Notes under the pieces: generated by a model
Databases searched by the model: none
Told to the model about the DNA's origin: nothing
The model's input: the letters and a program-made list of their open reading frames with translations, nothing else
IMG/VR virus record: IMGVR_UViG_3300037468_000493
Location: 1 to 64,000 of that record
Length of the DNA stretch: 64,000 nt
Source of the DNA: a virus
Direction: 5' to 3' (one strand)
Made by a program: the position numbers and the translations under genes
Part shown: positions 1 through 64,000 of the stretch, one piece after another
Position numbering within the stretch: the first letter of the stretch is position 1
How the letters are laid out: every line of letters begins with the position of its first letter

Positions 1-348
1 GATGCGCACTTACCAACCTTGGCAACGCGGAATGCTCCCATCAAGGCCAGCTAGCTTTTGCATAAAAAATCTCACAGCACACCCATGAGGCAGCCCCATA
101 AACCAACTAACACTCCCCGCCGCCGCCATTGCCGCCATCCAGGCCAACACCCCCTACGCCACGATTCGCCGGGATGCCTGCATGAGACTGGCTCAGCGAA
201 TCGCAGCTAACCCCGAGAACTACACAGTCGCCGACTTAGCCGATGCCCATGCGGTGCTTAGGCCCACGGTGATGGGGGAGGAGGTGGGGGCAACATACCA
301 CCCGCCGCTATCCCGCAACGATCTCAAAAAGAAATATGGCCAACCCTC

Positions 349-377
349 TTGACATCACTAGCGCTAGTGATTAATAT
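349..377 (+). promoter_or_regulatory. Sigma70-like promoter with perfect 18-bp palindromic operator in the spacer
   Basis: TTGACA(349-354)-17 nt-TAATAT(372-377); ATCACTAGCGCTAGTGAT palindrome at 354-371. Confidence 0.7.
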
Positions 378-402
378 AGAGGAGTACTGAGGGAGCAAGG
401 CT

Positions 403-705
403 ATGATCACCAATCAATCGACAGCCGTCACCACCCTTTCTACCGCCGAGCAACGCCGCCGCGACTTGGCCGCGCAGTCGTGCGGGCTGTTGACTGAGCA
501 GTGGGAGAATGGCTACCTGTGGTCATTGGCTACCGCTGGCGGGGTGCATGTTTCTATCGTCAGCGGCAAGCGCCCTTACCGGGCAGTGTGGCAGACCAGC
601 GGCGATCGCATGGTCAAGGGTGCGTTAAGGGCTGTGGACTTTGAGCGCAGCCGGAGCTTTGGGAAGGTCGAATCGTTGTTTAAGTTTTTGAGGGAGATTG
701 AGTGA
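403..705 (+). CDS. Hypothetical phage protein
   Basis: ORF directly downstream of a promoter and a GGAG RBS. Confidence 0.6.
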   Translation: MITNQSTAVTTLSTAEQRRRDLAAQSCGLLTEQWENGYLWSLATAGGVHVSIVSGKRPYRAVWQTSGDRMVKGALRAVDFERSRSFGKVESLFKFLREIE

Positions 706-881
706 TGAAAATAAATCAAGTTTGCCTGGAGGGGGCTTATTACTCCGCTAGTGATATGGGGCTAACTAGCCTCGATGTTGACGATGATTTTGAAATTGAC
801 GGTACTGAAGGTGCGGAGAGTTACACCGTTGATCGGATCGAAGACGGAATCGCGTACTGTGCTTTTATGGGGGCGGCATGA
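705..881 (+). CDS. Small acidic hypothetical protein (58 aa, MKINQVCLEGAYYSASDMG...), not in ORF track
   Basis: Translated by hand; overlaps the upstream stop (TGATG) and the downstream start (ATGA). Confidence 0.6.
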   Translation: MKINQVCLEGAYYSASDMGLTSLDVDDDFEIDGTEGAESYTVDRIEDGIAYCAFMGAA

Positions 882-1087
882 CCACCCCCGCCGCCCGCTA
901 CAGGCAAAACCACCCCGATCGCATAGCGACCACCAATTTCAACATTGCCCGCCGCACAATTAAACGGGCATCTGTGCGATTTATGGTGGGCCGGGACGAA
1001 GATGTGATGGCTTGGCTGGAGGCTACCTACGGGGCCAGCGGTGGCCCTGAGATATTGCAGGCTCTCAGAGATGCTCTAGCCCCCTAA
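878..1087 (+). CDS. Small putative DNA-binding (ribbon-helix-helix-like) protein
   Basis: Basic N-terminus, short beta segment ASVRF followed by two helices; translationally coupled. Confidence 0.4.
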   Translation: MTTPAARYRQNHPDRIATTNFNIARRTIKRASVRFMVGRDEDVMAWLEATYGASGGPEILQALRDALAP

Positions 1088-1189
1088 CTCTATGCCCTGT
1101 ACCAGATGAACTTGCCGCCATAATCAGCGCGGCAACGTCTATTAGTATTAATTCAGTCGAGGCAACCGCTACTAAGGAAGGCAAAGATT

Positions 1190-1480
1190 ATGACTATTGA
1201 AGAACTGAAAATTGCTGGATAGTACGAAGTTACCCAAGTTGGGTACGAGGATAATTGGTTTGAGGGGGAGCTATCAACCCCTAGTGGGAGCTACCTTTTT
1301 CATCCCTGTGTGAAGGGCAGTGATGGCTCTCCTATTAAGGAGTTGTTTGACTTCTTCTACGATGACATCGTAGAGCCCCTTGAGAAAAAGGGGTTGGTCG
1401 TAGACCTAGAAGATAGCTTTCCTCCTGCTTATCCCTTGCTCTTGGAAGAGCACTCTCCCGTTCTTACTGGGGATCTTTAG
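1190..1480 (+). pseudogene. Acidic 96-codon ORF interrupted by one in-frame TAG (1220-1222)
   Basis: AAGGAAGG RBS, ATG 1190; the frame stays open for 85 codons after the TAG and ends flush with the next gene. Confidence 0.55.
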
Positions 1481-1705
1481 GTGCCTAACCTCCCATCCCA
1501 ACTTGCCCAGGCGATCACTAGCCTGGGCCTAACCACATCCACTGCCGCCCGCAAGATTGGCGGCGACATGGCGGGGTATAAGGCCGCCTACAAGCACCTG
1601 ACCCGACTCACTGAGCCTAACCCACCCGAGACTATAGCCCTGCTTGAGGCCGACCTTGAGGCACTGGGGCTAGAGATTACTATCACACCAAAACCCCGCC
1701 CCTAA
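1481..1705 (+). CDS. Putative HTH-like small regulator
   Basis: GLTTSTAARKIG...LEALGLEITI pattern resembles XRE-type HTH proteins. Confidence 0.45.
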   Translation: MPNLPSQLAQAITSLGLTTSTAARKIGGDMAGYKAAYKHLTRLTEPNPPETIALLEADLEALGLEITITPKPRP

Positions 1706-1724
1706 CCCGGCGGGGTTTTTCTTT
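1690..1724. terminator. Bidirectional intrinsic terminator
   Basis: AAAACCCCGCC-loop-GGCGGGGTTTTT between convergent genes. Confidence 0.75.
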
Positions 1725-1729
1725 GCGCC

Positions 1730-2056
1730 CTACACCACCCATTCCCGCGCCATCGCCAGCCGATCCCGCAATGCCGCCTCCCGGCTCGGGGTGTGAAACC
1801 GTTGCCGACGGAGCCAGGTTAGGGCATCCTGGCGGCCCTTGGCGTGATTGCAGGAGTAGCAGGCCCTGGCCCAGTTGATAGGATCGTCGGAGCCGCCCTT
1901 GTTGAGCGGGATCAGGTGGTCAATCGTCCCAGCACCCAATACCCCACAAAAAAGACACCGCCCGTCCCCAGAATGGAGCAGGCGGTGTCTTAAGGCTTTT
2001 TTGGCGCGGCGTGGATCTTGTTCGTCCAGGTGAATAAGTTCATCGTGGCGAGGCAT
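1730..2056 (-). CDS. HNH endonuclease
   Basis: CLFCG...TIDHLIPLNKGGSDDPINWARACYSCNHAKG. Confidence 0.9.
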   Translation of the reverse strand: MPRHDELIHLDEQDPRRAKKALRHRLLHSGDGRCLFCGVLGAGTIDHLIPLNKGGSDDPINWARACYSCNHAKGRQDALTWLRRQRFHTPSREAALRDRLAMAREWVV

Positions 2057-2291
2057 GGCAAAGTCAAACGCGATGCCTCTATTCTACCCATCGGATCGCG
2101 GCCACCTGCACGTTGTCCCCAGTCGTGCCAACATCATGCACCGCCTGCGCCAACGCATCCTCGTAGGAGCCGTTTGCGATAAAGCCCCAGCAACAGCAGC
2201 CGACGTATACGGCCCATCGCGGGGGTGGGATGGTGATTCGGGCTGGGGTCATGGGGCTGCTCCTGGTTTTGTGCCAGTGGGGTGTGACACT

Positions 2292-2336
2292 AATACTTAC
2301 AAAGTACTTGCAAAATACTTGCAGTGGCAGTATATT
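2292..2336 (+). promoter_or_regulatory. Promoter with three tandem 11-bp direct repeats overlapping the -35
   Basis: AATACTTACAA/AGTACTTGCAA/AATACTTGCAG (2292-2324); TTGCAA-17-TATATT. Confidence 0.65.
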
Positions 2337-2364
2337 AGAAGGGTAGAGCAAACGAGGCCACCCA

Positions 2365-2706
2365 ATGAACACTATCGCAATCGCCAACCACCTAAATGTA
2401 GCCGCCGACGCCATCGTTGAGGTTCAGGAATGGGCAAGGGTGTTGTGGGTTCGGGTTCGTGGCCTAGGTGCTCGGTTCGTTAGCAAAAAGGTAGGGCAAA
2501 AAATGGAAGCAACAGAAGCAACTGAAACAGTTTTAATGACAGCGGTTCGCATTGCCAAAAAGCAAAATGAGCTGATGGATTTGTGGAATCGGCAGGGAGA
2601 TGAAGCTGCATTTGGTCAATACCACGAACTCACTGATAGCCACGATAAAGCGTTTCGCCAACTCTCAAGAGAGGAACGCCGTGAATATATGCGGCTAGTT
2701 GACTAG
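2365..2706 (+). CDS. Hypothetical protein (cyanobacterial mobile-element type, EWARVLWV...RFVSKK)
   Basis: ORF following a promoter and a GAGG RBS. Confidence 0.65.
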   Translation: MNTIAIANHLNVAADAIVEVQEWARVLWVRVRGLGARFVSKKVGQKMEATEATETVLMTAVRIAKKQNELMDLWNRQGDEAAFGQYHELTDSHDKAFRQLSREERREYMRLVD

Positions 2707-2773
2707 ATCACCAGCGCACAGCCGGGAGTAGCGCCCCGGTATTCCGCCAAGAAAAACAACAAAGTAACCACCG

Positions 2774-2986
2774 ATGACTGTTAATGCAATAGAAATTTAC
2801 GAAGACCAGATCACTGCAAGCAACTGGCGAGTTGGATGCATTCTTGAGGATGTGCGTCACAACTCACCTACCTTGGGATGCCAGTTTGAGGTAATTGATC
2901 ACGACAACAATGGCAATGTAGAACTTCGCCAGCTTAGCGACGATGAATACGTTATCACTGGAGAGATCTTCGCCCGGATTCGTTAG
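2774..2986 (+). CDS. Small acidic hypothetical protein
   Basis: ORF track; co-oriented in the operon. Confidence 0.55.
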   Translation: MTVNAIEIYEDQITASNWRVGCILEDVRHNSPTLGCQFEVIDHDNNGNVELRQLSDDEYVITGEIFARIR

Positions 2987-3034
2987 CTACCCCCCACACA
3001 CAGCGCCTTGCCCGGTTCGCTACCGGGCCTAACC

Positions 3035-3313
3035 ATGCCTACCCCATCCCGCAATGTGCTTAGCTTATCGCTGAGCACAGAAGATCAAACCTTGCTGGTT
3101 GATGTCCTGGCCGAGGCTGGGTTCAGCAAGCCCACCCAGTTTTTGAGGAGTGTCGCCCGTCGCCAGATTGCGATCGGCCCTCCCAATAATGCAGGGTTGC
3201 AGCGGCAGATTAGCGCCCTGGCTGAGCAAGTTGAGATGCAGTCCAACGCCATCGATGAGCTACGCTGCCATGCTGCAGGGCAACCCCCGCGATCGCCCAC
3301 GGATCTACCATGA
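3035..3313 (+). CDS. Ribbon-helix-helix-like regulator with coiled coil, coupled to csf1
   Basis: VLSLSLSTEDQTLL...AGFSKPTQFLRSVARR; ATGA overlap with csf1; likely start ATG 3035. Confidence 0.55.
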   Translation: MPTPSRNVLSLSLSTEDQTLLVDVLAEAGFSKPTQFLRSVARRQIAIGPPNNAGLQRQISALAEQVEMQSNAIDELRCHAAGQPPRSPTDLP

Positions 3314-3975
3314 ACACACCTCAATTATTGTACGCATCTCCCCCCGCTGAAGGTGCGGCGGACGGCCATTGCTCAGTCTGTGGATGGCATGGGCCGACCT
3401 ATGCCAAGGCTCAGGTATTTAGCAAAAGTACCGGGGCCGTGTCGGTGCTGGCGACGGTGCCAACTGATCGCATCTGCGTCCATTGCGCTGCACTGTGGGG
3501 AGAACCTAAAGTTTTTGCCCGTGCAGTACTGGCCACACCGGAAGCAGTACTGTTCCCGACTATCGCCCCCGACCCAGCAGGGCAACGGCCCACCTGGGGG
3601 CAAGCGCTAGCCGCCCTAGACCCTACACGGCCTCGGGTGTGCATCCTCACCACTGACCCCAAAAAACGGGTATGGCCCTTTGCTCAGGTAAGCCAGGGCG
3701 ATCGACTCAGCATGTACGTCCACGACCCTAGCCGGGGCATCTCAGGCAATCGCGTAGTGAGCCTGTCGCTATTGCTGACTACGATCGCTGGTATTGAAGC
3801 CATCTACAATCTAGGTTTTAGCAAAACCGCCATTGAGCGGGGGTTGCTGGATGATTTAAAGCGCGCCAAAGCACTAGGCATCCCCGACACCGTTGCCCAT
3901 GAAAGATACTTGCAAAGTGTCCGTATACTCCCTGAATTTTTGACTTCCCTAATAGTCGCTCAAAAGGATCCCTAG
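3310..3975 (+). CDS. csf1: Type IV CRISPR-associated Csf1 (Cas8-like large subunit)
   Basis: CSVCG and CVHC zinc pairs, KKRVW motif, GFSKTAIERG motif; position in operon. Confidence 0.85.
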   Translation: MNTPQLLYASPPAEGAADGHCSVCGWHGPTYAKAQVFSKSTGAVSVLATVPTDRICVHCAALWGEPKVFARAVLATPEAVLFPTIAPDPAGQRPTWGQALAALDPTRPRVCILTTDPKKRVWPFAQVSQGDRLSMYVHDPSRGISGNRVVSLSLLLTTIAGIEAIYNLGFSKTAIERGLLDDLKRAKALGIPDTVAHERYLQSVRILPEFLTSLIVAQKDP

Positions 3976-3977
3976 TT

Positions 3978-5396
3978 ATGCCTGATCGCATTTTGCTCAA
4001 GCTCACTGCCCTAACCCCTGTAGCCCATGGTGAGGCCGGGGCCAACAGTACGGGGCCGAATAACACGACCCTCTTTAATCGCCAACTCCAGCGGCTCACT
4101 AAAGAAACAGTGGGGGTGGACGTGGAGGTCGCCAGAGACGCCATTGCAAACCTACTGACGGCCATGCCTATCGGTGCCGATACCTTTCCCCTGCTGGAGT
4201 CGCTGAAAGGATCTGAATTGGTGGCAGCTCTATTTGTGGCCCAGGTGCCAATCATGTTCCCCGGAGACGGTGAGGGGCTATTTACTGGAATGGAGCGCTA
4301 CCGAATGTTAAGCACCCGTTTAGCCGATGGGGCCAAGTGCTGCGCCACGTTGCCTGAGTTGTGGAGCTACCTTAGCCGGAAGCTAATGCTCCCCATGTTT
4401 CCCTCTTACGGGTTTGAGGTAATGCGGGCGTTTTTCGTCCTCCCCAAGGCCATTCAGGGGCAATCAATTCAGGCCATTAGCAAAGCCCTGGAACTTACGG
4501 TAATGGCCGCTCGGATGCTGGCAGAGAGCATCAAGGCCGAGCGCAAAAGTGCTAAAGACAATAATCCCAGCCTGTTTGCCGCGCAGGTCTACCAGGCCAG
4601 CCCTGAACAGTTAGCCGACCTCACCCGACCCAAGGCTGAGGCGATCGTAATGCCCGTCCCGAGTATTAGTGGTAACGCCCTGAGACACTGCCTAATCCGT
4701 GAACCCGGCGCAAATCGGCTGATTCAATCCCTAGGACTGGAACCCTACACCGACCGCGATGGGGATCACCTGGGCTTAGGCATCACTCGATTTTTGTACG
4801 GCGGTGGGCAGCTTGCCGCTAAAGCCAAAGCACCCAGCGCCAGTGACATTTACGAAGCCGAGGTTCGCAGCCGTTACCCCATTGTTGATGCCGTGGGTGG
4901 TAGCACTGATTCCTGGTTGATGGCCGAAAGCGCCTGCAAGGTCGCCGGATGGGTAGTCTGCGCAGAAAACAATGTGGCTACCCAATCGATCGCCGGGGTT
5001 GAGTCGAAGGTGAGCATTTTCGATTACCTCAGTGAAGAAACCAAGACCAGAACCGGCATTGGTGGCAAGGACAAAGAATCAGGGCAAATGATTTTCTCTT
5101 ACGAAACCCTAGCCGCTGGGCTACCCCTGATTGTTGAGGTATTGTTCAATCCCTTCACCCAACCCCTGACCATTGGCGCTGTGTGGCAAGCGGTGCATGA
5201 CTGGGCCAATGAAGGAGGCATCGTTGGGGGCCGTTCCCAGATTGGCCATAGCCGATTTGCGTTGGAGGTATTGCAAGGTGCATACGGGCTGGAAGGCAAA
5301 GCCTACCTTGATTACCTAGAGACAGAGCGTGATAATCTACGCCCTGGCTTACTCGATGCCACGATGGGGACTGGGGCAGTGCTATGTGCGGCTTGA
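3978..5396 (+). CDS. csf2: Type IV CRISPR-associated Csf2 (Cas7) with a large helical Cas11-like insertion
   Basis: N-terminal LTALTPVAHG...TLFNRQ; VPSISGNALRH; LYGGG; QMIFSYETLAAG; Gly-rich VGGRSQIGHS loop. At 472 aa it is longer than a typical Csf2. Confidence 0.85.
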   Translation: MPDRILLKLTALTPVAHGEAGANSTGPNNTTLFNRQLQRLTKETVGVDVEVARDAIANLLTAMPIGADTFPLLESLKGSELVAALFVAQVPIMFPGDGEGLFTGMERYRMLSTRLADGAKCCATLPELWSYLSRKLMLPMFPSYGFEVMRAFFVLPKAIQGQSIQAISKALELTVMAARMLAESIKAERKSAKDNNPSLFAAQVYQASPEQLADLTRPKAEAIVMPVPSISGNALRHCLIREPGANRLIQSLGLEPYTDRDGDHLGLGITRFLYGGGQLAAKAKAPSASDIYEAEVRSRYPIVDAVGGSTDSWLMAESACKVAGWVVCAENNVATQSIAGVESKVSIFDYLSEETKTRTGIGGKDKESGQMIFSYETLAAGLPLIVEVLFNPFTQPLTIGAVWQAVHDWANEGGIVGGRSQIGHSRFALEVLQGAYGLEGKAYLDYLETERDNLRPGLLDATMGTGAVLCAA

Positions 5397-6079
5397 TTCA
5401 TAGCCCACGGTTTCGGACTGGTGACCTTGAAGCATGGCGGCGGTTGGAATTAGCAGACCGCCTCTATGCCCAGCGATACCGGGCCAAACTACAGCGCATG
5501 GCCGATGAAGCACAGGCAACCATCGCTGCATTCCTAGAGGATGGCCCCGCCTATTGTTCGGTAAGTTGGGGCAAGGATTCTGTAGTGGTGGCTGACCTTT
5601 GCCGGGGGATGGATTTGCCCATGGGCTACATCAGGATTACGCCCTTCAACAATCCCGACTGTGATTTAGTGCGAGATGCCTTTGCCCCTGAGCACTACCA
5701 CGAGGCGATCGTAGTGCGGCCCGATGATGAAGAATGCTCTCACAGTAGCGGCGTTTTTGATGAAGGCGGGAAACTGCTAGAGGCTGAGTTCGACACCGAT
5801 CGCAGAATCACCGGAATCAGAAAAGATGAATCGCAGTCTAGGCGACTCAGGGGCAGTGCCAACACTAAGCGCAGTTGCGTCCCCATTGCCAAGTGGAGCA
5901 CTCAGGATGTTTTTGCCTATCTTGCACTTCACAATCTGCCCATCCATCCTGCCTACGCAATGAGCAACGGGGGGCAATTCCATCGCAATAATCTACGGGT
6001 TGCGTCAATCGGTGGGGTTCGTGGAACCCAATTTAATCGCCGCGAATGGGAAAACCTTTACTACCCAGAAATCCTATGA
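5384..6079 (+). CDS. cysH: CysH/PAPS-reductase-family protein of type IV-B systems
   Basis: PP-loop SVSWGKDS, GIRKDESQSRR, PIAKWSTQDVFAYL...LPIHPAY. Confidence 0.88.
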   Translation: MCGLIHSPRFRTGDLEAWRRLELADRLYAQRYRAKLQRMADEAQATIAAFLEDGPAYCSVSWGKDSVVVADLCRGMDLPMGYIRITPFNNPDCDLVRDAFAPEHYHEAIVVRPDDEECSHSSGVFDEGGKLLEAEFDTDRRITGIRKDESQSRRLRGSANTKRSCVPIAKWSTQDVFAYLALHNLPIHPAYAMSNGGQFHRNNLRVASIGGVRGTQFNRREWENLYYPEIL

Positions 6080-6771
6080 AAATCATCCACATCCCCGAAC
6101 TAGACGCTATGGGCACTCGCTTTGCATCCCTACCCATGGCCCCATTTTGCCTTACCCTACGCACCCTAAAGCCAGTAGCGGGCAACGACGCTTTGCACCT
6201 AGACGGTCTACTAGCTAAAGCGGTGGTGATTGAGGCCATGCGAGGCAAACCACTGGCCCCGACCGAGGATGCCTATTACATGCCCTTGCCATTGGGGCTA
6301 GAGCGGTTGCACCTGGGCTTACCCGTTTGGCAGTGCAATGATTTTGCCGCCGTTGACGCTGCCGTAGGCCATACCCATTATCACCAGCGCAGCGACTCCA
6401 ACCCTTACGACCCAGCCGCAACCGTAGCCACATTACCCCAGAAGAAACGCCGTAGAATGCCACCCACGACCGAAGGGCAATACATGAGCTACCGTGTCCC
6501 CTTGCAGTACACCGAGGCCGATTGCTGGCAATGCGAAGCCGTGGGCAATGCCGATGAGGTGCTGCGGCTGCTGAATGAGTACATCTCTTCTGTAGGCAAG
6601 AAAGGTAGCCATGGATGGGGGCGTGTATTGTCGTGGGCGGTTGAATCAATCAATCAATTTGAACTTTCGCGCCCAGTCCCCACTGCTGATACCTCACGGC
6701 CCTTCAATGCTCAGATCATGGGGTGGACGCCGCCCTATTGGCATCGCGGTCTATGGCGACTTTGCGGCTAG
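6076..6771 (+). CDS. csf3: Type IV CRISPR-associated Csf3 (Cas5)
   Basis: LHLDGLLA, PLPL, GQYMSYRVP, VGKKGSHGWGRV Gly-rich loop, RPVP, PPYW; ATGA overlap with the cysH stop. Confidence 0.85.
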   Translation: MKIIHIPELDAMGTRFASLPMAPFCLTLRTLKPVAGNDALHLDGLLAKAVVIEAMRGKPLAPTEDAYYMPLPLGLERLHLGLPVWQCNDFAAVDAAVGHTHYHQRSDSNPYDPAATVATLPQKKRRRMPPTTEGQYMSYRVPLQYTEADCWQCEAVGNADEVLRLLNEYISSVGKKGSHGWGRVLSWAVESINQFELSRPVPTADTSRPFNAQIMGWTPPYWHRGLWRLCG

Positions 6772-6834
6772 CCCACGGATCGCCCCTAGCCCTGCCCTAG
6801 TTGACTTACTTGTGGCTAAATGCAATATTCAATT

Positions 6835-6953
6835 TAGGCAGAGCCTCTGAGGTTCCCGTAGGGAGCCGACACTTCTACTTTGCAGGGTTCCCCTAGCCCC
6901 ACCCCAACAGAAAGCCCCTGATCCAGCGATGGATCAGGGGCTTTCTGTTGGGG
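6835..6953 (+). ncRNA. Candidate small structured RNA downstream of csf3
   Basis: Putative promoter TTGACT(6801)...CAATATT(6823-6829); hairpins AGGCagaGCCT and GGTTCCCgtaGGGAGCC; ends in a 24-bp stem. Confidence 0.4.
6902..6953. terminator. Perfect 24-bp inverted repeat (bidirectional terminator)
   Basis: CCCCAACAGAAAGCCCCTGATCCA-gcga-TGGATCAGGGGCTTTCTGTTGGGG. Confidence 0.75.
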
Positions 6954-7038
6954 ATATCCGGCTACTCGCTCAGCCACGTCCTGAGCAGGGCAACGGCTTC
7001 GGCTACCGTAGCGCCACTATGGTTACCGAGGGTGGGGG

Positions 7039-7614
7039 TTAGTCGGCCTTGAGGATATCAAGTTCCCTGTTCTCTCGCAACCTTGCGCAGTTATATCGAA
7101 ACCTGGCGACATCTTGCTCAGACCAAAGATCGTCCTCAAGCGCTACAGCCATATCCTCGTCGCCGTCGCAAATTTCCATCAGTTCTCCAAAGTCAAGCCG
7201 GATAGTTTCTTCTGTGGACATTGAGGCAAAGTCCGGGAATCCGACAAAAGTTTTTTCTGGATTTAGTCTTGGGTCTTTGTGCCTCGGGATTTGACGGCCA
7301 CGGGAGTAAATCGGGGCGTTGTTCAATGGTGGGCTGTAAAGCGCTATCAGCTCAGACTCTAATCGCTTCAGATCTACCCAAGGCTCAGTGACCAGGTAGG
7401 CCAATTGGATGCCGCCAATGCCAGAAAGGTCACTCCTTCTATGGTGACCGTTCCATCTACGACGAAGGCTTGTACTGGTTATCCCAATATAAAGAACCTG
7501 CCCCCGAAACATGGCGAAGTAAACCCCGGGAGTTTCGGGCAACTGCCCTCGTCGTTCTATTGGGACGGATGGGAGCAAGCTAGGCTCAATCGTCGCTGCC
7601 GTCATCTGGCTCAT
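7039..7614 (-). CDS. GIY-YIG nuclease domain protein
   Basis: PGVYFAM...VLYIGIT..LRRRW..H...LESELIALYSPPLN. Confidence 0.85.
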   Translation of the reverse strand: MSQMTAATIEPSLLPSVPIERRGQLPETPGVYFAMFRGQVLYIGITSTSLRRRWNGHHRRSDLSGIGGIQLAYLVTEPWVDLKRLESELIALYSPPLNNAPIYSRGRQIPRHKDPRLNPEKTFVGFPDFASMSTEETIRLDFGELMEICDGDEDMAVALEDDLWSEQDVARFRYNCARLRENRELDILKAD

Positions 7615-7864
7615 AGTTGTTCTTCTCCAGTGCCTTGCGCTTCCATTCCTCAACCGTCACGCCCTGGCCTTCGGCTAACTCAGCAGCCATCTGATCTATC
7701 TGCTCAGCATTGGCTTCTACCCTGGCCTGCACCACGTTCTGCCACATTCCGGCAATCGTCTGGCCTTTGGCCTCAGCCCACCAAATAAACCGCTTCATGT
7801 GCCACGCAGGCAGCCGTACAGAGTATCGCTTCATGTTTCGCCGGGGTGACATCGCTAATCTCAT
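7586..7864 (-). CDS. Putative ribbon-helix-helix regulator divergent from the ATPase module
   Basis: KRYSVRLPAWHMKRFIWWAEAKGQTIAGM pattern. Confidence 0.5.
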   Translation of the reverse strand: MRLAMSPRRNMKRYSVRLPAWHMKRFIWWAEAKGQTIAGMWQNVVQARVEANAEQIDQMAAELAEGQGVTVEEWKRKALEKNNYEPDDGSDD

Positions 7865-7988
7865 AACACCACCAAAAGTGTATGGGCTAAGTCGATTCTA
7901 GTCTATTTTGCTGGACAGGTGTTGCATAGGTGCATCACAGTGTGCTACAACAGTCTCATGAAAGCCCGATGAAAGGTCATGAAAGGTC

Positions 7989-8339
7989 GTGAAAACTTTT
8001 ACAGCCCCTCCAACAATCGCCAGAAGCACCGCACTGCGGCAGCTTTCGGCTATTCGGTATCCAGGGGGCATGAAAACAATCTCGATTCCGACCATGTGGC
8101 GCTGGTGCAAACTAGCGGGCATTGAATCAGGCCTTAGGGAGTTCACGGAGTCTCAGTGTTTTCGCCTTGCCCAAATCGCCCAATGGCTGCGGCAGGGGCA
8201 TTCAGTCGAACAAATCCAACTATTTCTAGGAGTGCAGACCAATGACACAAGCAACCGAACGCAACAACAGCAGCAATCCCAGCCGGGGGCAGGGGTTTGG
8301 GGGGCAGACAGCAACCCCTGGGGCGCATTCTGGGGCTAG
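7989..8339 (+). CDS. MerR/excisionase-like HTH protein
   Basis: ISIPTMWRWCKLAGI...REFTESQCFRLAQIAQWLRQGHSVEQI. Confidence 0.6.
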   Translation: MKTFTAPPTIARSTALRQLSAIRYPGGMKTISIPTMWRWCKLAGIESGLREFTESQCFRLAQIAQWLRQGHSVEQIQLFLGVQTNDTSNRTQQQQQSQPGAGVWGADSNPWGAFWG

Positions 8340-8679
8340 TCCTCAGGCCCAGGTAGCTGTCGAGATATCGCAGCTACGAGATCAGGTAAATCAGTCTCTA
8401 GGCGGTGCCACGGCAAGCATTAGCGCGATCGTGGATGAGTACCAAAAACAGGCCCAACCCCTTGCGGATGAGGCCTCCACACTGATTTACGACATGCTCA
8501 GCAACCGCACATTCTTCAACCAGGTTGGGCGCAATGTGGCCCAACTAATGACTCAGCACCCCATGGGTGCTCGGCATGAATTGGGAAAGCCGACATTGAA
8601 GCGCTTGTCGTTCGAGCCCTTGAAACCGGGGACTCAACAGAGCTACTTAACCAGTGCCGTAGACACAACGGAGGGTTAG
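8242..8679 (+). CDS. Hypothetical helical protein
   Basis: AGGAG RBS; in operon. Confidence 0.6.
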   Translation: MTQATERNNSSNPSRGQGFGGQTATPGAHSGASPQAQVAVEISQLRDQVNQSLGGATASISAIVDEYQKQAQPLADEASTLIYDMLSNRTFFNQVGRNVAQLMTQHPMGARHELGKPTLKRLSFEPLKPGTQQSYLTSAVDTTEG

Positions 8680-8697
8680 TTCTAGCCCTGTTAGATG

Positions 8698-8887
8698 CTT
8701 TGACACACCCTTTGACAAAGGCTTTGACACACTCCCATTTTCTGAACCCTGTCAAAGCCTTTGTAAATCTGTCAAACGACCATATATCAACAGTTCAGAG
8801 CTTTGGCTATTCTTCTGAATCTGAAGCTTTGAAACCTGTTCAAAGCCCCCTAGGGCACCTTCTCCCCGTTCAAAAAAGTTGTCAAAA
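8698..8887. repeat. Cluster of 8-bp CTTTGACA direct and inverted repeats
   Basis: CTTTGACA at 8698, 8710 and 8722 (12-bp period); TGTCAAA at 8750, 8770 and 8880; variants at 8827, 8838 and 8868. Confidence 0.75.
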
Positions 8888-8891
8888 ACCA

Positions 8892-9407
8892 ATGACCTTT
8901 ATCTCTGCCCCCTCACGATTCTGGCCCCGAATGAGTGTCCTAGGTGCCCTTGGCCTATTGGCTCTAGTGGGCTTTGCTGGGGCCGTCAACACGGTGGGGG
9001 TGTGGAACGGGAGTAAGGCTGAAGAATTAGCCCAGTCCGCCGAGATGGCCGATGCAGTGGCCGCAATTAAGGCGAAGGAAGCTGAGGTTAAGGCCCAGAC
9101 TGATCTAGCTGCCAGCTACTCAGAACTAGGGCTGGCCCAGGCTACTTGCGCGGACACCTTGGCTCAGTTCTATTTCCAGCCGGGGGTGTCTCTGGCCCAG
9201 CAGTTGCAACAATGGGGGTTTGACTTTGGGGCACCTCGCTACAACGCAGACCAATGGGTGCCGCTATTTGATAGCGCTGGGCTGTTGTCCGGAGCCGTGC
9301 GTCGTGATCCTGCGACGGGGCATCAAGTTTTTGTCCAGGCCGACGAACAGACGCTAGATCAGGCTGCAATCTGTAATTCCAATCAGCTTACGAAGGAGAC
9401 CCTATGA
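8892..9407 (+). CDS. Single-TM membrane protein with coiled coil
   Basis: Hydrophobic VLGALGLLALVGFAGAV segment; likely start ATG 8892, after the repeat cluster. Confidence 0.6.
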   Translation: MTFISAPSRFWPRMSVLGALGLLALVGFAGAVNTVGVWNGSKAEELAQSAEMADAVAAIKAKEAEVKAQTDLAASYSELGLAQATCADTLAQFYFQPGVSLAQQLQQWGFDFGAPRYNADQWVPLFDSAGLLSGAVRRDPATGHQVFVQADEQTLDQAAICNSNQLTKETL

Positions 9408-10168
9408 CTATGAAATCAGCAGCACCTAGACCTATTGGGGCACATATCCTATCGCCCTTTGAGTGGGGGGCCAAGTCTGTAGCTTGGTTAACTAACCCTG
9501 CAAAGAAGGGAGGATTTCGGTTTATCGCCTATGGCTTTGCCGTGGGCTGTATGTTGATTCAGGTTGAAACGATTTACTCAGGCATGGACCAGAGCCCAGC
9601 GGCTCAGCATGCTGGGGTAGAGAACCCGAAAGTGCTGCCTAAGCCGGGTTTCCCTGATGGGGCCAACATTGGATATTTGATGCCTCCGTTTTGGAACCCC
9701 ATCAAAAGCACCATCAACTTTGCCACATCGTGGCTACCATTCCGCACTGAGTTCAAGCCCGTTTATCGGTTCTCTGTATGGGGCGACCCCAACTGGTATG
9801 TCGCTTGGCTGATTGGTCTTTCCATTGGCGGCATTGAGGCCATGGCCATTCGCAAGATTGGCGACTGGGGGCAAAAGATGTCCAAGTTCCAGAAGCTAAA
9901 TGGGCGTGTAATTCCAGACCTGAATCCTCAAGCGATCGCCGCTACCAAACTGGCCAAAATTGAGCTTCAGGCTGATGGCCTGGGTGATTACTTGTGGATG
10001 GCAATATTAATCGTCACGGTTTACGGGATTGAATTTTACGCCTTTGTTCGTAGCGTGACTGGGTTGCAGATGCCCATGTTCACCCTGGTTGTCTATGCCC
10101 TGATCAACGTGTTTGGGTTTGAGGCGTTTTGGTCACTGGCTGATCGCGCTGGCGAAGAAAAAGAGTAA
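9404..10168 (+). CDS. Polytopic membrane protein (about 4 TM)
   Basis: Several hydrophobic segments; ATGA coupling; AAGGAG RBS. Confidence 0.7.
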   Translation: MTMKSAAPRPIGAHILSPFEWGAKSVAWLTNPAKKGGFRFIAYGFAVGCMLIQVETIYSGMDQSPAAQHAGVENPKVLPKPGFPDGANIGYLMPPFWNPIKSTINFATSWLPFRTEFKPVYRFSVWGDPNWYVAWLIGLSIGGIEAMAIRKIGDWGQKMSKFQKLNGRVIPDLNPQAIAATKLAKIELQADGLGDYLWMAILIVTVYGIEFYAFVRSVTGLQMPMFTLVVYALINVFGFEAFWSLADRAGEEKE

Positions 10169-10177
10169 AGGTATCCC

Positions 10178-12058
10178 ATGGAAAGCATCATCTACAGCGA
10201 CACCTACAACGCCTTGCTCGACTACCATACCCACCTTGATAGCGAGGCTCAGCAGTCACAGGCGTTCACTGGCCTGTATAAGCTCACCAGCCTGGTGGGC
10301 CTGAGCCTGGGAGGGATGACATTGGCCACCCTCACTGGTTGGGGTGCGTTGGTGGTAGCTGGTGCTGGGCTGGGGTATATCGGTACTCTGATCTCAGAGG
10401 GCCGTAAGACCGGGAAGGTAATGCCACTGCCGTTCATCCCTGTGGGCCTTGATGCTGTAGCCCGTGGCGTGGCTCAGGTAGGGGGTGGCGATGATTCCGA
10501 TGAGGTGATCCCTTACCACTACTTGAGCAGCCACCAAAAAAGCGATTACGCTTTGCTGTCTGTGCTGCTGCCTGAGATTGCAGTGGCCCTTGACGAATTG
10601 CCCACCAATACCGCTAAGAAGGTGGCGTGGTCGCGCATGTCCCGGCGATTCCATCAGCACTATTCCAGGCACATTAAAGACAATCCAGACCTGATCGCCA
10701 TGGGTGCAGACCGGGATAAGTTGGCTCAGTTGGTTTTAGCCACCCCTGACGAATTGCGGCAAATTGCCATGCAGCCTACGGCCACGGCATTGCCAGCCGT
10801 GGAACCGCCCCCCGCCATTGGCCCTACCACCCAACTCACTGCGGTAGATGTTGCAGCGGTAGCTGTAGAGCCTGACCCATGGGTGAGCACTCCAGAACCG
10901 TCCATGCCTGTGGAAGTCTACGCAGCCCAGGTGCCTGTGGTTAAACAGCCGCTAGCCGCTACCCTGTCGGTAGCCAAGACGGCTCTAGAGCAGATTAAAC
11001 AGTCACCCTATAAGTCGAGGATTTTCTTTGGGGCACAACGATCGGGTAAGTCGATGCTGGTTGCCATTGCCTCAAAGCAATTGGCCGATCGGGGCGTGAA
11101 AGTCTACCACCTTAACCTGCTGAGCTATGCCAAGGATGGCCTAGACGAAGATGCCAAGTACACCCAGCACTGCGTCAAGTCGGTGCGCGGCGACATCTCA
11201 AAGATGAGTGACCAAGAAGTTACTTGGCTCGTGACCCAGTCGATCGCCCTGGTGAATGAATGGTGGGCACAGGATAACGCGATCCTGATTGTTGATGAAT
11301 GGGCCTACCTAGCTGCTAAAGATTGCCAATTTGCTTTGATGATTCAGCCATTGGTGGGGCTTATTGCAGGGAAGATGTCAGCACTCAACAGCAGCGGCAT
11401 GAAGCGTACTCTAGCGGTGTGGGCCGTCGCACCCAAGATGGTGGCTGGCAACCTCACTGAAAGCGGCAAGTCCATCAAGTCGATGGAGTGTGTCTACGTC
11501 ACCGTGCCCCCGGCTCAGACCGTAGATTGGCAGGGTCAAGGCGTTGGTTTTGACGAGCAGTTGTTCGACCAGGTCAGCAATAACTACGCCATCACCCGGC
11601 CTACTATTTCTGATTCGGCTAGCAGCCGGATTGCATTTGTCGGCGATCGCTGGCTGCCCCTAGGCACTACTCCAGACATGCTGGATGAGCCCTTAGCCCA
11701 CCCTCGCCAACTTGCTATTCCTACCATGCCCCAGTGCGCTGTAGCCGTAGCCGAGCCCCTGGTGCAGTCTGCCCCTATTTCGTTGTTTGATGAGCCTCGC
11801 TACCCAGAAATCAAGGCACTAATTCCTAAGTGCGATGAGGTTACGGCGGGGATCTTGAAATGGTTGGTCAAGCTGGGCAACGGAGCCAAGGTTACCACGT
11901 CAATCGCGGCGGTGGATGCTTGGGTTAAGACTGCCATTCGCCTGGGCAAAATCTCCAATGCCCAAGCCGAAAGCATTACCCCATTCTTGGCAAGACTTGA
12001 GGCCCTGAAGTACCTGGAATCTACTGGCGATAAAGCGTGGATTGTCAGACTGCGCTAA
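10178..12058 (+). CDS. Membrane-anchored P-loop ATPase (FtsK/HerA/TraB-like) with C-terminal winged-helix-like domain
   Basis: N-terminal TM hairpin, Pro/Ala linker, Walker A GAQRSGKS, Walker B ILIVDE, C-terminal ITPFLARLEALKYLESTGDKAWIV. Confidence 0.7.
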   Translation: MESIIYSDTYNALLDYHTHLDSEAQQSQAFTGLYKLTSLVGLSLGGMTLATLTGWGALVVAGAGLGYIGTLISEGRKTGKVMPLPFIPVGLDAVARGVAQVGGGDDSDEVIPYHYLSSHQKSDYALLSVLLPEIAVALDELPTNTAKKVAWSRMSRRFHQHYSRHIKDNPDLIAMGADRDKLAQLVLATPDELRQIAMQPTATALPAVEPPPAIGPTTQLTAVDVAAVAVEPDPWVSTPEPSMPVEVYAAQVPVVKQPLAATLSVAKTALEQIKQSPYKSRIFFGAQRSGKSMLVAIASKQLADRGVKVYHLNLLSYAKDGLDEDAKYTQHCVKSVRGDISKMSDQEVTWLVTQSIALVNEWWAQDNAILIVDEWAYLAAKDCQFALMIQPLVGLIAGKMSALNSSGMKRTLAVWAVAPKMVAGNLTESGKSIKSMECVYVTVPPAQTVDWQGQGVGFDEQLFDQVSNNYAITRPTISDSASSRIAFVGDRWLPLGTTPDMLDEPLAHPRQLAIPTMPQCAVAVAEPLVQSAPISLFDEPRYPEIKALIPKCDEVTAGILKWLVKLGNGAKVTTSIAAVDAWVKTAIRLGKISNAQAESITPFLARLEALKYLESTGDKAWIVRLR

Positions 12059-12136
12059 TCAACACCCAGTACTCTACGGGGTTCTGGCTGGTGGTTCGCT
12101 GCCGAGGTATTCAGATGTATTTACAGGAGGCACCTA

Positions 12137-12508
12137 ATGACTTACCGAAAATTCCCAAAATACGATGCACGAAAATACGCCTGCGCATTTTTTCCATTTC
12201 TCCAGGCGCGGCATATCCATCACACTATCTACAAAGGGCCAGAACGGCTGTACTGGGATATGTTGCCATTGTCGGTGCCTGCCCACTGGCTGATCCACGG
12301 TGTTGCTGGGGGCGTGCTCACGATGCCCAAGGCGGTGACTCGCCAGAACTGGATCGCCCGCCGGTTGCCCCTGACTTGGTTTTGGAAGTACCCCAACCCC
12401 ATGCAACGCCTACTTCATGCATGGTGCAGGGTTCCGGGGTTCCTAAGGATTGCTGGGATTCTGCTGGGGCTGTGGGTCTACATTGCGCCAGGATCGCTAG
12501 GGCTTTGA
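12137..12508 (+). CDS. Hypothetical membrane-anchored protein, possibly a degenerate HNH
   Basis: HIHHTIY...PLSVPAHWLIH; C-terminal TM; AGGAGG RBS. Confidence 0.5.
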   Translation: MTYRKFPKYDARKYACAFFPFLQARHIHHTIYKGPERLYWDMLPLSVPAHWLIHGVAGGVLTMPKAVTRQNWIARRLPLTWFWKYPNPMQRLLHAWCRVPGFLRIAGILLGLWVYIAPGSLGL

Positions 12509-12525
12509 CCCCACACCACCCTAAC

Positions 12526-12559
12526 AAAAAGCCCCCCGGTATCCACGCCGGGGGGCTTT
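12526..12559. terminator. Bidirectional intrinsic terminator
   Basis: AAAAAGCCCCCCGG...CCGGGGGGCTTT. Confidence 0.75.
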
Positions 12560-12595
12560 GACTATGAGGACATACCACACTCTACATAGTGTATC

Positions 12596-13276
12596 TCACG
12601 GCCCAACCGTGACAGCCTTGACGAACACCCCGTCAACCATCGCCCCATTACGGCCCTCAATCTTTGCCAGGGCCAGGGCCAAGCACTCTGGGCCTGATAG
12701 TTCCAGTAAGATCCGCGCCTCGTCCTCGACGCACCGAGCAACTGTCCCGATTTCAGCAAAGAGTGATGTATTTGCTATGTTTAGCGATGCCGCGTAGTCA
12801 AAGCTGGTTTTCAGGCCAAGCGCCCAATCACCGACAAATTGCCAAGTGGAGAGTCGATGATTGGGCGCTTTTTGTCGGCATGAATCCAAGGTTACCCCGT
12901 GCATCGCCGCCAGGATAGTCAGCGTTACCAACACATCACCAAACTCTAGGGCAATGCGATCAAGGCGACGATCCAGTACGCCCTCGCCCTCAACAATCAG
13001 CCCCAATGGAAACAACTGCAAGCGCATGGCCTTAGACTTAGCCAATTTCCGCCGCTCTAATTCGGCCTCCCCAATCTCTTCCATGATCTTCTGGTACTGG
13101 CCCTGGGTAGTGCCCAGCAGGGGGCGGCCAGCAGGGGATATGATCCGGCGATGGGTGGCCCATGCCCTGATCTTGGGCTCTAGGGTGGCATAGGTGGGGA
13201 GGGTGCTGGATAAAGGCATGGGGCTACCGTGAGTTATGGGGGTTATTTTAGCTTGGGTCATTGTCGCCATCCTCAT
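12596..13276 (-). CDS. MazG-like nucleotide pyrophosphohydrolase
   Basis: WATHRRII...QKIMEEIGE...EFGDVLVTL...CLALALAKIEGRNGAMVDGVFVK. Confidence 0.75.
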   Translation of the reverse strand: MRMATMTQAKITPITHGSPMPLSSTLPTYATLEPKIRAWATHRRIISPAGRPLLGTTQGQYQKIMEEIGEAELERRKLAKSKAMRLQLFPLGLIVEGEGVLDRRLDRIALEFGDVLVTLTILAAMHGVTLDSCRQKAPNHRLSTWQFVGDWALGLKTSFDYAASLNIANTSLFAEIGTVARCVEDEARILLELSGPECLALALAKIEGRNGAMVDGVFVKAVTVGP

Positions 13277-13520
13277 CTAAAATTTCACTGCACCAATCAC
13301 ACCAAGCCATGTGGGCCGCCCATGGCATCTCGTAATCGTACACCGTCAGCCCGCCGCCCGCATCGCGCTCAAGCTGCACCAAGATCCCCCGATTAACCAG
13401 GGCCTCTATCACCGCCTCATCCCACACACCAGGCGATCGGTGGTGCTCATCCATGGCGTGCCAGTTGGCGCATTGCTGCTGATCGGGGGTGAGGTTGGCG
13501 AAGTCTATGGGGGTGGTCAT
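13248..13520 (-). CDS. Hypothetical acidic protein
   Basis: Coupled to the HTH gene. Confidence 0.6.
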   Translation of the reverse strand: MTTPIDFANLTPDQQQCANWHAMDEHHRSPGVWDEAVIEALVNRGILVQLERDAGGGLTVYDYEMPWAAHMAWCDWCSEILDEDGDNDPS

Positions 13521-13747
13521 AGCTGGACCTCAGATCTTCCAACCTTGGCTGAATATGCCAAGTCAGTCACCGTCACTTCAAATGCTGACGCCACATCTCC
13601 AATTTTCCACAGTGGCACCTGGGGATCAGTGCGGCCCCGCTCCCAGTTGCGGTAGCTAGCAGGGGTAATGCCAAGCCTTTCGGCCATCTCGTCTTGCGAC
13701 AGCCCTATCGACTGCCGACGCATCTTGAACCAATCGCCTAACAACAT
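13517..13747 (-). CDS. Cro/CI-type XRE HTH regulator
   Basis: RRQSIGLSQDEMAERLGITPASYRNWERGRTDP. Confidence 0.92.
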   Translation of the reverse strand: MLLGDWFKMRRQSIGLSQDEMAERLGITPASYRNWERGRTDPQVPLWKIGDVASAFEVTVTDLAYSAKVGRSEVQL

Positions 13748-13805
13748 GATGCCTCAATGATTTACTGCACTTCCACTATATATCAAACTTCTTTATATAA
13801 ACAGC

Positions 13806-13836
13806 TTGACACTAGAGCGAACCAGGGGCTATCTTT
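13806..13836 (+). promoter_or_regulatory. Promoter divergent from the XRE regulator
   Basis: TTGACA...TATCTT. Confidence 0.5.
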
Positions 13837-13890
13837 GATTTATCGCCCACCACTTCACGGGGCCACCACAATACTCTGAGGACTCACATC

Positions 13891-14403
13891 ATGGCCGACT
13901 ACGAAGACCTAACCCGAGAGCAGTTAATTGAGGCCCTGGCCGCTGCCAATGCCCGCGTAGAGGCCATGCGGATCGACCCCACCTACAAGGTGCTGACCCG
14001 CGTGGCCCTTGACGCAGAGCCACCCCAGCACGGCGCAATCGTGTTCTGGGATGTTGACCACATGCACGAGCTTAATGAGCAATGGAGCTACGAGATTGTG
14101 GATGCTCGCATCCGGCTGGTTTGCCAGTCAATCAGAGAGCGGGAAGACTGCATCCTGGTGGCCCGGTGGTACTCCGGGGACGAGCTTATCTACTGCTGCC
14201 CCACTGCTGATGCCGCCCTCGCCGCTGAGCGCATCGTTGAGCTATTCCGGGCTCAGGGCATTGGTATCACTGCCGGGGTCGCCAACATTGGCCCCGACGG
14301 CTGGCAGGCTGCGGTCAGCGCGGCATCGTCGCTGGTGCAGTCTGCGAAGAAAGCGGGAGACAGGGGCCGTGTGCATTTTATACTTAAAGCCCCAAAAGTA
14401 TAA
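13891..14403 (+). CDS. Stand-alone GGDEF-like (diguanylate cyclase fold) protein with SGDEL motif
   Basis: DPTYKVLTR, FWDVDHMHELNE, ARWYSGDEL, TAGVA, AKKAGDRGRV. Confidence 0.8.
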   Translation: MADYEDLTREQLIEALAAANARVEAMRIDPTYKVLTRVALDAEPPQHGAIVFWDVDHMHELNEQWSYEIVDARIRLVCQSIREREDCILVARWYSGDELIYCCPTADAALAAERIVELFRAQGIGITAGVANIGPDGWQAAVSAASSLVQSAKKAGDRGRVHFILKAPKV

Positions 14404-14437
14404 TTCTGGGGATTCAAATTGTACTTGAGTAGAAACA

Positions 14438-14653
14438 ATGAAAGCACTTTCAGATCTGCCCAACACTGAAGGATTCGAGTTTCAAGCCGTCTTGAAGGAT
14501 GGCACTACAACGCCTTGCAAAGTGGTTTTGCATCCTGATGGGTATCACACCACAGATTTACCGTTCAGTACGCTTAAAAGATGGTTTTATACGGCTGAGG
14601 CCCACGGCACAGAGAGGGCGTTTGCAAGTAATTTATTGAGGATAAACCCATGA
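14438..14653 (+). CDS. Hypothetical protein
   Basis: ORF track; coupled to the next gene. Confidence 0.55.
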   Translation: MKALSDLPNTEGFEFQAVLKDGTTTPCKVVLHPDGYHTTDLPFSTLKRWFYTAEAHGTERAFASNLLRINP

Positions 14654-15057
14654 CCCACCCCAACGCAGAACCGTTGACCGAAGCCGAGCATGAGAGGGTG
14701 AATCAGTTGATTAATGAGCTGAATCAGTTGATTAATGATACGTACTTAAAACCCAGCGATTTCTTGTCCCACCCCTGGGACAGCGTTACTCAGAATAACG
14801 AGCACGAAAGGATTGCTCGAAACATAATGGTCATTCTGTCCCGCACGGGTAATAAATGGCGCTCAATCCAATGGGACGAGTACACCACTGAGCGGGCTAA
14901 GGATGGCAGCTTCAACGCGCTCAAAGAACGCCCTTGCTTTGAGCGCGTTGTGAGCTACTGCGCAAGCCCAGAAACGGCTAAATCTTTCTCGCCTGGATGG
15001 ATGCGCGATACAGACAAGTTAACGGCAGCTTATTTTGACACCCACGCCGCCGGGTAA
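14650..15057 (+). CDS. Hypothetical protein
   Basis: ORF track; ATGA coupling. Confidence 0.6.
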   Translation: MTHPNAEPLTEAEHERVNQLINELNQLINDTYLKPSDFLSHPWDSVTQNNEHERIARNIMVILSRTGNKWRSIQWDEYTTERAKDGSFNALKERPCFERVVSYCASPETAKSFSPGWMRDTDKLTAAYFDTHAAG

Positions 15058-15236
15058 AAGACCTGCACCAGGTCATCCCCCCGCCATACCCTGAGGTTGC
15101 CGTTGCTGCTGCGATCGAGACTATAGCCTGGCCAATCCTCAAGTGGCAAGGGCAAGATACAGGGGTCAGGCGGGGCCAGCATTAAGCGGTCGAAGACGTA
15201 GCTAACGACGGCGCGATCGGTGTTTTCCATGGCGGT

Positions 15237-15464
15237 GTGGCGGAGAGTATAATTACGATTCTACCGCGAGAGGTCACCGTGACAAATGCCATGACCCGCC
15301 GTGTCCTTTACTGGACATTCCATCTTATTTTTGCAGTATTTTGGATAACCGTAGGTGCTCTGTGGGGATGGTCTCCGCTGGGAACAGCGCTATGGGTTGG
15401 GCTGATGGCTTTTCTCTGCGACATGGCGATCTATTCTTTGGCCAAGGCCATGGCTGGGCGGTAA
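15237..15464 (+). CDS. Small two-TM membrane protein
   Basis: Two hydrophobic segments. Confidence 0.5.
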   Translation: MAESIITILPREVTVTNAMTRRVLYWTFHLIFAVFWITVGALWGWSPLGTALWVGLMAFLCDMAIYSLAKAMAGR

Positions 15465-15566
15465 CATTCGCGGTAGTAGTATAAGACAATGGAGAGGCCC
15501 ACACCGTTAGAGCGGCTGGGCCATGGTGCAACTAAAGTCAGTAGTCACACAAGAGGATTCTAACCA

Positions 15567-16037
15567 ATGTCAAACCTAGATAGTCTGATTGCTCTGATTG
15601 GGGATCTTGAGGAAGGGGATCGTATTCCCCCTGGAGCCATTCAGTTAGCCAAAACAATAGGGGCCGCGATTATATTCGGATACTCCGATGATGGGGTAAT
15701 GGTTGAGGGGATAGTTAATGACCAGGGATCTGCCTACGACGGCAATACTCTTTGGCTTGATCGTCAGGGATTCTTGCCCATTAATGAAGACTTGACGCTG
15801 CAAGATGATGAACCCGGAACGATTGATGAATGCCGGAATATTGTTGCCCGGTTTGATTCAGCAGTAAAGCTCCGCGCTATTTGGGGGGGCTCCAGGGCTG
15901 CTTGGTGCTATGAGGTTTGTGTAGAGCATCGAACCTTTGACATCAAAGAAGACTCTAGCGACTACAATACCCCGGCGAATAATGTTTGGTGCCGGGGTAT
16001 TGTGTTCTTGTTGCCTGAAACACCTGTAACAGCGTGA
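15567..16037 (+). CDS. Conserved-looking acidic phage protein
   Basis: IIFGYSDD...HRTFDIKED...WCRGIVF; GAGG RBS. Confidence 0.65.
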   Translation: MSNLDSLIALIGDLEEGDRIPPGAIQLAKTIGAAIIFGYSDDGVMVEGIVNDQGSAYDGNTLWLDRQGFLPINEDLTLQDDEPGTIDECRNIVARFDSAVKLRAIWGGSRAAWCYEVCVEHRTFDIKEDSSDYNTPANNVWCRGIVFLLPETPVTA

Positions 16038-16283
16038 CACTCGTGGCGCTCCCTTGCGCGAATCTCCTAGGCCCCCAGCACCATTGCAGGCTTCATGCCT
16101 CGTGTGCTGGGGGTTTTGTTTTGGGCTAAGGTTTCTTCGGCGACGGCATAACACGGCTCATAAACTCCTGCACCTGGGGCCAGCTATACCCTTTATCAAG
16201 CAACGCCTTGGCCGCTTCCTCATGGGTAATGTGCGCTCGGGGGAATGGGTTAAGAGGTATTTCAGGCATAAAAAACGGCCACA

Positions 16284-16733
16284 CTATGCCACCTTGACTG
16301 ACTCCGCCCCAGCATAGCCTTGCTTGGCAACGACGAAATAGCCGTCGTAGTCGCCGCCCAGTAATGCCCTGTAAAACTCAGCCGATGCCGCTGGCCGAAT
16401 AGCCCAGGCATAGCCCAGCCGCACTGCATCAGCCGTTCCCAGCAGGGTTGCTAGGTTTGCTGCCGATAGTTGCATCGTTACGTCTGTCGCGGTAGCTGTG
16501 TTGAGCCCCCGAGCAAGGCCACTGCCCACTGATAGGGTCAGGGCTGGGGTAGCGCTGGCGGGAGTGCCTTTTTTATCCTGGGCAAAGATCCGCAGCTCAA
16601 TGGCCGCGTCGGTGTAGACCGTGGGGGTATAGGATCCGCTGGCAACGTCGCTGGCATTGCGCGTGAATGTGTAGCGCATTGGGGCCGAGGCCGCGCCAAG
16701 TAGAATTGTTGCCCCGTTCAGTGGATCAGTCAT
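16284..16733 (-). CDS. Putative virion/baseplate-associated protein
   Basis: End of the tail operon; beta-rich. Confidence 0.5.
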   Translation of the reverse strand: MTDPLNGATILLGAASAPMRYTFTRNASDVASGSYTPTVYTDAAIELRIFAQDKKGTPASATPALTLSVGSGLARGLNTATATDVTMQLSAANLATLLGTADAVRLGYAWAIRPAASAEFYRALLGGDYDGYFVVAKQGYAGAESVKVA

Positions 16734-17014
16734 ACGCAGCTCCCAGAATCTACGCCAATTGTAGCCGCCAACTCTTGTACCGATACCCCAGCAACTAGGG
16801 CCACGACAGCAATCGCTGCCCCCAGGTCCTCCACCCTGATCGCCGCTGCCAATGCTGCTGACGATAGCGAGGGGGCCAGTGATGCCGCCGCGATAGTTGC
16901 ACCCAGTGCCGCGATGGTGACGCAGGGCAAGAACCGGAGGATAAAGAATACTGCCCGAGGGTTAAGCCCGAGGGGGTAGAGGTTGTTTTGCAACCCTAGG
17001 GGGTAAAGACTCAT
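16730..17014 (-). CDS. Hypothetical Ala-rich protein
   Basis: Coupled on both sides. Confidence 0.45.
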   Translation of the reverse strand: MSLYPLGLQNNLYPLGLNPRAVFFILRFLPCVTIAALGATIAAASLAPSLSSAALAAAIRVEDLGAAIAVVALVAGVSVQELAATIGVDSGSCV

Positions 17015-20000
17015 CGCGGCACCCTTTCTACTGCGGTTGCCCCAGTCGTTGCAGGATCGCCGTCGGCATCTACCAGATCAAATACCGTCCTCACGCTACC
17101 GTCAGCATTGTATTGGGTGGCGGTGCTGGCTGCGTAGTTGATTTTGTGGCGGCCAGAGGCTACTGCCCTAGCGGCTGCCTCTGCGGCGATTAGCGCATTG
17201 TGGCGATCGGTCGTGAAGCCCGCCGCCTGCACCTGGGCCAGGGTCGCCGCCGAGGTAATGGCCGTGGCCTGTGCTCCGCTGAGAGTGCGATCGCCTCCCG
17301 AGTACACCCAGACCTGAGCCGCTGTCAATGTGCTTAGCCCACTGGTTGCGGCTGTAATTGCCGCTTCCACAGCGCTTTGATCGGCTGGATCGCTGGGTAG
17401 GGTGTCCGTCTTGGCCTTGATCAATGCAATGTCGCCATTCGCCGGGGCTGTGTAACCTGCGGTGGCTAACCTGCTGCTGATGGCGGCATCAATCCGCCCG
17501 GTGACCGTTGGGGTCAAGCCTACGTCAGCCAGGGCCGTATCAACTTCGGCGTTGACCTGGGCCGTGCTGAGGTTATTGAGCCCTGCGATCGCCGTTGTGA
17601 CCGTCCCAACATCGCTGGTTAGCTCTGCCCGTGTCGGAGGGTCGTAGGCCGTCAGGGCCGCTGCTGCCGCCGCCTGGGTAGCTGTAGAGTCGAGGGGCGG
17701 TGTGGTGAGGCTATAGCCGGTTTTGTCGTTATTCGTGCCCACTGTCACGGCTCCGCTCGTGATGGTCAAGGCTGAGCCGATCCGAGACAGTAGGGTGGTC
17801 ACTCCGCTGGAGTCTGCGATCGCTGTCAATGTGCGAGTAGCCGCAGTCCACACAGCGTCGAATGCCCCCGCCGCAAACTTAGCGCTGGTGAATGCTCCAT
17901 CCTGAATCTTGGCAGGGGTGATCGCCCCGTCTGAAAGGCTATAGCCAGTTTTGTTGGTGACGGTGCCTACGGTTGTCACGTTGGCTACTGTGTCGGTAGC
18001 CGGGTCAAAGTAATCGGCAGCGGCCAGTGTTCGTGCTGTAATTTGAGCCGGGATTGTGGCGTCGGTATCTACCAGGATGGCATCAACTACGGTGTCGATC
18101 GCCCCTAGTTGAGTATCCAGATTGGCGCTGCCCAGACCCACTGCCGACCGTGTCCCCGCTGCGTCAAGGGGATTGTTTCGGGCCACTAGGGTGTCGAGGT
18201 CTGCATCCACACTGCCCGCAGAGGGTGAGCCTGCCGTTGGGGCCAGCTTGAGCGCATCGCGTACCTGTTGAGCCGTTAGCCCACCGCCCGAGGGTGCATT
18301 GACGAGGGCCGCTGTGCTAAATACTCCAGCCGTTTGCAATGTCGCAGCTAGATCAGCTAGGTCTTCAGCCTCGCCCGCCGTCAATCCACTGGTGCCTGAT
18401 TCAAATGTCAGTAGAGTGCCTAAGCTGAGCGCATTTGGGTTAATGCCACCGGTGCCGGGTTCGCCGGGGGCTACCAGGCTGCTCCCATCAGCGCTGGTGG
18501 CATTGCCCCCTACAATATTCAGCCGGGTTGAGCTAGTGTTGTCAATCTCAAAATTGGCAAACACAAAGTTATTTGCGGTAATAGCGACTGATGTATCGGC
18601 ATTAATTAGTCGAATCCCTGGGGCCGTTGAGGATACCCACACGCCCCAAATATAAATATCCTGCCATAGGCTTAGGCCGTCGGCATCAGAGGCGTTCACC
18701 TGAACTCTACCGCCGCCACCCTCTAGACCAAAACTGTAGGGGCCACTATTAGACGCATCAAGGGTACTGCCATCGTTAGCAGCAGTTAGCTCCGTGACCA
18801 CCGTACCGCTAGCGTTTTTGATCCGCCCCCCGATTTGCACGGAAGTTGAAGCAACAATATCTTCATGCACCTCATTTAATTCAATGGCCGGATTTACCAC
18901 CACAGGATCATTAATCCCTGCCGTTGTGCTCCACAAAAATTCTTGGATATATAGCGGGGTAGCTGTGGCAACCCCAGCACTACTAGCCCAGTAAATCGCC
19001 TTGCGAACAACCCTGTCTCCATTGGCCAGAGTTAAGGCAACACTGGCCCCGCTACCGCCACTAATCGTTGTATTAGTTAGTTGAGTTTCAGCGATCAATG
19101 TAAATATTGAGCCGCTGGCGTTTGTGCCTGCTGTGGATATTGTGATAGGTGTTCCAGCAATATCCGATTCCTTCACAAACAGCGTGATAGCCCCACTAGA
19201 AATGGTGGCATAGTAGCGCCCACCATCGACTATCTGCGGGCTAGTCGTGGGCAAAGTTGCCCCTGCTGTAGCTTGGATTTTGGCGTTTGTATAGGGGCTA
19301 CCCGTAGCAAATGCTGGGGGCTGGCTGTTGCTGTCGTTGCCTAGGGTAATAGTGTCTGGGCCAGTGTTGATGGCGCTGCTAGCGACCAGAAAAGATTGCT
19401 GGTGGGCTAGATATAGGCGAGTGCCATTGACTAGGCTGGCGGCGGTGTAGGCAACAACTGGCTCCTGAATCGTCACGCCCGCCCCTGCCGTGATGTTTGC
19501 CGCAGAACCGAGCGGAACTAACACGGTTGCCGTCCCACTTGTCACGTTGATCGTAGTTGTTGCCGCAAAGGTGCAATTTCTTAAATCTAAATTGGCCCCA
19601 CTGCGATCTGCATTAGGGAATACTTCTAAAGTTGAGCCATTCTGGAAAAAGAAATCTATTGTATAGGTCGCCTTTTTGCCTAGGCGAACGGTGGCCCCAG
19701 AGGCCACGGTAATGCCACTTGAGTTGGTGATATCTGCCGTGGCGGTCGTCAACCGTAGAGCTGATCCACTGCCAATAGTGCCCGAGTCGTCAAAGTCAAA
19801 TGTGTAGTTGAAAGCTAAAGTGAATGCAACCGGAGATACGCCCGCAGAGAAGTTGAAGTAATCCAGCGACGAGGTTAATTCCGCTAGGTTTGCAGCGGTG
19901 ATTAGCCTAATTGAAAGTGATACGGCTACGTTATTTAGATTATTGGGCAATAGCTGAGCCCCGGCAACATCAGTAATCTGAAAGAGGCTAACTCTAGCTG

Positions 20001-21165
20001 AGCTAACATCTGCCGTTGCAATCCACAGTATCCCATCTGTCGCTTGGAACTGAAATATTGACTGAGGGCCATTCCCAACGTTTTTTGTTATTAGCGTATT
20101 CGCTGTAATTGTGGCTTGGGACTGGACAATTCCGTCAGTCCCCGCAATTTGAAATAGACTGACTCTATTTGAACCATTATCGGCTGTCGCAATCCACCGG
20201 GTTCCATCTGTACCTTGAAGCTGAACGACTGAATAAGGGTTAGTCCCAACGGGTTTGGTTATTAAAGTATTCGCTGTAATTGTGGCTTGGGACTGGACAA
20301 TTCCGTCAGTCCCCGCAATCTGGAATAAACTGACTCTACTTGAAGTAAAATCGGCTGTTGCAATCCACCGGGTTCCATTTGTCGCTTGGAACTGAACGAC
20401 TGAAAAAGGGTTAGTCCCAACGGTTTTTGTTATTAAAGTATTAGACGTAATTGTGGCTTGGGACTGGACAATGCCATCAACGCCCGCAATTTGAAATAGA
20501 CTGACTCTATTTGAACTAAAATCGGCTGTTGCAATCCACCGGGTTCCATTTGTCGCTTGGAACTGAACGACTGAAAAAGGCGTAGCCCCGACGGTTTTTG
20601 TTATTAGCGTATTCGCTGTAATTGTGGCTTGGTCATCAACAATGCCATCAACGCCCGCAATCTGAAAGAGGCTAACTCTAGCTGAACTACTATCTGCTGT
20701 TGCAATCCACCGGGTTCCATCTGTACCTTGGAACTGAAATACTGAACGAGGCGAATTCCCAACGGTTTTGGTTATTAAAGTATTAGACGTAATTGTGGCT
20801 TGGTCATCAACAATGCCATCAACGCCCGCAATCTGGAATAAACTGACTCTACTTGAACTACTATCTGCCGTTGCAATCCACCGGGTTCCATCTGTCGCTT
20901 GGAACTGAAATACTGAGTAAGGGTTAGTCCCGACGGTTTTGGTTATCCGCGTATTAGACGTAATTGTTGCTTGGTCATCAACAATGCCATCAACGCCCGC
21001 AATCTGGAATAAACTAACTTGATTTGAAAAAAAATCGGCTGTTGCAATCCACAGGGCTCCATCAGTCGTTTGGAACTGAACGACTGACTGAGGGTTAGTC
21101 CCAACGGTCTTAATCCTCATGGGACGCAGATCCAGATCCAGCGCAAAGCGATAGTTAACCGCCAT
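17011..21165 (-). CDS. Large tail fibre/adhesin with N-terminal seven-repeat beta-propeller
   Basis: 1384 aa; 7 x 57-aa repeats (VGTNP.SV...WIATAD..S.RVSLFQI); C-terminal Ala/Thr-rich fibre repeats (DKTGYSL, VWTAATRTLT). Confidence 0.7.
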   Translation of the reverse strand: MAVNYRFALDLDLRPMRIKTVGTNPQSVVQFQTTDGALWIATADFFSNQVSLFQIAGVDGIVDDQATITSNTRITKTVGTNPYSVFQFQATDGTRWIATADSSSSRVSLFQIAGVDGIVDDQATITSNTLITKTVGNSPRSVFQFQGTDGTRWIATADSSSARVSLFQIAGVDGIVDDQATITANTLITKTVGATPFSVVQFQATNGTRWIATADFSSNRVSLFQIAGVDGIVQSQATITSNTLITKTVGTNPFSVVQFQATNGTRWIATADFTSSRVSLFQIAGTDGIVQSQATITANTLITKPVGTNPYSVVQLQGTDGTRWIATADNGSNRVSLFQIAGTDGIVQSQATITANTLITKNVGNGPQSIFQFQATDGILWIATADVSSARVSLFQITDVAGAQLLPNNLNNVAVSLSIRLITAANLAELTSSLDYFNFSAGVSPVAFTLAFNYTFDFDDSGTIGSGSALRLTTATADITNSSGITVASGATVRLGKKATYTIDFFFQNGSTLEVFPNADRSGANLDLRNCTFAATTTINVTSGTATVLVPLGSAANITAGAGVTIQEPVVAYTAASLVNGTRLYLAHQQSFLVASSAINTGPDTITLGNDSNSQPPAFATGSPYTNAKIQATAGATLPTTSPQIVDGGRYYATISSGAITLFVKESDIAGTPITISTAGTNASGSIFTLIAETQLTNTTISGGSGASVALTLANGDRVVRKAIYWASSAGVATATPLYIQEFLWSTTAGINDPVVVNPAIELNEVHEDIVASTSVQIGGRIKNASGTVVTELTAANDGSTLDASNSGPYSFGLEGGGGRVQVNASDADGLSLWQDIYIWGVWVSSTAPGIRLINADTSVAITANNFVFANFEIDNTSSTRLNIVGGNATSADGSSLVAPGEPGTGGINPNALSLGTLLTFESGTSGLTAGEAEDLADLAATLQTAGVFSTAALVNAPSGGGLTAQQVRDALKLAPTAGSPSAGSVDADLDTLVARNNPLDAAGTRSAVGLGSANLDTQLGAIDTVVDAILVDTDATIPAQITARTLAAADYFDPATDTVANVTTVGTVTNKTGYSLSDGAITPAKIQDGAFTSAKFAAGAFDAVWTAATRTLTAIADSSGVTTLLSRIGSALTITSGAVTVGTNNDKTGYSLTTPPLDSTATQAAAAAALTAYDPPTRAELTSDVGTVTTAIAGLNNLSTAQVNAEVDTALADVGLTPTVTGRIDAAISSRLATAGYTAPANGDIALIKAKTDTLPSDPADQSAVEAAITAATSGLSTLTAAQVWVYSGGDRTLSGAQATAITSAATLAQVQAAGFTTDRHNALIAAEAAARAVASGRHKINYAASTATQYNADGSVRTVFDLVDADGDPATTGATAVERVPR
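19975..21115 (-). repeat. 171-bp tandem coding repeats (7 units)
   Basis: GCAATCCACCGGGTTCC recurs at a 171-bp period (e.g. 20531, 20702, 20873). Confidence 0.9.
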
Positions 21166-21483
21166 CTACCGCGCCCTCCCCAGCCATTGCACCGCCCGAT
21201 CGCGCCATGCCCCAGCAACCCGCGCCAGGTGCCACCGCCAGCCAGTGTGGCGGAGTGTGTGGGCCTTTTCGTCGGGGGTGGGTCGGCCTGGGGTATAGCT
21301 CATGTCCCTAGGCTATGGTGGCCCAGCCCATAGCCTAGTAAATTCGGCTCTTTTGGCAGGCAGATTTAGCAAATAATCAGCGCTTGTCAGGAGTGGTGAG
21401 CATGGGGTATAGCTCATGGCATTACCGCGCTATCCCCTGGCCTAGCCCATGGTAAATTTATTGAAACGTGGTATGGAGCGAGC

Positions 21484-21777
21484 ATGGACATTAACCTAGC
21501 CATCTATGGCGGTGCAGTCTGCACGGGAGCCCTGGCGGCAGTGACCGCGCAATGGGTCTACAACGAATGGTTGTGGCGGCTCGATCGCAGTACAGTGATG
21601 ACGCCCAGCATCAAAGACCCCCTGGCCCAAATGGCCGCGCTCAATACTTTGCTGGAGGCGATCCGAGATGAGGATGCGCGGGAGGCTGGGCCTGTGCGTC
21701 AACCACCGATGCCCTATCCAGACCTGGATGAGTGGGGAGTGATGCAGGACTACGAGGGGGAGGAGGGGCTTAGTTAG
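21484..21777 (+). CDS. Small N-terminal TM protein
   Basis: GGAG RBS; hydrophobic N-terminus. Confidence 0.55.
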   Translation: MDINLAIYGGAVCTGALAAVTAQWVYNEWLWRLDRSTVMTPSIKDPLAQMAALNTLLEAIRDEDAREAGPVRQPPMPYPDLDEWGVMQDYEGEEGLS

Positions 21778-21806
21778 GGTAGGTAGGTGATGCCCTCAAT
21801 GGTGCT

Positions 21807-23333
21807 TTAACCAAAGCTAGGCGGAAGAATTAGAGGGATAGACATCAGTATCTCGGTTGTCGCTGGAGCCGATGCAACACCAGCAGCGGGCAGCGCTACT
21901 TCAACGCTGAAGCTATCAATCGCGCCGCCAATGACGCAATTAAATCCCCGATAGACGTACACATTATAGATGTCATTAAACTCGCTGTTGGCCGCCGTTA
22001 CCGTTACCGTCCCTGTTACCGGCTCAGATCCCAGCAGCGGCCCAGAGAAGCTGATTACAGCCTTAAATCCATTGCCAATTAGTATTCTATCCACTAGCAA
22101 CGAACCACCAACACAGGCGTTTAATGTGCCTGTGACATTCGTTTCTGTACTTACTTGAGTGAAGGTTCGTAATAGGTGGGTCAGCGGGTATCGCCAATCT
22201 GGGTAGGCATCGTTTTGATGCACTTTGAAAAAGGGTGAAGAGTTCAAGCCTGATGATAGTGGTATCTCAATGTTATTGCCAAGAGAACTCCCGCTCGACA
22301 ATGGTGAAACCGGGACAGAGGAAATATTGCCTCCAGCATTTAACTGTATGTATTCGTAGTCGGTAAAAATCTGAGTTTCTACGTTATAGGCGTGTTTAAT
22401 GAAAAAGAAAACGTTCCTTTCGTGTCCTGAAATGTAGGCATTTGCAAATTCAGGGCGATACATTCCAGGCTCAGTTTCAGGATCTGGAATGTTCGCAGAG
22501 CCATCGTGGGCGAGTGCCCATGACTTGGATTGAGGAGGTGCGATACCCTTCACAGCAAAGCGATTCATAAAACCGCCACCCTTCACGTAATACATTTGCC
22601 CAGCAGGAATCGCGGCAGGCACTGGATCAGCATAGGGCACTACTGCATACATCAAATGTATTCTCGCAGAACTGCGCCGAACGTAAACTCTACGGGTGCC
22701 ATCGTAGCGGGCTCTGTATAAATCAGATTTCACGTAACCTTTAGCGGCCACTTCAGGCGGTATGTTCCCCTGATCCCATTCAAACTGAGATATTGTGTAG
22801 CCAGTGTACTCATAGACTTCATCAATGCTGACGACCGTTCGCCTGCTAGTTCCACTGGATGGGATCGGGGTATCATTCCCAAAAGTTTCCCCCTGTAATG
22901 GAGCAAAAACAAGATGAGCAGTACGACCTGAAGCAATTTTCCCCTCCGTAAAAAACTGGCCAGTAAATTCTGACACTAGAGGAATCGCTGGTGTTGGGAA
23001 TAGGCGAATCCCCCATGTAAATGATTGATTGTCCGACAGTGTAGGGTAAATGTCATCAAAAGGATTAATTAAAGTTGTATCAAAATAGCCCTCTTCACCA
23101 GGGGTCTTGAATGTATAGTTTATATCTGCGGCCCAAATTATTAACTTGAAACCTGGAGGGATTTGGTCAGGTGGAGCAGGATCAAAGTATCTGGCAGGGA
23201 GCGTGTAAACAAGTTTGTCGTAGCCGTTGCTGACTACCCAAAATTCGGATCGATCTTCGTATTCTGAACGGTACAAGATAGCCGCCACCCCGGCCCCACC
23301 CCCATACCAAATAAAACTGCCTAGCCCCATCAC
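21807..23333 (-). CDS. Putative tail/receptor-binding protein (AT-rich)
   Basis: In the tail operon; aromatic and beta-rich; lower GC than flanks. Confidence 0.5.
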   Translation of the reverse strand: MMGLGSFIWYGGGAGVAAILYRSEYEDRSEFWVVSNGYDKLVYTLPARYFDPAPPDQIPPGFKLIIWAADINYTFKTPGEEGYFDTTLINPFDDIYPTLSDNQSFTWGIRLFPTPAIPLVSEFTGQFFTEGKIASGRTAHLVFAPLQGETFGNDTPIPSSGTSRRTVVSIDEVYEYTGYTISQFEWDQGNIPPEVAAKGYVKSDLYRARYDGTRRVYVRRSSARIHLMYAVVPYADPVPAAIPAGQMYYVKGGGFMNRFAVKGIAPPQSKSWALAHDGSANIPDPETEPGMYRPEFANAYISGHERNVFFFIKHAYNVETQIFTDYEYIQLNAGGNISSVPVSPLSSGSSLGNNIEIPLSSGLNSSPFFKVHQNDAYPDWRYPLTHLLRTFTQVSTETNVTGTLNACVGGSLLVDRILIGNGFKAVISFSGPLLGSEPVTGTVTVTAANSEFNDIYNVYVYRGFNCVIGGAIDSFSVEVALPAAGVASAPATTEILMSIPLILPPSFG

Positions 23334-23890
23334 CCACCCCTGACCACGACCGTGGCGTAATAGATCCCCGTCCCTACGTCATCGACCCGGACTCCTACAA
23401 AGTCAGCAGGCTCAATCACCGTCACCCCGAGAGTCACAGCATTACCATTCACTAAAAGCGTCCCGGTGCCTGCTGTGGCGGCCTCTCCCGTCTCTGTGCG
23501 GTTTGAGATAGTGAAGCTCACGGCCACATACTGAGCTTCGGCCCGAGGGATGATGCCGTAAACATTGTTGACCACTGGCCCCGGTATGCCGATCGCCCGT
23601 TCGGTGGTCTCCGCTGCAATATCAGGCAACCGCCCTTGGATAGGTGGCACAGACGCGATCGTGATAATGCCGATTGGGTTACCGGGGATAAACGCAACCG
23701 CCGCATCCAGCCGAGGTTGAGAATCTCCAATCACCCGGCCCTGCGCTCGTCGGCCCTGGGGGTCTTCCACGTTGCCGACCTGGCCCTCTTGCCCCTTGAC
23801 CCAGCCCTTCCAATACCAAACAGCACCCTCGGGCTTTAGCGGGGCGATTCGTTGGGCGGCGGCGGTGTTGTACTGGCTAGGGGAGGGCAT
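23330..23890 (-). CDS. Putative tail protein
   Basis: Operon context. Confidence 0.5.
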   Translation of the reverse strand: MPSPSQYNTAAAQRIAPLKPEGAVWYWKGWVKGQEGQVGNVEDPQGRRAQGRVIGDSQPRLDAAVAFIPGNPIGIITIASVPPIQGRLPDIAAETTERAIGIPGPVVNNVYGIIPRAEAQYVAVSFTISNRTETGEAATAGTGTLLVNGNAVTLGVTVIEPADFVGVRVDDVGTGIYYATVVVRGG

Positions 23891-23892
23891 AG

Positions 23893-24672
23893 CTAGGCGG
23901 CAGGGTCATCGGCGGCATAGAGCGGATAGTTGAGCTGCCCGGTAGCGCTGGCAGCAACGATGGTCTGGGTTGAATCAAACCTAAAAAACTGGGCCACGGT
24001 GCCTGTGGTGTTCCCCGGCGTGGCACTGCCCCCCCTGATGATGGCACAGCCGCTATAGGTGATGTTGGCCCCATTGGTATTATCGAGCAGAATAGGCACC
24101 GTCAGAACGGCATAGTGCGATCGAGTAGCCAGGGCCGCGTCTGGCTCTACCAGGATAGAGGGGCTGGCGGGGCTAACGGTGGGCCGATTGCTGGTACTGC
24201 CTGCGGTGGTAGGGTAGGCCGCGATTTCGTAGCGCTCCAGGTTTGCCACGCTTAAGAATAGGTTGTACTGGCTCCCGGTGATGATTGCGCCGGGGGTGAC
24301 CTCGACGGCGGTGTGGGTGCCACTACCCTGGGTGGTAAGGTCGATCGCACTACCGATCGCCCCCGCTGTGGTCAAGGTCGCCACGGTGATCTGAGTAGTG
24401 CTCGCAACGGAGGCCACATAGTAGGCGGTCTCTGCTACCAAGGGGGCCGGGAGCACCCCGGTGGTTTCAAACCGGAGACAGGTGCCCACGGCATAGTCAC
24501 TGCTGGGCACCGTGACTACATTGGTGCTGGTGTTGACATCCGTTGTGGCAAAGGTGCGGCTGGCCCCGGTTGCAGCCATATTCATCAACATTAGGTGAAA
24601 GCTATCGCCATTGCTTTTGTAGAGCAGGTTGAGGTGACGGGTTAGCTCGGATAGGGGTGTGATTGAGGCCAT
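23893..24672 (-). CDS. Putative tail protein
   Basis: TTGVLPAPLVAETAYYV...IDLTTQGSGTHT motif typical of virion fibre domains. Confidence 0.6.
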   Translation of the reverse strand: MASITPLSELTRHLNLLYKSNGDSFHLMLMNMAATGASRTFATTDVNTSTNVVTVPSSDYAVGTCLRFETTGVLPAPLVAETAYYVASVASTTQITVATLTTAGAIGSAIDLTTQGSGTHTAVEVTPGAIITGSQYNLFLSVANLERYEIAAYPTTAGSTSNRPTVSPASPSILVEPDAALATRSHYAVLTVPILLDNTNGANITYSGCAIIRGGSATPGNTTGTVAQFFRFDSTQTIVAASATGQLNYPLYAADDPAA

Positions 24673-24704
24673 GGGTTTGCATCCTTTGGTCTATTGTGGC
24701 AGAT

Positions 24705-25400
24705 TCATGAGATGACAGGCTCCGGCATCTTAGGATGGGTAATCGCCCAGTCTCCGGCTTCCAGTGATGGGTTCCACTGGGGCCGCAGTTCAACTTCAGG
24801 GAACCCATCTGCGTTTAACCAAGGCAAAGGGCAGTATCCAAGTTTACTCAGGTGATAGCCAATAACTGAGTCTTCACTTACCTGATCCCCCTTGTAGAAA
24901 AAGTTTTGCCTTTCGCTGGATGGCAGTCTCTCTAGGTAGGCTGCAAGGCGGATTAGCAGTAATCGAGAAAAAGCCACCCCAGCCCCAGTTGTAGATAGGA
25001 TACGTGCTTCAGGCTGATAGAACACTTGCCCGATCCAGTCAGTACAGGGGTCAGGCATGAAGGCTTGGCGGCGAATCTCCGAATCTGGATCGACTTGGAT
25101 CAAAGTCGGCGCGGTTGTTGCAGATAGCGACTGGGAGAAACCACGAATCAAATGGTCTTCGCATCGTCCCGGCAATTTTAAGCGTTCAGGATTGCAGATT
25201 GCAGTAATCCCTATCATGGCGTTTAGCTGCGAAACTAGCTCAGTATCAACCGGGCCATCCGATGTTGCCACAATTCTGGATTCACTGTACCATCTGCGAA
25301 TCATCCCGACTAGATTCAGGACAAGGTGTTGATCCCCTTCCCAGAAAAAAAAGAAAAAATCTACTCCTTTACTCATTCCGCCCCCTGGCAGAATCCTCAA
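24705..25400 (-). CDS. Putative GT-A-fold glycosyltransferase
   Basis: IVATSDG, IQVDPDS (DxD), GAGVAFSR, SEDSVIG, ITHP. Confidence 0.6.
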   Translation of the reverse strand: MRILPGGGMSKGVDFFFFFWEGDQHLVLNLVGMIRRWYSESRIVATSDGPVDTELVSQLNAMIGITAICNPERLKLPGRCEDHLIRGFSQSLSATTAPTLIQVDPDSEIRRQAFMPDPCTDWIGQVFYQPEARILSTTGAGVAFSRLLLIRLAAYLERLPSSERQNFFYKGDQVSEDSVIGYHLSKLGYCPLPWLNADGFPEVELRPQWNPSLEAGDWAITHPKMPEPVIS

Positions 25401-26292
25401 GGATTTTGACTAACTTTTCTGCTACAGCTACATGTCCGTATGGCTCAGCCATCGATAGGGCTTTGTCATAGTGCAATGGTCGACGGTTAAGCACTGCGCT
25501 GGCAAATCGATCTGGGCTACCGTCGATTAGGTAGGGGGTGCCTGCCAATGTTTCATCTGGGCCTCCACTGCCCCTAACTGCGATTGGGGTGCAGCCGTGG
25601 GCCAGTGATTCAACCACAGGCATCCCAAAGGGTTCATGAGGGCACGGAGCAATAAGCCATTTTGCTTTCAAATAGTAGGGTTTTGGGTCTTTTTGTCTAG
25701 CATACAAAACCTGGTCATGAATCCACCTTGCGTTAATGTCTCCCCAAACATCACGAGATGATGGGCCGACAATTGTTAATCGAAACTCTGGAGTTCTAGG
25801 CAAATCTGCCATCATGTTAAGCAAAAGGGAAAGCCCTTTACTGCGCTCTACCCTGCCCACAAATAGCAACCCTTGCCTTGATTTTGGATCTACAGCATTA
25901 ACTTCGCTTGCTTCAGGCAAGATGATTGCCTCAGGCAAGACCGCCGCCCCAGTAAAGCTATTTTGTGTATTTGCCCGCATGTGCTCAGCGGTAACTATCC
26001 ATTGATGCACTCCACTTTCTAAAACGAATGGTTCTGGCCGGGTAACGGGGTTTTGCCTAATCCATGCAACCCGTTTAGCTACTGGAACACACTTGAGTAA
26101 GTCAAGATTTTCCAGACACGTTACTGCGTACCACTTAGACGGAGAAAAAAGCTTAAATCGAATCCAATTTGTGCAATCAAGCGCAATTGCAGGTTTGCCG
26201 ATTGCATTGAGTCCAGCAATCAAGTTTGCCGTGCTTACGGCCTTGCCCGACCAGGGTTCTTCCCTAGTCAAGAACGTTATAAAACGGCCCAT
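25369..26292 (-). CDS. GT-B glycosyltransferase (family 4-like)
   Basis: LLFVGRVERSKGL, LTIVG, EPFGMPVVESLAHGCTPI. Confidence 0.9.
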   Translation of the reverse strand: MGRFITFLTREEPWSGKAVSTANLIAGLNAIGKPAIALDCTNWIRFKLFSPSKWYAVTCLENLDLLKCVPVAKRVAWIRQNPVTRPEPFVLESGVHQWIVTAEHMRANTQNSFTGAAVLPEAIILPEASEVNAVDPKSRQGLLFVGRVERSKGLSLLLNMMADLPRTPEFRLTIVGPSSRDVWGDINARWIHDQVLYARQKDPKPYYLKAKWLIAPCPHEPFGMPVVESLAHGCTPIAVRGSGGPDETLAGTPYLIDGSPDRFASAVLNRRPLHYDKALSMAEPYGHVAVAEKLVKILEDSARGRNE

Positions 26293-27227
26293 CGATTGCC
26301 CCCAGTCGTGCCAGCGACATAGGCCGTGACAGTTACAGCCCCGTAGCCGCCCGAAACCAGTGCGTAATAGAGCTGGCCTTGATAGTCAGCCGTCACTGAG
26401 TTATCAGGCGATCCGCTGCTGGAGCTAATCAAAGGGGTGCCGCTGACAACTACCCATCCTGATGATGCTGTAGTTGATGCTCTCCACATTGTTCTTGAGC
26501 TTAAGGAAGTTCGGCTTTGAATAACAATTTCGCCCAAGAAGGCTGGCGTCCTGGAATTTAATGGGCTAGTGCTTATTTCGGTAAAAGCTGTACTGCTACT
26601 GCTAGCAAGACTCAACGTCCAGCTAGCGATCGTGCCACTGCCTCCGGCCAGGTCTGAGGTAAACACCAGCGTCGTGGACGAATAGCTAGTGATCACCCCT
26701 TCCATATAGTTAGCAGGAGTTGCACTGCTAGCGAGTCGAATCCTTGATCCCACCACATAGGCCAGCCCCGCCTGTGTGGTGACGCTGATTGAGCCACTAG
26801 AAGCAATCGTGCGAGACGTGGTTGAAGTCCCCCCGTAGCCTGCCCCTGCCGCCCCCCGATCGCCTGCCAGGCTGAGGTTCCAACTAGCAAACGTGCCACT
26901 GCCTCCGGCTACATCCGAGGTAAACACCAGGGTCGTGGACGAATAACTGGTAACAACCCCTTCCATGTAGTTAGCAGGGCTGGCGCTACTGGCAAGCCTT
27001 ACCCGGCTACCCACGACGTATGCTAAACCAGACTGAGTGCTGACGGTGATTGATCCACTAGAGGCGATCGCCCGAGATGTCGTCGAAGTGCCCTTGTATC
27101 CAGGCACTAAGTTTTGAGCCGTCACAAAATGATCAAGGCTAGATCCAGCCCTTGCTACCAGAAAACGATCTGTTGAATTTAGCGTTGTTATTTCGTCGGT
27201 AAAACTACTCAGTTTTTTGTTAGGCAT
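26277..27227 (-). CDS. Tail fibre protein with two tandem ~80-aa repeats
   Basis: [48 protein letters not shown] occurs twice. Confidence 0.7.
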
Positions 27228-27639
27228 CGCTTTCCAGTATCAATAAATCGCCGGACTCTATTAAGAAACTGCCTTCAGATTCTAAGTCTAAAACATCTAC
27301 AAGTTGCTGTTCAAAAGATGGTATCCCGCCCATCAACATCCCCCCCAGCACCCTAGGCACAAATTGATAATGGGGCGGGGCCAGGGGCACCGCTGCTACC
27401 GTCACCAAAAACGAATCAGTGGAGGTTGCCGGGGTCGGGGTAGCGCTATCCTGAACGCCCCAGACCAGGGCCGTAGCCGTCTGTAGCGTCGTCGGGGTGC
27501 CTGTGATTAACCCCGTGCTGGCGTTCAGGCTAAGCCCAGCCGGGAGCCCTGAGGCAATGCTGTAGACGTAGGGCGGTGTCCCCCCGCTGGCGATTAGCTG
27601 GATTGAGGCAGGTAGGCCGGTGATGAGGGATGATGTCAT
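27220..27639 (-). CDS. Ig-like (He_PIG-type) virion protein
   Basis: [34 protein letters not shown]. Confidence 0.8.
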
Positions 27640-29609
27640 ACCAAATCCCCCATCGGCCCAGCTTGCAGACCGCCAGTTGTATTAATGGGCCGTTTGGGCA
27701 CCGTCACCGCAGACCCTAGCCTGCCAGCCTCCCGCCCGGTGTAGCCAAAGACTATGCGCCGGGGGGCAAACTCTAGGTACTCAGCATCGCGGATCAATGC
27801 CCGATCTCCAACGTGCTCCATCCTGGCTGGGGTCAAGGATTCGCCCGATACTACAGCCCTCTCCACATCAAACGAGAGCTGCCCGGTCTGCTTCAGGGCC
27901 AATATCATCCTGGCGATCGCTGTCGCGTGTTGCCCGTCGGTGCCCCAGGCCCGTTGTATCGTCACACTGCGGCGTTTGCCGAGGTTGCTGGCTACAGCCT
28001 CATCTCGGCTCCGTACATCAAGGGCGACGGGTTCTGTCGCAGGGCGAATGCTGGGGGGCTTTGGTGCCGCGTCAATGGTTCTGGCGACGGGTTTTTGGTT
28101 AGGGTCACGGACTAGGCCAGTATCGTCACTCCTGCCAGTGATCGACATCTTTGCGATCGAGTAGCCTACAATCTGCTCATACCGCCCATCGGGCTTATAG
28201 GTGTTGCGCTCTAGCTCACGGCTGAGCAACCGCACCGCTGTCACACTGGTTTCGGCTTGGCCTGGTTCATCAGTCAGAGATAAGCTGACCAACGTCCCGT
28301 AAGTATCCAGCACCCGTTCAATGGGTACGCCCCTGGTGTCGTAGGTAAATTGCTCCCGAGTGCCCTGCCCGCCGACCAGTGTAGTATCTCCGTAGTACGT
28401 TGAGGTTTTGGAGAGCCGGGTTTTTGGAACCCCGTTATCTATTTCAATCCCACGGGATATCGCCATCACATCGTTATTCGTCAATGGCAGTCCTAGGCCA
28501 TTGAAGGTTCGGGAAATCTCACCCTGACAGACCGTCACCCAAGCCGTGTTGCCCGCCTGAGTTGCCGGGAATAGCCAGAATTGTTGAGCTCTAATTTCGT
28601 AGTCTTGGCTCCATGATGTGCTCCCATCCCTGGGCTCATCTTCAATCCGCTCACAGACTACAATGTCTGCCCCCGTCCCCGGCGATGGCGCGGCGGCTAG
28701 GGCGATGGTGATAGGGTAGGTCTGCATATCCTCCTCGTCCCCGCCGTCCTCTGTAGGCCGAGCAATGGTCGTTGAGAATACGGTAGCCGTCACCGCCTCT
28801 ACTGCCTCGTCCAGGGGCTGCACAGAGGGCTCAATCTGGGCTAATTGCTCCAAGGCCCACCGGCCTGCAAGGGTCGCTTCGTCAGGGAGTGTCGGGTACT
28901 TCTGCACCTTGATGATTTCGTTGGCCGGGTCGCAGTAGAGCAGGTAACCTCGGGCAGATGCAATGCTGGCGGCGTTGATGTAGGGGTTGCTGCCACGCTT
29001 TTGAGCCGCGATGAACCCATCAGGGCGAAGGCTGCCGCCGTAGAATGTCGCGGCCAAGTCGGTGTTCACCCCCGAGAAGTCAATGTCTGCATCAACCAGG
29101 TAGGCTACGTTGCTGGCATCTTTGGGGGCTGTGAGTTCTGACTTTATCTGGTCAGTCCAGACTGAAAAACTGACGCTAGTTAAAGTGGAGGTTCGAGTAT
29201 TGGTTCGGCTCCGGGTAGTGCTGATCCGTCGCGTCGGCTGGGCTGGGAAGTCCCGGTTCACCATGCCTAACTTGCAGGTCACCTCAATCTCAGTCTGCGA
29301 TGCGGCCAAGGCCGAATCCCATTGACTAACTACGGCCTTGGCTACCCGCCAGTACCAGGTATTTCCATTGGCCTGTACCTCGATCTGGTTGCCGGGGTTA
29401 AAGTCTGCGTTTGTGGTCGGGTCGAGGTCAACCAGGGTGAGGCCATCGATAGCCAGCGTAATGCCACCCTGCCAGAGTTTACCAAGGGGGTTCTCGCTGT
29501 CGATGAGGGTTGATTCGATGCGGCCATGGGTTAGGTAGGCAGTGTAGTCTGTGCCGTCAATCAAGACGGTAACGTCAGCCGTGAGATCGACAAAGCCTTT
29601 CCATACCAT
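27636..29609 (-). CDS. Putative tail tip/hub protein
   Basis: 657 aa; first gene of the tail-tip operon; [12 protein letters not shown]-terminus. Confidence 0.55.
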
Positions 29610-29693
29610 GGGCCTATTCTACCCTGGGTATCCGGCTATGCAGCGGGCATAGCTCACGGTACTTTTATGGGCTGTAGTGCTAACTTCTTAGCG

Positions 29694-29826
29694 CCTGTAC
29701 AGGGTGTGCAGGCCATGCAGGCTCTCGTTGAAATTATTTGGGTGTGTGTGCGGCGAAATTTTTTCGGAAACACACATCACTTTCACGCTAGGAAACAGGG
29801 GTGTTTGCCCTGCACGGCCTGCACAG
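29694..29826. repeat. 133-bp element, copy 1 (terminal 15-bp inverted repeats)
   Basis: Near-identical to 43184-43316 and 43349-43481. Confidence 0.9.
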
Positions 29827-29831
29827 TGCTA

Positions 29832-29954
29832 ATAAGTTAGCGCCCCTGGCAGACTCGCCATCTACCAGGGGCGCTAACTTATCGCGGTAATCCCCGGCCT
29901 AACCGCCGGGGCAGCTGTCAAGGATTCCTTGACAGCTGCCCCAGCGGTTAGGCC
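29832..29954. repeat. Two long adjacent palindromes
   Basis: 18-bp stem at 29832-29882; 59-bp near-perfect palindrome at 29896-29954, centred at 29925. Confidence 0.85.
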
Positions 29955-29966
29955 AGCCTCTTACGG

Positions 29967-30179
29967 TCATGCCGTGGCTTCACTGATTAACTCTAATTGC
30001 TCTATGGGCCAGTGAGCTGTATGCGTGGCAGGCGGCGGCGGTTGCAGCCTAGCCGATTGGCATTCGTAAGGGGTGCCCTCATCGTGAGTGATGATCTCAA
30101 TCACGGTGTAGGTGTCATAGGTGCAATCTTCGGCGGCTACCAATTCCCCGCCGTACTTCATCGTGGCTGCGTGTTTCAT
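29967..30179 (-). CDS. Hypothetical protein
   Basis: ORF track. Confidence 0.4.
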   Translation of the reverse strand: MKHAATMKYGGELVAAEDCTYDTYTVIEIITHDEGTPYECQSARLQPPPPATHTAHWPIEQLELISEATA

Positions 30180-30466
30180 AATTAGGTGTGCCTACTTGGT
30201 TAGGGTACTGCCCATGGGCGCGTCAACGCCGCGACGGGCTACCACCATAATACTCCCATGAGTCGCCGTTGTCAGGTCATTGCAGATAGAATATCGCCAT
30301 CACATATCACTGACCCCACCGCCACTTCATACCGCAGGGCCTATCGTTGATGCTACAGAACTCTATCGGCTGTAGCTTTGCCCCCTGCCACGCCTGCCAG
30401 CCCATCACCGACGCGATCGCCACCAATGCCGCTACTCCAACCCCAGCCGCTACTTTGTAAAACATA

Positions 30467-31219
30467 ATGGATATCTCTAAAATTACTGCCCAGGCTACCC
30501 GCTACCGGGCCAGCATCGGGGCTAACTACCGGGCGGTGCGGTACAACGGCACCCAACTCAACGTTAACCCAACGATTGATCATATGGGGCTAGACCTGGC
30601 CTTCCTCGCCACCGATGCAGTCCGCAACTCGATTGAGCGCTGGAAGTGCTACTTATCCAAAGAAATCTTGGCCGAGTCCAAGATCCCCGCTACTGCCTTG
30701 GCTGATTACGACTTTGGAGCCTGGGAGATTTTTGAGGATGGAGCCTGGCTCAAAGTCTTTATCCAGGATGTACCCAAACAACAGACCGGGCGCTGGGAAG
30801 TCACCTTTGCCCGTGGACTGGTCGAGGTGACAATGACCGTGACCTACCGGGTGGGCTCTGGCAGCTTCACCACAGACGCTGCCACGGGCAACCCCATTGA
30901 GGCCAGCACCGCCGCTACCTATTACGCCGTGGTATCCCAGGGCAGGGGCAGGGCCGCCGCCGTGGAGGTCGCAGGGTTACCAGCGGGGCGGCTATTCCTC
31001 GAAGGCCACTTCAGCACCGCTACCGGGGAACCAGCACTCATGCCCGCTAACCTACAAATTCAAAAGCCATGGCCTGCTGTGCTAGCGGTCGGCAATGGCC
31101 TAGAGGTCGAGGGTACATTCTCCGTAGCCCTGTCCGGGGCCAGCCCCTGGAATGCTGCTGAAGTAGGGCGCGGTGGTAAGCTGCAAGGAAACTTTATTAG
31201 CGCTGGGAGTGGCCGGTAA
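30467..31219 (+). CDS. Putative head-tail joining/closure protein
   Basis: Start of the tail block; DAATGNPIE motif; beta-rich. Confidence 0.45.
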   Translation: MDISKITAQATRYRASIGANYRAVRYNGTQLNVNPTIDHMGLDLAFLATDAVRNSIERWKCYLSKEILAESKIPATALADYDFGAWEIFEDGAWLKVFIQDVPKQQTGRWEVTFARGLVEVTMTVTYRVGSGSFTTDAATGNPIEASTAATYYAVVSQGRGRAAAVEVAGLPAGRLFLEGHFSTATGEPALMPANLQIQKPWPAVLAVGNGLEVEGTFSVALSGASPWNAAEVGRGGKLQGNFISAGSGR

Positions 31220-31506
31220 TGTCTGATGAGTTAGTCGAAAGGTTAATCATGCCAAAGCAAAAACCAATCCCTGAAGCGATAGCCGAAACCCATTATGCAA
31301 ACGAAGCGATCGCCGCTAAATTCAGCGAAGTAGAAATGCTAGAGCCTGAGTTTACCCCGGTTGAAATCTCGGTAAATTCTCAGGGGTGGAAGTATTTTGT
31401 CGGGCTTACCCCTGGCCAATGTGTCTCCGTCGAGGAGGCTACCTACCAGGGGATCCCGATCGTCATTGATAGGGCTCAGATTGAGCCTGTGGTGCTTGTG
31501 CCTTAG
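31219..31506 (+). CDS. Hypothetical protein
   Basis: TAATG coupling. Confidence 0.5.
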   Translation: MSDELVERLIMPKQKPIPEAIAETHYANEAIAAKFSEVEMLEPEFTPVEISVNSQGWKYFVGLTPGQCVSVEEATYQGIPIVIDRAQIEPVVLVP

Positions 31507-31593
31507 CGCTGGGAGAGGCGTTAGGGCAGTAAAAACCCCTCGGGGGAGGGGCGAGGGGTTGAGACTGGGTTAGTCACCTCCCCATGGTTTGGT

Positions 31594-31707
31594 TTAGCAC
31601 AAAGCCTTGAGCATTTCTTCTTTGAGCAGGTGCTTACCCTTGCCGTGGGCATTTCGCCAGGCGATACCCCTTATGGAGCATTCGCGGCGCAACTCTGCAT
31701 TGCTCAT
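31594..31707 (-). CDS. 37-aa HeH/SAP-like mini-protein (MSNAELRRECSIRGIAWRNAHGKGKHLLKEEMLKALC)
   Basis: Translated by hand; near-identical to the C-terminus of 61201-61620. Confidence 0.6.
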   Translation of the reverse strand: MSNAELRRECSIRGIAWRNAHGKGKHLLKEEMLKALC

Positions 31708-31760
31708 CTTGGCCCAGTCAGGTGTGGGCACCTTCCCCCTCTGCTCCAACTGGCGGGGGT

Positions 31761-31973
31761 TTAGGCAAGTGCACAGGATATCGCCATGGCGCTTACTTGA
31801 TTGCTTTCAATAGCCGCCTTAACCCATGCGTAGGCATTCCGCAAATCTACTTCTTCGTTAACCAAATATCGTTGCGTGTCGGGGAATACGCCAGCATCAA
31901 TGACGGTTTTTAGCTGCTTAGCGTTGTAGATGCCGTGATACTTTAGTGCCTGCTTAGCTTCTGATCTAGTCAT
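31761..31973 (-). CDS. Small cassette-borne hypothetical protein
   Basis: Start reassigned to the ATG after the conserved leader with GAGG RBS. Confidence 0.65.
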   Translation of the reverse strand: MTRSEAKQALKYHGIYNAKQLKTVIDAGVFPDTQRYLVNEEVDLRNAYAWVKAAIESNQVSAMAISCALA

Positions 31974-32033
31974 CGGTGGTGCCTCTTTGCGGTGGTATGT
32001 AACCACTATAACCCCGCTTGACTGTTGCGTCAA
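31971..32033 (-). promoter_or_regulatory. Cassette promoter/leader A
   Basis: TTGACG-17-TATAGT, then CATACCACCGCAAAGAGGCACCACCGATG. Confidence 0.8.
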
Positions 32034-32054
32034 TAGGCAAAGTGAAAAGTGAAA

Positions 32055-32312
32055 TTAGTTTTCACCTTTCCCTTCCCTCTTGCGATCCCTGGCCTCATTG
32101 CCGGTTTTGCCCGTGCGCTTGCGACTGGCCCTAGATCGATCGGTGCTACTGGTGCCCCCATCGGTGCCGTGCCTGTAGCCGCCATGGGTAGCCCCTGACT
32201 TGGCTACCTGCTTGCGGCATTGGGGACACCGCCAGCGATCGCCGTTAGAGTGCATCGGTGCATGTCCACAATGGGGACAGGTTGGTGCGGTGGGGTTGGG
32301 TTTGTGTGTCAT
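32055..32312 (-). CDS. InsA-like zinc-ribbon protein with basic tail
   Basis: CPHCG...RWRCPQCRK. Confidence 0.7.
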   Translation of the reverse strand: MTHKPNPTAPTCPHCGHAPMHSNGDRWRCPQCRKQVAKSGATHGGYRHGTDGGTSSTDRSRASRKRTGKTGNEARDRKREGKGEN

Positions 32313-32334
32313 GGTTGAGTTTCCTATGAAAACA

Positions 32335-32600
32335 CCTCCGGCGGAAGGCTACGCAGAGCAGCAACCCCAGGGAATCGGACTAGGCGTTCACCACATTGAC
32401 CGCCCCTGCCGTTTGTAGCCGATAGTGGGAATCCCCTCTAGGGGGCACCGTCGCTAGGGCCATTGTTCACTCCCCGACAGGATCTTTAAGCGGTGTAGCT
32501 GGTTTCAGCGTTGGCCGATGTAGGATCCATGCTCTGCGTATCACCCCCCGCCGGAAGCTTTGACTACGGGTGTGCATCCCGGTGGGCTTTTAGCCGATAC
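32335..32600 (-). ncRNA. Candidate large structured RNA / 5' leader
   Basis: Own promoter; 14-bp and 11-bp long-range closing helices with three G-U pairs on the minus strand. Confidence 0.65.
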
Positions 32601-32603
32601 CTA

Positions 32604-32632
32604 ATATTAACCCCTTTTGAGTGTTGCGTCAA
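32604..32632 (-). promoter_or_regulatory. Cassette promoter B
   Basis: TTGACG-17-TAATAT; flanking sequence duplicated with promoter A. Confidence 0.8.
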
Positions 32633-32653
32633 TAGGCAAAGTGAAATTAGTTT

Positions 32654-33079
32654 TCACAGTGTGACTTGATCCCCCATCACCAGTAGATAAAGCTGCTGAA
32701 AACTGAGCCCCAATGCAGCCCGCCGCGATTCAAACCGTCGGCGGGTTTCTGCTATGGTCAGCCCGGTCTTTTCAGCTAATGGCGCAAAGGTACTCCCGTC
32801 AAATTCTTCGGCCCACAGGCAGAACAGTTGAGCCGGTGGAATTTGCCAGTCATGGGCCAGGGCGATTAGATCGTCGACGGCCCACGCGACTAGCCCCGAT
32901 TCTCGCTTTGAATATTGGTGTAGGGTCAGGGCTGTTTGTGCTCGGTACGCGGCATCGACCGTTGGGTAGCCCAGAGATCGCCGGACTTCCCTAAACGCTG
33001 CCACCATCCGCCGCCGATTATTTGCCAAATCTGCCTGCCAAAAGAGCGTAATCCCCGCCCCTATAGTAACCCAGCCCAT
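32654..33079 (-). CDS. XRE-like HTH protein
   Basis: FREVRRSLG...YSKRESG...DDLIALAHDWQIPPAQLF. Confidence 0.55.
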   Translation of the reverse strand: MGWVTIGAGITLFWQADLANNRRRMVAAFREVRRSLGYPTVDAAYRAQTALTLHQYSKRESGLVAWAVDDLIALAHDWQIPPAQLFCLWAEEFDGSTFAPLAEKTGLTIAETRRRFESRRAALGLSFQQLYLLVMGDQVTL

Positions 33080-33090
33080 AGTCTAGGGGC

Positions 33091-33483
33091 ATGGCTACAC
33101 TTCGATGGAATCCCCCTAAGCTCACCTCACACACGGCCCGCTATGAGTGGGGCGTTCCCTATGCCGCCGCCCAGCATGAGGGGGCAACCCTGCGCAATGG
33201 TGGCACCATCCCGCCCCGCCCCTGGACTGAGTACCCGCTCGAGAATGGTCTGCGCCTGGATCAGGATTTAGCAGGCAACTACCGGCGATCGCAAAATCTA
33301 GACGCGGCATTCAAAGCCACTGCCACCGCCTACAACCGGGCCATGCAGGAAGCGATCGCGTCTCCGGTGTGGAACTGGCCCCGCCGCACCGTAAGGAGTG
33401 ACGGCAGCATAGCTGGAAGCCCAAGGTCGATCGTGGACACTGGCGACTTGCTCAATTCCCAGAAACTGAGTTTTGAGCGATGA
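33091..33483 (+). CDS. Tail completion/neck protein (HK97 gp10-like)
   Basis: PYAAAQHEG...PPRPW; SPRSIVDTGDLLNS. Confidence 0.7.
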   Translation: MATLRWNPPKLTSHTARYEWGVPYAAAQHEGATLRNGGTIPPRPWTEYPLENGLRLDQDLAGNYRRSQNLDAAFKATATAYNRAMQEAIASPVWNWPRRTVRSDGSIAGSPRSIVDTGDLLNSQKLSFER

Positions 33484-33866
33484 CCAAGTTTGCCACCGTC
33501 TCAGACCTACGCGGTTCCCTGGCTACCTTGCTCAATGCTGAGCTAGGCACCTTTGAGAACGGGATCAAGCGCATCTGGGTACGGCCCCCAGACCCACCTG
33601 CGGGGGCCGCCGAGGGGCTAGAGTGCATCATCCAGCGCATCCCCGCTGGTGCTGTCCGGGGTAGCAGCGGGGGGCAACGAAAAGACCTCCGGCGCTGGGT
33701 GGTGACCCTCACCAACTATGCCGAGGATGGGGCCATGGCCACCGCCACTGACAAGATCAAAGCCACCTATACCCTAGCCACGGCCCCCCGCTATGTGCCC
33801 CCCACTGACAAAAACTACGAAAGCATAAGCTTCCAAATTTTCGATCCCACCCTCATTAATCCTTAG
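33480..33866 (+). CDS. Putative tail terminator
   Basis: Size and position immediately before the tail tube gene. Confidence 0.55.
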   Translation: MTKFATVSDLRGSLATLLNAELGTFENGIKRIWVRPPDPPAGAAEGLECIIQRIPAGAVRGSSGGQRKDLRRWVVTLTNYAEDGAMATATDKIKATYTLATAPRYVPPTDKNYESISFQIFDPTLINP

Positions 33867-33874
33867 GAGTCACC

Positions 33875-34828
33875 ATGGGTTTCCCCTCTGCGCTATCTGC
33901 CTCAACTAATCCCCGTGTCTACGTTGCCCGCATCCCAACCGGTAACAGCCTGCCGACCTTGTACGGTTTTGCCAGCAACGATGCTGAAGCGGCGGGTAGC
34001 ACCACTATCACCCTCGACCTAATCACCGTTGACGGGGGCGCGGCGTCAGGGTCTATTGAACTAGAGCACGATCAACCCATCCTATTCCCCGCCGACGCCG
34101 TAGCGAACCCCGTACTCGTCAAGGGCGTTGGCACCTTGGGCAGCCACACGATCATTGTAGATAGCGGTACTGCACTGCCTACCAATAGCGTAGCTGTCGG
34201 AGACTACATCACCTTTGCTGGTGATGCCCAGCTATACCGCATCACAGCCAGGACTGCCGCCTCTACTGATTACACCATCCGGGTATTCCCTGCCCTCAAG
34301 TCTGCCCCCGCCGACAATGCCGTGGTGACGGTCTACAACCTGCTACGCCTCAACCTGGCCTCCGGCGTCCAGTTTGTGACCATCACCACCTCTGGTGTAT
34401 CAGTGCCTGTGACCGGCTGTACCTACAGCATGGCTGCTACTGCCGCCTCTCTAGCCACCCCTGCCTACAAGCAATTGCTGGGCATCGAGTCGTCTAGCCC
34501 AACCACCTCAGTTGAAACCGCTGACGTAACCACCAACACCCTGGTCACCACCCTTAGAGGTACCGTCGGCTTTGAGCTGGCCGTGGAGGGCATCGGTATC
34601 CCTGGCGATGCAGCCTTCCGTGAGATTATCCAGCCATTCCTGCTGGACAAAGATCGGGCCGCTGAATCCCTCTACACCCGCTATGAATCTTCAAGCGGCG
34701 CAAAGGTCTACCAAGGCCCAGGCTCATTGACCGAGGCCGACGCCGGGGAAACCGTCAACGAAGCTGATACCTACTCGGTCACCATGTCAATCTCAATAGG
34801 TTCTGACTTTGGTTACTGGATCCGTTAA
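33875..34828 (+). CDS. Major tail tube protein
   Basis: AGGAG RBS; C-terminal tube-like beta pattern (YQGPGSLTE...TYSVTMSI); precedes chaperone and tape measure. Confidence 0.7.
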   Translation: MGFPSALSASTNPRVYVARIPTGNSLPTLYGFASNDAEAAGSTTITLDLITVDGGAASGSIELEHDQPILFPADAVANPVLVKGVGTLGSHTIIVDSGTALPTNSVAVGDYITFAGDAQLYRITARTAASTDYTIRVFPALKSAPADNAVVTVYNLLRLNLASGVQFVTITTSGVSVPVTGCTYSMAATAASLATPAYKQLLGIESSSPTTSVETADVTTNTLVTTLRGTVGFELAVEGIGIPGDAAFREIIQPFLLDKDRAAESLYTRYESSSGAKVYQGPGSLTEADAGETVNEADTYSVTMSISIGSDFGYWIR

Positions 34829-35063
34829 GTACCTCAGTTCTAGCCGCCTACACTGCATCGACTGTCAGGTCGTTGGTGGGCGGCTAGAGGCTGGCTGGGT
34901 CTACAGCGATGGCTATTTGATGCCCGTCGAGACCCTCACCGATGGCCATGGCTTTGAGGTAAAGGTCGCCATCCCTGAAGACATCCAAGCCCTACAGCAA
35001 CCCTCTACTTTCTCATTCGCTAACGAACCCGTGGAGTTCTATCTTGCCCATGAAAGTACTTGA
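34809..35063 (+). CDS. Hypothetical tail-region protein
   Basis: Fills the gap between tube and chaperone genes. Confidence 0.4.
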   Translation: MVTGSVKYLSSSRLHCIDCQVVGGRLEAGWVYSDGYLMPVETLTDGHGFEVKVAIPEDIQALQQPSTFSFANEPVEFYLAHEST

Positions 35064-35757
35064 TTTAGTGGCTGCCCTGCCAAAGTTAGGGGGCTTTAAT
35101 CGCCTAGAGAAGGAGGAATACTACCGCCTATTCCTGCAAAGCTCAGAGGATACCGTAGCCCTGCTGACCATCGCCGCCGAGATTGCCGCCGACAAGGGCT
35201 GGAGCCAGGAAGAAGCGATCACCCGGCTCCAAAACATGGAGACGGGTAGCCCTGAAGATTTATTGGCGCTATCCGACCATCTCCCCCGCATCCTAGAGTT
35301 TGACCAGGCTAAGAAGCGGGCCAAAATCATGGAAGGGTTTGCCCTCGCCCAACTCATACTCATTTCGCGTTTGCCCGTGGCGTGGATTCGGGGCCAGTCT
35401 GAGGCCCTCACCGCCTACGGCATAGAGATTGACTGCGATGCCCTAGGCGAGATTCCCCGCCGTGATTGGTTATCCAGTGAAGTGCGCCGGGGGGCGATCG
35501 CCCAAATAGTCGACCTATTGCCCGAACAGTTTATCCGGCCCCTCGAAGACTTTGCCATTGCAGAATTAAACGAAGGCCGCACCGACTATGTTTCATCTGA
35601 GGATAGGGACGAAACCCCTTTAGTCGTGCCCAGCGAATCCTTAGCGAATGCCGCACCGCCTGCGACAGAGAGCGTGAGTTCTGGGATAAATGCTACTTCC
35701 GAATCCAGAGCGCTGGTGTTCAAGACCCCTGTTACCACTGGCAAGAAATCGGCCTAA
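35050..35757 (+). CDS. Tail assembly chaperone (G-like)
   Basis: Between tube and tape measure; contains a slippery site. Confidence 0.7.
   Translation: MKVLDLVAALPKLGGFNRLEKEEYYRLFLQSSEDTVALLTIAAEIAADKGWSQEEAITRLQNMETGSPEDLLALSDHLPRILEFDQAKKRAKIMEGFALAQLILISRLPVAWIRGQSEALTAYGIEIDCDALGEIPRRDWLSSEVRRGAIAQIVDLLPEQFIRPLEDFAIAELNEGRTDYVSSEDRDETPLVVPSESLANAAPPATESVSSGINATSESRALVFKTPVTTGKKSA
35616..35622 (+). other. -1 ribosomal frameshift site C CCT TTA
   Basis: XXXYYYZ heptamer in the correct phase; the -1 frame is open from 35619 into ORF 35781-36056. Confidence 0.8.
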
Positions 35758-36056
35758 CCCCTATCTGGCGAGTCCGGCAAATGGTATCGACGCTGATTGA
35801 GCAAGACGAACTAAAGGCCAGGGCTGGCAGCTATGCGATCGCCCGATTTGCCCTGACTCAAATCAGCCGCAAGGGCACCAAGATATCCATTGAAGACTTC
35901 ATGCCCTACAGCGATCCCAACGCCGCGCAGAAGCAGGGTGAAGGTATCCCGGCAAAGACCGTGGCAATCATGCGGCAATTGGTCAAGGGGCGAGCGTTAC
36001 CAGCACGGGTGGAGGCGGCAGCAATACGGGCATTAGGAGGAATGGGCGATGGCTGA
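35619..36056 (+). CDS. Tail assembly chaperone GT frameshift extension
   Basis: FSRAQRILSECRTACDREREFWDKCYFRIQSAG...MVSTLIEQ...DFMPY. Confidence 0.7.
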   Translation, partial: FSRAQRILSECRTACDREREFWDKCYFRIQSAGVQDPCYHWQEIGLTPIWRVRQMVSTLIEQDELKARAGSYAIARFALTQISRKGTKISIEDFMPYSDPNAAQKQGEGIPAKTVAIMRQLVKGRALPARVEAAAIRALGGMGDG

Positions 36057-39000
36057 CTTAGGAGAATTAGTCCTCAGGCTTAGGGTTGATGACAGTCAGT
36101 ACGCCCGAGACCTACTCAGGGCCAAGGCCCAGGCTGCTGCGCTCAAAGATATCCGGGTTGGCCTCCGGGTTGACAATAGCCAGTACACCCGAGACCTACT
36201 CAAAGCCAGGGCAGAAGCTCAGTCGCTCAAAGATATCCGGGTTGGTCTACAGCTTGACAGCAGCCAATACACCCGCGACTTACTCAGCGCCAGGGCACAG
36301 GCTGAAGCGCTCAAAGATATCCGGGTTAATCTCCGGGCTGATGGACTGGGGGGCGTTGATGCTGGCCTACAGAGAGTCGGAACCAGTACCCGTGATGTGA
36401 GGACATCGTTCTCTGTCTTGCAGGGGGCGATCCAGGGCGCAGCCCAGGCCATCACCCAAAGCCTGATTCAGATCGGCGGGTCATTGCTAAAGCTCCCTCT
36501 CAACATTGTGGGTGGGTCGCTTAACAGCTTTGCAGAATTAGAGACAGAGTTGGTAAACTTAGGCGCAAAGACTACCCTGGGCAGAGAGGGCATACAACCC
36601 ATCGCTGATGAAATCCAGAGGCTTGGCCAAGAATCAACAAAAACATCAGTAGAAGTCGCCCAGGCCGCAAATACTTTATCTCAGCTAGGCGTAGCGCCTG
36701 ATGAGATTCAAAAGCAACTTGCAGGGGTGGTGAAACTATCTGAAGCTACAGGGGCAGGCTTGGTGGAGGCCGCTAAGCTTAGTACAGGTGCCGCTAAGAC
36801 TTTTGGATTTTCAGCTGACGAAATCGCCGATCGATTGGCATCTTTAGCTATTGACACCGCTGCGGATGTTGGAGACGTTCAACAGCTTTTACAACAAACT
36901 AGCGGTATTTTTAATCAGTTAGGAGATTCAGCAGATCCCGACGAACTATTAGCTTTTTTTGCTACACTCATCGATGCAAACATAAACCCAGAAGTGGCGG
37001 CTACAGGTTTAAGGTCAGTAATTGAAACATTAGTAGACCCCAAAAAAGCTGACGAATTAAAAGAGCTAGGAGTTGACGCATTCGACGCAACAGGAAATTT
37101 CCTAGGGTTTGACACTGTACTCAGGCAATTGGCAGCAACGCAAAAAACCTTGAACCCTCAAGATTTCACAGGTAAACTTCTTAGCGCTTTTGGGGCTGGA
37201 GGTATTTCAGCAATTACAGGAGGACTAGGCGGTTTAGATAAAAACTTTAATAAAACACTTGATGGACTAGAAAACTCTACTGGCAAAACTGATGTAATTA
37301 AAGAAGAGCTACAAAAAGGACTTCCAGCCGCTATAGAACAATTTGGCGGATCCCTGAACACGCTTGATGTTGCATTTGGCGCATCAATCGCCCCCATTCA
37401 AGAAGGGATATTACGACTAGGGACAACGTTGCTTAATACCTTAAGCAAGTCCGACATTTTTGATCAGCTTACTACCGCGTCAAATGGTTTCTTTAAGGCA
37501 CTGCAAAGCAATGAAGGGTTTGTTGCAGAGCTAGGCAAAACCCTCGTTTCCACATTTGGATCAGTCCTTAACGCCATTGCATCCGTCGTCACTCGAATCA
37601 CAAACGAATTTATAGCTAACCCTGAAGAGATCCTGGCCCGTGTTCAAGGTTTTGTGACTCAAGCTGGAGTCGTGATCACCAACGCCATTCTTGGGGCCGG
37701 TGCTGCCTTTCAGTTTATCGTCCAAAACTTTGATGAAATCGTCGCCGGGGTGCAGGCCCTGGGGGTTGTCATTGCCGCCGCGCTGGCAGGCAATGTCATT
37801 GCCGGGGTAGTCTCGTTTGGGGCGACCCTAGTCAGCATTGCCTCCACCGTCCTCCCGGTTGTCATCGGCGCATTTACCGCGCTATCAGGCACCGTCTCCG
37901 GGCTACTGCTGGCATTCCAGGCGGGGGGCATCGCCGGGGTAGTGTCTAGCCTTGGCGCTACCTTCTCCCTGTTCGCGGCATCGTTGGCCCCGCTACTGCC
38001 CATCATTGCCGCCGTGGCTGGGGCGATCGCATTAATCGTCGTCGCGTTCAAGGCATTGCGGTCGGAGCGGGGCCAGGAAGTTCTAAGTGCGATCGGGGCC
38101 ACGGCCAAAGAATTGTTTGACTCATTCCGCAATAGTGAACCCGTGAAGGCGTTCTTAAATCTGCTGGATTCAATCAGGGATCTGGGAGTTGCGCTCATCC
38201 CAGTTATCCAAAATGTAGTCGGGGAAATGATTCGATTTGGCGGCGTTGGGATTGAAAATATAAAGTCAGCTTTTGCCTCAACGGGAATTAGCGTCAATGA
38301 TATTTATAAAACATTTTTACTCTTAAATCCTGTTTTTGCCGGTGCAATTGCCCTTTCCAAAACATTGCTTTCAATCGTTACTGACATTCTCAATCAGACC
38401 GCCACTGTCATTGACAACCTCACCGCTGCTATCAGTGGGCCGAAGACACTTGAAGTATCAGGAGTCGATGGGCTAGGCGACTCGCTGAGGGAGGGGGCCA
38501 ATGCTCTAGGGACAGCAGGGAAAAACATAGCGGATGTCGCCAAGCCCCCCGCAGCAACCCCCGCAGCAACCCCCGCAGAACCTCCCGCTGGCCCCACCCG
38601 TGACCTTGCTGCTGAGCAAAAAGCTGCCGCCGATGCCCTTGCCGCTGCTGAGCAAAAAGCTGCCGCCGATGCCCTTGCCGCTGCTGAGAAAAAGGCCGAG
38701 GACGACAAGAACGCCCGACAGACCGCCTTTGACAATGCCCGCATTGCCCGTGACATCGCCGCCGAAGATGCCAAACTAGCCCGTCAACAAGCCTTCGAGG
38801 ATACCAAACGCGCCAATGCCCTTGCCTTAGAATCTGAGATTGAAAGCCGCAAGATAGCGACCGAGCAGGCGATCGAGGCCATCAAAGAAGAGGGCCGCCG
38901 CCGGGAGGAAGAATTTAACGCCCGCCAAAATGCTGACAAGCTAGCCTTCGAGGATGACCTGGCTAAGCGTAAAAACGCCGCTGAGCGCCAGTTTGCCCTA

Positions 39001-39777
39001 GACGAAGCTGAAACACTGGACGAGCGGAACAAGCTGGTTGAGGGCTTCGCCGCCGAAGATCGCAAGGCCGCTGTTCTGGCCCCCTTCGAGCAAGAACAGC
39101 GAGACTTTGAGGCACAGCAGTTAGAAGATAAGCGCATCTTTGAAGAACAGCAACGCGCCCTTGATGCCGAAGCTGAAGAACTTAAGCGCCAGTCTGAGCT
39201 AGAAATCAACGCCCTCAACCTTGAAGCCAAAAATCAAGAGATTGCCCTAGAGCGTGACTTCCAAAACAATGAACGCACCCTTGATCGCCAAGCCAAAGAA
39301 CAGGAGCGGGCTAGGGAGGCATCTTTTAACGCCACCGAGCGCAGGCTAGATGAAGAATCTGCCCGAAGGATTGAGGCGCTCAAGTCCGGCAACGACGCCG
39401 CCGCCGTCACTGCCTTCCGTCGGGGTGGCACCTTCGCCGCTGGCCAAAACATTCTCGCTGGGGAGGCTGGCCCAGAACTGCTCAAAGTCGGCGGTAAGCA
39501 AGCCCTGGTCACCGAACCCAGCCTCATGCGCTTTGACTCCCCTGGCCGCGTCACTTCCGCACCCTCCACCCGGCGCAAGCTATCCCAGGGGCAACTAGCC
39601 AGGGCAGGGGCTGGGGGTGAGCTCAAGGCCATGCGCAAGGCTCTGGAGCGATCGCTAGCTAGGCCCCCCGCCGACATCAACACCACAGTCCAGGTGCAAG
39701 GGCTCAGTGCCGATCAGGTACGGCGACAATTGGCTATGCACCAGTCCGACTTATACCGCAGCCTAGGGGGCCTCTGA
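36049..39777 (+). CDS. Tape measure protein
   Basis: 1242 aa; MADLGELVLRL; TP901-like core (IQRLGQESTKTSVEVAQA, AATGLRSV..L..P); coiled coil; AGEAGPEL. Confidence 0.92.
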   Translation: MADLGELVLRLRVDDSQYARDLLRAKAQAAALKDIRVGLRVDNSQYTRDLLKARAEAQSLKDIRVGLQLDSSQYTRDLLSARAQAEALKDIRVNLRADGLGGVDAGLQRVGTSTRDVRTSFSVLQGAIQGAAQAITQSLIQIGGSLLKLPLNIVGGSLNSFAELETELVNLGAKTTLGREGIQPIADEIQRLGQESTKTSVEVAQAANTLSQLGVAPDEIQKQLAGVVKLSEATGAGLVEAAKLSTGAAKTFGFSADEIADRLASLAIDTAADVGDVQQLLQQTSGIFNQLGDSADPDELLAFFATLIDANINPEVAATGLRSVIETLVDPKKADELKELGVDAFDATGNFLGFDTVLRQLAATQKTLNPQDFTGKLLSAFGAGGISAITGGLGGLDKNFNKTLDGLENSTGKTDVIKEELQKGLPAAIEQFGGSLNTLDVAFGASIAPIQEGILRLGTTLLNTLSKSDIFDQLTTASNGFFKALQSNEGFVAELGKTLVSTFGSVLNAIASVVTRITNEFIANPEEILARVQGFVTQAGVVITNAILGAGAAFQFIVQNFDEIVAGVQALGVVIAAALAGNVIAGVVSFGATLVSIASTVLPVVIGAFTALSGTVSGLLLAFQAGGIAGVVSSLGATFSLFAASLAPLLPIIAAVAGAIALIVVAFKALRSERGQEVLSAIGATAKELFDSFRNSEPVKAFLNLLDSIRDLGVALIPVIQNVVGEMIRFGGVGIENIKSAFASTGISVNDIYKTFLLLNPVFAGAIALSKTLLSIVTDILNQTATVIDNLTAAISGPKTLEVSGVDGLGDSLREGANALGTAGKNIADVAKPPAATPAATPAEPPAGPTRDLAAEQKAAADALAAAEQKAAADALAAAEKKAEDDKNARQTAFDNARIARDIAAEDAKLARQQAFEDTKRANALALESEIESRKIATEQAIEAIKEEGRRREEEFNARQNADKLAFEDDLAKRKNAAERQFALDEAETLDERNKLVEGFAAEDRKAAVLAPFEQEQRDFEAQQLEDKRIFEEQQRALDAEAEELKRQSELEINALNLEAKNQEIALERDFQNNERTLDRQAKEQERAREASFNATERRLDEESARRIEALKSGNDAAAVTAFRRGGTFAAGQNILAGEAGPELLKVGGKQALVTEPSLMRFDSPGRVTSAPSTRRKLSQGQLARAGAGGELKAMRKALERSLARPPADINTTVQVQGLSADQVRRQLAMHQSDLYRSLGGL

Positions 39778-40253
39778 TGTCCAATAAATTTACGCTGATT
39801 CTTGCAGGGCAGACCAGCATCGTCCTTACCCATTCCGCCGGTCAGTTATTTGCCCCCGCGCAGCTAGGATTCACCAGCGTAGGCGACACCAATCTTCGAG
39901 GCATCTCCCTAGTCGGCGCTACCCCGGTGCAACCGCTCGACCTGGTCTTCGACGCGGCTTTGACCAATGCACAATTCTGTACCTTCCAGCAGTTTGCCTA
40001 CCAGCAAGAGGTGGGGGGCCAGAAGGGCGATATCGTGCTTAGGAATGAATGGTACAGAATCAACGCTAACTGGGCTGCCGTCAATAATCGATCAACCGTG
40101 GGCAGCGCTGTCACTACCGCAGGCATCTCCCAGAGCTACGTTCAGTATCCTGTGCTTCTACTGTTGCCAGAGGATTGGTTTGAGCCCCTGGGCCAGAACA
40201 GCGGGGGGCAGTGGTGGTCGGTGAAGTTTACGGCGAAAGAGTTGACGGCTTAG
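39777..40253 (+). CDS. Putative distal tail protein
   Basis: Directly follows the tape measure gene (TGATG). Confidence 0.55.
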   Translation: MSNKFTLILAGQTSIVLTHSAGQLFAPAQLGFTSVGDTNLRGISLVGATPVQPLDLVFDAALTNAQFCTFQQFAYQQEVGGQKGDIVLRNEWYRINANWAAVNNRSTVGSAVTTAGISQSYVQYPVLLLLPEDWFEPLGQNSGGQWWSVKFTAKELTA

Positions 40254-40547
40254 CGCCGCGACACCAATAGCCGCGCTCTCATATCCACGTCAACCCACCA
40301 GGTTCTACACTGTCGGCAGAAGTCAGCGTCTAGGCCTGGGATCTGCATTGGGTGGTTGCATCGGCCTGTATTGGGGCGTTCAACAGATGGCGTCAGTTCA
40401 AACATAGCCGGGACGCATAAATGTAGGCGTTGACCAAGGTGCCAACGTGTTGCTTTTGATCCGGGGTAAGCCCGGAGTCAACCAGGGCGGCAAGGGCTTC
40501 ACTGGCTAGGGCGGTGCAGTCTGCGATCGTGGCCGGGGGTTGGGTGG

Positions 40548-42626
40548 TCATGGGGCATCTAGAACACGGTTCAATAGCGGAAAGTCATATTCTTCTAAAC
40601 TTTGCTGATATGCAGTAAAGTACGTTTGAACCTTAATCCTTTCTTTCTCATCATGATTAAGCTTTTGGTTAAGGTTTGATTCAATTAGCCATGTACTTAA
40701 TTTTCCAGCCCGGTTGACCTGGAAATTATGATCAACTTGCCCTAACGGCTTGCCATCTTTGCCATCTAATAAAGCTGGATCGCCTGTCCTCGGGTCTTCC
40801 CCTACTATCTTTGCGTTTGTTACAGGACAGTGACCGTGGTAGCGAAAATGAACAAAGCGAACATGAAGATCTCTGACCTTTTCACTCACCCTGTCACGTT
40901 TGTTCCGAAGTTCTTCTCCTAGCTGTTGACGGATCTCCTCAACAGAGCCGCCAATGCTAGCCATCCCATTTTCTAGATTGTTTATCTTTGCCAGCCATTC
41001 AACAGATTCTTGATATCCTGTAGGCTCCCAATGCTCTAGATTATTGATTGTTGACTGAAGTTTGAGTATGGTAGCTTCAATGCGATCGAATCCCTTTTTA
41101 TTCTCATCCTGGCCTCGAACAATCAGGGCTGTAACCTTCTCAAACTCTGCCTTTAACTCTGGAATGAATTGAGATGGCAGCGCTGCATTTATCCCGTTGT
41201 TACCAACAGCAGGATCTTCTAGGCGAGATGCTTCCGAGTTTAGCTGCCGTTCTAGCCCCCGGTCTTTGATGCCCTTGACTTGCGAAGCCAGCTTATTATT
41301 GTATCGAGCATCGCCCAGGTAATCCAAAGCCAGCCAAGCTGGAACCAGGTGCTTCTCTGATGGTTTCAGGATAAACCCATGATTGGCCAAGGCGTGGCGC
41401 AGTGTGCCTTCGTCTCGGTTTCGCCCACCTGCTTTGATCCCGATCGCAAGCCGGTGATCGGTAGCACCTTCTACCCGGTAAAACTCCACGCCGCTGTACT
41501 CAGCCAATGCCGATAGCTCCAGGGGAAGTCCGGTAGTCGATTTCAAATCGACTACCGGAATCAAAATCTGCTTGTCGGCTAATGCAAAGCTATCCACAAA
41601 GTCTTTTGGCCTTGACTCGCCTGTCTTAAACAGGCTCAGCGTGGAAGCACGATAAAGCGGGATACCCATAAACTCTACATCGGGTGCTGGCAGCTTACCA
41701 TCAGCTACAGCCGCCGCAAACTCTGCAAGGGTAGGGGCGATGTTGGGGTCTATGCCGTGGCTCGCCTCTCTGTGCTCTGGCTGAAGTGCAGAGCGTGGCG
41801 TGTTGACGATAGCCCTGGAGTCTTGGTCTATGCCGTGGCTCGGTTCGCTGCTCGCTGGCTGAATAGCTTCGGTAACCTGGGCTTTGATTGGACTTGATCT
41901 ACGGGCTTTGGTCTGTGGAGGGGCATTGACAATAGGCGACACAGCGATCGCATCATCCCAATCAAAGACTCTGCCCCTGTATTTTGAAAACGCCTCAATC
42001 AACTGGCGGCTGTAGTAGGTGTTGGCTCCGCAACGCTTGTACCACTTGCCACCCCCAGAGGGATCTAAGTATTTTATGCGAAATTCTCTTTTACAAGCCA
42101 GGATTGAGGCGTTACAAGAGTCGCAGGGATCTTCCCCGCCATATCCGAACCCAGCCGCAACCGCGTCAACCCGCAACCACTCCGTCGGCTCAACATTAGC
42201 AGGGAAAAACGCTGATATATCATCTTGAGCCTGAGCACTGGTGAGAGGCTTCTGCTCAACTGGGGATGGGGTGCTCACCCGTGGCTCAGGCTCTATCCAT
42301 CCATCCCGTTCGGCCTGCCACCTGGTAACCTGATCAGCGTAATCCTTCTTCTCTTTTGGAATAAACGGCGTCAATTCTGGCAACGGCGTCAATTCTGGCT
42401 CGGCCATGAGCGCAAACAATGGCAACGGCTCAGCAGTGCTGCGGTTGTGGCCTGGCGGAAAGTCACGAGCAGCCCACTTGCAATTACTGCACTCATACCT
42501 AAACCCGTTCTTCTTTTTGTCACGTCGCGTCGTGTTGTGCCCGCAGTTTTCGCACCTTCTAACGTGCAGACCAGTAACCGACACTACCCATTTTTCAGTT
42601 AATCCGGACGCACTCAATCCACTCAT
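40548..42626 (-). CDS. Large multidomain protein: N-terminal zinc ribbon, coiled coil, C-terminal HNH-like motif
   Basis: CENCG...RYECSNC; CPVT...QVDHNFQVN...WLI. Confidence 0.5.
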   Translation of the reverse strand: MSGLSASGLTEKWVVSVTGLHVRRCENCGHNTTRRDKKKNGFRYECSNCKWAARDFPPGHNRSTAEPLPLFALMAEPELTPLPELTPFIPKEKKDYADQVTRWQAERDGWIEPEPRVSTPSPVEQKPLTSAQAQDDISAFFPANVEPTEWLRVDAVAAGFGYGGEDPCDSCNASILACKREFRIKYLDPSGGGKWYKRCGANTYYSRQLIEAFSKYRGRVFDWDDAIAVSPIVNAPPQTKARRSSPIKAQVTEAIQPASSEPSHGIDQDSRAIVNTPRSALQPEHREASHGIDPNIAPTLAEFAAAVADGKLPAPDVEFMGIPLYRASTLSLFKTGESRPKDFVDSFALADKQILIPVVDLKSTTGLPLELSALAEYSGVEFYRVEGATDHRLAIGIKAGGRNRDEGTLRHALANHGFILKPSEKHLVPAWLALDYLGDARYNNKLASQVKGIKDRGLERQLNSEASRLEDPAVGNNGINAALPSQFIPELKAEFEKVTALIVRGQDENKKGFDRIEATILKLQSTINNLEHWEPTGYQESVEWLAKINNLENGMASIGGSVEEIRQQLGEELRNKRDRVSEKVRDLHVRFVHFRYHGHCPVTNAKIVGEDPRTGDPALLDGKDGKPLGQVDHNFQVNRAGKLSTWLIESNLNQKLNHDEKERIKVQTYFTAYQQSLEEYDFPLLNRVLDAP

Positions 42627-42711
42627 GTCGCAACCGTGAGATTACCACGATTCTACCATAACGGCCACACGGCCCCCCCCACCCCCCCCGGCCTGCCACC
42701 ACTCGACGCAA

Positions 42712-42745
42712 CAAACCCCCGCCATTGCTGACGGGGGTTTTGTTT
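42712..42745. terminator. Intrinsic terminator
   Basis: CAAACCCCCGCC...GACGGGGGTTTTG. Confidence 0.6.
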
Positions 42746-43183
42746 GGGTGAGCCAACTTGCCAAACTCAACCCATGAGCTTCTCGAACTCTCTCCATAAT
42801 ACCAAAACAAAACCCCTTCGCTAGGCCAGGGGTTTCTCATCGGGGCAAGCATACCTCTCGAGGGTGAAACCCTTGATTTACTTGGGGCTGGGGGTAATCA
42901 GCAAGCATCACCCCTCGTCCATCCACAGCAGCCCTATCCACGGGGTATTCACCTCAGCCTCGCGCCGTACCCAGTCCAGGGCCACCCCAGGCCGCGCATC
43001 CTCGCTCCACCACTGACACACCGGGCGGAACGTGATCGACACCTCGCCCAACTGCCAGCAGTCTGCCACCTTCACCCCGCAAGTGTAGTAGCGGAGCCAG
43101 GGGTAAAAGGTTCGCAGTAGGGGCGGCATGGCGGGGGGACTTGTGGGGCTACCGTGATTCTACCGCAGGTCACCCTCACCCTA

Positions 43184-43481
43184 CCTGTACAGGGTGTGCA
43201 GGCCATGCAGGCTCTCGTTCAAATTATTTGGCTGTGTGTGCGGCGGAATTTTTTAGGAAACACACACAGCTTCTGCGCTAAGAAACGGGGGTGTTTGGGG
43301 TGCACGGCCTGCACAGCCCTAGCGCGATTGCTCAAAACCCTTCTGTACCCTGTACAGGGTGTGCAGGCCATGCAGGCTCTCGTTCAAATTATTTGGCTGT
43401 GTGTGCGGCGAAATTTTTTCGGAAACACACATCACTTTCACGCTAAGAAACGGGGGTGTTTGGGGTGCATGGCCTGTACAG
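43184..43481. repeat. 133-bp element, copies 2 and 3 (165-bp period)
   Basis: 43184-43316 and 43349-43481, same orientation as 29694-29826. Confidence 0.9.
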
Positions 43482-43731
43482 CCTTAGCGCGATCGCCTAA
43501 AACCCCTGTTCTCTCGTTGCGGCCATCATTGCCTGGCTCATTACTACAGGAGGCACAGGGCACTATTACCTAATCTTTTCTTATATACTTTTACTGTGTA
43601 TAGACAGCACAAAACAGACCACGTTGCCGGGGTCTTTTCAAAATTGTAGCACCTTGCACAGCCCTGAACGATGCCGCCAACCCCGACCCGGCGCGGCCTA
43701 GGGTGGTGCACTACACAGTAGAGAGAGCACC

Positions 43732-43917
43732 ATGACCCTAGACCCTGGCGATCGCTGCTACTACCGCACTGCCAATTCCCTGTACCCTGCCGTCGTCGTG
43801 GGGTGCCCCATGGACGTGCTGGTGCTCCGGGTAGACTGGGGCGATCGCTGCACTGACCTGGGCCTAGAGTGGGCACCGGGTAGCGAGGAGTGGGGCAGGA
43901 TTGCGCCACCGTTCTGA
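43732..43917 (+). CDS. Small SH3/Tudor-like hypothetical protein
   Basis: LDPGDRCYY...YPAVVV; followed by a terminator. Confidence 0.4.
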   Translation: MTLDPGDRCYYRTANSLYPAVVVGCPMDVLVLRVDWGDRCTDLGLEWAPGSEEWGRIAPPF

Positions 43918-43935
43918 GCCCTGGGGACAGGCACT

Positions 43936-43967
43936 AAAAAACCCCCCGGCGCTGGCCGGGGGGTTTG
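43936..43967. terminator. Bidirectional terminator
   Basis: AAAAACCCCCCGG...CCGGGGGGTTT. Confidence 0.7.
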
Positions 43968-43982
43968 CTTTGGCCTCGTGGC

Positions 43983-44183
43983 CTAGCGCTTGAGCGCTGT
44001 AGCTGCAATCTGTAGCGCGGCGGCTACGCTTGCGTCGAAGTCCATCTCGCGTAGCCTAGCCTCGTTGTGCCGTTCCTTGATGGCGGCCATCCGTGAGCGG
44101 TGGGCTCTCAGCGCCCCCTGTAGTTGCCCTTGGATGTATTGGGCGTCGGTGGCGATTGCGTCGATCATTGTTTGGTTTTCCAT
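43983..44183 (-). CDS. Small helical hypothetical protein
   Basis: Leader GCAAGGCACCACCATG resembles the cassette leaders. Confidence 0.55.
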   Translation of the reverse strand: MENQTMIDAIATDAQYIQGQLQGALRAHRSRMAAIKERHNEARLREMDFDASVAAALQIAATALKR

Positions 44184-44743
44184 GGTGGTGCCTTGCGTAC
44201 TACTCCTCAACTATAGCCGCGCAATAGCCCACAGCCAAAACCCTTGCACCTAGGGCGTTTCAGACCCCAGCACCGGCAAAACTCTCAGAAAATACCCCTA
44301 AATCTGGCCCTGGGATCGCTGTTTTTGAGGCTACCTAGTACAAACGGTCATAAAGGTTTTGCAAAGCAAATGGCGTATCTTTATAAAGCCAAGTTAAAGC
44401 ACCCTGACAAATGTACTACCCTTACCAGAACCCTTGCGGGGTGGGGCTTTGGGGCGTCAACAGGCTTTACGCAGTCTTTATATAAAGGTTGAGGATTGGG
44501 CTCAAACCCTTGCGGGGCGTGGCTTTGAAAACTTCACAGTAGGGCAGGCTTCACGGTGGGTTTGTGTGGCTGGGAGAAGGCGCGACCTGGGCCATAGCCA
44601 TTCGCCATAGGTCTTCCCGTCCACGCCAACTGTACCGGGGTTCTGATTGACAAGGCCATAGTTGGCAGCCCTACCCTGCGGTGTTGCAAAGGCTATGGCA
44701 CAGATCGCCCTACCATTCTACCAAGCGACCCCCAGCAGTTAGG

Positions 44744-45079
44744 CTAGAGAAGTGGGCCAGGCTGGAGCGCATAGCGGGGCAGGGAGGAGTATTGAACAAA
44801 AAAAGGCACCCCTGCCAATAGGTCTACGCCATCAAAAACATCAGAGGCTAGCCCCTCCGGCTTTACCAATGCCCATCCCTCGATACACTCAATTGGTTCG
44901 CACCAGGTAGTAGTACGAGGGGCGCTCGGATCTAGTTCACCTGTGGCGGCATTTCGCCCAATCAGCCCAGCCTCATCAATTGCTGCTGGATTGTAGTCCG
45001 TGATTGCAGCACGAATATTGCCATCAATGACGGATTGGGCGGATTGGGCGTCTTCAAGAGTTTGAAACAATAAGTACAT
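44744..45079 (-). CDS. Hypothetical virion-associated protein
   Basis: Follows the SGNH gene. Confidence 0.5.
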   Translation of the reverse strand: MYLLFQTLEDAQSAQSVIDGNIRAAITDYNPAAIDEAGLIGRNAATGELDPSAPRTTTWCEPIECIEGWALVKPEGLASDVFDGVDLLAGVPFFVQYSSLPRYALQPGPLL

Positions 45080-45096
45080 AATTCACCTAGCGTGAT

Positions 45097-46473
45097 CTAC
45101 GGCACATTAGGAGCGGTTAGCCCCCATTTAATAGCTAACTTTTTGGCGAGTAGCTGATTCCAGTAGGCGGTGACTTCGCCCTGGCAAAATCCGATCTCAC
45201 CAATTCTGCCACGCAAGCGCCAAGCATCTAGTACAGGGGCACCCACATAAAGCACCGTTGCGGCTACCTGTGTGGTTGAGTTTAAACTACCAGTAGACCC
45301 CCACACTCCATTCTTCAAAACAGATGTTCGAGGTAAAGCATTAGTTCTAATTCTGTAATTAGCTCCCAGGACATTAGGATTAAGATCCATTGCACTCGCA
45401 TTCAAAGCGCTACCCCCATTTATTGGGTCACTAAACCTTAATACCGCAGCGGGTTCGGATTTAAGATTAACATTGTTATCCCAGGAATCAGTGGGGTGCA
45501 TCCCCCAAATAAAGCCAGTAGTAGTGGTAAAGTCGTCTGACTGTAAAACCACCCAAGAGGCCATAGGTTTACAGTCGAATGTAAAGCCAGTTAGTTTCAG
45601 GAAATCGCGTCTATTGGCTCCATCGAAAAGAATTGCATTCTTGCTATTAATGCCTGTTGCCGTGAATAAAGGCTGACTAGCACCCGTCGCCTGCACTAAG
45701 TTACGACTACCCGCAGATGCCCATGATGAGACTCTGCTGCTTGCCAGAGTAATTGTGGCCGTTGCCTGGGCATCCCAATGATCCCAGTAGTTCGGTAGTT
45801 GTGAATACTGAAAATTGTTAAAGAAGTCTGCATAAAGCTGGTCGTAAACAATGCGGGCCATTTGGTCACAGGCATTGACCGTGGGGTGAATTTGGTCAGA
45901 GTACCAGTACGTTTCACCTGCTGCGCCGCTATACCCGATCTCGTAATTAAGATGGAACCCAGCTATTTTGTACCCATAGGTTGCTGAACCTGTAATCAAT
46001 AAACTGTTGTAACTTGATCGATTGACCTCTGAATAATTCTGTCGGGGCAACATAGTACAAACTATGATGTTTGCTGGTAAAACACCACGAGCCAAGATTA
46101 AATTCAGGCAAACTTCAAAATCTGCAAACTCTTGGGCTGGTGTTTTTGCCCCTAGAACTAAGCCATTAGTGCCAGCAAACATCACAACCTTAGAAACCGA
46201 ACTAAAGCTATTTATGCTTGCTGTCAGAAGAGCATTGATTGTTCCAGTACTGGAATGGTCGTAATTCCAAGATGCACCACCAGCACCGATTCTAGTCAGG
46301 TTTACTGCTGACGCTTGCCGGGTAGCAATTAGGTCTTTCAGGGCTAGGGAAAAGAACCCAGGATCAGGATAATTATTTATAATGCTGTCCCCGACCATTA
46401 AAAGGTCTATCGTGGCAGCCGCCCCCGCCCCCCCCGATCGCCCCAACCCCAACCCGAGTCCCATGCTTGGCAT
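45097..46473 (-). CDS. SGNH/GDSL hydrolase fused to a lectin/ConA-like domain
   Basis: GDSI, AGTNG, DQIHP; WDAQ...VSSW...GRIGEIG. Confidence 0.8.
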   Translation of the reverse strand: MPSMGLGLGLGRSGGAGAAATIDLLMVGDSIINNYPDPGFFSLALKDLIATRQASAVNLTRIGAGGASWNYDHSSTGTINALLTASINSFSSVSKVVMFAGTNGLVLGAKTPAQEFADFEVCLNLILARGVLPANIIVCTMLPRQNYSEVNRSSYNSLLITGSATYGYKIAGFHLNYEIGYSGAAGETYWYSDQIHPTVNACDQMARIVYDQLYADFFNNFQYSQLPNYWDHWDAQATATITLASSRVSSWASAGSRNLVQATGASQPLFTATGINSKNAILFDGANRRDFLKLTGFTFDCKPMASWVVLQSDDFTTTTGFIWGMHPTDSWDNNVNLKSEPAAVLRFSDPINGGSALNASAMDLNPNVLGANYRIRTNALPRTSVLKNGVWGSTGSLNSTTQVAATVLYVGAPVLDAWRLRGRIGEIGFCQGEVTAYWNQLLAKKLAIKWGLTAPNVP

Positions 46474-46730
46474 TAGCCCACCCTATAACCAGTACATTGT
46501 CCAGCCGATAGCGTCACCGTTGCCGCCAATTTATCGCCAAACGTCTGTACTTGCCCTGCTGCTAGGGCATAGCCGCTGTAATTGGTGGGCAGGCCAGTGG
46601 TGCTAAATGTGCAGCCGTTAGCGCTCGCCTGGATGGCGCTGAATGGCCCCGTTGTAGAGGCTGTGGTTGTGATAGGGATTGGTGTTCCCCCGATTAATTT
46701 TTGATTGGCATTGGTGATAGTATTTTTCAC
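46473..46730 (-). CDS. Small virion protein
   Basis: Head operon context. Confidence 0.5.
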   Translation of the reverse strand: MKNTITNANQKLIGGTPIPITTTASTTGPFSAIQASANGCTFSTTGLPTNYSGYALAAGQVQTFGDKLAATVTLSAGQCTGYRVG

Positions 46731-46732
46731 AA

Positions 46733-46957
46733 CTATTTGCCCCCTTTCAACTCGCTACTCAGCTTTACAATACGATTGGTTTTGCCGTCTTGCTTGATTA
46801 CAACAGCGGGGTTTTCTTTGCTGCCATTGCGAACGATGGTAGAGTCGCCAGACTTGATTTCAACGCGCCCTGTACTCACTCGGGTAACAGTGCCAGTGCC
46901 TGTGCCAGTGCCATAATTCCAGGTAACGGTACTGCCTTTTTTAGGGGTTGCCATCAC
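46733..46957 (-). CDS. DUF2945 (Tudor-like) protein
   Basis: KKGSTVTWNYGTGTGTGTV...RNGSKENPAVVIKQD. Confidence 0.75.
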   Translation of the reverse strand: MMATPKKGSTVTWNYGTGTGTGTVTRVSTGRVEIKSGDSTIVRNGSKENPAVVIKQDGKTNRIVKLSSELKGGK

Positions 46958-47283
46958 TTTTTCTCCTGCCGCTTTACGAAGGCTGCCGCCGACTTGATCG
47001 CAGCCTTGCCACCCCAGCCCATGACGGCTTGGATAGCCTTGGAGTCAGCGGCAGTCTTGCCCTGGGCGGCGGCTTTATCAGCGGCGGGGATATGGCGGGC
47101 AAATGCAGCAACACGCTTAGCAGTCTCTAGTGTCATCGGTTCCCCGCTGGCGAATTGAGCGGCGCGCTTAACCCCGGTGGGCGTCATGGCGCGGCGGCTA
47201 GGCGGTAGCTCTTGCCGTAGCTCCAGCACACGCTTTGCCTGGGTCTGTGCTGATTTTGGGGGTATCCATTTCGGGGTTGTCAT
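46954..47283 (-). CDS. Basic phage head-region protein
   Basis: GVKRAAQFASGEPMTLETAKRVAAFARH...GWGG. Confidence 0.65.
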   Translation of the reverse strand: MTTPKWIPPKSAQTQAKRVLELRQELPPSRRAMTPTGVKRAAQFASGEPMTLETAKRVAAFARHIPAADKAAAQGKTAADSKAIQAVMGWGGKAAIKSAAAFVKRQEKK

Positions 47284-47285
47284 CG

Positions 47286-47690
47286 CTATTCCTCTGGGCT
47301 GGTGTAAATTTCCTCAGCCTCGCTTTGCCCGTACTCGGCAACCAGGATAGGTAGCACCGCTTCATCCCAGCCGCTAACAGGACGGGCAATGCCGTGGCCT
47401 TCTGCGATCGCTTTCAGGGTACGCCAGTTGCCATCCTCGGCTAGTCCCTGGAGCTCGGATAAGCGGGCATCAATGGAGGGCCGGTCTACTTGCCTTTGGG
47501 TGGTTTCTTCGGCTTGCCCTTGGGCTTCATTGGCTTCATTTTGTATGGCATCGTTGTCAATGGGTAAAGGGGTAAGGGCAGGGGTGGCAGCATCTTCCCA
47601 CGGTGCATCTACACCAGGGCGATAGTCTGATTGATTAATGATCAGCCGATGGCCGCCGCGATTGATTTCAATGGTGGGAAGAGTCGCCAT
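47286..47690 (-). CDS. Hypothetical head-region protein
   Basis: IINQSDY motif; operon context. Confidence 0.6.
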   Translation of the reverse strand: MATLPTIEINRGGHRLIINQSDYRPGVDAPWEDAATPALTPLPIDNDAIQNEANEAQGQAEETTQRQVDRPSIDARLSELQGLAEDGNWRTLKAIAEGHGIARPVSGWDEAVLPILVAEYGQSEAEEIYTSPEE

Positions 47691-47692
47691 AA

Positions 47693-48091
47693 TTATGCCG
47701 CGTGAGTAATTGCACCAGAAATCGCCAGTTGCCCGGATTGCATCACCAGCACCAGGTGGCTAGTCAATGCCCCAGATTCGGTAATGCTGATGTCCGCCCT
47801 ACCGCTGGAGTTGGTCACTAGGTAACCTGCCAGTTTGGCCACTGAGGATATTAGCAAACCCCTGGAGTTAGCGATCGCCACGGCTCCACTAGCCGCGTGA
47901 CCGATGGTTAATCCAGTAGCCGCCCCTGCAATGTACCAAGGCACCATTACTGATTTAGTCAGCGGGGTGCCTTCGCGGTCGAGGAGCTGGATTTCGGTGA
48001 TGATTGCATTAGTAGCTTCAGCGCCTACGGTGAACTGTGCCCCATAGGGTTGGGCCTCAAGTTCTGCCCAGTTTGTGATTAGTTCAGTCAT
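47693..48091 (-). CDS. Putative head decoration protein
   Basis: Immediately after the major capsid gene; beta-rich. Confidence 0.5.
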   Translation of the reverse strand: MTELITNWAELEAQPYGAQFTVGAEATNAIITEIQLLDREGTPLTKSVMVPWYIAGAATGLTIGHAASGAVAIANSRGLLISSVAKLAGYLVTNSSGRADISITESGALTSHLVLVMQSGQLAISGAITHAA

Positions 48092-48148
48092 TGGTTTTCA
48101 CCAGATAAAGGATAGGGGCCATTGCTGACCCCATCAAACTAAGCAGGT

Positions 48149-49294
48149 TTAGCCAGCGATCCGCACCGCCAATTGAGGACGGACGGCTCGAACCCCGTAT
48201 AGACAATCAATCGAAAACACAGTGCGCTTCCATTCCCGTTGGATTTCAAAACGCATTGCCAGTCCCGACACATCATCCACTAAGGGCTGAATGAGTGAGC
48301 CTGGAGTTTCCAAGTCCATCATCGGTCGGCTGGCAAACGCAAACGCCTCCCGATGAAAGGCTAGGTTTGTCGTATGAGATGCAACAAACGTCACCACAGC
48401 ACCATCAGTCACGTTAGCCGCCAGTGCAGGGCTAATGCCCACGGTGGTTTCGTTCGCGGTTGGCGCATCGGCGGTCACGCTGGTGACTACATACTGCTGG
48501 GTATTGCCTGCAATCGTGAACACATCGCCCACCACAGGCAGGGTAGCTAGGTCAGCCCCAGAGGCGTTGTCCAGCACCAGGGAGACGGCCCCGGCGGTAG
48601 CGTTAGCGTCGATCGCAGCCGTCGCGGGAGCCCCCAGTGTATGGGTCGGAACTTGCTGGTCTTGATACCAGTCAAAGCCCAGGGCTCGGGTAATGGTGCC
48701 ATCACGCAGCGCTTCAGAATCGCCAGATTCGTTGACCTTCTGCAACACCGAAAGGCCGAGGGCGTTGGCATAGCCAAATGGGTCTAGCACCATGCGCCGC
48801 TCGTCCATGGGGGCCAAGGCACTGTTGAGGACTCGGGCAGCTTGCTGTGCCTCTAGGGTGGAGGTACCGAAGGGGTTAACGCCAGCGGTGCCCACAACGT
48901 TGTAGACCTCTTTGTAGAGAGCAAAGATTTCAGAGTTGATCTTATTGGCCAGGGCCTTAACAGCTTTCTCAATGGCTCGGGGCCGGGTGCCTTCTTGCAC
49001 CTCTTTGATTTCCTTGTCAGTCATCACAAAAGTAGCAGCCTGGAATTTGTTTAGGACTAGCTGCTTTTTGGTGCTGGCCACATCAGAGATGATGTTGCTC
49101 GCTGGGGTAGCGCCGGGGGTGACATCAAACGCCGTCATATCGTTAAGGTCGTTAATGTCAATGGTGCTGCCCTGGGCGGCTGCATCGGAACTGTAGTTAT
49201 TGTTGACCAGGTTGGGGAGCACACAAGTTTCTCGCAATACTGAAAGGATATTGGCGAGAATTTGAGGCGTTAAATTTTCGATTGCGTTAGCCAT
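48149..49294 (-). CDS. Major capsid protein (P22-coat-like HK97 fold with insertion)
   Basis: QGSTIDI, ALANKIN, GFDWYQDQQVP, NLAFHREAFAFASRP, SIDCLYGV..VRPQLAVRI. Confidence 0.9.
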   Translation of the reverse strand: MANAIENLTPQILANILSVLRETCVLPNLVNNNYSSDAAAQGSTIDINDLNDMTAFDVTPGATPASNIISDVASTKKQLVLNKFQAATFVMTDKEIKEVQEGTRPRAIEKAVKALANKINSEIFALYKEVYNVVGTAGVNPFGTSTLEAQQAARVLNSALAPMDERRMVLDPFGYANALGLSVLQKVNESGDSEALRDGTITRALGFDWYQDQQVPTHTLGAPATAAIDANATAGAVSLVLDNASGADLATLPVVGDVFTIAGNTQQYVVTSVTADAPTANETTVGISPALAANVTDGAVVTFVASHTTNLAFHREAFAFASRPMMDLETPGSLIQPLVDDVSGLAMRFEIQREWKRTVFSIDCLYGVRAVRPQLAVRIAG

Positions 49295-49461
49295 GATCGT
49301 TCCACATTGAATAGGGCAAAGAGGTTTGTAGCGTCTCTACCTGCATCGCAGTGGATACCCATCGGGCGTCCGGCGCTGAAAAAGGGGTGATGGTCATCGA
49401 CCATCACCCCCCAATAGTACCCAATTTTTCGCAGTTGTGCTAAGGGATTACCGCAAGAGTA

Positions 49462-50337
49462 TCATGGGCGAATGTTAACGCGCTGCTTCCCGCTTGCGAT
49501 CGCCTTGAGTTCTGCCGGGGACATGCTGCCCATATTGGTCAGGTCGTCCCGCGACATGATTATGTCACCGCCTCGGCCATTGCCTCCGACCACGCCAGCG
49601 CCCGAGGATTTGTTGTAGGCGGCGACCATAGTCTGCAAGACAGATCCATACCGGCCTTGTTGTATTTGGCGGATAAAGTCTCGCAAGTCGGCCTTCTTCA
49701 CCTCGCCTGGTGCACTGGGATCATCGACAAAACCCAGGGGCTTTCCATCGGGGCCAGTGATCGACTTCACCTCAGACCGATAGCTCACCACAGTCTCGCC
49801 ACGCATGACAGGTATGTAGTCAAAGTCGACGTGGGACGTGATAAAAGATTCAAACATACCGGACTCTGCCTCATTGGCGGGTGAGAATCCAGCCTGCTGG
49901 CCGATGGCAGTAATGGTCTGCGATCGGGCTGTTTCCTGAAGGCTTTGGGTGAGTAGGTTGATCCGTTGGTCGTAGGCCTGTTTCAATTCAGCCTTTTCCC
50001 GCTCCGTCTGCAATCGCACTTCAGCTTCTTTTTTTTGCCGTTGCTCTTCCTCAACCTCTTGCCGCTCCAACTGAGCTAACTTTTGGCGCAATTCGGCAGG
50101 GTCAGCACCACCCAAAAGTTCATCAAATAAATCTGCCTTCTTAGCCTTACTCTTGAGATCTTGATTATCTGCCTTGATTCGTTCAAGGGCAGATTTCAGC
50201 GCAGCCACGTCGCTAGCTGGAATCATCCCAGACTCATCAGGGATATCGCGGATTCCTACAGAATCATTGGAAGGGATCACTGTACTGGCATCGCCAGCCG
50301 CCGCCACGTCGGGGGCGTTTGTGAGGTCATCAGCCAT
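49462..50337 (-). CDS. Capsid scaffolding protein
   Basis: Acidic N-terminus, coiled coil, SSGAGVVGG; precedes the capsid gene. Confidence 0.75.
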   Translation of the reverse strand: MADDLTNAPDVAAAGDASTVIPSNDSVGIRDIPDESGMIPASDVAALKSALERIKADNQDLKSKAKKADLFDELLGGADPAELRQKLAQLERQEVEEEQRQKKEAEVRLQTEREKAELKQAYDQRINLLTQSLQETARSQTITAIGQQAGFSPANEAESGMFESFITSHVDFDYIPVMRGETVVSYRSEVKSITGPDGKPLGFVDDPSAPGEVKKADLRDFIRQIQQGRYGSVLQTMVAAYNKSSGAGVVGGNGRGGDIIMSRDDLTNMGSMSPAELKAIASGKQRVNIRP

Positions 50338-50369
50338 TTGGAATACTCGTAATCGGTACGACTACAAGT

Positions 50370-51197
50370 TTAGCCGATAGGTAGGCGATCGCTCAAAGTA
50401 GCCATGCGATACTCAACCCGACAACGGCAACGGCCCCTACACCGGCAGGCCACACCCACCGGGGTTACCTCCGCAGCCGGTATCCAATCAGGACGGGCAA
50501 GGCCAGGACAGTCGGGGCAGTGGTCGGCGGCAGGGTCAAGCATTCGTCTCGCCATCCACCGACCATCGAGGTGGCTTTGGTGCTGGGCATCAAAGAAACT
50601 GGCCCCAGCGCTGTAGCCATACCGCCCCGCCCGGTATCGTGCCATCTTCTCTGATATCTCGCCGTCGGCAATACCCTGGGCCAGATTAGCTAGTCCATCA
50701 AGGTCCGCCACTATCTGCCGTCGCAATCGTTCTAGATGTTCTGGGGTGAGCTGCCCCGCTGTACCGGCCCCGGACTGGGCCATCCGAAAATGCGATCGCA
50801 CAATATCCCGGCCCATGGCCCGTTGCCATTGCTCCAGGCTCACGTCTCCGGCCACCATGCGATCGGTGAGTCGTTGCATCCGGGCTTGGTTCTGGGCCTG
50901 TTCTGTCAGTACCCGGCGTTGGAGGTCTGTGGTCGTCAGCGGCGATCGCCCTTGGTAGTATCGCCCATCCCGCGCACTGTAGGCCAAGCCCCTGGGGGTG
51001 AAGTTAGGGATCAGGGCCAGCAGTAGGGCCGCCACCAATAGCTCCTCAAGGGCGTTGCTGGATTCCCGGTTGGATTCATCAATGAGGGTTTGCAGTTCAG
51101 CCGTATCGTAAGGCGGCTCAAGGGCGTCTGTCCCTACCAGTGCCTCAAGTTCGGCTAGGGGGTAGGCAGTGCCGTTGATAGTGAGGGTTTCTACCAT
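50370..51197 (-). CDS. Head morphogenesis (MuF-like) protein
   Basis: C-terminal HCPDC...CRCRGRCRC. Confidence 0.7.
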   Translation of the reverse strand: MVETLTINGTAYPLAELEALVGTDALEPPYDTAELQTLIDESNRESSNALEELLVAALLLALIPNFTPRGLAYSARDGRYYQGRSPLTTTDLQRRVLTEQAQNQARMQRLTDRMVAGDVSLEQWQRAMGRDIVRSHFRMAQSGAGTAGQLTPEHLERLRRQIVADLDGLANLAQGIADGEISEKMARYRAGRYGYSAGASFFDAQHQSHLDGRWMARRMLDPAADHCPDCPGLARPDWIPAAEVTPVGVACRCRGRCRCRVEYRMATLSDRLPIG

Positions 51198-51257
51198 GGG
51201 CCTCAAGGAAAAACGGGAAGCCCCTCGGGTGAGGGGCGGGGGTTAGGTGAGGGTGGT

Positions 51258-51497
51258 TTAGGCTGCTTTTGCAGTCCTAATTGTCAAGCTTCTGTGATGC
51301 CAGTCTGCGCTTACTGCACCTTCACTGGCAAGCCACTTAGCTGATTTAAGTGCGTTTTCCCTGCCCTTAGTTTTGGCTGGGAAGAATTTTTGAACACCTC
51401 CGTCAGCGATGCCCCGTCCATTTTTGATTTGGATGGTGCCAATTTTTATCCATTCGCCACTGGCGGATTGTGCAGCGATTTGAAAAGTAGTAGCCAT
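51258..51497 (-). CDS. Small cassette-borne basic protein
   Basis: Own promoter, GGGAGG RBS and downstream hairpin. Confidence 0.7.
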   Translation of the reverse strand: MATTFQIAAQSASGEWIKIGTIQIKNGRGIADGGVQKFFPAKTKGRENALKSAKWLASEGAVSADWHHRSLTIRTAKAA

Positions 51498-51559
51498 GTA
51501 AGTGCCCTCCCAGGCGGTGGTATGTATCCACTATAACCCACACCTTTTGTGACTGTCAA
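51495..51559 (-). promoter_or_regulatory. Cassette promoter/leader C
   Basis: TTGACA-GTCACAAAAGGTGTGGGT-TATAGT...CATACCACCGC. Confidence 0.8.
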
Positions 51560-51614
51560 CCATCATTCTGTACTACTTTGGACTGGTACTGGTGAAGGCC
51601 ATAGCCTTGATCCC

Positions 51615-52031
51615 CTAAAACAAAATATTCCCGCCCTCGGTCACCGCCCCCAACACATCCTGCGGGTCGATCAAGTCTTTCAGCTTGGCCTTAAGTGCTG
51701 CCAGCTTATTGGTGTAGGCGGTACTCTCCTGCACCCCAGAGGGCGATCGAGTAATAGACAACTCCCCGGGGATCGACACACTGGAAATACCATCGTTGGC
51801 CGTCAACCCCAGGTCTAAATCTTCATCGGGGTCTCCGTACAGGGCCACCTGTAGCGCCTCAATCCGTTCCAGCAACCGCTGCACTTGGGCCACCACGGCG
51901 TCGCCATACTGCGCATCAAAAACTTCAACATCGCGTAACAACGTTTGGAGCCGGGATGACTCAGTACGCTGGTGTCGCTCCAGGTTCAAGGCTTCGGCGA
52001 TGGCAATACGGTTCGCGGTGGTGAATGGCAT
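51615..52031 (-). CDS. Putative head-tail adaptor
   Basis: Follows the portal gene; helical. Confidence 0.55.
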   Translation of the reverse strand: MPFTTANRIAIAEALNLERHQRTESSRLQTLLRDVEVFDAQYGDAVVAQVQRLLERIEALQVALYGDPDEDLDLGLTANDGISSVSIPGELSITRSPSGVQESTAYTNKLAALKAKLKDLIDPQDVLGAVTEGGNILF

Positions 52032-53557
52032 TACTGCACCCCCATGGTAGGTTGGCCAGGTGTAGCCGCAGATAGCCCCAGTGTACCACCAACCAACGGC
52101 TCACCCTGGCCTGCTACCGCTTCCATCTCTTCAGTATAAACGCCCAATTCTTTGCGTTTCACATCGTATTCAGCTTTGTTCAAAGCCCCTGCCAAGAACT
52201 CAGACTGCCAGAACATCAACTCTTGGGCCGTCGGCGGGGTTGATAGCACTGATTCAGATATTGTGATGCCACCCACAGGATTTTCAGGGCTCCAGTCAGG
52301 GTTGCTGAATCGTTCCCACAGGTCAAAAACTGACTGCACTGCTGATTCCTTACGGCGAGCAATATTGCGCAGACCTAACCGGGATTGGATAGTTTCGATC
52401 TCAGCCTCGGTCGCAGTTCTGGCGACCGTGCCATTGCTCAAAAAAGCCTGGGCCATATCATCCATCGCCGCTAACCGATCCCGTTGCCCTTCCCGAGTGG
52501 AGGCGATCGCAGTGCCCGCAGGCTCCAGCAGGTTGAGCGATGCCCCACCCGCTAACGTAATCACCCGACCACTCCCGGCTAGGTCTGGTTCCTTCTCCGG
52601 GGCCGCGCCAGGGTACGTTTTCACCAGCATGGCGTAGTTGCAACGGTCTTCAGCCGTGTTTAGGCTGCTGTGCTTGTTAAAAAACTCTAGGTTGAAATCA
52701 ACCAGGGGCATATACTCAGGAGTCCCGCCCCGGTCATTGTCATTGTCCACGCCAGCAAATAACAGCGGATCCCCATAGGGCGAATACCATACCAATGGCA
52801 CTCGGGCCAGGGGACGGCCAGCAGCGTCAAAGATGGGGCTAGGAGGCTTAGTCTGCATCAACTCACTGCCCAGCCCCTTTGCAGCCCTGGGAACATCTTC
52901 CCATTCTTCGTACAGGCATTGGTAGCGCTGTTCAGCCCCACCGGGTAGCCGGATAGGGGTGCCTAGCTGCTCCAGCGAAAATACCCAATACCGATTTCGC
53001 ACGGTGTAGCCAAACCGGCCCTCTGGCACCGACACAGACCGCCGGATACTGATTAGCGATATCTCTAAATGGCCGTTAACCAGCATGGTCTGCGGGGCAC
53101 ACACATCCCGCAAGTTGATCGGGATAAACCGGGGTCGTCGTGTCTGGCGTTGCTCGTCGCTGCTCTCCGCTTGTGGAGTATCGACCAGGCCCAGAACGCC
53201 GTTATAAAGCAAGGCCTCAATGTCCCAGTCCAACAATACTGACTCCAGACTATTCCCCTGGCCGTCGAAGTCGTCTCGGGCATCTAGCACCGTCTGGGGT
53301 ACATCGTCATCGAGGACAAATTCACTGAGCAAACCAGAGTGTGCCTTGACGGCGGGACTAAGTTTATTGGCAAAGGCCACTGATTCGATCCGGGCCTCAT
53401 AAACCTTGTCGTGTTCGCCCAACTGCTGCCGCAGGTAACGACGCTTTAATTCGTCAGTGTGAAGGCCATGGTAAACGTCCCCTAGCCGGAGCCATAGGGG
53501 GCTTAAATATGTTTGCCAATACGAGGGCCGCCAGTCTGGCGTGTCTGTTTTTGCCAT
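52031..53557 (-). CDS. Portal protein (DUF4055-like)
   Basis: YLRQQLGEHDKVYEARI, GLVDTP, RPRF, RTATEA; follows terminase. Confidence 0.85.
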   Translation of the reverse strand: MAKTDTPDWRPSYWQTYLSPLWLRLGDVYHGLHTDELKRRYLRQQLGEHDKVYEARIESVAFANKLSPAVKAHSGLLSEFVLDDDVPQTVLDARDDFDGQGNSLESVLLDWDIEALLYNGVLGLVDTPQAESSDEQRQTRRPRFIPINLRDVCAPQTMLVNGHLEISLISIRRSVSVPEGRFGYTVRNRYWVFSLEQLGTPIRLPGGAEQRYQCLYEEWEDVPRAAKGLGSELMQTKPPSPIFDAAGRPLARVPLVWYSPYGDPLLFAGVDNDNDRGGTPEYMPLVDFNLEFFNKHSSLNTAEDRCNYAMLVKTYPGAAPEKEPDLAGSGRVITLAGGASLNLLEPAGTAIASTREGQRDRLAAMDDMAQAFLSNGTVARTATEAEIETIQSRLGLRNIARRKESAVQSVFDLWERFSNPDWSPENPVGGITISESVLSTPPTAQELMFWQSEFLAGALNKAEYDVKRKELGVYTEEMEAVAGQGEPLVGGTLGLSAATPGQPTMGVQ

Positions 53558-53574
53558 GGCCGTATTCTAGCCCA

Positions 53575-55032
53575 TCACCACATCGCGGGAGCACCGAGAG
53601 AGATCCTGCCCTCGACAATAGAATCCATCACCGCAAATGCCATCGCCATCGCCATTACTCGGTCATCATGGCCTGTTTCTGCCTCCCGTTCCCGCAACGA
53701 AAATGCCTTCATTTCTCGGATGCCCTCCCAGTCGGCGGGGTAGATGGCCTCACCCCGTTCCACAGCGATCGCAATGCGGTCGGTGTTGGTCACCTTAGAT
53801 ACCCGGCTGGTGTTGATGTTCTCAAACCGGGTAAAGGGTCGGCGCTTGCTCAGGTTCTCTAGTACCACCTTCCCGCCGCTATTGCCCTCCACGGCTACAA
53901 TCTGGGGTTTGTAGCGATCGCAGTAATCCATCACAGCTACCATGCTCAACTCCACCGACCGCTGGCCCTCAGCGTACTCTGCCACCAAACTAGGGCACCC
54001 ATCAGTGATATCCCACACCTGGGCCACGAACCTATCATCGCCGCCGAAGTTGGGGTCAACTCCCATGACATACCGGTGCCCTGCTGCTGGCTCTGCCCAG
54101 GCTCCTATGGCCTGCCCGTCAACCGACTGCGCGTGGAACAATGCCCCGCCGGTGCTGTCGTCAAAGGATATGTTAAATTCTCGTTGGGTCTGGGCTTCGG
54201 TGATCCGTTGTTTCTCCCGAACCTCAATCAAGTAATTGTCATTCTGCCCATGCAGCGGGTGAGCCCGCCAATGGATGATCGCCTTACCCCAGCCCTGTTC
54301 ATCGACCCATTCTTGGTAGGGCTCAATCAGTTCTTCCCGCATCTGGCGGCAAATATCTAGGGCATCCACATCACCATTGTTTTCGGTGAAGGTTTCGTAG
54401 TACAACCCTGTTTTGGCGTTAGGGGTGCTCAGCAAAATAGTGTGAGCCTGGCCTTGTTGCTCCGGCACCGACTGCGCCGGAGTGCTAGCCCCAAACAGCT
54501 CCTCAAACCCCGACACAAAGGCGCACTCATCAAATAAAATATCCCAGATTGATTCCAGTCCACGCCCACTGTTCTGGCTAGCGGTGCGAAACACAATCCG
54601 CCCCCCGCCCTCCACGGCGATATCCTTCACGTTGTTGCTAGATAGCGGGATTCCGGCGCTGGCTGCCATCAACCGCACCCGTCGGGCAATGTTGGCCGTA
54701 TCGTCCTGGCCCTTACTGAATACCGCTGCAAAGTAGGTCGGATAAAGACAGGCCTTGTGCAAAAACTTACTGGCGACCATCTCAGTCAAGCCATGTTGTC
54801 GGGGCTTGACGATGACCACACCCCGGCATCGGTCTATCAGGGTGCTGATGTTTGTCTGAAAGAAGTAAGGGTCAAACGGCACCATCTGAGTTCCCGACCG
54901 AATACGGGTCAGTCGGGCAAAGCTGGGCCAGTCTCTAGGGATATGAACCAGGTGTTGCGGCACGGCCTGGAGCGATCGCCGCCGTCGCAGTTCTAGCTCT
55001 GCCCGAGCCCTGGTCGCAAGGTCAACCGCCAT
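53575..55032 (-). CDS. terL: Terminase large subunit
   Basis: KPRQHGLT, LFDECAF, LSTPN, GVDPNFGGDD, HDDRVMAMA. Confidence 0.93.
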   Translation of the reverse strand: MAVDLATRARAELELRRRRSLQAVPQHLVHIPRDWPSFARLTRIRSGTQMVPFDPYFFQTNISTLIDRCRGVVIVKPRQHGLTEMVASKFLHKACLYPTYFAAVFSKGQDDTANIARRVRLMAASAGIPLSSNNVKDIAVEGGGRIVFRTASQNSGRGLESIWDILFDECAFVSGFEELFGASTPAQSVPEQQGQAHTILLSTPNAKTGLYYETFTENNGDVDALDICRQMREELIEPYQEWVDEQGWGKAIIHWRAHPLHGQNDNYLIEVREKQRITEAQTQREFNISFDDSTGGALFHAQSVDGQAIGAWAEPAAGHRYVMGVDPNFGGDDRFVAQVWDITDGCPSLVAEYAEGQRSVELSMVAVMDYCDRYKPQIVAVEGNSGGKVVLENLSKRRPFTRFENINTSRVSKVTNTDRIAIAVERGEAIYPADWEGIREMKAFSLREREAETGHDDRVMAMAMAFAVMDSIVEGRISLGAPAMW

Positions 55033-55498
55033 TGGCTAATTTCTCCAGCGCAGAGTCCGACAGGGTGCTGATGTCGATCACTTCCTGGCGTTCGGTTGCG
55101 AGTCCTTCGGTCATGCGTTCTGCATCGATCGCCCACTTGAGCCACGCCAATGCTTCCGCAGGCTTCAGCGTAGTTGGGTCGGTGGCTTGCATCGCCAGTA
55201 TCGCCTTCTGCCCTGCCAACCTTGCGGCCTTCATGTGGCGGGTCAGCATCTCGGCGGCATCGATAATTTTCTCGACCTGGGCGGCGGTAGCCTGAACGTC
55301 AGGTACAGTCCCGGTCAGTGTACCTAGATTCTCTCTGTACCGCTTCCGCTGATCCGGCCAATCCTCTTGACTGGCACGGTTTCTAAGGCTTGAGTACGCA
55401 GGTGCTCCAGTGTACTTTGACAGCCGTTTATAGTCCAGGTCATCAGGCCCCTGAACAAACTGATCGCGCCAAATCTTCCAGTTAACTCTTGTACCCAT
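55022..55498 (-). CDS. terS: Terminase small subunit
   Basis: N-terminal HTH (LRNRASQEDW); overlaps terL. Confidence 0.75.
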   Translation of the reverse strand: MGTRVNWKIWRDQFVQGPDDLDYKRLSKYTGAPAYSSLRNRASQEDWPDQRKRYRENLGTLTGTVPDVQATAAQVEKIIDAAEMLTRHMKAARLAGQKAILAMQATDPTTLKPAEALAWLKWAIDAERMTEGLATERQEVIDISTLSDSALEKLANGG

Positions 55499-55530
55499 CG
55501 CTCAATAATAACAACCCTCCACCGCAAGCG

Positions 55531-55749
55531 TTAGGCTGGCTCAGATTGCAGTAACAGAGTCGCCCCATACCCCGGCCCCAATACCACATCAGCGATCGCG
55601 GCCTTTAGCTCCGGGGACATGGCCTTGGGCAAGGCTTCGGCTATGGCTTCTGAGGTGGCTTCGCCTTTGTAGTTATCCGAGAAATCAGAGGCCCAGTCAA
55701 AGGCATCGTCAGATAGTTCGCCGTTTACCAGCCAATTTGAATAGTCCAT
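55531..55749 (-). CDS. Small acidic protein
   Basis: ORF track with RBS. Confidence 0.55.
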   Translation of the reverse strand: MDYSNWLVNGELSDDAFDWASDFSDNYKGEATSEAIAEALPKAMSPELKAAIADVVLGPGYGATLLLQSEPA

Positions 55750-55856
55750 GGTTTACCTGCTTCTCCTACCTTCTGCGATTCCGACTCTCAAGGCGTCTCT
55801 AGTGGATGATGCGTGGGCCTATAGTACAAGGTGAGGGATTGCTTGTCTGGCATATG

Positions 55857-56693
55857 TTACCTAATCGTCAGCATATACCTTGCGCTAGTCAGTCCGGGTG
55901 GGGTTACGCCCTGCTTTGCGTTAGTTTTGTCCCGATCTGTAGCCCCTGCCCTGAGATCATATTTGTTGTCGGACGATCCACTAACTAACCACTTATTGAA
56001 TTGAGCGGGTGTAACCCTATCCCCTATCGCAGACCTTAGTTCATGGATGGGGATGCTATCGCCCGGTTTTTTGCCAGCAAGTCGGCTAGAAATGGCCCGA
56101 TTAAATCCTGCCTGAGAATTAATAACCTCCCCGCTTTTAGTGCCTCTCCGAGCCTCTACAGCAGATTGCACCCTATTAGTCCCAGCGGAAGCTAAAGGCT
56201 TGATGCTGCTCCTCGTAAGGCCGCCCATATTAAAATCGGCTCTGCTATTAGCGTAGGAAAGATTTTTTTCAGATCCGAATTGAACTTTGTCATTTTGCAT
56301 CGCTTGCCGTAACTGGCTGCTAAATTTAGCATCTGTAAGCCCAGGGTGCTCAGATTGCATCCTGGCTTTCAAGTCGGCGATGGTTATAGGGGTGGTGCTT
56401 GCGACTCCCTGAGGAACCTGCTCTAGGCGTATTTGTTCAATATGCTGGAGCGCTAAATCTTCAAAATCTGCCTGGCTTTTAATATCGCCCAATGGGGATG
56501 CAGACGGATTCGCTTTCTCGGCCCCATCCATCACACCGCCACCACCGCCACCGCCGCCACCGCCGCCCTTCTGGCTAGCATGGTTCCCTGCCTTTACAGC
56601 GGCCCCGCCGTTGCCTGTCTGTCGATGGCCTATAAGTATGGCAATATCGCCGTTACCATCTTGGCAATGGTTGGTGCGGGTTGCGTTAGTCAT
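55857..56693 (-). CDS. Poly-Gly linker protein with two winged-helix-like repeats
   Basis: PITIADLKARM...KFSSQL and IPIHELRSAIGDRVTPAQFNKWL; cassette promoter upstream. Confidence 0.55.
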   Translation of the reverse strand: MTNATRTNHCQDGNGDIAILIGHRQTGNGGAAVKAGNHASQKGGGGGGGGGGGVMDGAEKANPSASPLGDIKSQADFEDLALQHIEQIRLEQVPQGVASTTPITIADLKARMQSEHPGLTDAKFSSQLRQAMQNDKVQFGSEKNLSYANSRADFNMGGLTRSSIKPLASAGTNRVQSAVEARRGTKSGEVINSQAGFNRAISSRLAGKKPGDSIPIHELRSAIGDRVTPAQFNKWLVSGSSDNKYDLRAGATDRDKTNAKQGVTPPGLTSARYMLTIR

Positions 56694-56755
56694 CGGTCGG
56701 TTCCTCTCTTGCGGTGTATGTACCTACTATAACCCACACCTTTTGCAACTGTCAA
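56691..56755 (-). promoter_or_regulatory. Cassette promoter/leader D
   Basis: TTGACA-GTTGCAAAAGGTGTGGGT-TATAGT...CATACACCGCAAGAGAGG. Confidence 0.8.
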
Positions 56756-56782
56756 CTCCACTCAGAAATCTTTTGGCCATCG

Positions 56783-58050
56783 CTATAAATTCTGCTGTGA
56801 CCATAATTCGCTAGACTCCGGCGTGAATACCAAGATGGGGCGTTGATTGCTGTCGAGCCACTGTGACCACCCCATAGTTCCATCAGCTTGTTTTTCGTAG
56901 TCCCCGGCCCAGGCAAAGCAGGCAACATTGACAGGGCAGTAGACAGACTCCTTATACCCCCAAATATAGCCTAACAATTGCTCGTAGGACATCTTATTAG
57001 TAATGCCCTCGTGCCTGGCCGCGCTCCAAAATCTCGGCCCTGCGACGGCCCCGATATGTTGCCCAATAGGCCATACGCCATCTGGGAGCCAGGGCAATAC
57101 CTGATCCCGCCAGGTTTCGTAGTAGATCAAGTCGCCATCGGCTAGGGTATCCCAGGCCCAGTTAACAAAATCTTGCATCAAGGGATAGCGCTGGGGATAG
57201 ACCTGCTTGTAGGGCTCAAAGTAATCAGATCGTTCACCTTGCTGGGAGTCGTAGGCTGCGATACCCTCCACGGCGGCATAGTGCCTGAGGGCGGCTATGG
57301 TTTCGGCAATGGCAGGGTATTTGGCATGGTTGCGGGGGATGGCCTGGTCAAGGATCTCTGGCCCCAGCTTGGCCTTATCCCTGTCAGGCATCTTGGCAAT
57401 TTGCTTATGGCTGAGATGCAATGCCTGCACCCAAATGCCCTCCACCCCGAGCGCGGCCAGAGTCTTGACCATGGCCTGTGGGTCGGGTATCCATTGAGGC
57501 ACGACGGGGTTGACGCCAACGCAGACCCGGTGACCCCTAGCTATGACCTCAGCTATCATCTCTAGCCGCTGGGTGGGCCTAGGCGCACCGGGGGCACTGA
57601 TAGCCCCTATGCCATCGTCGAGGGTTTCCAGGCTGACGTAGAAGACCGTGGGTCTACCCTCAATCATGTCCAGTGCTGAGGGGTAGGTCTTGAATGGTTT
57701 CAGTAGGCCGTGGCCCCCCTTGGTCTGTAGGGACATCGGTATCCCCATTTTGACCATGGCCTTGATGAGGGGCAGGCTGTAGGCTAGGTTGCTACCGGCA
57801 AAGGGGTCAACGTGATTGGAGAAAACTACGGGGTATTTGGTCTTCAGGAGGTGCCCTTCGAGGGTATCGGCCCAGTAGCGATTCCTGAGCATTCGCAAAG
57901 CCTGTTTTGGGTAGGCTTTGCGAACGGGCTCGTTCAGGTTCGCAAAGCAAAAGGACATGAATGGCTACATACATTTAGAGACAGGTTGAGGGGGAAGCAG
58001 GCATTCAGCAAGAACCCGCCGTGATATAAAGTAAGACTTTGTTTTTCCAT
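56783..58050 (-). CDS. Radical SAM (spore-photoproduct-lyase-like) protein; CxxxCxxC motif split by a -1 frameshift near 57950
   Basis: Frame from ATG 58050 gives ...CSHSCPF; the -1 frame continues CFANLN...DPF...LQTKG...APRPTQRLEMI. Confidence 0.75.
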
Positions 58051-58815
58051 CTATGCCACTCCCTTTTCTAGGCTAGCTGAACCGATCCGAACATATCTTG
58101 ACTCAACTAAATCATACACCCATTCATTTGGATAGTTGAAAACAGCAAACTTACCATGGTGTTCAGCCGCTAAATCGTCATATCGTCTAGCGGCAGATTC
58201 TGCACTGCGAAACCCAGACTCAGCAATAGATGTACTGTATTGAATTTGAACCCTAAATGTATCAACAGCCTGGCTAACACCCTTTAGGCTGGAAACCCTA
58301 GGATCCTTGCGTGCGTGCGGCCTAATGTTGTACGCATTCTCAGCCTTTGTAGCCAGTCTTAGATTAGACCTTCGGTTGTTCAACTTGTTCCAATCAATAT
58401 GATCACAATGCTCACCCTTGACCACCAATCGACCAAGCATTCTTTCAAGAATAAGAGGTGCCAGGTAAATGGTAACGTTAGGGAAAACACTATGACTTCG
58501 GCTTACGTTCCTAGTGAAATAAGAATTTGACTGACAATACCAAGAATAATCAGCAAGATCTCTGTCGCACAAATCAACGAAGCAAGATATGCCGTTTGCT
58601 GCGATGATTTCTATGCAATCACCATGCTCCACCCACTTAGGCTCAACCCTTTTGAAGCGAGACTTAAGCAAATCAGTCTGATAAGCAATAATATCCATGA
58701 TCAAAATTGAAACCGCGACTACACCTCTAATTATAGCATTTGCAATTGCACTTGCACTTGTGACATTTGGCAAGAACCCGCCATAGTACAGGGTGAGGCT
58801 TTGCTTGTCTGGCAT
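58051..58815 (-). CDS. HNH-AP2 homing endonuclease
   Basis: CDHIDWNKLNNRRSNLRLAT..N; KGVS...AARRYD..A...HGKFAVFNYP. Confidence 0.9.
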   Translation of the reverse strand: MPDKQSLTLYYGGFLPNVTSASAIANAIIRGVVAVSILIMDIIAYQTDLLKSRFKRVEPKWVEHGDCIEIIAANGISCFVDLCDRDLADYSWYCQSNSYFTRNVSRSHSVFPNVTIYLAPLILERMLGRLVVKGEHCDHIDWNKLNNRRSNLRLATKAENAYNIRPHARKDPRVSSLKGVSQAVDTFRVQIQYSTSIAESGFRSAESAARRYDDLAAEHHGKFAVFNYPNEWVYDLVESRYVRIGSASLEKGVA

Positions 58816-58849
58816 GACTGCTCGCGGTAAATACTGGGCAGAATAATCC

Positions 58850-58879
58850 TTGACAGTTACGAAAGGTGTTTGCTATAGT
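58850..58879 (+). promoter_or_regulatory. Cassette promoter E
   Basis: TTGACA-GTTACGAAAGGTGTTTGC-TATAGT. Confidence 0.75.
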
Positions 58880-58918
58880 GTTTATAGACAAGCAAACAAC
58901 CACACAGAGGCAAAACCA

Positions 58919-59152
58919 ATGACTGCACCCAATTCAACCAATCTAGTCGGCAAAGCTCTAAAAGGCAAAGGCAAGCTCACATGGACAATTGCCAAGAGAG
59001 AAGTTAGGGCTAAGTACATTGCTTGTTTTGGCAAGCCCCCCGCTGATTGCTACCTGCTAGAGCCTTCCAACACTTCAATGCGATCCGAATGGATCACTGT
59101 TGAGCAGCTTAAGAGAGATGTTCAGCTTGGCATTACCAAGTTTTCAAAATAA
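58919..59152 (+). CDS. Small basic cassette protein
   Basis: ATG after GAGG, downstream of promoter E. Confidence 0.6.
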   Translation: MTAPNSTNLVGKALKGKGKLTWTIAKREVRAKYIACFGKPPADCYLLEPSNTSMRSEWITVEQLKRDVQLGITKFSK

Positions 59153-59194
59153 CCCTCAGAGCCAGCAAACAACCACCGCAAGGAACCTCAATCC

Positions 59195-59452
59195 ATGAAC
59201 ACTCCCATCCAGACTTCGCTAGGCACCTACCACCACTCCACGATGGCTCCTGAGTTTTCCATCTTTGCAGCACCCAAAACCAGCAAGCCCCGCAAGGCAT
59301 CTAAGCGCATCTCGATTGGTGCTTCTGTTCTCTTTTATGGCAAGCCTGCAACCGTCATTGCTAAGCACTCTACTAAGGGCTGGTGGACTGTTCAGTTTGA
59401 AGATGGTCGCACTGCATCCGGCGACCGCAAAGCCTGCATTACCTTTCCCTAG
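59195..59452 (+). CDS. Small SH3/KOW-like protein
   Basis: IGASVLFYGKPATVI...WWTVQFEDG. Confidence 0.55.
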   Translation: MNTPIQTSLGTYHHSTMAPEFSIFAAPKTSKPRKASKRISIGASVLFYGKPATVIAKHSTKGWWTVQFEDGRTASGDRKACITFP

Positions 59453-59472
59453 AACTAATCATACTGGAGCGT

Positions 59473-60165
59473 CTAGGTCGGTACTGCCCCGCCGCCCTGC
59501 CCCTGGTCGGGGTGGTTGCCTTTGTCAGACGCACGTTTAGGATATGGTTTCCGCAATGGCTCTATCTTAGCCCGCATCTCTGGTGTGAGTGGGTAGAGGT
59601 ATTTGTGTTTGCCGTCCACCACCCTGCAAGGCAAACCCTTTACAGATTTAGCCCCACCGCTGCCAAACGGGCTATAACTGGCCTCTCTGCTGTGCACCCA
59701 CTTCCCATCCTTAAAATATTCTCTCGTCTTATCACCTTTGCCTACATATATCCAGTTTGAAGCCTGGTAAACCCCTCCGTGGTGCCCTTGTGCTGGATCT
59801 GCATAGCTGATCACCAATTCAACGCCAGCACTTTGTCTTTGTAAGAATTTAAGCGCCAGTGCGATACATTTTGAGACACTGACCTTATGCTCTCTCATGG
59901 CAATGCGCACCAGTTCACAGAACCCAGTCGCGCTACACCCATAAGCTTTGCCAGCCAAGTGATTAGCACCTCTGGCGAAGATCACAGCGCCTATAAAATT
60001 ACCATCCTCCCAAATGCCAATTTTTACCAATTTGCCTAGGGGCATCTTTTTGGAATAGTGCCAGTTCATAACAGCGTATTTTGATGCTTTTGCACTGCAC
60101 CAATCGAGCCGCAATTCTGGCTTAGTACTGCTTGATAAATTGGTGGCCACAGTTGGGGCAGACAC
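59473..60165 (-). CDS. Mom-like DNA adenine modification enzyme
   Basis: WHYSKKMP, GAVIF, ELVRIA, SYADPAQGHHGGVYQASNWIYVG, KHKYLYPL, PYPK. Confidence 0.8.
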   Translation of the reverse strand: MSAPTVATNLSSSTKPELRLDWCSAKASKYAVMNWHYSKKMPLGKLVKIGIWEDGNFIGAVIFARGANHLAGKAYGCSATGFCELVRIAMREHKVSVSKCIALALKFLQRQSAGVELVISYADPAQGHHGGVYQASNWIYVGKGDKTREYFKDGKWVHSREASYSPFGSGGAKSVKGLPCRVVDGKHKYLYPLTPEMRAKIEPLRKPYPKRASDKGNHPDQGQGGGAVPT

Positions 60166-60673
60166 AATCGATCTCCTTTGGTTCTATCTGATCTAATCGG
60201 CCTTGCTCATCCTCGCCAACGGGTTCAAAGTCTGGCACCTCCTCACCCCATCCCTCAATCTCATCCGCCGTGAACCATGGCGTCAGGTCAATGTCTTCGC
60301 CCAATTCTGCTAGCGCATCGGTATCCCACGATAGGTTAACCTCGCCCACGCGATTATCAGCCAGGGCCAGTTCACGGCCTGCGGGGCTATCCAGCTCAAT
60401 GTCCGTGCGTTGCACCGCGACGAGTTGTTTGCCGTCGGTCTGCACCACAATCACATCTTCTAGGCCCAACTCCCCAAACTTGGCATGGGTCTTGTTTCCT
60501 GCAATGACACGGCCATGCTTATCCAAAAGGATTGAGCGGCCCGCCCCGAACTTTTCCAGGCTCTGGGTCAGCATGAAGTTCCCCCTCTCGGTGCCCTGGT
60601 TGGCATTGCGATCGTCGGGGATGAGGTCTGAGACTTTGCGGGCTGTAACCCGGTCGTAGATGTCGTCAGCCAT
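60122..60673 (-). CDS. ParB/Srx-like N-terminal domain protein with C-terminal zinc knuckle
   Basis: RNAN...SLEKFGAGRSILLD...IAGN...LADNRVGE..W; CPNCGHQF. Confidence 0.8.
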   Translation of the reverse strand: MADDIYDRVTARKVSDLIPDDRNANQGTERGNFMLTQSLEKFGAGRSILLDKHGRVIAGNKTHAKFGELGLEDVIVVQTDGKQLVAVQRTDIELDSPAGRELALADNRVGEVNLSWDTDALAELGEDIDLTPWFTADEIEGWGEEVPDFEPVGEDEQGRLDQIEPKEIDCVCPNCGHQFIKQY

Positions 60674-60845
60674 GGGCTACCTAAGAATAAAGGCCCTGAG
60701 TACGCAGGGCCAGAGTGATCTTGTCCGTCGCTCTGGGGTCTGACTCCAGAAACAACGACTCCATTCTATCAGCCAGAATCTCGCAGTACTACTGTAGGGA
60801 TTCCAGCCCCCCGATACACCAGTACAAAGTAGTACAGAACAGTAG

Positions 60846-60909
60846 TTGACAGTCACAAAAGGTGTGGGTTACAGTGGATGCATACCACCGCAAAGAGGCA
60901 CCACCGATG
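60846..60909 (+). promoter_or_regulatory. Cassette promoter/leader F
   Basis: TTGACA-GTCACAAAAGGTGTGGGT-TACAGT...CATACCACCGCAAAGAGGCACCACCGATG. Confidence 0.8.
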
Positions 60910-61104
60910 ACTACCGCAATGCGCCAAACCATTTCTAGCAACAACAGCGCCACCATAACCGCCGCTGCATCGACCGAAAAATTCAGCATTCGCCTAGAAG
61001 ACAAGCTAGTAGGCGAGACTCACACCGTCACTATTTTTGACGCAGCAGAAGCCCGACGCCTAGCCGCCGCTCTATTGCTATGGGCCGACAACGCTGACGC
61101 CTAG
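60907..61104 (+). CDS. Small cassette-borne protein
   Basis: Start after the conserved leader. Confidence 0.65.
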   Translation: MTTAMRQTISSNNSATITAAASTEKFSIRLEDKLVGETHTVTIFDAAEARRLAAALLLWADNADA

Positions 61105-61110
61105 CATCAC

Positions 61111-61149
61111 GCCAGTTGGAGTAAAGGGGGTTCGATTCCCCCTCCTGGC
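61111..61149 (+). other. tRNA T-arm-like mini structure
   Basis: GCCAG...GGGGG-TTCGATT-CCCCC..CTGGC. Confidence 0.5.
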
Positions 61150-61200
61150 CTGAGCCCCACCCACTACACGGGGCCATTCACCACATTGAGGATTCACACC

Positions 61201-61620
61201 ATGACCGCATTCGAGATTTTCATGTACGCCGCTGCAATCCTGACCGTGCTCTGGCTCCGTGCCGAGCCCCAGGCCCCCACCCCGATCGCCGTCGCGCCAG
61301 CGGTGCAACCAGTTGATGACCTTCCCGCCCTCCCGGTGCTGCTAGCCCAGTCCGAGAAGCTGACCGCGCCGCCGGTGGTGACTTCGCGCACGGTAGCCGC
61401 CGATATGGTTGAACCGGTAGCGATCGCCCGAATTGAGGATGCCTGGATTGCTGAGCTAGAAGTAGAGCCACCCTCGCCCACGGCGGCAGCAGATTATTTG
61501 GAAACCTGGAGCGCCCAGGAGCTACGCCGCGAATGCAGCCGCCGGGGTATTGCCTGGCGTAATGCCCACGGCAAGGGTAAGCACCTGCTCAAAGAAGAAA
61601 TGCTCAAGGCTTTGTGCTAG
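61201..61620 (+). CDS. Membrane-anchored protein with C-terminal HeH/SAP-like domain
   Basis: N-terminal TM, Pro/Ala linker, ELRRECSRRGI...KEEMLKAL. Confidence 0.65.
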   Translation: MTAFEIFMYAAAILTVLWLRAEPQAPTPIAVAPAVQPVDDLPALPVLLAQSEKLTAPPVVTSRTVAADMVEPVAIARIEDAWIAELEVEPPSPTAAADYLETWSAQELRRECSRRGIAWRNAHGKGKHLLKEEMLKALC

Positions 61621-61712
61621 GCATGAACTGGGGAGGTGACTAACCCAGGCACAACTACACCCCGCACCTCCCCCGATGGGCACCCACCACCACCCCTACC
61701 AGGACGCCACCC

Positions 61713-61922
61713 ATGACTACCTGCCCCCACTGCCACTACAGCCCCTGCCACCGCCACGACAAGACCAGGGCAGGCACTCAGCGGTGGATGTGCCCCCAAT
61801 GCCTCAAGGCCCACAGCGAGAGCGGCCTAAAGGGGCGGCCTAGCATTGGCGATCGCCCCATGACCGACGCTGAGCGAATGCGGCGGAGCAGGAAGAAAAA
61901 GAGAAGCACGGGACTACCGTAG
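61713..61922 (+). CDS. InsA-like zinc-ribbon protein with basic tail
   Basis: CPHC...KTRAGTQRWMCPQC...GRP...MTDAERMRRSRKKK. Confidence 0.7.
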   Translation: MTTCPHCHYSPCHRHDKTRAGTQRWMCPQCLKAHSESGLKGRPSIGDRPMTDAERMRRSRKKKRSTGLP

Positions 61923-62939
61923 CGACTCCAGCACCCGCAGCGACTCCAGCACCCGCTGCATCATCAGGCATGGGATACCGTTGCCGATGATCTTGGTGGT
62001 TGCCCCCTGATACCAATCGGGCATGGTTTGGATGCGGCCAAAGGCTTGGGTATTGAATGCCACTACCCTGCCGCCCACCTGCGCCCGTATGCTGCGCTTA
62101 GCCTGAGTCGCTGAAACAGTAAACATGGGTTCGGCATCGGCTCGGATGGTCAAACCCCGCTTGCCCTTTTCGTCCGGAGCGCCGTTGTACTGATCATCAA
62201 TGACGAAGGCTTTAATCAAATTGCCGCCCTGATTAGTCGTCAGGGTGAACGATGGTCTGTCCCATGGCACAACCGGCATGGTTCGTTGGTCGGTGGGGTG
62301 AACCATGAAGGACTTGTTTAGCTGTGCGGGCAGCCGCTCCAACTGCCATAGTGCAAACTGGCTATCCGGCAACCCAGGGATCAAATCCTCAATGGCCTCA
62401 TACCACCCCCGCCACTTCACCGGCTGAGGTAATGGCCCAACGAACCCGCCTTTGACCGCCCGCAGGATTAACCGGCGGCGGGTCTGGGGTACTCCAAAAT
62501 CTGCTGAATTGAGCACATCCACATTGACCCAATACCCAGCCCCCCAGAGATGATCCACAATGCGCTGGAACCCTGGGGCCTTGCGGTAGCCCTCCACGTT
62601 CTCCAGGGTGACGGTGCTGGGCTTTAGCACCCGTAGCGCCTCAATACAGGCACTGGCTAACCCATCGTTGTCATTGCCCACCTTGCCGCGGGTCTTGGCC
62701 ACGCTGAAATCTTGGCAGGGCGGCGACATGTGCAAATGGTCGGGGCTCTCCACACTGGCCCAGTCAAACCCGATCACCGAGGCTGTATGTACCGTGTCCC
62801 GGTGGGGGAGGTTGGCATTTGCAACGGAAGCAATATCCGGCTCTAGCTCAACACCCCAAAGCAACTCATACCCCGACTGCATGGCCCCGATGTCGGCCAG
62901 CCCCCCGCCGGTGAATAACGAAGCGAATGTTTTTGGCAT
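61914..62939 (-). CDS. C5 cytosine DNA methyltransferase
   Basis: SLFTGGG, SPPCQDFS, LENV, QTRRR, IIGNG. Confidence 0.93.
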   Translation of the reverse strand: MPKTFASLFTGGGLADIGAMQSGYELLWGVELEPDIASVANANLPHRDTVHTASVIGFDWASVESPDHLHMSPPCQDFSVAKTRGKVGNDNDGLASACIEALRVLKPSTVTLENVEGYRKAPGFQRIVDHLWGAGYWVNVDVLNSADFGVPQTRRRLILRAVKGGFVGPLPQPVKWRGWYEAIEDLIPGLPDSQFALWQLERLPAQLNKSFMVHPTDQRTMPVVPWDRPSFTLTTNQGGNLIKAFVIDDQYNGAPDEKGKRGLTIRADAEPMFTVSATQAKRSIRAQVGGRVVAFNTQAFGRIQTMPDWYQGATTKIIGNGIPCLMMQRVLESLRVLESLR

Positions 62940-62963
62940 AAAATATCCTTGTGGTTCAGGTGA

Positions 62964-63884
62964 TTGAACTACCGCGCCCCGGCTGCTACAACAGCGTGGG
63001 GCATTACCATTTTACCTTACAAATCTCACAGTAGAATCATAGGAGCATCTACGCCCTACCCTTGCCCTGCCCTGAGATGCCCTGTGAGTCAGCCTACCCC
63101 CTTATCTTTGGTCTTCGGCCCTGACTTTGGGGTTTCACATCGCCATCCTGATGGAGAAGTACGGTATTGGCGCGATCGGCTCGCAGGCCACATCCGAGTA
63201 TTTAAACCGGTAGTCGGCGGGGTTGAGCGCAATATGTTTGAGCTGGGCCGTCACCCTAGCTGCTGGCTGCGGATTGGCTGGGAATCTGTCTCCGGCCATG
63301 AGCGGCAACGCACCAATGAGGCTGGTTACCCACTATTTGGGGCTATCAGCCGGGTGATGGTCACCATTGCCTGGGCCAGTGAAACAGACTACCCCTGGAT
63401 CAGCCATAGCAAATGGCTGGTGATGCCTGGGGGCGTGTACGTGGGCAAAGATGGCCACCGCGAATCTAGCACTGCCCGCAATGGCGTTTACCTCAATGGC
63501 CACAGGCTCAGCGATGGCGACAACCCCGAGTCCCTATTTGAGCCAGGGCAACACGAGGCTTATTTGTCCCTGGGCAAAACCGGGCGAATCATTATCGTCG
63601 ACGGCTCCCTGGATGAACACAGCACCGGCTGGCCCACTCAGGTCTGGACTGGGGCCAATTGGCCTGATGGTGAGGCTGACGAACCTAGCACCGACCTATC
63701 CCCGCAACGACTCCAAGTAGAGGGCCAGGTGGCAGCGGCAAAGACCGGCGCTGATGTAACCGGGCGAACCATGGCAGACCTGGCCGCGATTGTGCTGTAC
63801 GGCCCGGAGGGCGTGGATGCTCGCCTCTGGTGGGCATTCTGCGGCCTCCTTGGGGCTGTAGTGTTGTGGATTTTGGAACGATAA
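62964..63884 (+). CDS. Putative FHA-domain membrane protein (start uncertain)
   Basis: STARNGVYLNGHRL FHA-like motif; C-terminal TM. Confidence 0.45.
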   Translation: MNYRAPAATTAWGITILPYKSHSRIIGASTPYPCPALRCPVSQPTPLSLVFGPDFGVSHRHPDGEVRYWRDRLAGHIRVFKPVVGGVERNMFELGRHPSCWLRIGWESVSGHERQRTNEAGYPLFGAISRVMVTIAWASETDYPWISHSKWLVMPGGVYVGKDGHRESSTARNGVYLNGHRLSDGDNPESLFEPGQHEAYLSLGKTGRIIIVDGSLDEHSTGWPTQVWTGANWPDGEADEPSTDLSPQRLQVEGQVAAAKTGADVTGRTMADLAAIVLYGPEGVDARLWWAFCGLLGAVVLWILER

Positions 63885-64000
63885 TGTCTCACTCGTACCC
63901 TTCCGTAAAAACGGCGATCCTCACCGGGGCGATCGGGCTGCATTATCAGCCAATCCACAACTTGAGCGATAGACGGCTGCTAGGCTATGAAGCGCTGGCC

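Follow-up and report, generated by a model that had tools for sequence, protein, structure and literature searches.

The window analysed here, a stretch of 64,000 nucleotides corresponding to positions 1 to 64,000 of the viral record IMGVR_UViG_3300037468_000493, contains between positions 3035 and 6771 of its plus strand one tightly coupled operon of five ORFs (Table 1). Read from the sequence, the successive gene junctions are an ATGA overlap, a 2-nt gap, a 13-nt overlap and a second ATGA overlap, the cysH-like gene starting inside the 3' end of csf2 and its stop codon overlapping the start of csf3. The true start of csf3 was set at the ATG at 6076, and not at 6046, because in an alignment with the close relative L003 homology resumes exactly at 6076. 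The initial annotation had described four translationally coupled genes; the coupling is supported by the overlapping start and stop codons, whereas the number has to be raised to five by the ORF found upstream of csf1. Its placement of cysH within the operon, between csf2 and csf3, is correct, and the identities that it proposed (Csf1, Csf2, CysH and Csf3) agree with HMM and fold searches, which match type IV proteins and PF01507. For the small upstream ORF, searches of the Pfam, PHROG, PADLOC and Atlas families gave no match; its product is 87% identical to its counterpart in L003 and may follow a ribbon-helix-helix-like sequence pattern. At the other end, the 24-bp hairpin persists in L003, where one change, G>C, is compensated by another, C>G, and it probably acts as a bidirectional terminator at the end of the operon.

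Table 1. Features of the operon and its 3' flank, in window coordinates.
Feature	Position	Strand	Description and basis
Small upstream ORF	3035..3313	+	92 aa from ATG at 3035; ATGA overlap with csf1
csf1, putative type IV large subunit	3310..3975	+	221 aa; N-terminal CxxC...CxxC zinc finger; PADLOC, TIGR03114, hhalign
csf2, type IV Cas7 backbone subunit with predicted internal Cas11 domain	3978..5396	+	472 aa; PADLOC, Foldseek, VIA
Predicted Cas11 (type IV-B small-subunit) domain, Csf2 residues 43-218	4104..4631	+	Fold, profile, hhalign
CysH-like (CasCysH-type) PP-loop ATP alpha-hydrolase gene	5384..6079	+	231 aa; PF01507
csf3, type IV Cas5	6076..6771	+	231 aa; PADLOC, TIGR03116; start from L003 alignment
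Perfect 24-bp hairpin	6902..6953		Between convergent csf3 and minus-strand ORF 7039-7653

The three core subunits can be assigned to type IV families with varying confidence, all HMM scores of the operon proteins being below the curated NCBIfam cut-offs. Csf3 is matched by the PADLOC profile Csf3_0_IV over positions 3-214 of 222 (E 4.2e-28) and by TIGR03116 (E 2.3e-10, below the NCBI curated cut-off). For Csf2, the PADLOC profile typeIV_Cas7 (E 2.6e-24) is confined to residues 222-455. The full-length model of this protein (pLDDT 80, pTM 0.62) finds its best Foldseek matches among type IV-A and IV-B Csf2 structures (7xg1, E 5.8e-8), and VIA gives Z 18.1 to the IV-A1 Csf2 8rc3_A and Z 16.0 to the IV-B Csf2 7jhy_e. 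The latter belongs to 7JHY, the cryo-EM structure of a type IV-B complex encoded by a megaplasmid of Mycobacterium sp. JS623, in which heterogeneous RNA was bound (PMC7937560). Identification of the large subunit as Csf1, a small Cas8-like protein with a zinc finger, is of moderate confidence and rests on profiles: PADLOC Csf1_0_IV covers residues 16-178 (E 2e-7), and hhalign against Csf1 of classical loci gives E 1.4e-4 with a probability of 52%. TIGR03114 matches the window protein at E 0.018 and 10 of the 19 family members (best E 1.1e-4), as against all 12 of the 12 classical-locus reference proteins. When single proteins were compared by phmmer with PDB sequences, the only matches were insignificant ones to the Cas7c and Cas5c chains of 11fs (E 1.1 and 0.088). 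A complex prediction for Csf3 and CysH scored 0.00 and gives no verdict, so that it counts as evidence neither way.

The most distinctive element of the operon lies within Csf2. There is no separate cas11 gene; according to structure models and profiles, a type IV-B Cas11 is present as a domain inserted into a Csf2 loop, between the beta1-hairpin and the SGNALRH segment. The model of the domain (pLDDT 85.5) was compared with structures VIA-wide, and its best match was 7jhy_h (Z 9.5, rmsd 3.5, 123 of 143 residues aligned), the next best reaching only Z 4.9. The same chain is also the top Foldseek match, and is recovered by a sequence profile of the domain under the name 'Csf4 (Cas11)' (E 5.9e-6). 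In addition, hhalign aligns the domain with free-standing proteins of about 140 aa (99.8%, E 1.7e-27), whose sole PDB match is the Cas11 of 7JHY. The insert shows no significant similarity (hhalign 0.6%) to the Cas11 of other phage IV-B loci, L013-L028, and a profile of these L013-L028 proteins has no match in the PDB. The full-length Csf2 model, with its pTM of 0.62, gives an uncertain orientation for the Cas11 domain with respect to the Cas7 core.

Fused and split arrangements are both found among relatives. At loci L037-L039, cas11 is a separate gene in the order csf1-cas11-csf2-csf3-cysH; the 140-aa Cas11 as well as the 282-aa Csf2 show about 32% identity to the corresponding regions of the window Csf2. 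A tree of Csf2 cores sets the insert-bearing form apart from the short form (support 100/100). Among the 150 best representative matches, 96 are at least 400 aa long and match at about residues 45-220, while the free-standing Cas11 proteins number about 40 representatives. A search of short proteins for split forms of the window Csf2 returned fragments only, one of them covering beta1 and the start of the insert. The fused form constitutes a sizeable, unrecognised clade. The literature searched contains no mention of a Cas11-Csf2 fusion in type IV; the architecture of the operon is previously undescribed, and what is new in it is the Cas11 built into Csf2. As Cas11 is tethered to Csf2, stoichiometry is fixed at 1:1 and the complex has one subunit fewer.

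The fourth protein, CysH-like, matches PF01507 (E 2e-10) and carries a PP-loop, SWGKDS, at residues 61-66. In bona fide CysH, the catalytic cysteine lies in the C-terminal region. The window protein has no cysteine among its last 45 residues, and reaches only 30.2 of the 154 bits required by NF002537 and 21 of the 165 required by TIGR00434; it therefore lacks both marks of a bona fide CysH or PAPS reductase, a score above the curated cut-off and a C-terminal catalytic cysteine. Both the SWGKDS loop and an R..ES..R motif are conserved, and the C-terminal cysteine is absent. In a tree, the window protein groups with the CysH of the L013-L028 IV-B loci (89/93). A CysH is kept at every locus with enough sequence and adjoins csf3 in nearly all of them, the exceptions being L018 and L020, in which cysH lies a few kb downstream. 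The cysH slot itself is a swapped cassette: the L003 phage has a Csf2 that is 94% identical, yet its slot holds a 31%-identical cysH together with a cupin gene. That nearly identical phages have exchanged such divergent cysH alleles like for like speaks for an enzyme that is both indispensable and modular.

One may ask whether these genes form a system at all, or are inactive csf leftovers next to an ordinary phage PAPS reductase of sulphur metabolism. PAPS reductase homologues are indeed common phage auxiliary genes (phrog_2302, phrog_424), and the HMM scores that fall short of the NCBIfam cut-offs would suit decayed genes. Selection, however, speaks against decay. Compared with L003, dN/dS is 0.05 for csf2 (0.054 within the insert), 0.10 for csf1, 0.12 for csf3 and 0.19 for the small upstream ORF; because of these low values we consider the operon genes to be under purifying selection, and reading frames are intact across dozens of homologues with 28-95% identity. 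The overlapping start and stop codons, the grouping of the CysH-like protein with CysH of other IV-B loci, its missing C-terminal cysteine and its low CysH score all count against an assembly of unrelated neighbours, and we regard this reading, decay included, as extremely improbable. A direct search of the operon DNA against GenBank phages gave no match; a search of sequencing runs yielded DNA matches in 11 sediment, aquatic and marine metagenomes, with no RNA run among the matches listed.

The carrier is a phage. The full record of 79,753 bp has a 127-bp exact terminal repeat, encodes a tape measure protein, a major head protein, a portal and a large terminase, and is rated 69% complete by CheckV despite the terminal repeat; the operon is located at the left end of this siphovirus-like genome of about 80 kb, among small plus-strand ORFs. 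With 35 copies of the cyanobacterial HIP1 octamer GCGATCGC where 0.88 would be expected, the phage probably infects a cyanobacterium. Of the term 'cyanophage' used in the initial annotation, the second half is thus secured by the structural genes, while a cyanobacterial host is plausible only. The same annotation had reported no array, cas6, cas1 or dinG in 64 kb. We can extend this to the 79.7-kb record: CRISPR-like repeats are found neither in the window nor in the remaining 15.7 kb, and Cas6, Csy4, Cas6e, Cas1 and Csf4/DinG have no match in the whole 79,753 bp. The markers of type IV-A, a DinG helicase, Cas6/Csf5 and an array, are likewise missing from the whole record, searches with TIGR03117, PF01881, PF09618 and PF08798 having returned nothing. 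A RecD-like helicase does occur outside the locus, in a replication module beside a D5_N primase; counted across the genome end, the distance is about 11 kb. As for type IV-C, no Cas10-like large subunit with an HD domain takes the place of the 221-aa Csf1, the sole Cas10 similarity being insignificant (E 1.5). The locus thus presents the features of type IV-B, namely csf1, csf2, csf3, cas11 (as a domain) and a cysH-like gene, without array, cas6, cas1 or dinG.

Two candidate guide sources were considered and rejected. Directly 3' of csf3, a promoter-like site and hairpins are visible, and a small RNA or mini-array could be imagined at about 6788-6901. At 6801-6901 this segment contains only an 11-nt imperfect pair, and since the whole stretch is absent from L003, the closest relative, it was not accepted as a conserved component. 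The second candidate, a 22-nt repeat pair at 44430 and 44506, is not an array, since in the relative G001 the repeats are less conserved than the intervening 'spacer', the opposite of what a CRISPR array displays. A tRNA scan and an Rfam scan of the window found no tRNA and no RNA family, respectively.

We consider it likely that the locus is a functional, array-less type IV-B effector module of previously undescribed architecture. By analogy with 7JHY, Csf2 would polymerise along RNA some 55-60 nt long, with every protomer supplying its own tethered Cas11 domain to a minor filament at a fixed 1:1 ratio, and Csf3 and Csf1 would cap the filament. The CysH-like enzyme, with its intact ATP-binding PP-loop and without the catalytic cysteine, would be the catalytic output, and may adenylate or otherwise modify a substrate, either nucleic acid or small molecule, that the complex presents. 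As array and Cas6 are absent, the RNA must be a borrowed crRNA or else a non-CRISPR transcript from host or phage. The role of the module in the phage is most likely one of conflict, either counter-defence or competition with other mobile elements, although this is a guess. A more specific version, in which the Csf filament is an RNA-templated or RNA-guided platform that presents the PP-loop enzyme with a specific nucleic acid, of host or phage origin, for adenylation or another chemical modification, is in our view unlikely.

The same parts could also work, as the initial annotation proposed, as an anti-CRISPR sponge, the Csf complex soaking up host crRNAs or other guides and disarming type I or type III interference, with CysH in an accessory or regulatory position. 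A phage-borne system without array or Cas6, located among small plus-strand ORFs at the left end of the genome, would fit this purpose. Type I-D and type III CRISPR systems are common in cyanobacteria, the likely host phylum judging from the HIP1 signal. Furthermore, IV-B is reported to be negatively correlated with other CRISPR systems, and the sponge idea has been raised in this context (PMC7038947, PMC8175902). A sponge, however, has no need of an enzyme, and a CysH with intact PP-loop is always retained, even when replaced like for like; the solved IV-B complex bound heterogeneous RNA and not the co-expressed crRNAs (PMC7937560), and the authors of PMC7038947 judged the idea unlikely on grounds of complexity. 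We hold sequestration to be quite unlikely. Guide borrowing, by which the complex would load host crRNAs or a phage small RNA and find complementary host or competitor targets for CysH to modify or silence, is very unlikely. In its favour, every Cascade-like part is intact and subject to selection, type IV-A offers a precedent for silencing targets without a nuclease (PMC12669027), and csf3 is followed by the promoter-like site and hairpins; yet the genome has no array, mini-array or Cas6, the two candidate sources fail on conservation as described above, and no Rfam match is present in the window.

Compared with known systems, the operon is a real new architectural variant. Like the JS623 IV-B system, it combines Csf1, Csf2 and Csf3 with a Cas11 that shares the unusual fold, without array, Cas6, adaptation genes or helicase. 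It differs in having Cas11 inside Csf2, hence the forced 1:1 ratio, where JS623 has a separate gene and six Csf2 to five Cas11; in the position of cysH between csf2 and csf3 within the operon; in a shorter Csf1 (221 aa); and in its carrier, a phage instead of a plasmid. The split loci L037-L039 and the more distant L013-L028 have the five functions in common with the window operon, but with separate cas11 and csf2 genes in the order csf1-cas11-csf2-csf3-cysH. Occurrence of IV-B in prophages and lytic phages has already been published (PMC7038947, PMC10848311), and reasoning on CasCysH is available in PMC8175902. The atypical IV-B of Fuxivirus, a virus of Bathyarchaeia, is likewise virus-encoded with CysH adjoining Csf3 (PMC10848311); its Cas11 is separate, its carrier is an archaeal virus and it includes a mini-array, whereas the window phage has no array. 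Outside type IV, the Cas7-11 effectors of types III-E and III-I (PMC12669027) are likewise class 1 effectors in which Cas7 and a Cas11 domain are covalently linked. Each of them is one giant protein containing three or four Cas7 domains, and they use crRNA arrays, whereas the window Csf2 has one Cas7 with one loop-inserted Cas11 and must still polymerise. The Cas11-in-Cas7 insertion is a parallel to Cas7-11, of independent origin within type IV.

Type IV-B is the one widespread CRISPR-Cas subtype that lacks an assigned function, and in the literature searched it was still presented as unexplained in 2025 (PMC12669027). The present locus provides a minimal, self-contained IV-B for experiments, with four effector genes in 3.5 kb of an array-less phage genome, and its appeal is increased by the Cas11 tethered to Csf2 and by a cysH translationally locked between csf2 and csf3. 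If the reading of the filament as a platform for the PP-loop enzyme were true, the operon would direct nucleic-acid modification by means of RNA, in the service of host takeover or counter-defence, and the fixed 1:1 pairing of Cas7 with Cas11 would represent an adaptation that lets the complex assemble rapidly and stoichiometrically at an early stage of infection.

The genes found between 3035 and 6771 form a compact operon. Four coupled genes had been proposed there by the initial annotation; positions and coupling were confirmed on reading the junctions (the small ORF and csf1 overlap by ATGA, csf1 and csf2 lie 2 nt apart, csf2 and cysH share 13 nt, and cysH and csf3 again overlap by ATGA), and the gene count becomes five with the small leading ORF. 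For csf3, the start is the ATG at 6076 instead of the one further upstream at 6046, because similarity to L003, the sister phage and closest relative, restarts exactly at 6076. The closing hairpin is kept in L003 with a compensating double change. Relative to that phage, dN/dS values are 0.19 (small ORF), 0.10 (csf1), 0.05 (csf2) and 0.12 (csf3). Two elements flank the operon: a GC hairpin (GCCCGG-TTCGCTA-CCGGGC, 3010-3028) with no T-run, immediately 5' of ATG 3035 and after an ORF that stops at 2986; and an ORF convergent with csf3 (7039-7653, minus strand), possibly a homing-type nuclease from its weak GIY-YIG match (E 8e-4).

Features of the type IV-B operon and its downstream boundary
Feature	Position	Strand	Basis or setting
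Small ORF	3035-3313	+	ORF call
Csf1, 221 aa	3310-3975	+	ORF call, HMM
Csf2, 472 aa	3978-5396	+	ORF call, HMM, fold search
CysH-like protein, 231 aa	5384-6079	+	ORF call, HMM
Csf3, 231 aa	6076-6771	+	ORF call, HMM
Perfect 24-bp hairpin	6902-6953		Between csf3 and convergent gene, closing operon

The three Csf assignments made earlier agree with profile and structure searches. Csf3 matches Csf3_0_IV (E 4.2e-28) and TIGR03116 (E 2.3e-10). Csf1 has a CxxC...CxxC finger and matches the PADLOC profile Csf1_0_IV over residues 16-178 (E 2e-7); its match to TIGR03114 is weak (E 0.018), this profile recognizing 10 of 19 homologues and all 12 first-gene proteins of classical loci used in the comparison, with which the Csf1 family is collinear (hhalign E 1.4e-4, probability 52%). 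Csf2 has no Pfam match and matches typeIV_Cas7 (E 2.6e-24) only within residues 222-455. Type IV Csf2 ranks first in both fold searches with its AlphaFold model (pLDDT 80): Foldseek returns 7xg1_F (E 5.8e-8), and VIA returns 8rc3_A (Z 18.1) and the IV-B Csf2 7jhy_e (Z 16.0).

Canonical IV-B systems have a separate cas11 gene (PMC7038947, PMC7937560). In classical phage loci, csf1 (~250-270 aa), cas11 (~145-190 aa) and csf2 (~280-340 aa) are followed by csf3 and cysH; the window csf2 exceeds the expected length by about 180 residues. The Cas7 beta1-hairpin forms the Csf2 N-terminus (LLKLTALTPVAHGE...NNTTLFNRQ), and the core restarts at VPSISGNALRH. Residues 43-218, folded alone from alignment A2 (pLDDT 85.5, pTM 0.85), were compared with 48,161 PDB representatives, among which the top-ranking entry is 7jhy_h, the Cas11 of the Mycobacterium sp. 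JS623 complex 7JHY (Z 9.5, rmsd 3.5, 123/143 residues; runner-up Z 4.9), which also tops the Foldseek list. That structure contains Csf2, Cas11 and RNA only (PMC7937560), and the insert profile matches its chain named 'Csf4 (Cas11)' (E 5.9e-6). Against 1.84 billion representatives the same profile gave 189 matches; among the best 150, 96 are proteins of at least 400 aa matched around residues 45-220, and 43 are proteins of 120-200 aa, most matched over almost their full length. Eighteen of the small proteins, aligned together, match the insert (hhalign 99.8%, E 1.7e-27) and, in the PDB, the 7JHY Cas11 alone (E 2.5e-5). Three metagenome loci that encode the small protein (L037-L039) have the order csf1-cas11-csf2-csf3-cysH, L037 starting at cas11; identity to the matching parts of the window Csf2 is about 32% for their Cas11 and likewise for their Csf2. 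On the predicted fold and profile matches, the insert is thus a Cas11 domain, and the operon has no separate cas11 gene. Comparison with the split Csf2 N-terminus (VVLEAVEPVAHGD...NVRLFMRSAILYNGQGVRVPDLSENALR) places the insertion point in the loop that follows the second strand and precedes the SxNALR segment, which makes this a domain insertion rather than a read-through fusion of adjacent genes. The insert alone has a dN/dS of 0.054, and a short-protein search for split forms close to the window Csf2 returned only fragments of fused genes.

Long-Csf2 homologues (28-95% identity) comprise about 55 clusters and the IMG/VR contigs L003-L012; MAG contigs with the labels Pseudomonadota, Chloroflexota and Microbacterium carry them too. 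In a tree of the Csf2 core, insert-bearing and short forms split at 100/100, the insert being assumed for L034, which ends at a contig edge. IV-B systems on prophages and lytic phages are already published (PMC7038947, PMC10848311). Cas7-Cas11 fusions are known from types III-E and III-I (PMC12669027); here the Cas11 domain lies inside a type IV Csf2. We found no description of this arrangement in the searchable literature and, to that extent, the architecture is new within known type IV-B.

The CysH-like gene lies inside the operon between csf2 and csf3, as first annotated. Its product matches PF01507 (E 2e-10), far under curated CysH cut-offs, and retains a PP-loop (SWGKDS) and an R..ES..R motif, with no cysteine in the last 45 residues. 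A kept PP-loop together with a missing C-terminal cysteine is what the literature describes for 'CasCysH', the CysH associated with IV-B systems (PMC8175902). The same position is seen in L003, the Chloroflexota and Microbacterium contigs and locus L040; one sub-clade of long-Csf2 loci has the order csf1-csf2-csf3-cysH. The L003 phage (78 kb, with a terminal repeat) has a Csf2 94% identical to that of the window, yet nucleotide identity between the two (~87%) breaks off at the csf2 stop codon and restarts at the csf3 start. The intervening slot (7407-8470 in L003) encodes in that phage a 233-aa CysH, only 31% identical to the window protein, and a 121-aa Cupin_2 protein (E 1.8e-11), both coupled into the operon; the cupin is a possible CysH partner. 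In the CysH tree, the window protein clusters with classical short-Csf2 loci (89/93, unstarred branch) and not with its own Csf2 clade. A CysH-like gene is present in every locus with enough sequence, adjoining csf3 in nearly all and lying a few kb further downstream in L018 and L020. Tree grouping, slot contents and universal retention together indicate that cysH is swapped as a cassette yet never lost. A second, longer PAPS-reductase-like protein (377-425 aa, canonical SGGKDS loop) is encoded beside CasCysH in some IV-B loci (L018 8773-9906, L020 8376-9653, L004 8908-10164) and forms a separate clade (100/100).

The IMG/VR virus record, whose initial 64 kb make up the window, is a 79,753-bp genome with an exact 127-bp terminal repeat at its ends and tailed phage genes for tape-measure, major head (45% identity to SSP002-group Vibrio siphophages), portal and large terminase. 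Elsewhere it carries replication genes: methylases, an SNF2 helicase and a RecD-like helicase (AAA_30, UvrD_C_2) with an adjoining D5_N primase (genome 70054-71931; 10054-11931 in L002, the genome beyond 60 kb). This helicase, separated from the csf operon by about 11 kb when counted across the genome end, is probably replicative; it is mentioned because RecD helicases serve in type IV-D systems. Further genes include a likely c-di-GMP phosphodiesterase with an EAL domain (PF00563, E 7e-28; window 63830-64000, on to genome 64609, L002 3830-4609), a MazG-like pyrophosphatase (12596-13276, minus strand) and a 1384-aa ORF (17011-21165, minus strand), probably a fibre or tail protein, with 6.6 tandem copies of a 171-nt coding repeat (19975-21108). 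A cyanobacterial host is plausible because the octamer GCGATCGC, the HIP1 palindrome of cyanobacteria, is enriched (35 copies in the window, for example at 3289, 9932 and 17287, against 0.88 expected; 39 in the whole genome); it is the sole host clue found. A sequencing-run search located the phage DNA in sediment and aquatic metagenomes.

The absence of array, cas6, cas1 and dinG, noted initially for 64 kb, extends to the whole record: repeat and tandem-repeat scans found no CRISPR-like repeats in the window or the remaining 15.7 kb, and six-frame searches gave no match to Cas6, Csy4, Cas6e, Cas1 or Csf4/DinG. These scans show no cas6 with array just beyond the window, a location where its presence would have counted against the proposal. 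Phage structural genes, Csf matches and empty array scans agree on a phage-encoded, array-less type IV-B operon. A further scan, for 22-mers that occur again 42-81 nt away, gave two pairs only, one inside a gene; the pair at 44430/44506 was rejected since its copies are less conserved in the sister phage than the intervening sequence, the reverse of an array. The stretch after csf3 was rejected as a mini-array: it has only an 11-nt imperfect pair and is entirely missing from L003. The region 42627-45096 (~2.4 kb without a long ORF) contains a 165-nt tandem pair (43184-43505; third copy, 81% identical, at 29694-29850) and a duplicated ~76-nt unit (44430 and 44506) whose ends are less conserved than its interior in the sister phage; these elements are possibly regulatory or non-coding RNA.

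By analogy with 7JHY, Csf2 would polymerise on an RNA of ~55-60 nt (PMC7937560), the filament would end in Csf3 and Csf1, and the minor filament would consist of the tethered Cas11 domains in a ratio fixed at 1:1. Such a complex could possibly act as a sponge sequestering crRNAs, or borrow guides, but neither idea gains support from this analysis. With an ATP-binding PP-loop and the R..ES..R motif kept and the sulphonucleotide-reducing cysteine absent, the CysH-like enzyme would most likely work as an ATP alpha-hydrolase or as an adenylyl-transferase, on a substrate that the complex presents to it (PMC8175902).

Follow-up and report, generated by a model that had tools for sequence, protein, structure and literature searches.

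A phage-borne type IV-B CRISPR-Cas operon with a Cas11 homologue inside the Csf2 backbone subunit

The window analyzed here, the first 64,000 nucleotides of a 79.7-kb virus record, contains an array-less type IV-B operon in which csf1, csf2, a cysH-like gene, and csf3 adjoin or overlap one another on the + strand (3310-6771). The record codes for a major head protein, a portal, and a large terminase, and the host of the operon is a tailed phage. The genes of the operon, and the segments into which csf2 can be divided, are as follows.

3310-3975, + strand: csf1, Cas8-like large subunit of 221 aa with a Cys-rich N-terminus
3978-5396, + strand: csf2, Cas7 backbone subunit of 472 aa with an internal Cas11 domain, stop codon counted in
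3978-4109, + strand (aa 1-44): N-terminal Cas7 segment of Csf2, with strand 1, a Gly-rich loop carrying the conserved H17-G18-E19, and the first strand of a hairpin
4110-4631, + strand (aa 45-218): inserted Cas11-like helical domain, the part folded alone and matched to the Cas11 of 7jhy
4191-4568, + strand (aa 72-197): Cas11 homology core, the extent of the HMM match, with the motif GDGEGLFTGMERYRMLSTRL and then AARMLAESIK
4632-5393, + strand (aa 219-472): Cas7 core, with the return strand of the hairpin, the SGNALRH helix, and the remaining RAMP fold
5384-6079, + strand: cysH-like gene, 231 aa, the signature accessory gene of subtype IV-B
6046-6771, + strand: csf3, Cas5-like subunit with a called length of 241 aa, the real start of which may be further in

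The genes flanking csf2 were assigned by profile. csf1 matched the PADLOC model typeIV_Cas8 (2e-7) and, far under the curated cut-off, cas8u_csf1 of NCBIfam (0.018), while csf3 matched typeIV_Cas5 (4.8e-28) and, also under the curated cut-off, cas5_csf3 (2.3e-10). The cysH-like product exceeded the cut-off of Pfam PAPS_reduct (2e-10). The presence of csf1, csf2, and csf3 with a cysH-like gene within one operon is that of subtype IV-B, but a separate cas11 gene is missing, which sets the locus apart as a variant. No array-like repeats and no match to Pfam Cas1, Cas6, or Helicase_C_2 (the family of DinG-type helicases) were found in the 79.7-kb record, which CheckV estimates to be 69% complete, and the phage collection, searched by blastn with the operon as query, gave no match. 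The sole periodic repeat recovered from the record by a CRISPR-style scan is an 84-nt unit in three tandem copies (36083-36334) within an ORF of 1242 aa (36049-39777); with a length divisible by three, this unit would be translated into a protein repeat of 28 residues and would not mark an array. Two further features border the operon. An ORF of 101 aa (3008-3313, + strand) overlaps the start of csf1 and is kept 5' of csf1 in the related locus L007 (E 1.6e-54); it had no family match in Pfam, NCBIfam, or PADLOC and may be a regulator of the operon. Directly 3' of csf3 lies an intergenic stretch (6801-7030), a possible small RNA or mini-array, that may bear on the RNA that an array-less complex might load.

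Csf2 is a type IV Cas7, with a RAMP/Cas7 core and a type IV signature, and it has the 472 aa that the first-pass annotation gave for it. PADLOC typeIV_Cas7 (2.6e-24) matched aa 222-455 only, equivalent to profile positions 40-272 of 280, so that the first ~40 positions correspond to aa 1-36 and the segment in between has no Cas7 counterpart. Type IV-A Cas7 (5e-8) and the Csf2 of 7jhy (1.5e-4) were the top Foldseek matches of the protein, and a profile of the long Csf2 relatives (A1) found 7jhy Csf2 in the PDB at 1.9e-10; Csf2 as a whole did not match the Csf2 models of Pfam or NCBIfam. The N-terminal Cas7 segment, which contains strands 4-11 and 33-44 in the model, aligns to the N-termini of short Csf2 proteins. 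When aligned with short type IV Csf2, the insert appears as an all-or-none segment (aa ~37-222) between LTALTPVAHG...LFNRQ, within the N-terminal ~36 residues, and the VPSISGNALRH helix. This segment measures 5-8 residues in complete short proteins and 140-200 in long ones, a bimodal distribution whose few intermediate values belong to sequences without the N- or C-terminal part. The first-pass annotation had supposed that the two flanks normally lie close together and had proposed such an alignment as a check, and typical Csf2 proteins do lack the insert. Its description of the insert needed only adjustment: the segment is all-helical as stated, although the figure of ~150 residues was a slight underestimate of ~175 (aa 45-218), and the proposed interval, 4098-4560 (aa 41-194), covers most of a domain that is better placed at 4110-4631, with the HMM match at 4191-4568.

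In the AlphaFold2 model of the whole protein (pLDDT 80), two long strands (33-44 and 219-230) enclose an all-helical domain (49-216), which would locate the insert at the tip of the beta-hairpin that joins strand 1 to the SGNxLRH helix; the placement of the domain is uncertain, with a pTM of 0.65 for whole Csf2 vs 0.91 for the insert alone. The connection between strand 1 and helix 1 bears, in Csm3 and Csf2, a loop facing the target strand. The phage protein holds a conserved triplet (4026-4034): throughout alignment A1, which gathers its close long Csf2 relatives, H17 and G18 do not vary, and residue 19 is either Glu or Asp. It falls in a low-confidence Gly-rich loop past strand 1 of the AlphaFold2 model, in the region where Csm3 and the Mycobacterium Csf2 bear a catalytic or putative catalytic Asp.

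Folded alone from an alignment of 131 rows, the insert (aa 45-218) gave a model of nine helices (pLDDT 94.7, pTM 0.91) and is thus an autonomous domain; the structures of both Csf2 and the insert are predictions. We compared the insert model with solved structures, as the first-pass annotation had suggested doing against type IV-B Cas11, and Cas11 was the top match. Foldseek returned 7jhy_g first (prob 0.92, rmsd 4.0 A, with a weak E of 0.29), all other listed matches having an rmsd >11 A, and VIA-align over the Foldseek candidates gave this chain a Z of 10.1, the runner-up scoring 5.4. In an all-against-all pass over 48,161 representative PDB chains, 7jhy_h (Csf4/Cas11) was the only one to reach a Z of at least 5 (Z 10.1, rmsd 3.7 A, 128/143 residues; runner-up 4.8), with weak echoes from Cas10d (6thh, Z 3.2) and Cas8c (8dej, Z 3.1). 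According to the note that accompanies the tool, helical bundles can reach ~13 through a common arrangement alone, which is above the 10.1 found here, and a Z of 10 is by itself not decisive for a fold of this kind. However, the authors of 7JHY describe the helix arrangement of type IV Cas11 as different from that of other small subunits (PMC7937560), which makes a unique top match more telling, and the predicted domain has the type IV-specific bundle of the solved structure. Foldseek also found three small viral proteins in BFVD similar to the model of the insert (A0A0N7CBP1, A0A8S5MXU3, and A0A510E872; 137-155 aa; prob 1.00, TM 0.5-0.6). One of them carries the name "Dehydroquinase class II", and all three may be unannotated or misnamed phage Cas11.

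The sequence evidence comes from free Cas11 proteins encoded in viral contigs with a short csf2. These loci form two sets, L016-L030 (n=15, Cas11 set A3) and the sister clade L031-L043 (n=13, set A6), and all of them carry an ORF of 130-190 aa between csf1 and csf2 (15/15 and 13/13). PADLOC typeIV_Cas11 identified 14/15 of the A3 ORFs, down to 1e-67, and 11/13 of the A6 ORFs (best 4.8e-8), and the A6 profile found the Cas11 chain 7jhy_h in the PDB at E 1.9e-4. Aligned with the long-Csf2 profile, A6 reached a probability of 99.88% and an E of 2.9e-32 (hhalign), with the motif DGxGLFxGxxRYxxLxxR ... W ... AR......K common to the free proteins and the insert. Four basic residues (R107, R114, R179, and K186) are invariant or nearly so when free Cas11 and the phage insert are aligned together, and nearly invariant among the long Csf2 proteins. 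It is thus via the sister-clade free Cas11 that the insert shows profile homology to type IV Cas11. Without this bridge the link would be moderate at the sequence level: A3 aligned co-linearly over the whole insert at hhalign probabilities of 56-85% (E 1e-4 to 6e-6), and its score of 39.5 (85%, E 5.7e-6) compares with 11.3 for the reversed insert and <=25.3 for 40 block shuffles. An HMM of this more distant A3 set missed both the 7JHY Cas11 in the PDB and the insert in the phage genome. The published PADLOC Cas11 profiles do not match the insert directly, so a search with standard profiles would report no Cas11 for this locus, and as a single-sequence query against PADLOC and the PDB the insert gave no useful match.

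The phage has no other Cas11. Just 2 nt separate the end of csf1 (3975) from the start of csf2 (3978), leaving no room for a cas11 gene, and an HMM of the free A6 proteins, run against the six-frame translation of the whole 79.7-kb record, gave a single match (4191-4568, + strand, E 8.7e-16, HMM positions 4-128 of 144). This match lies inside csf2, so the only Cas11 homologue of the phage is within that gene: instead of a free small protein encoded between csf1 and csf2, there is a domain embedded at aa 45-218. The same alternation holds across loci. Where the gene context of a long csf2 could be seen, csf1 was followed directly by it with no separate cas11 (14/14), while the small ORF occupied the cas11 position in every short-form locus (28/28, 15 + 13), making the insert and the free gene strictly complementary over these 14 and 28 loci. 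Considering structure, sequence, gene context, and the absence of the segment from typical Csf2, the insert is truly homologous to the Cas11 of type IV-B. The first-pass annotation was therefore right in seeing no separate cas11 and in reading the insert as the IV-B small subunit turned internal domain.

The long form is widespread. A scan of 1.84 billion representatives recovered 263 relatives at E <= 0.001, and about 100 of the 150 listed among these 263 are proteins of 430-545 aa matched over their full length, insert included; this count refers to clusters at 50% identity from many sources. We looked up the public naming of long Csf2 relatives and found nothing beyond "hypothetical protein". 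Four cluster representatives of the long form (P0055, P0112, P0155, and P0157) start inside or just before the Cas11 domain, without the N-terminal Cas7 strand; either their starts were miscalled or they may be genuine fusions with Cas11 at the N-terminus of Cas7. In a midpoint-rooted maximum-likelihood tree of the Cas7 core, from which the insert columns had been taken out, a single branch separates the 100 long forms from the rest, so that one change of state suffices; the support for this branch is weak (SH-aLRT 67). Their nearest short relatives are the 14 short forms of the A4/A6 clade. The clade nearest in Cas7 is thus also the one whose Cas11 is nearest to the insert, which fits a single in-place fusion of the cognate neighboring cas11, and the insertion probably arose once, from that gene. 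The fusion would be the derived state, given the midpoint rooting and the free Cas11 of IV-C and type III. As to selection, the phage and L007, whose Csf2 proteins are 94% identical, gave a dN/dS of 0.054 over the insert, compared with 0.060 over the C-terminal core; the insert is under purifying selection as strong as that on the Cas7 core.

The cysH-like gene varies in position and sequence. The order csf2-cysH-csf3 occurs in the phage, L004, and L007, and in L002 and L005 cysH also precedes csf3, after a gap of ~2-3 kb; the long-form loci L001, L008, L009, and L011-L014 have csf2-csf3-cysH. In L007, with its 94% identical Csf2, the CysH in the same slot (L007:7407-8108) is just 31% identical to that of the phage, and the phage CysH (5384-6079) is 45% identical to the CysH of the distant short-form locus L022 (L022:10809-11546). 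Judged by these comparisons, the gene looks like an exchangeable cassette.

Canonical IV-B loci are arranged as csf1-cas11-csf2-csf3 plus a cysH-like gene (Pinilla-Redondo et al. 2020, PMC7038947; Taylor et al. 2021, PMC8175902). The phage operon resembles them in having all the effector families and the cysH-like signature gene, in lying on a mobile element, and in lacking an array, cas6, cas1, and a DinG-type helicase; it differs in that cas11 is not separate and that cysH stands between csf2 and csf3. In the solved IV-B complex, 7JHY, six Csf2 form the RNA-binding backbone and five Cas11 a second filament on the Csf2-Csf2 interfaces (PMC7937560). The Cas11 of this complex (Csf4 of Mycobacterium sp. 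JS623, chains g-k; Zhou et al. 2021, PMC7937560) has the same helical fold as the insert, to which it is linked by homology through the sister-clade Cas11, and comes from the same kind of operon (csf1, csf2, csf3, and cysH-like), although the two are ~12% identical in the structural alignment. It is a free protein of 162 aa whose gene lies between csf1 and csf2, present in five copies per six Csf2, whereas that of the phage is inside Csf2. The first-pass annotation had considered a forced 1:1 Cas7:Cas11 stoichiometry to be the unusual feature, but this ratio is close to normal (6:5 in IV-B, and 7 Cas7 to 6 Cas11 in the IV-C complex, PMC13676074). The solved 6:5 complex shows that the stoichiometry argument was overstated, although the architecture is indeed unusual: what is new is that one subunit is inserted covalently within the other, and not the ratio of the two.

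Covalent Cas7-Cas11 proteins are also found in type III, as III-E Cas7-11/gRAMP, III-Dv, and III-I Cas7-11i (PMC12669027, PMC11026444). Those fusions string several Cas7 end to end with one Cas11 into a single-protein effector of fixed length, whereas the phage Csf2 has one Cas11 inside one Cas7 fold and is still a repeating protomer alongside Csf1 and Csf3. With one Cas7 core per protein, and with csf1 and csf3 kept, the phage system is not a single-protein effector of the Cas7-11 type. In types I-C and I-D, Cas11 lies within or is fused to the large subunit, as a C-terminal Cas11-like domain of Cas8 or Cas10d. As in the phage, the small subunit there has no gene of its own, but it is the large subunit and not the backbone that hosts it, and its fold differs from that of type IV Cas11. 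Among type IV systems, a fusion of Csf1 and Csf3 has been reported in IV-E. We found no description of a Cas11 inside Csf2 in the literature searched, which included PMC8175902, PMC7937560, PMC7038947, PMC12669027, and PMC13676074 and had many subscription papers outside its scope.

It seems very likely that the small-subunit gene was relocated into csf2 as a complete Cas11 domain and that Csf2 protomers would build both filaments in cis. On this model, cas11, normally between csf1 and csf2, would have moved into csf2 as an independently folding domain of ~175 aa. Each Csf2 protomer polymerizing on RNA would bring its own Cas11 domain, on a two-stranded arm between strand 1 and helix 1, and on the side away from the RNA-binding palm these domains would form the minor ("belly") filament in cis, like the free Cas11 of 7JHY. 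The domain would thus act as the small subunit in cis, and the four conserved basic residues would keep their role from the free to the fused form. Polymerization would then build both filaments together, with n Cas11 per n Cas7 and not n-1; loss of the small subunit would be impossible, and its supply could not hold back assembly.

A domain of Cas11 descent might alternatively have ceased to be a small subunit and serve, for example, to dock the CysH-like enzyme or Csf1, or to cover the bound RNA like a lid in a complex that takes up no target strand. The solved IV-B complex bound heterogeneous RNA (PMC7937560), which leaves room for such a change of function, as do the linkers gained at the ends of the insert (an N-terminal helix absent from the sister-clade free Cas11 and ~20 C-terminal residues) and the free exchange of the cysH partner between near-identical phages. 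However, the entire Cas11 fold is kept, the residues conserved in free Cas11 are retained in the fused form, the four basic positions included, and a free cas11 has been regained in 0 of 14 long-form loci, so that we regard repurposing as unlikely.

A lower probability still attaches to the two readings that deny the insert its Cas11 ancestry or csf2 its integrity. The insert could be a helical outgrowth of Cas7 with no kinship to Cas11, comparable to the "fingers" of type I Cas7, its likeness to Cas11 coming from helical bundles alone; bundles do give middling Z scores by chance, the Foldseek E was 0.29, and no PADLOC Cas11 profile matched directly. We find this highly improbable in view of the hhalign (E 2.9e-32) and HMM (E 8.7e-16) links to proteins that are Cas11 by PADLOC, PDB match, and gene position, of the far lower scores of the reversed and shuffled controls, and of the strict complementarity of insert and free cas11; profile homology and this complementarity come near to refuting a fingers domain of the type I kind. 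That long csf2 is an assembly or gene-calling artefact merging neighbors can be practically dismissed: we found no point in its favor, the frame is open without stops, the same layout recurs in ~100 clusters (50% identity) from many sources, and dN/dS is 0.05. The order of the parts (Cas7 N-terminus, Cas11, and the rest of Cas7) is one that read-through cannot yield, and conservation over independent assemblies refutes both a read-through fusion and a miscalled gene.

Taking the relocation of cas11 into csf2 as the preferred reading, we lean, with some reserve, towards a broader one. Long Csf2 would define a large, unrecognized, mostly phage- and MGE-borne branch of IV-B whose protomer would be a self-contained two-layer block, a Cas7 with a Cas11 at its hairpin tip, and which would build both filaments at once on RNA without a free small subunit; the route by insertion would be independent of III-E/III-I, and the system a simpler one in which to study IV-B. 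No CRISPR-Cas subtype is less well understood than IV-B, which has neither array nor nuclease. That Cas11 stays under strong selection after the loss of the free gene suggests that the small subunit is indispensable to the role of IV-B. Current profile sets overlook the Cas11 domain in long-form loci, and the public records say only "hypothetical protein". The long-form loci offer a three-protein system (Csf1, Csf2, and Csf3) for structural and biochemical work, and they represent a second, mechanistically different covalent linkage of Cas7 and Cas11, which bears on the evolution of single-protein effectors such as Cas7-11.

Follow-up and report, generated by a model that had tools for sequence, protein, structure and literature searches.

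A Candidate Small RNA Cassette Upstream of a Predicted Bidirectional Terminator Beside a Phage Type IV-B-Like csf Operon

The short intergenic region that follows csf3 in an array-less phage csf operon probably carries an expressed, stand-alone small RNA cassette upstream of a bidirectional terminator, a reading that we hold with modest confidence. The window analyzed is the first 64 kb of the IMG/VR virus record IMGVR_UViG_3300037468_000493 (79,753 bp in full); within it, the csf3 stop (6771) and the stop of an opposing open reading frame (ORF; 7039) delimit the region under study, a convergent intergenic stretch of 267 bp. An earlier note on this DNA had proposed a candidate small RNA here, and the proposal gains strength from the recurrence of a 33-nt core in three readable contexts, each with a putative extended -10 element at the same spacing and a predicted terminator downstream. 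The anatomy of the cassette, its presence or absence in relatives, its copies elsewhere, and its pattern of conservation are direct observations.

The Phage Genome and Its csf Operon

The phage genome has direct terminal repeats of 127 bp. Its commonest octamer is GCGATCGC (HIP1), with 39 copies in the 79.7-kb genome, an abundance that presumably reflects a cyanobacterial host. The operon, on the + strand, comprises a csf1-like gene (3310-3975; PADLOC typeIV_Cas8, 2e-7), a csf2/Cas7 gene with an N-terminal extension (3978-5396; PADLOC typeIV_Cas7, 2.6e-24), a cysH-like PAPS reductase gene (5384-6079; Pfam PAPS_reduct, 2e-10), and csf3/Cas5 (6046-6771, stop TAG at 6769-6771; PADLOC typeIV_Cas5, 4.8e-28). 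About 220 extra N-terminal residues of Csf2 are unmatched by the typeIV_Cas7 profile, and TIGR03116 matches csf3 at 2.3e-10, under that family's cut-off. With csf1, csf2, csf3, and a cysH-like gene and no array, 3310-6771 has the composition of a type IV-B locus. No spaced-repeat array was found across the whole 79.7-kb genome, Pfam searches of the larger ORFs of 1-12 kb returned no cas6, cas1/2, or dinG, and no separate cas11 was seen in the operon. Three tandem 84-bp units at 36097-36330 lie within a 1242-aa ORF (36049-39777) and represent a coding repeat, not a CRISPR array.

The convergent ORF downstream (7039-7653, - strand; 204 aa) has a weak GIY-YIG match (Pfam, 8.4e-4, under the cut-off). 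Megablast of window 3000-9000 against GenBank phages gave zero matches, and a Csf3 profile search of genome contigs gave zero relatives. The sole sister phage in IMG/VR is IMGVR_UViG_3300042561_001378 (G343; 78,143 bp, with terminal repeats), whose DNA aligns collinearly with the window at 80-95% identity. It has an intact operon, in which csf1, csf2, cysH, and a cupin gene precede csf3, and its Csf3 is 86% identical to that of the window. The cupin gene (L003:5642-6007; 121 aa; Cupin_2, 1.8e-11) occupies the gap between cysH and csf3 and is missing from the window operon; the least conserved part of the operon between the two phages is the cysH region.

The ORF at 7039-7653 is replaced in G343, where window 7015-8206 gives way to about 600 bp of unrelated DNA (L003 6834-7440). 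In one metagenome contig the intergenic block passes straight into sequence from about window position 7576. Window 7015-8206 looks like a variable, possibly homing-endonuclease-type insertion adjoining the csf operon.

Organization of the Intergenic Region

A segment of 107 bp (6793-6899, + strand), recognized from the sister alignment and from metagenome contigs, contains a promoter-like sequence, the core, and spacer sequence. G343 does not have this segment; after csf3 its sequence runs from ...CCCCTA straight into a 24-bp hairpin. In the window the segment is flanked by a 10-bp direct repeat, CCCCTAGCCC, which marks the indel boundary. The left copy (6783-6792, + strand) is evident from the sequence, from its self-match to 6890-6899, and from the sister alignment; the right copy (6890-6899) is included in the segment.

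The promoter-like sequence (6801-6829, + strand) consists of TTGACT (6801-6806), a gap of 17 nt, and AATATT (6824-6829), the last preceded by TG (6821-6822) in the extended -10 arrangement TG-c-AATATT, with a predicted start at A6836. The conserved core (6836-6868, + strand), which is defined by recurrence, a covariance model, and folding, is made up of hairpin 1 (AGGC-aga-GCCT, 6836-6846), a CTGA linker (6847-6850), hairpin 2 (GGTTCCC-gta-GGGAGCC, 6851-6867; 7 bp, including one U-G wobble), and G6868. It is followed by a non-conserved spacer (6869-6901, + strand) that differs in all three contexts and carries a second GGTTCCCCTAG, by the predicted bidirectional intrinsic terminator (6902-6953, both strands), and by an intergenic block (6954-7035) that, according to alignment and blastn breakpoints, is common to the sister phage until the downstream genes diverge. 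Small hairpins occur in the window at 6968-7030 and are not conserved in the sister phage.

The promoter, hairpins, second GGTTCCCCTAG, and 24-bp stem described in the earlier note are all present where it had placed them. The intergenic sequence is strongly folded (z = -6.5), with 0 of 200 shuffles folding equally well, and none of 100 shuffles matched the 32-nt two-hairpin core with up to three mismatches. An ORF at 6834-6977 (- strand, 47 aa) was rejected as a gene; it crosses the hairpin and the optional segment and therefore cannot be conserved.

A Predicted Bidirectional Terminator

The stem is perfect over 24 bp (6902-6925 paired with 6930-6953, loop GCGA). Its inner, G+C-rich part (6914-6925/6930-6941) is flanked by the mutually pairing AACAGAAA and UUUCUGUU, and CCCC/GGGG extends the stem to its full length. 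At 6906-6949 a U-rich tract follows the G+C-rich hairpin on each strand; because such a tract follows a strong stem on either strand, 6902-6953 reads as a bidirectional intrinsic terminator. A simple terminator scan missed it because the U-tract sits inside the extended stem, and Rfam in E-value mode gave only generic hairpin and miRNA-type matches, on this stem.

Bidirectional intrinsic (rho-independent) terminators occur between convergent genes, and the stem lies between csf3 and the convergent ORF at 7039-7653. It is kept in G343, with a compensatory change (G6910:C6945 to C:G) and one different loop base. The G+C-rich stem, the A-rich 5′ arm pairing with a U-rich 3′ arm, the position between convergent genes, and the retention of structure by compensatory change are all as in known terminators of this class; unlike them, the stem is unusually long (24 perfect pairs) and has an interrupted U-tract (UUUCUGUU) that is followed by GGGG, and it is known from sequence.

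The Core in Other Contexts

The 17-mer of hairpin 2 recurs in G343 at another place (contig positions 1147-1183, minus strand, about 5.8 kb away) as part of a core that differs from that of the window by one base; the common stretch is AGGCAGAGCCT[C/A]TGAGGTTCCCGTAGGGAGCCG. This site lies between homologues of the window ORFs 12596-13276 (-) and 12037-12561 (+). At the G343 site (L035:1056-1240) a local segment of about 32 nt is duplicated around the core, and a canonical bidirectional terminator comes next. The corresponding window sequence (12562-12640, -) is an empty site with a single copy of the ~32-nt segment (TGTCACGGTTGGG..CACTATGTAG), which overlaps the 3′ end of ORF 12596-13276. Exactly one core copy is present per phage genome in both phages, and the two sites may result either from mobility or from two ancestral copies of which each phage lost a different one.

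An exact search with the 18-mer of hairpin 2 across 185,579 species, each represented by one genome, gave four single matches, never in an array. One of these is in a Trichormus sp. metagenome-assembled genome (MAG; Nostocales, JAHHIM010000042), in the order TGaTATAAT, 6 nt, AGGCATAGCCTACGAGGTTCCCGTAGGGAGCCG, 6 nt, and a canonical terminator, a unit that would yield an RNA of about 70-75 nt. The core is single-copy in that genome and is the only DNA common to 60 kb of the phage and the MAG. No csf2 or csf3 was found in the MAG, an incomplete assembly in which their absence is unproven. The Trichormus core (L051:3309-4773) lies between a convergent DUF3800 gene and a DUF6888/DUF6887 small-gene pair, in a strain-specific, accessory region; among 120 other genomes of the family only the small genes have matches, the part comprising DUF3800 and the core has no counterpart, and neither an orthologous nor an empty site turned up. 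Rfam gave nothing useful at this locus.

No further copies were found in 201 genomes of the order (pattern search, up to three mismatches) or in 151 genomes of the family (covariance model), so with three or four contexts in all the core family is tiny. The covariance model scores the window core at 63.4 bits, that of the sister phage at 65.8, and that of Trichormus at 61.7. Paired positions are invariant in all copies, and because the copies are nearly identical no core base pair is backed by covariation.

Other matches to the hairpin-2 sequence were attributed to chance: the IMG/VR 17-mer matches (L036-L047), which are single and have flanks unlike those of the core, and the single non-cyanobacterial genome matches (L048-L050). 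In three Nostocaceae genomes the 17-mer was not found beyond the core itself. An unrelated 141-kb phage (IMGVR_UViG_3300031418_000008) carries the 17-mer GGTTCCCGTAGGGAGCC within a cluster of 17 tRNA genes (L034:2560-2660), in a tRNA-like stretch uncalled by ARAGORN, just before a T-loop-like arm (TTCGAATC). A tRNA mimic was rejected for the window core; ARAGORN predicts neither a tRNA nor a tmRNA in the window, and the 17-mer identity was treated as chance. A hammerhead reading of CUGAGG...GAC was also rejected, since A9 and GAA are missing on inspection by eye and Rfam is likewise against it.

Four metagenome runs were read against the window region. The cassette follows csf3 in contigs from three other studies (X3 record 9 bridges 6444-6823; X6 record 26 covers 6771-6987). 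In X4, a joint connects opposite strands, with the csf3 stop (6771) on one side and the distal hairpin arm (6953) on the other, and we read it as the putative cassette-less form. Single X6 contigs begin to match precisely at 6836, or stop matching precisely at 6868, with dissimilar sequence beyond; this weak evidence probably represents a fourth context of the core, with the same edges. Several X6 contigs end or start within 6954-7035, and indels and substitutions occur at 6884-6901, the indels at 6884-6897. Three runs show a rise in mean word depth over 6786-7016, which was not counted as evidence.

Promoter and Strand of the Core

The 15 nt upstream of the core read TGCAATATTCAATTT in the window, TGGCACTATAGGTTA in the sister phage, and TGATATAATAACAAT in Trichormus. 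Only four columns, T-15, G-14, A-11, and T-7, are invariant across the three contexts, a pattern that fits an extended -10 promoter; in each context 6 nt separate the -10 from A+1 of AGGC, and a terminator lies downstream. Since the remaining upstream flanks are unrelated, selection for a promoter would fit this pattern and common descent would not, and it is mainly this upstream invariance that leads us to prefer a transcribed unit. Putative promoter, 5′ end, and terminator are all conserved across the three contexts at the level of sequence, as expected of a small RNA gene. The metagenome variants differ at 6824, 6826, and 6830, changing AATATT to GAGATT with A-11 and T-7 kept, so that the -10 is weakened in most of them.

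The core folds better on the plus strand (-14.4 kcal/mol, z -2.0) than on the minus strand (-10.4 kcal/mol, z -0.5), and the U-G pair of hairpin 2 would be C-A on the minus strand. Both features, the wobble pair and the stronger fold, are specific to plus and indicate that it is the RNA strand.

The Proposed Second Repeat Copy

The earlier note read the region as a degenerate mini-array, with a second repeat copy beyond the core, and this reading does not hold up. The second copy, GGTTCCCCTAG at 6886-6896, matches the first at 10 of 11 nt, and the match stops at 11 nt with the 3′ half of the hairpin missing. Allowing up to one mismatch, 4.1 occurrences of GGTTCCCNTAG are expected in the window, and a pair of such 11-mers (up to one mismatch, no more than 60 nt apart) arises in 39-48 of 1,000 shuffles of the region; the second copy is thus marginal, not clearly above chance. 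It overlaps the right copy (6890-6899) of the direct repeat CCCCTAGCCC and is the indel junction relative to the sister phage. The interval 6836-6901 has no pair of near-identical repeats in the CRISPR size range (about 23-40 nt) around a spacer, nor does it match CRISPR-DR families (Rfam, E-value mode over 5272-8538, E up to 10); at gathering score Rfam finds nothing in the whole window.

The variable part includes the unstructured stretch that the earlier note had taken as spacer-like, and the search for a target came back empty. The interval 6869-6901 has no match above chance in its own phage genome, no exact 20-mer match in IMG/VR, and none in GenBank phages; no protospacer appeared in these sets or in the host-genome search, which covered one Trichormus MAG. 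The stretch after the core duplicates local sequence in the sister phage and is 6 nt in Trichormus.

Alternative Explanations

The segment may instead be a neutral or 3′-untranslated-region indel that makes no independent RNA, its hairpins at most stabilizing the 3′ end of the csf mRNA or aiding termination; we consider this unlikely, although several observations suit it. Presence and absence are bounded by direct repeats (10 bp in the window, about 32 bp in the sister phage), the segment is invariably next to a terminator that separates convergent genes, metagenome copies differ in the -10, and the promoter match by itself occurs at about chance frequency (two in 2 kb, against 1.3 +/- 1.2 expected). 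It would not account for a core that stays nearly unchanged while both flanks differ entirely in three contexts, for the four extended -10 positions being the only invariant upstream bases, or for the keeping of exactly one copy per phage. In Trichormus and the sister phage, moreover, the core faces the terminator from the gene-less side or follows a different gene; because these copies follow no csf gene, the core is not a feature of the csf 3′ untranslated region.

It is improbable that the core acts as DNA, whether as a site for protein binding or recombination or as one end of a very small mobile element, and relocates with no RNA role. Different places in the sister phages, flanking direct repeats, sharp edges at 6836 and 6868 in another metagenome context, and a Trichormus copy in an accessory, strain-specific region would all be natural for such a site. 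The core is single-copy in every genome and, unlike MITEs or IS ends, extremely rare across genomes; the repeats on its flanks share neither length nor sequence, hairpin 2 has arms that form an imperfect DNA palindrome and require a U-G pair, and the conserved promoter positions are left unexplained.

A role as an RNA anti-CRISPR (Racr, a solitary repeat unit) or a viral crRNA-like RNA, mimicking a host repeat and sequestering or redirecting Cas proteins, seems quite improbable. Solitary repeat units and viral crRNA-like RNAs have a similar size and layout (PMC10651486; 10.1101/2024.10.29.618823). The window element resembles them in being phage-borne, solitary, and hairpin-bearing, in its repeat-like length (about 33-37 nt), and in having a promoter directly upstream: its putative extended -10 (6821-6829) lies 6 nt before the core, well within the 250 bp used to define solitary repeat units. 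Cyanobacterial CRISPR repeats are of similar length to this unit. Unlike solitary repeat units, the element has no similarity to CRISPR repeats in the collections searched and lacks both a conserved handle and a partial spacer that matches a target. The core itself has no Rfam CRISPR-DR match (E up to 10), the hairpin-2 18-mer has only its four single, non-array matches among the 185,579 species genomes, zero array-like repeats were found in the 151 (covariance model) and 201 (pattern) cyanobacterial genomes, the conserved 3′ handle is missing after the hairpin, and the Trichormus copy is itself solitary. Repeat similarity is thus absent from the genomes searched; a diverged repeat may be present in the true host of the phage. 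With a targetless variable part and unmatched CRISPR repeats, neither a crRNA-like guide nor a Racr mimic is supported.

The earlier note had proposed that the region supplies the missing guide or scaffold RNA of the IV-B complex; on this view the core RNA would serve the phage Csf complex as its own guide, handle, or scaffold. In PMC7937560, the type IV-B Csf complex studied there bound heterogeneous RNA of about 55-60 nt and was not specific for any one sequence, and which RNA Csf3 recognizes is left open. The window locus is like that system in having an IV-B-like csf operon and no array; the core is tied to Csf by position in one phage only. The core adjoins csf3 on the same strand in the window, and each of the two sister phages with csf genes retains a single copy no more than about 6 kb from the operon; since the phages are close kin, this co-occurrence is by descent. 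As a specific form of the idea, the 33-nt double-hairpin RNA could nucleate the array-less complex, for example via Csf3 or Csf1; Cas6 would be unneeded because the RNA would be made from its own promoter, and the location of the core would be free because the RNA would act in trans. We regard this as a long shot.

Conservation downstream of csf3 in related loci, which the earlier note named as a check and whose absence it listed among the refuting outcomes, is wanting at this position in G343 and in 30 other loci. These loci (23 metagenomic and 7 viral) have Csf3 proteins 25-75% identical to that of the window and leave out the closest Csf3 relatives, P0001-P0008 (71-97% identical). Downstream of csf3 they have a simple terminator or the next gene, nothing similar to the cassette is present, and the covariance model of the core gives 0 matches, including loci whose Csf3 is 75% and 50% identical. 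One distant locus (L015:4709-4948; Csf3 29% identical) has a strong promoter-like TTGACA-17-TACAAT directly 3′ of csf3, followed by about 200 nt of G+C-rich sequence with no obvious start codon, to the contig end. The note's fallback, that this is only a terminator region, does not fit either; the region holds more than a terminator. A guide or scaffold function is very improbable, given a core that lies away from csf3 on the other strand in the sister phage, that is missing from the 30 other csf3 loci and present in a Trichormus genome where csf2 and csf3 were undetected, and that has no repeat-spacer architecture and a variable part with no target, which in the sister phage is duplicated local sequence. 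The link of the core to csf is adjacency in one of two sister phages only.

A Model for the Cassette and Its Significance

In the reading that we prefer, a stand-alone small RNA cassette, the predicted terminator at 6902-6953 would end both the csf operon and the ORF at 7039-7653, and an optional cassette of about 107 bp (6793-6899) would have been inserted just upstream of this pre-existing terminator. Transcription would be driven by the cassette's own extended -10 promoter (TG-c-AATATT, 6821-6829), and the product would be a small RNA of about 115 nt that starts at A6836 with the 33-nt double hairpin, runs on through the non-conserved 33-nt stretch, and stops at the pre-existing terminator. 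Transcription, the 5′ end, termination, and any function are what we infer from these features. The invariant 5′ double hairpin would be the working part, and our guess is that it is most likely a protein-binding, decoy, or stabilizing module; it is rather not a programmable guide. The cassette is not bound to csf3, with one copy per sister phage at different sites and a minimal version (putative promoter, core, 6 nt, and terminator) in one Nostocales genome.

Like small RNA and moron-type cassettes of phages, the window unit is short, non-coding, intergenic, and optional between relatives, with a putative promoter of its own. Unlike them, it is conserved in its 33-nt 5′ double hairpin and not in a seed region, its core is also present in a cyanobacterial genome, and it is known from sequence alone.

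For the type IV-B question the outcome is negative; the missing guide does not come from this locus. The analysis leaves a candidate phage small RNA, with a compact promoter-hairpin module, which is the only DNA held in common with a Nostocales genome. If expressed, this module would be an easy object for the study of phage-host RNA exchange in filamentous cyanobacteria.

What the first reader, a model, noticed from the sequence alone, without database searches (positions are those of the whole stretch)
7586..12508. TraB/FtsK-like DNA-transfer module in a phage: possible cell-to-cell spread along filaments
Seen: a divergent RHH-like regulator, a MerR/Xis-like HTH, two membrane proteins and a 626-aa protein with TM anchor, P-loop ATPase and C-terminal winged-helix-like domain, all bounded by terminators. 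Known: Streptomyces plasmids move dsDNA with a single FtsK-like TraB (TM-ATPase-wHTH) plus Spd membrane proteins and a Kor regulator. Inference: an analogous system could move the phage or plasmid-prophage genome between cells of a filamentous cyanobacterium without virions.
Basis: inference. Interest (0 to 1): 0.75.

Follow-up and report, generated by a model that had tools for sequence, protein, structure and literature searches.

The report
Phage-borne TraB-like DNA pump module
A tailed cyanophage carries a membrane operon, otherwise found mostly on cyanobacterial plasmid-like elements, built around a DNA-pump-type ATPase whose DNA-reading tail matches a nearby array of short repeats; this layout is known so far only from the one-protein plasmid-transfer systems of Streptomyces.

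Summary
The window is a 79.7-kb tailed cyanophage. At 8892-12058 it encodes a 1-TM protein, a 4-TM protein and a 626-aa protein with a TM hairpin, a P-loop core and a C-terminal winged helix.

New here: the phmmer search found 239 cluster representatives. About 30 fetched loci carry the operon (small soluble protein, 1-TM protein, polytopic protein, TM-ATPase). They are rich in the cyanobacterial HIP1 octamer, and several also carry ParM-like, primase-helicase or relaxase genes.

In 19 of 26 loci, 5-9 copies of a locus-specific 7-mer, in two opposed blocks, lie right at the ATPase stop codon. In the phage clade the array (TTTGACA, 8694-8890) lies inside the operon.

The motif tracks the ATPase C-terminal domain, not its core and not the neighbouring proteins. 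This is the TraB/clt and FtsK/KOPS logic.

The molecular reading (a sequence-directed membrane DNA translocase) is well supported. Spread of DNA between cells of a filament is untested. An origin/iteron reading or a segregation role is not excluded.

I found no paper describing this in cyanobacteria.

The parts
7586..7864 (-). 92-aa RHH-like protein, divergent from the operon
   Evidence: RHH_5 E 0.0034, below the Pfam cut-off. Not detected by tblastn (E <= 1e-3) in L001 or L014, so it is probably not a core part.
7989..8339 (+). MerR/Xis-like HTH protein, first gene of the phage-type operon
   Evidence: MerR_1 E 0.034. Conserved at 83% identity in L001 and 65% in L014.
8242..8679 (+). 145-aa soluble protein of unknown family
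   Evidence: Conserved in L001 (57%) and L014 (94%). Only sub-threshold Pfam matches.
8694..8890 (.). Repeat array: three TTTGACA at a 12-bp period, then three TGTCAAA in the opposite orientation, plus variants
   Evidence: CTTTGACA occurs 7 times in the window against 1.9 expected, and 4 of the 7 lie here. The array is conserved in L014; a TTGAC(A/G) cluster sits at the same place in L001.
8892..9407 (+). 171-aa protein with one N-terminal TM helix
   Evidence: Hydropathy. ORF cluster c10 is shared with L001 and L014. Other loci carry 1-TM proteins in the same operon position that are not detectably similar in sequence.
9404..10168 (+). 254-aa polytopic (4-TM) protein, translationally coupled upstream of the ATPase
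   Evidence: Homologues lie immediately upstream of the ATPase in distant loci L034, L036-L039 and L045.
10178..12058 (+). 626-aa ATPase: TM hairpin (residues 36-73), helical linker, FtsK-HerA-type core (about 265-505), winged helix (about 545-626)
10970..11692 (+). ATPase core domain
11795..12055 (+). C-terminal winged-helix domain, proposed reader of the repeat array
12137..12508 (+). 123-aa ORF, not conserved; membership doubtful
   Evidence: No homologue in related loci.
12528..12559 (.). 12-bp perfect GC-rich hairpin between convergent genes; likely right-hand transcript end

Best explanation
The module is a sequence-directed, membrane-anchored double-stranded-DNA translocase system of the TraB/FtsK kind. 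It is a mobile-element backbone module of cyanobacteria, found mostly on plasmid-like elements, and it has been taken up by at least two lineages of tailed phages.

Proposed mechanism (inferred):
1. The 626-aa protein inserts in the cytoplasmic membrane by its N-terminal hairpin.
2. It assembles, like other FtsK-HerA pumps, into a ring.
3. It loads on the element's own DNA, because its C-terminal winged helices bind the array of 7-8-bp repeats (TTTGACA at 8694-8890).
4. It pumps that DNA through a membrane passage formed with the 4-TM and 1-TM proteins encoded just upstream.

Shown here: the fold class, the domain order, the conserved operon, the presence and position of the arrays, and the co-variation of motif and C-terminal domain.

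Inferred: ring formation, DNA binding, pumping, and the biological outcome. The likeliest outcome is transfer or spread of the element's DNA between adjacent cells without virions.

For: 2. Architecture. TM hairpin, core, then a C-terminal winged helix. This is the order seen in FtsK, SpoIIIE and TraB.

3. Conserved operon. Across about 30 loci the order is: small soluble protein, 1-TM protein, 3-5-TM protein of about 250 aa, TM-ATPase.

4. Arrays. In 19 of 26 loci the densest non-HIP1 7-mer cluster (5-9 copies, two opposed blocks, 9-13-bp spacing) starts at the ATPase stop codon. Chance expectation is 1.3 loci, P about 6e-21, though the loci are not all independent. In the phage clade the same kind of array lies upstream of the 1-TM gene.

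5. Specificity.
- Among 25 pairs with cores at least 89% identical, all 8 with C-termini at least 89% identical share the motif. All 17 with C-termini at most 71% identical have different motifs.
- Distant cores (45-51% identity) with related C-termini have the same or a one-base-different motif: L024/L034 both TGACCCA; L020/L041 TGCTACA and CGCTACA.
- The neighbouring proteins do not track the motif. L021 and L024 share c1 at 96%, c4 at 93% and c3 at 97% identity but have different motifs.

6. Context. Separate ParM-like and primase-helicase genes lie on the same elements. A MOBP relaxase lies nearby on Leptolyngbya plasmid2, with a homologue in L021.

7. Known biology. TraB binds 8-bp repeats in clt through its C-terminus and works with translationally coupled Spd membrane proteins. 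SpdB2 has four TM helices, and SpdB2 homologues occur on actinophages (PMC4447253).
Against: - No sequence-level membership in FtsK_SpoIIIE, TraB, VirD4 or VirB4 families.
- The sensor motif is IAP rather than the TQxP of FtsK (sequence).
- The arrays are dyad-like (two opposed blocks), whereas the paper read here (PMC4447253) describes the clt repeats as direct repeats.
- AT-rich stretches (GC 0.17-0.30) follow many arrays, as at replication origins.
- Co-variation of a winged helix with adjacent repeats is equally expected for Rep/iteron or centromere systems.
- Five or six loci show no array near the gene.
- No experiment shows DNA binding, pumping or transfer.
- The phage makes virions, so a need for a second route of spread is not evident.
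Confidence: 0.5

Rival explanations
1. Vertical segregation pump. The same sequence-directed translocase works like FtsK or SpoIIIE. It clears or pumps copies of the element across closing septa so that both daughter cells of a filament inherit it. The array serves as loading or orienting site, and there is no horizontal transfer.
For: Same fold, domain order and array evidence as the main reading. FtsK and SpoIIIE use winged-helix gamma domains to read 8-bp KOPS/SRS (established knowledge). The operon often sits beside ParM-like partition genes.
Against: The elements already carry a ParM-type partition system. The motif is confined to one local array, not spread with polarity along the genome: outside the array there are 5 forward and 1 reverse TTTGACA in 64 kb. 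Dedicated polytopic partner proteins are not needed by FtsK.
Confidence: 0.15
2. Replication or maintenance module. The array is an iteron-type origin, with an AT-rich unwinding element beside it. The ATPase is a membrane-tethered initiator or loader whose winged helix binds the iterons, as Orc1/Cdc6 binds ORB repeats or Rep binds iterons. In the integrase-less phage it would support a plasmid-prophage state.
For: Opposed repeat blocks next to the gene, with motif and winged helix co-varying. AT-rich 40-mers lie 110-250 bp after many arrays. The nearest structures to the C-terminal domain in the ESM Atlas search include RepL. No tyrosine or serine recombinase was found in the 79.7-kb genome.
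Against: The core groups with FtsK-HerA pumps, none of which is a known initiator (established knowledge). The N-terminal TM hairpin and two co-operonic integral membrane proteins have no role in initiation. Primase-helicase genes are present separately on plasmid-like loci and in the phage. No DnaA boxes were found near the arrays.
Confidence: 0.13
3. Coupling protein or VirB4-like ATPase of a minimal, relaxase-dependent single-strand conjugation system specific to cyanobacteria.
Against: No relaxase was seen near the module in the phage loci or in most other loci. No second ATPase or recognisable T4SS parts lie in the operon. Coupling proteins are not known to carry a sequence-specific winged helix with a cognate repeat array.
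Confidence: 0.1
4. Conflict function: a membrane ATPase system for superinfection exclusion or anti-phage/anti-plasmid defence. It sits in an accessory region next to a type IV-B CRISPR-Cas-like operon, a GIY-YIG nuclease and MazG.
For: Neighbours are accessory or conflict genes. HerA-type ATPases occur in several defence systems. A divergent allele, P0016, weakly matches PADLOC mad8/HerA models.
Against: The window's own proteins match no PADLOC model. An array that matches the element's own ATPase argues for self-recognition of the element's DNA. The operon is a stable backbone feature of plasmid-like loci.
Confidence: 0.07

Closest known systems
Streptomyces TraB with clt and Spd proteins (pSVH1, pIJ101, pJV1)
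   Same: A membrane-anchored FtsK-type motor with a C-terminal DNA-recognition domain. A cluster of about 8-bp repeats lies beside the gene and is specific to each element. Small membrane proteins, including a 4-TM one, are encoded in a translationally coupled operon. The system is carried by plasmids of filamentous bacteria, and Spd homologues are seen on phages (PMC4447253).
   Different: There is no detectable sequence homology; the core is shorter (about 240 aa) and a separate clade. The arrays form two opposed blocks. There is no GntR Kil-Kor regulator. The host is a Gram-negative-type cyanobacterium with an outer membrane and septal junctions. Some loci also carry relaxases.
FtsK/KOPS and SpoIIIE/SRS chromosome pumps
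   Different: The motif is one local array, not a polar genome-wide signal. The module is element-encoded and has dedicated membrane partners. No FtsK_SpoIIIE Pfam match.
TcpA, the FtsK-like coupling protein of Clostridium pCW3
   Different: TcpA works with a relaxase and a full Tcp secretion apparatus. No winged helix with cognate array is known for it.
TdtA of Thermus thermophilus ICEth1 (transjugation)
   Same: A mobile-element-encoded, membrane-bound, hexameric HerA/FtsK-type ATPase that pushes double-stranded DNA out of donor cells (PMC5365140).
   Different: TdtA is paired with a NurA nuclease and has no sequence-specific loading site. It transfers any chromosomal DNA.
VirB4 of type IV secretion systems
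   Different: VirB4 is about 800 aa with a large N-terminal domain and no DNA-binding winged helix, and it always comes with many T4SS genes. None of these is present here.

Membership tests
FtsK-HerA superfamily of pumping ATPases | RecA-like ASCE core with Walker A lysine and Walker B acidic pair | tested here: met
   K291 and E374 are invariant and D373 nearly invariant across 107-136 family members.
FtsK-HerA superfamily of pumping ATPases | The three-dimensional core is closest to known members | tested here: met
FtsK-HerA superfamily of pumping ATPases | Match to a curated sequence model of a member family (FtsK_SpoIIIE, VirB4, T4SS-DNA_transf, HerA) | tested here: not met
   No Pfam, NCBIfam, PHROG or PDB sequence match. 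Only sub-threshold generic P-loop hits.
TraB-type conjugative dsDNA translocases | N-terminal membrane anchor | tested here: met
   Two adjacent hydrophobic helices at residues 36-73. Homologues also show 1-2 TM helices. This is prediction only.
TraB-type conjugative dsDNA translocases | C-terminal winged-helix DNA-recognition domain | tested here: met
TraB-type conjugative dsDNA translocases | Cognate array of about 8-bp repeats (clt) beside the gene, specific to each element | tested here: met
   Arrays in 19 of 26 loci and in the phage clade. The motif co-varies with the C-terminal domain only. Physical binding was not tested.
TraB-type conjugative dsDNA translocases | Sequence homology to the FtsK_SpoIIIE motor | tested here: not met
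   No match.
TraB-type conjugative dsDNA translocases | Hexameric pore; ATP-driven transfer of unprocessed double-stranded plasmid DNA | not testable with these tools
   Needs biochemistry and mating assays.
TraB-type conjugative dsDNA translocases | GntR-type TraR repressor forming a Kil-Kor pair | tested here: not met
   No GntR gene. The RHH-like and MerR-like matches are weak, and the RHH gene was not detected in related phage loci.
Type IV coupling proteins (VirD4/TrwB/TcpA) | Genetic linkage to a relaxase and a VirB4-based secretion system | tested here: inconclusive
   A relaxase lies within 10 kb in L004 and L021 only. No VirB4 or other T4SS gene was recognised near the module. None was seen in the phage ORFs scanned.
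Iteron- or ORB-binding replication initiators | Initiator fold (AAA+ Orc/DnaA type, or winged-helix-only Rep) with repeats flanking an AT-rich unwinding element | tested here: inconclusive
   Repeats with nearby AT-rich DNA are present. However, the ATPase fold is FtsK-HerA rather than AAA+, and the protein is membrane-anchored.

The most novel reading that the evidence does not exclude
Cyanobacteria have their own TraB-like, relaxase-independent system that moves double-stranded mobile-element DNA from cell to cell. Tailed phages have captured it, so a phage genome (or its plasmid form) can spread along a trichome without making virions. This would be a second, virion-free route of viral transmission in a multicellular bacterium.
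Probability: 0.25. Interest if true: 0.9.

Novelty: new variant of a known kind. Interest (0 to 1): 0.72.

Why it matters
Conjugation by a single FtsK-like pump that reads a repeat array is so far known as a peculiarity of mycelial actinomycetes. Finding the same logic in filamentous cyanobacteria would have several consequences:

- It would suggest that multicellular, septate growth repeatedly selects for such pumps. The logic here is a membrane anchor, a pump-type motor, an exchangeable DNA-reading domain and a matching array, built from proteins with no detectable sequence similarity to the Streptomyces ones.
- It would give a first handle on how cyanobacterial plasmids typed only as 'mobilizable' might move.
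- It raises the testable idea that a tailed phage can spread without virions.
- The natural set of motif and winged-helix pairs (at least 13 motifs) is a ready-made specificity code for experiments and for tools in cyanobacterial genetics.

Tried and rejected
Searches that found nothing:
- Pfam, PHROGs, NCBIfam and PADLOC on the ATPase and its partners gave nothing above threshold.
- Sequence and profile searches of the PDB, with the protein, with family alignment A2 and with alleles P0004 and P0016, gave no significant match.
- The Foldseek PDB search gave only generic RecA/KaiC-level matches (TM 0.4-0.45) and could not separate the clades. VIA-align did separate them.
- tblastn against 50,697 phage records found no match.
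- In IMG/VR, pattern scans found only two further contigs. Allele P0004 was not found there.
- The search for longer, fused forms found none.
- The ESM Atlas look-up for the 4-TM protein gave no usable lead.
- This phage's large terminase has no match in the Nodosilinea genome, so that prophage belongs to a different phage lineage.

Tools that failed or gave no answer:
- The full-length model was poor (pLDDT 54).
- Complex prediction of the ATPase N-terminus with the 4-TM protein gave no verdict.
- One Pfam call on A2 exceeded the size limit.

My own error:
- My first coordinates for the 1-TM gene (8894) were out of frame. The start is 8892. The tblastn rows for 'TM1_8894' should be ignored.

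Readings rejected:
- Packaging ATPase: the phage has a normal large terminase.
- ParA-type partition ATPase: the fold is wrong and the protein has a TM anchor.


Full report
**What the window is**

PHROG matches identify a tape-measure protein (36049-39777), a major head protein, a portal and a large terminase. The record is an IMG/VR virus of 79,753 bp with direct terminal repeats. The cyanobacterial HIP1 octamer GCGATCGC occurs 35 times against 1.4 expected, so the host is a cyanobacterium. No tyrosine or serine recombinase was found in the genome. The finding lies in an accessory or early region. On one side is a csf1-csf2-cysH-csf3-like operon. On the other are a MazG gene and an XRE regulator.

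**The observation**

The ORFs are there. The RHH-like and MerR-like assignments rest on sub-threshold Pfam matches.

The gene annotated from 8700 most likely starts at ATG 8892. The 190 bp before it are a repeat array, not coding sequence. It encodes a 171-aa protein with one TM helix.

The next gene (9404-10168) overlaps its stop and encodes a protein with four hydrophobic helices.

The 626-aa protein has these parts:
- A Gly-rich hydrophobic hairpin at residues 36-73.
- A conserved helical linker.
- A P-loop core with K291, D373 and E374; K291 and E374 are invariant and D373 nearly so.
- A C-terminal domain of about 80 residues.

Strong hairpins lie at 6902-6953 and 12528-12559. The simple terminator scan does not call them.

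**What the ATPase is**

It matches no curated sequence family and no PDB sequence, even as a profile.

An exhaustive phmmer search found 239 cluster representatives. They share residues about 265-505.

|---|---|
| VirB4 4ag5 | 15.6 (rmsd 3.5, 205 aligned) |
| HerA | 14.0 |
| TcpA | 13.4 |
| EccC | 12.6 |
| FtsK | 12.3 |
| DndH-C, EssC, STIV2 B204 | 12.2, 11.9, 11.9 |

The C-terminal domain resembles winged-helix DNA-binding domains in two models:
- The ESM Atlas's own model: RepL, DpnI_C, DprA-WH, AbiEi and DUF4194, TM 0.53-0.65.

So the domain order TM - linker - pump motor - winged helix is real. It is the order of FtsK, SpoIIIE and TraB.

**Where the family lives**

- It is rare in isolate genomes: 4 of 401 sampled cyanobacterial genomes had a match.
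- It was not found among 50,697 phage records.
- In IMG/VR the pattern scans found it only on this record and two other contigs.
- One of those two is the prophage of Nodosilinea sp. FACHB-131. That prophage has a different head gene and no match to this phage's terminase, so it is a second phage lineage.
- Thirty metagenome loci, a Phormidium MAG and Leptolyngbya NIES-3755 plasmid2 carry more distant members. A further member is annotated in a Phormidesmis MAG.
- Nearly all loci are strongly enriched in HIP1.
- All four named hosts are thin filamentous cyanobacteria. Four names are too few for a firm link with filamentous growth.

**The conserved operon**

ORF clustering across the loci gives one recurring order:
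1. A soluble protein of about 114 aa.
2. A 1-TM protein of 130-185 aa.
3. A polytopic protein of about 250 aa with 3-5 TM helices.
4. The TM-ATPase.

Neighbours include an actin-like ParM-type protein and a DUF3854/D5_N primase-helicase. On the Leptolyngbya plasmid there are a MOBP relaxase and an SF1 helicase, with homologues in L021 and L025. These elements therefore already have recognisable partition and replication genes. The phage version keeps the two membrane proteins and the ATPase. In place of the 114-aa protein it has the MerR-like protein and orf8242.

**The repeat arrays**

I looked in every locus for the densest cluster of any 7-mer.

- In 19 of 26 loci the top non-HIP1 cluster begins at the ATPase stop codon. 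Chance expectation is 1.3 loci, P about 6e-21. Several loci are near-duplicates, but at least 12 different motifs are involved.
- Each array has 5-9 copies in two opposed blocks at 9-13-bp spacing. The first copy often contains the stop codon itself.
- Five or six loci have no array there.
- In the phage clade the same kind of array lies 3.3 kb upstream, between orf8242 and the 1-TM gene: three TTTGACA, then three TGTCAAA.
- CTTTGACA occurs 7 times in the window against 1.9 expected, and 4 of the 7 lie in the array.
- Outside the array the motif is not enriched or polar. It is a local site, not a KOPS-like genome signal.

**Which protein reads the array**

The motif follows the ATPase C-terminal domain and nothing else.

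- Twenty-five ATPase pairs have cores at least 89% identical. The 8 pairs with C-termini at least 89% identical share the motif. The 17 pairs with C-termini at most 71% identical differ in motif. Examples:

| Pair | Core identity | C-terminus | Motifs |
|---|---|---|---|
| L020 / L021 | 95% | unrelated | TGCTACA / GTCCCTA |
| L034 / L038 | 97% | 65% | TGACCCA / TGACACA |

- Conversely, L024 and L034 (core 51%) share a related C-terminus and the identical motif. L020 and L041 (core 45%) have motifs one base apart.
- The soluble, 1-TM and polytopic proteins can be 93-97% identical between loci with different motifs. They can also be only 37% identical between loci with the same motif.
- Alleles P0004, P0005, P0007 and P0010 keep this phage's N- and C-termini almost unchanged but carry a core that is only a remote homologue.

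**Interpretation**

A membrane-anchored pump-type motor has an exchangeable sequence reader and a cognate array on its own element. It is encoded with small and polytopic membrane proteins in a coupled operon. This is the design of Streptomyces TraB/clt/Spd (PMC4447253). There TraB's C-terminus recognises 8-bp repeats in clt. The 4-TM protein SpdB2 forms pores and binds TraB. SpdB2 homologues on actinophages were already suspected to help phage DNA spread. TdtA of Thermus is another element-borne pump of this superfamily that pushes DNA out of cells (PMC5365140).

I therefore rate a sequence-directed membrane DNA translocase as the best reading. Transfer or spread between neighbouring cells is its most likely purpose.

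**Limits**

- Membership in the TraB family fails on sequence. What is supported is 'works like', not 'is a'.
- Co-variation of a winged helix with adjacent repeats is also the signature of Rep/iteron and centromere systems.
- AT-rich DNA follows many arrays.
- The phage lacks an integrase, which would fit a plasmid-maintenance role.
- Against the origin reading stand the pump fold, the TM hairpin, the membrane partners and the separate replication genes.
- A segregation role (FtsK-like), a relaxase-coupled role and a conflict role remain possible. They are scored as rivals.
- No defence model matches the window's proteins.
- A complex prediction for the 4-TM protein and the ATPase N-terminus gave no verdict.

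**Novelty**

Three full-text searches found no description of such a system in cyanobacteria or cyanophages. An earlier AI note of this scan (e1-5357467) reached a similar Tra/clt-like reading for a prophage in another genome.

Noticed in passing
window 3310-6771: A csf1-csf2-cysH-csf3-like (type IV-B CRISPR-Cas-like) operon lies just upstream. Csf3 TIGR03116 E 2.3e-10, below that model's curated cut-off; a PAPS-reductase domain in the third gene; a weak Csf1 match. The operon is conserved in related phage contig L014 but absent from the Nodosilinea prophage.
   Followed up: partly
window 7039-7653 (-): A GIY-YIG-like protein (sub-threshold Pfam match). It has homologues beside the ATPase operon on three plasmid-like loci (L027, L032, L045), so it may travel with the module.
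   Followed up: partly
proteins P0004, P0005, P0007, P0010 (metagenome alleles of window 10178-12058): These alleles have N- and C-termini almost identical to the window protein, but their ATPase core is only remotely homologous and carries a classical TQSP sensor motif. The motor cassette has been exchanged between near-identical phages.
   Followed up: partly
whole window and L048 (G000 63001-79753): No tyrosine or serine recombinase was found in a 79.7-kb genome with terminal repeats. Its replication-type genes are a RecD/PIF1-like helicase, a D5_N primase-helicase and an SNF2 helicase, plus two DNA methylases. The phage may be lytic or kept as a plasmid.
   Followed up: partly
window, genome-wide: The cyanobacterial HIP1 octamer GCGATCGC occurs 35 times against 1.4 expected. 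It is similarly enriched in nearly all related loci.
   Followed up: yes
window 6902-6953: A perfect 24-bp inverted repeat with a 4-nt loop lies between the csf3-like gene and the convergent GIY-YIG gene. It is a likely bidirectional terminator, or possibly a structured RNA.
   Followed up: no
L004 12867-16082 (Leptolyngbya NIES-3755 plasmid2): A 1071-aa DUF499 protein lies directly downstream of the distant ATPase homologue. A subtilase and an AAA ATPase lie further on. Their role is unknown.
   Followed up: no
window 7989-8339 and 8242-8679: The MerR-like ORF overlaps the next gene by about 98 nt, both here and in L001. Only the first 90 residues of the MerR-like protein are conserved, so its low-complexity tail is probably read-through.
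   Followed up: no
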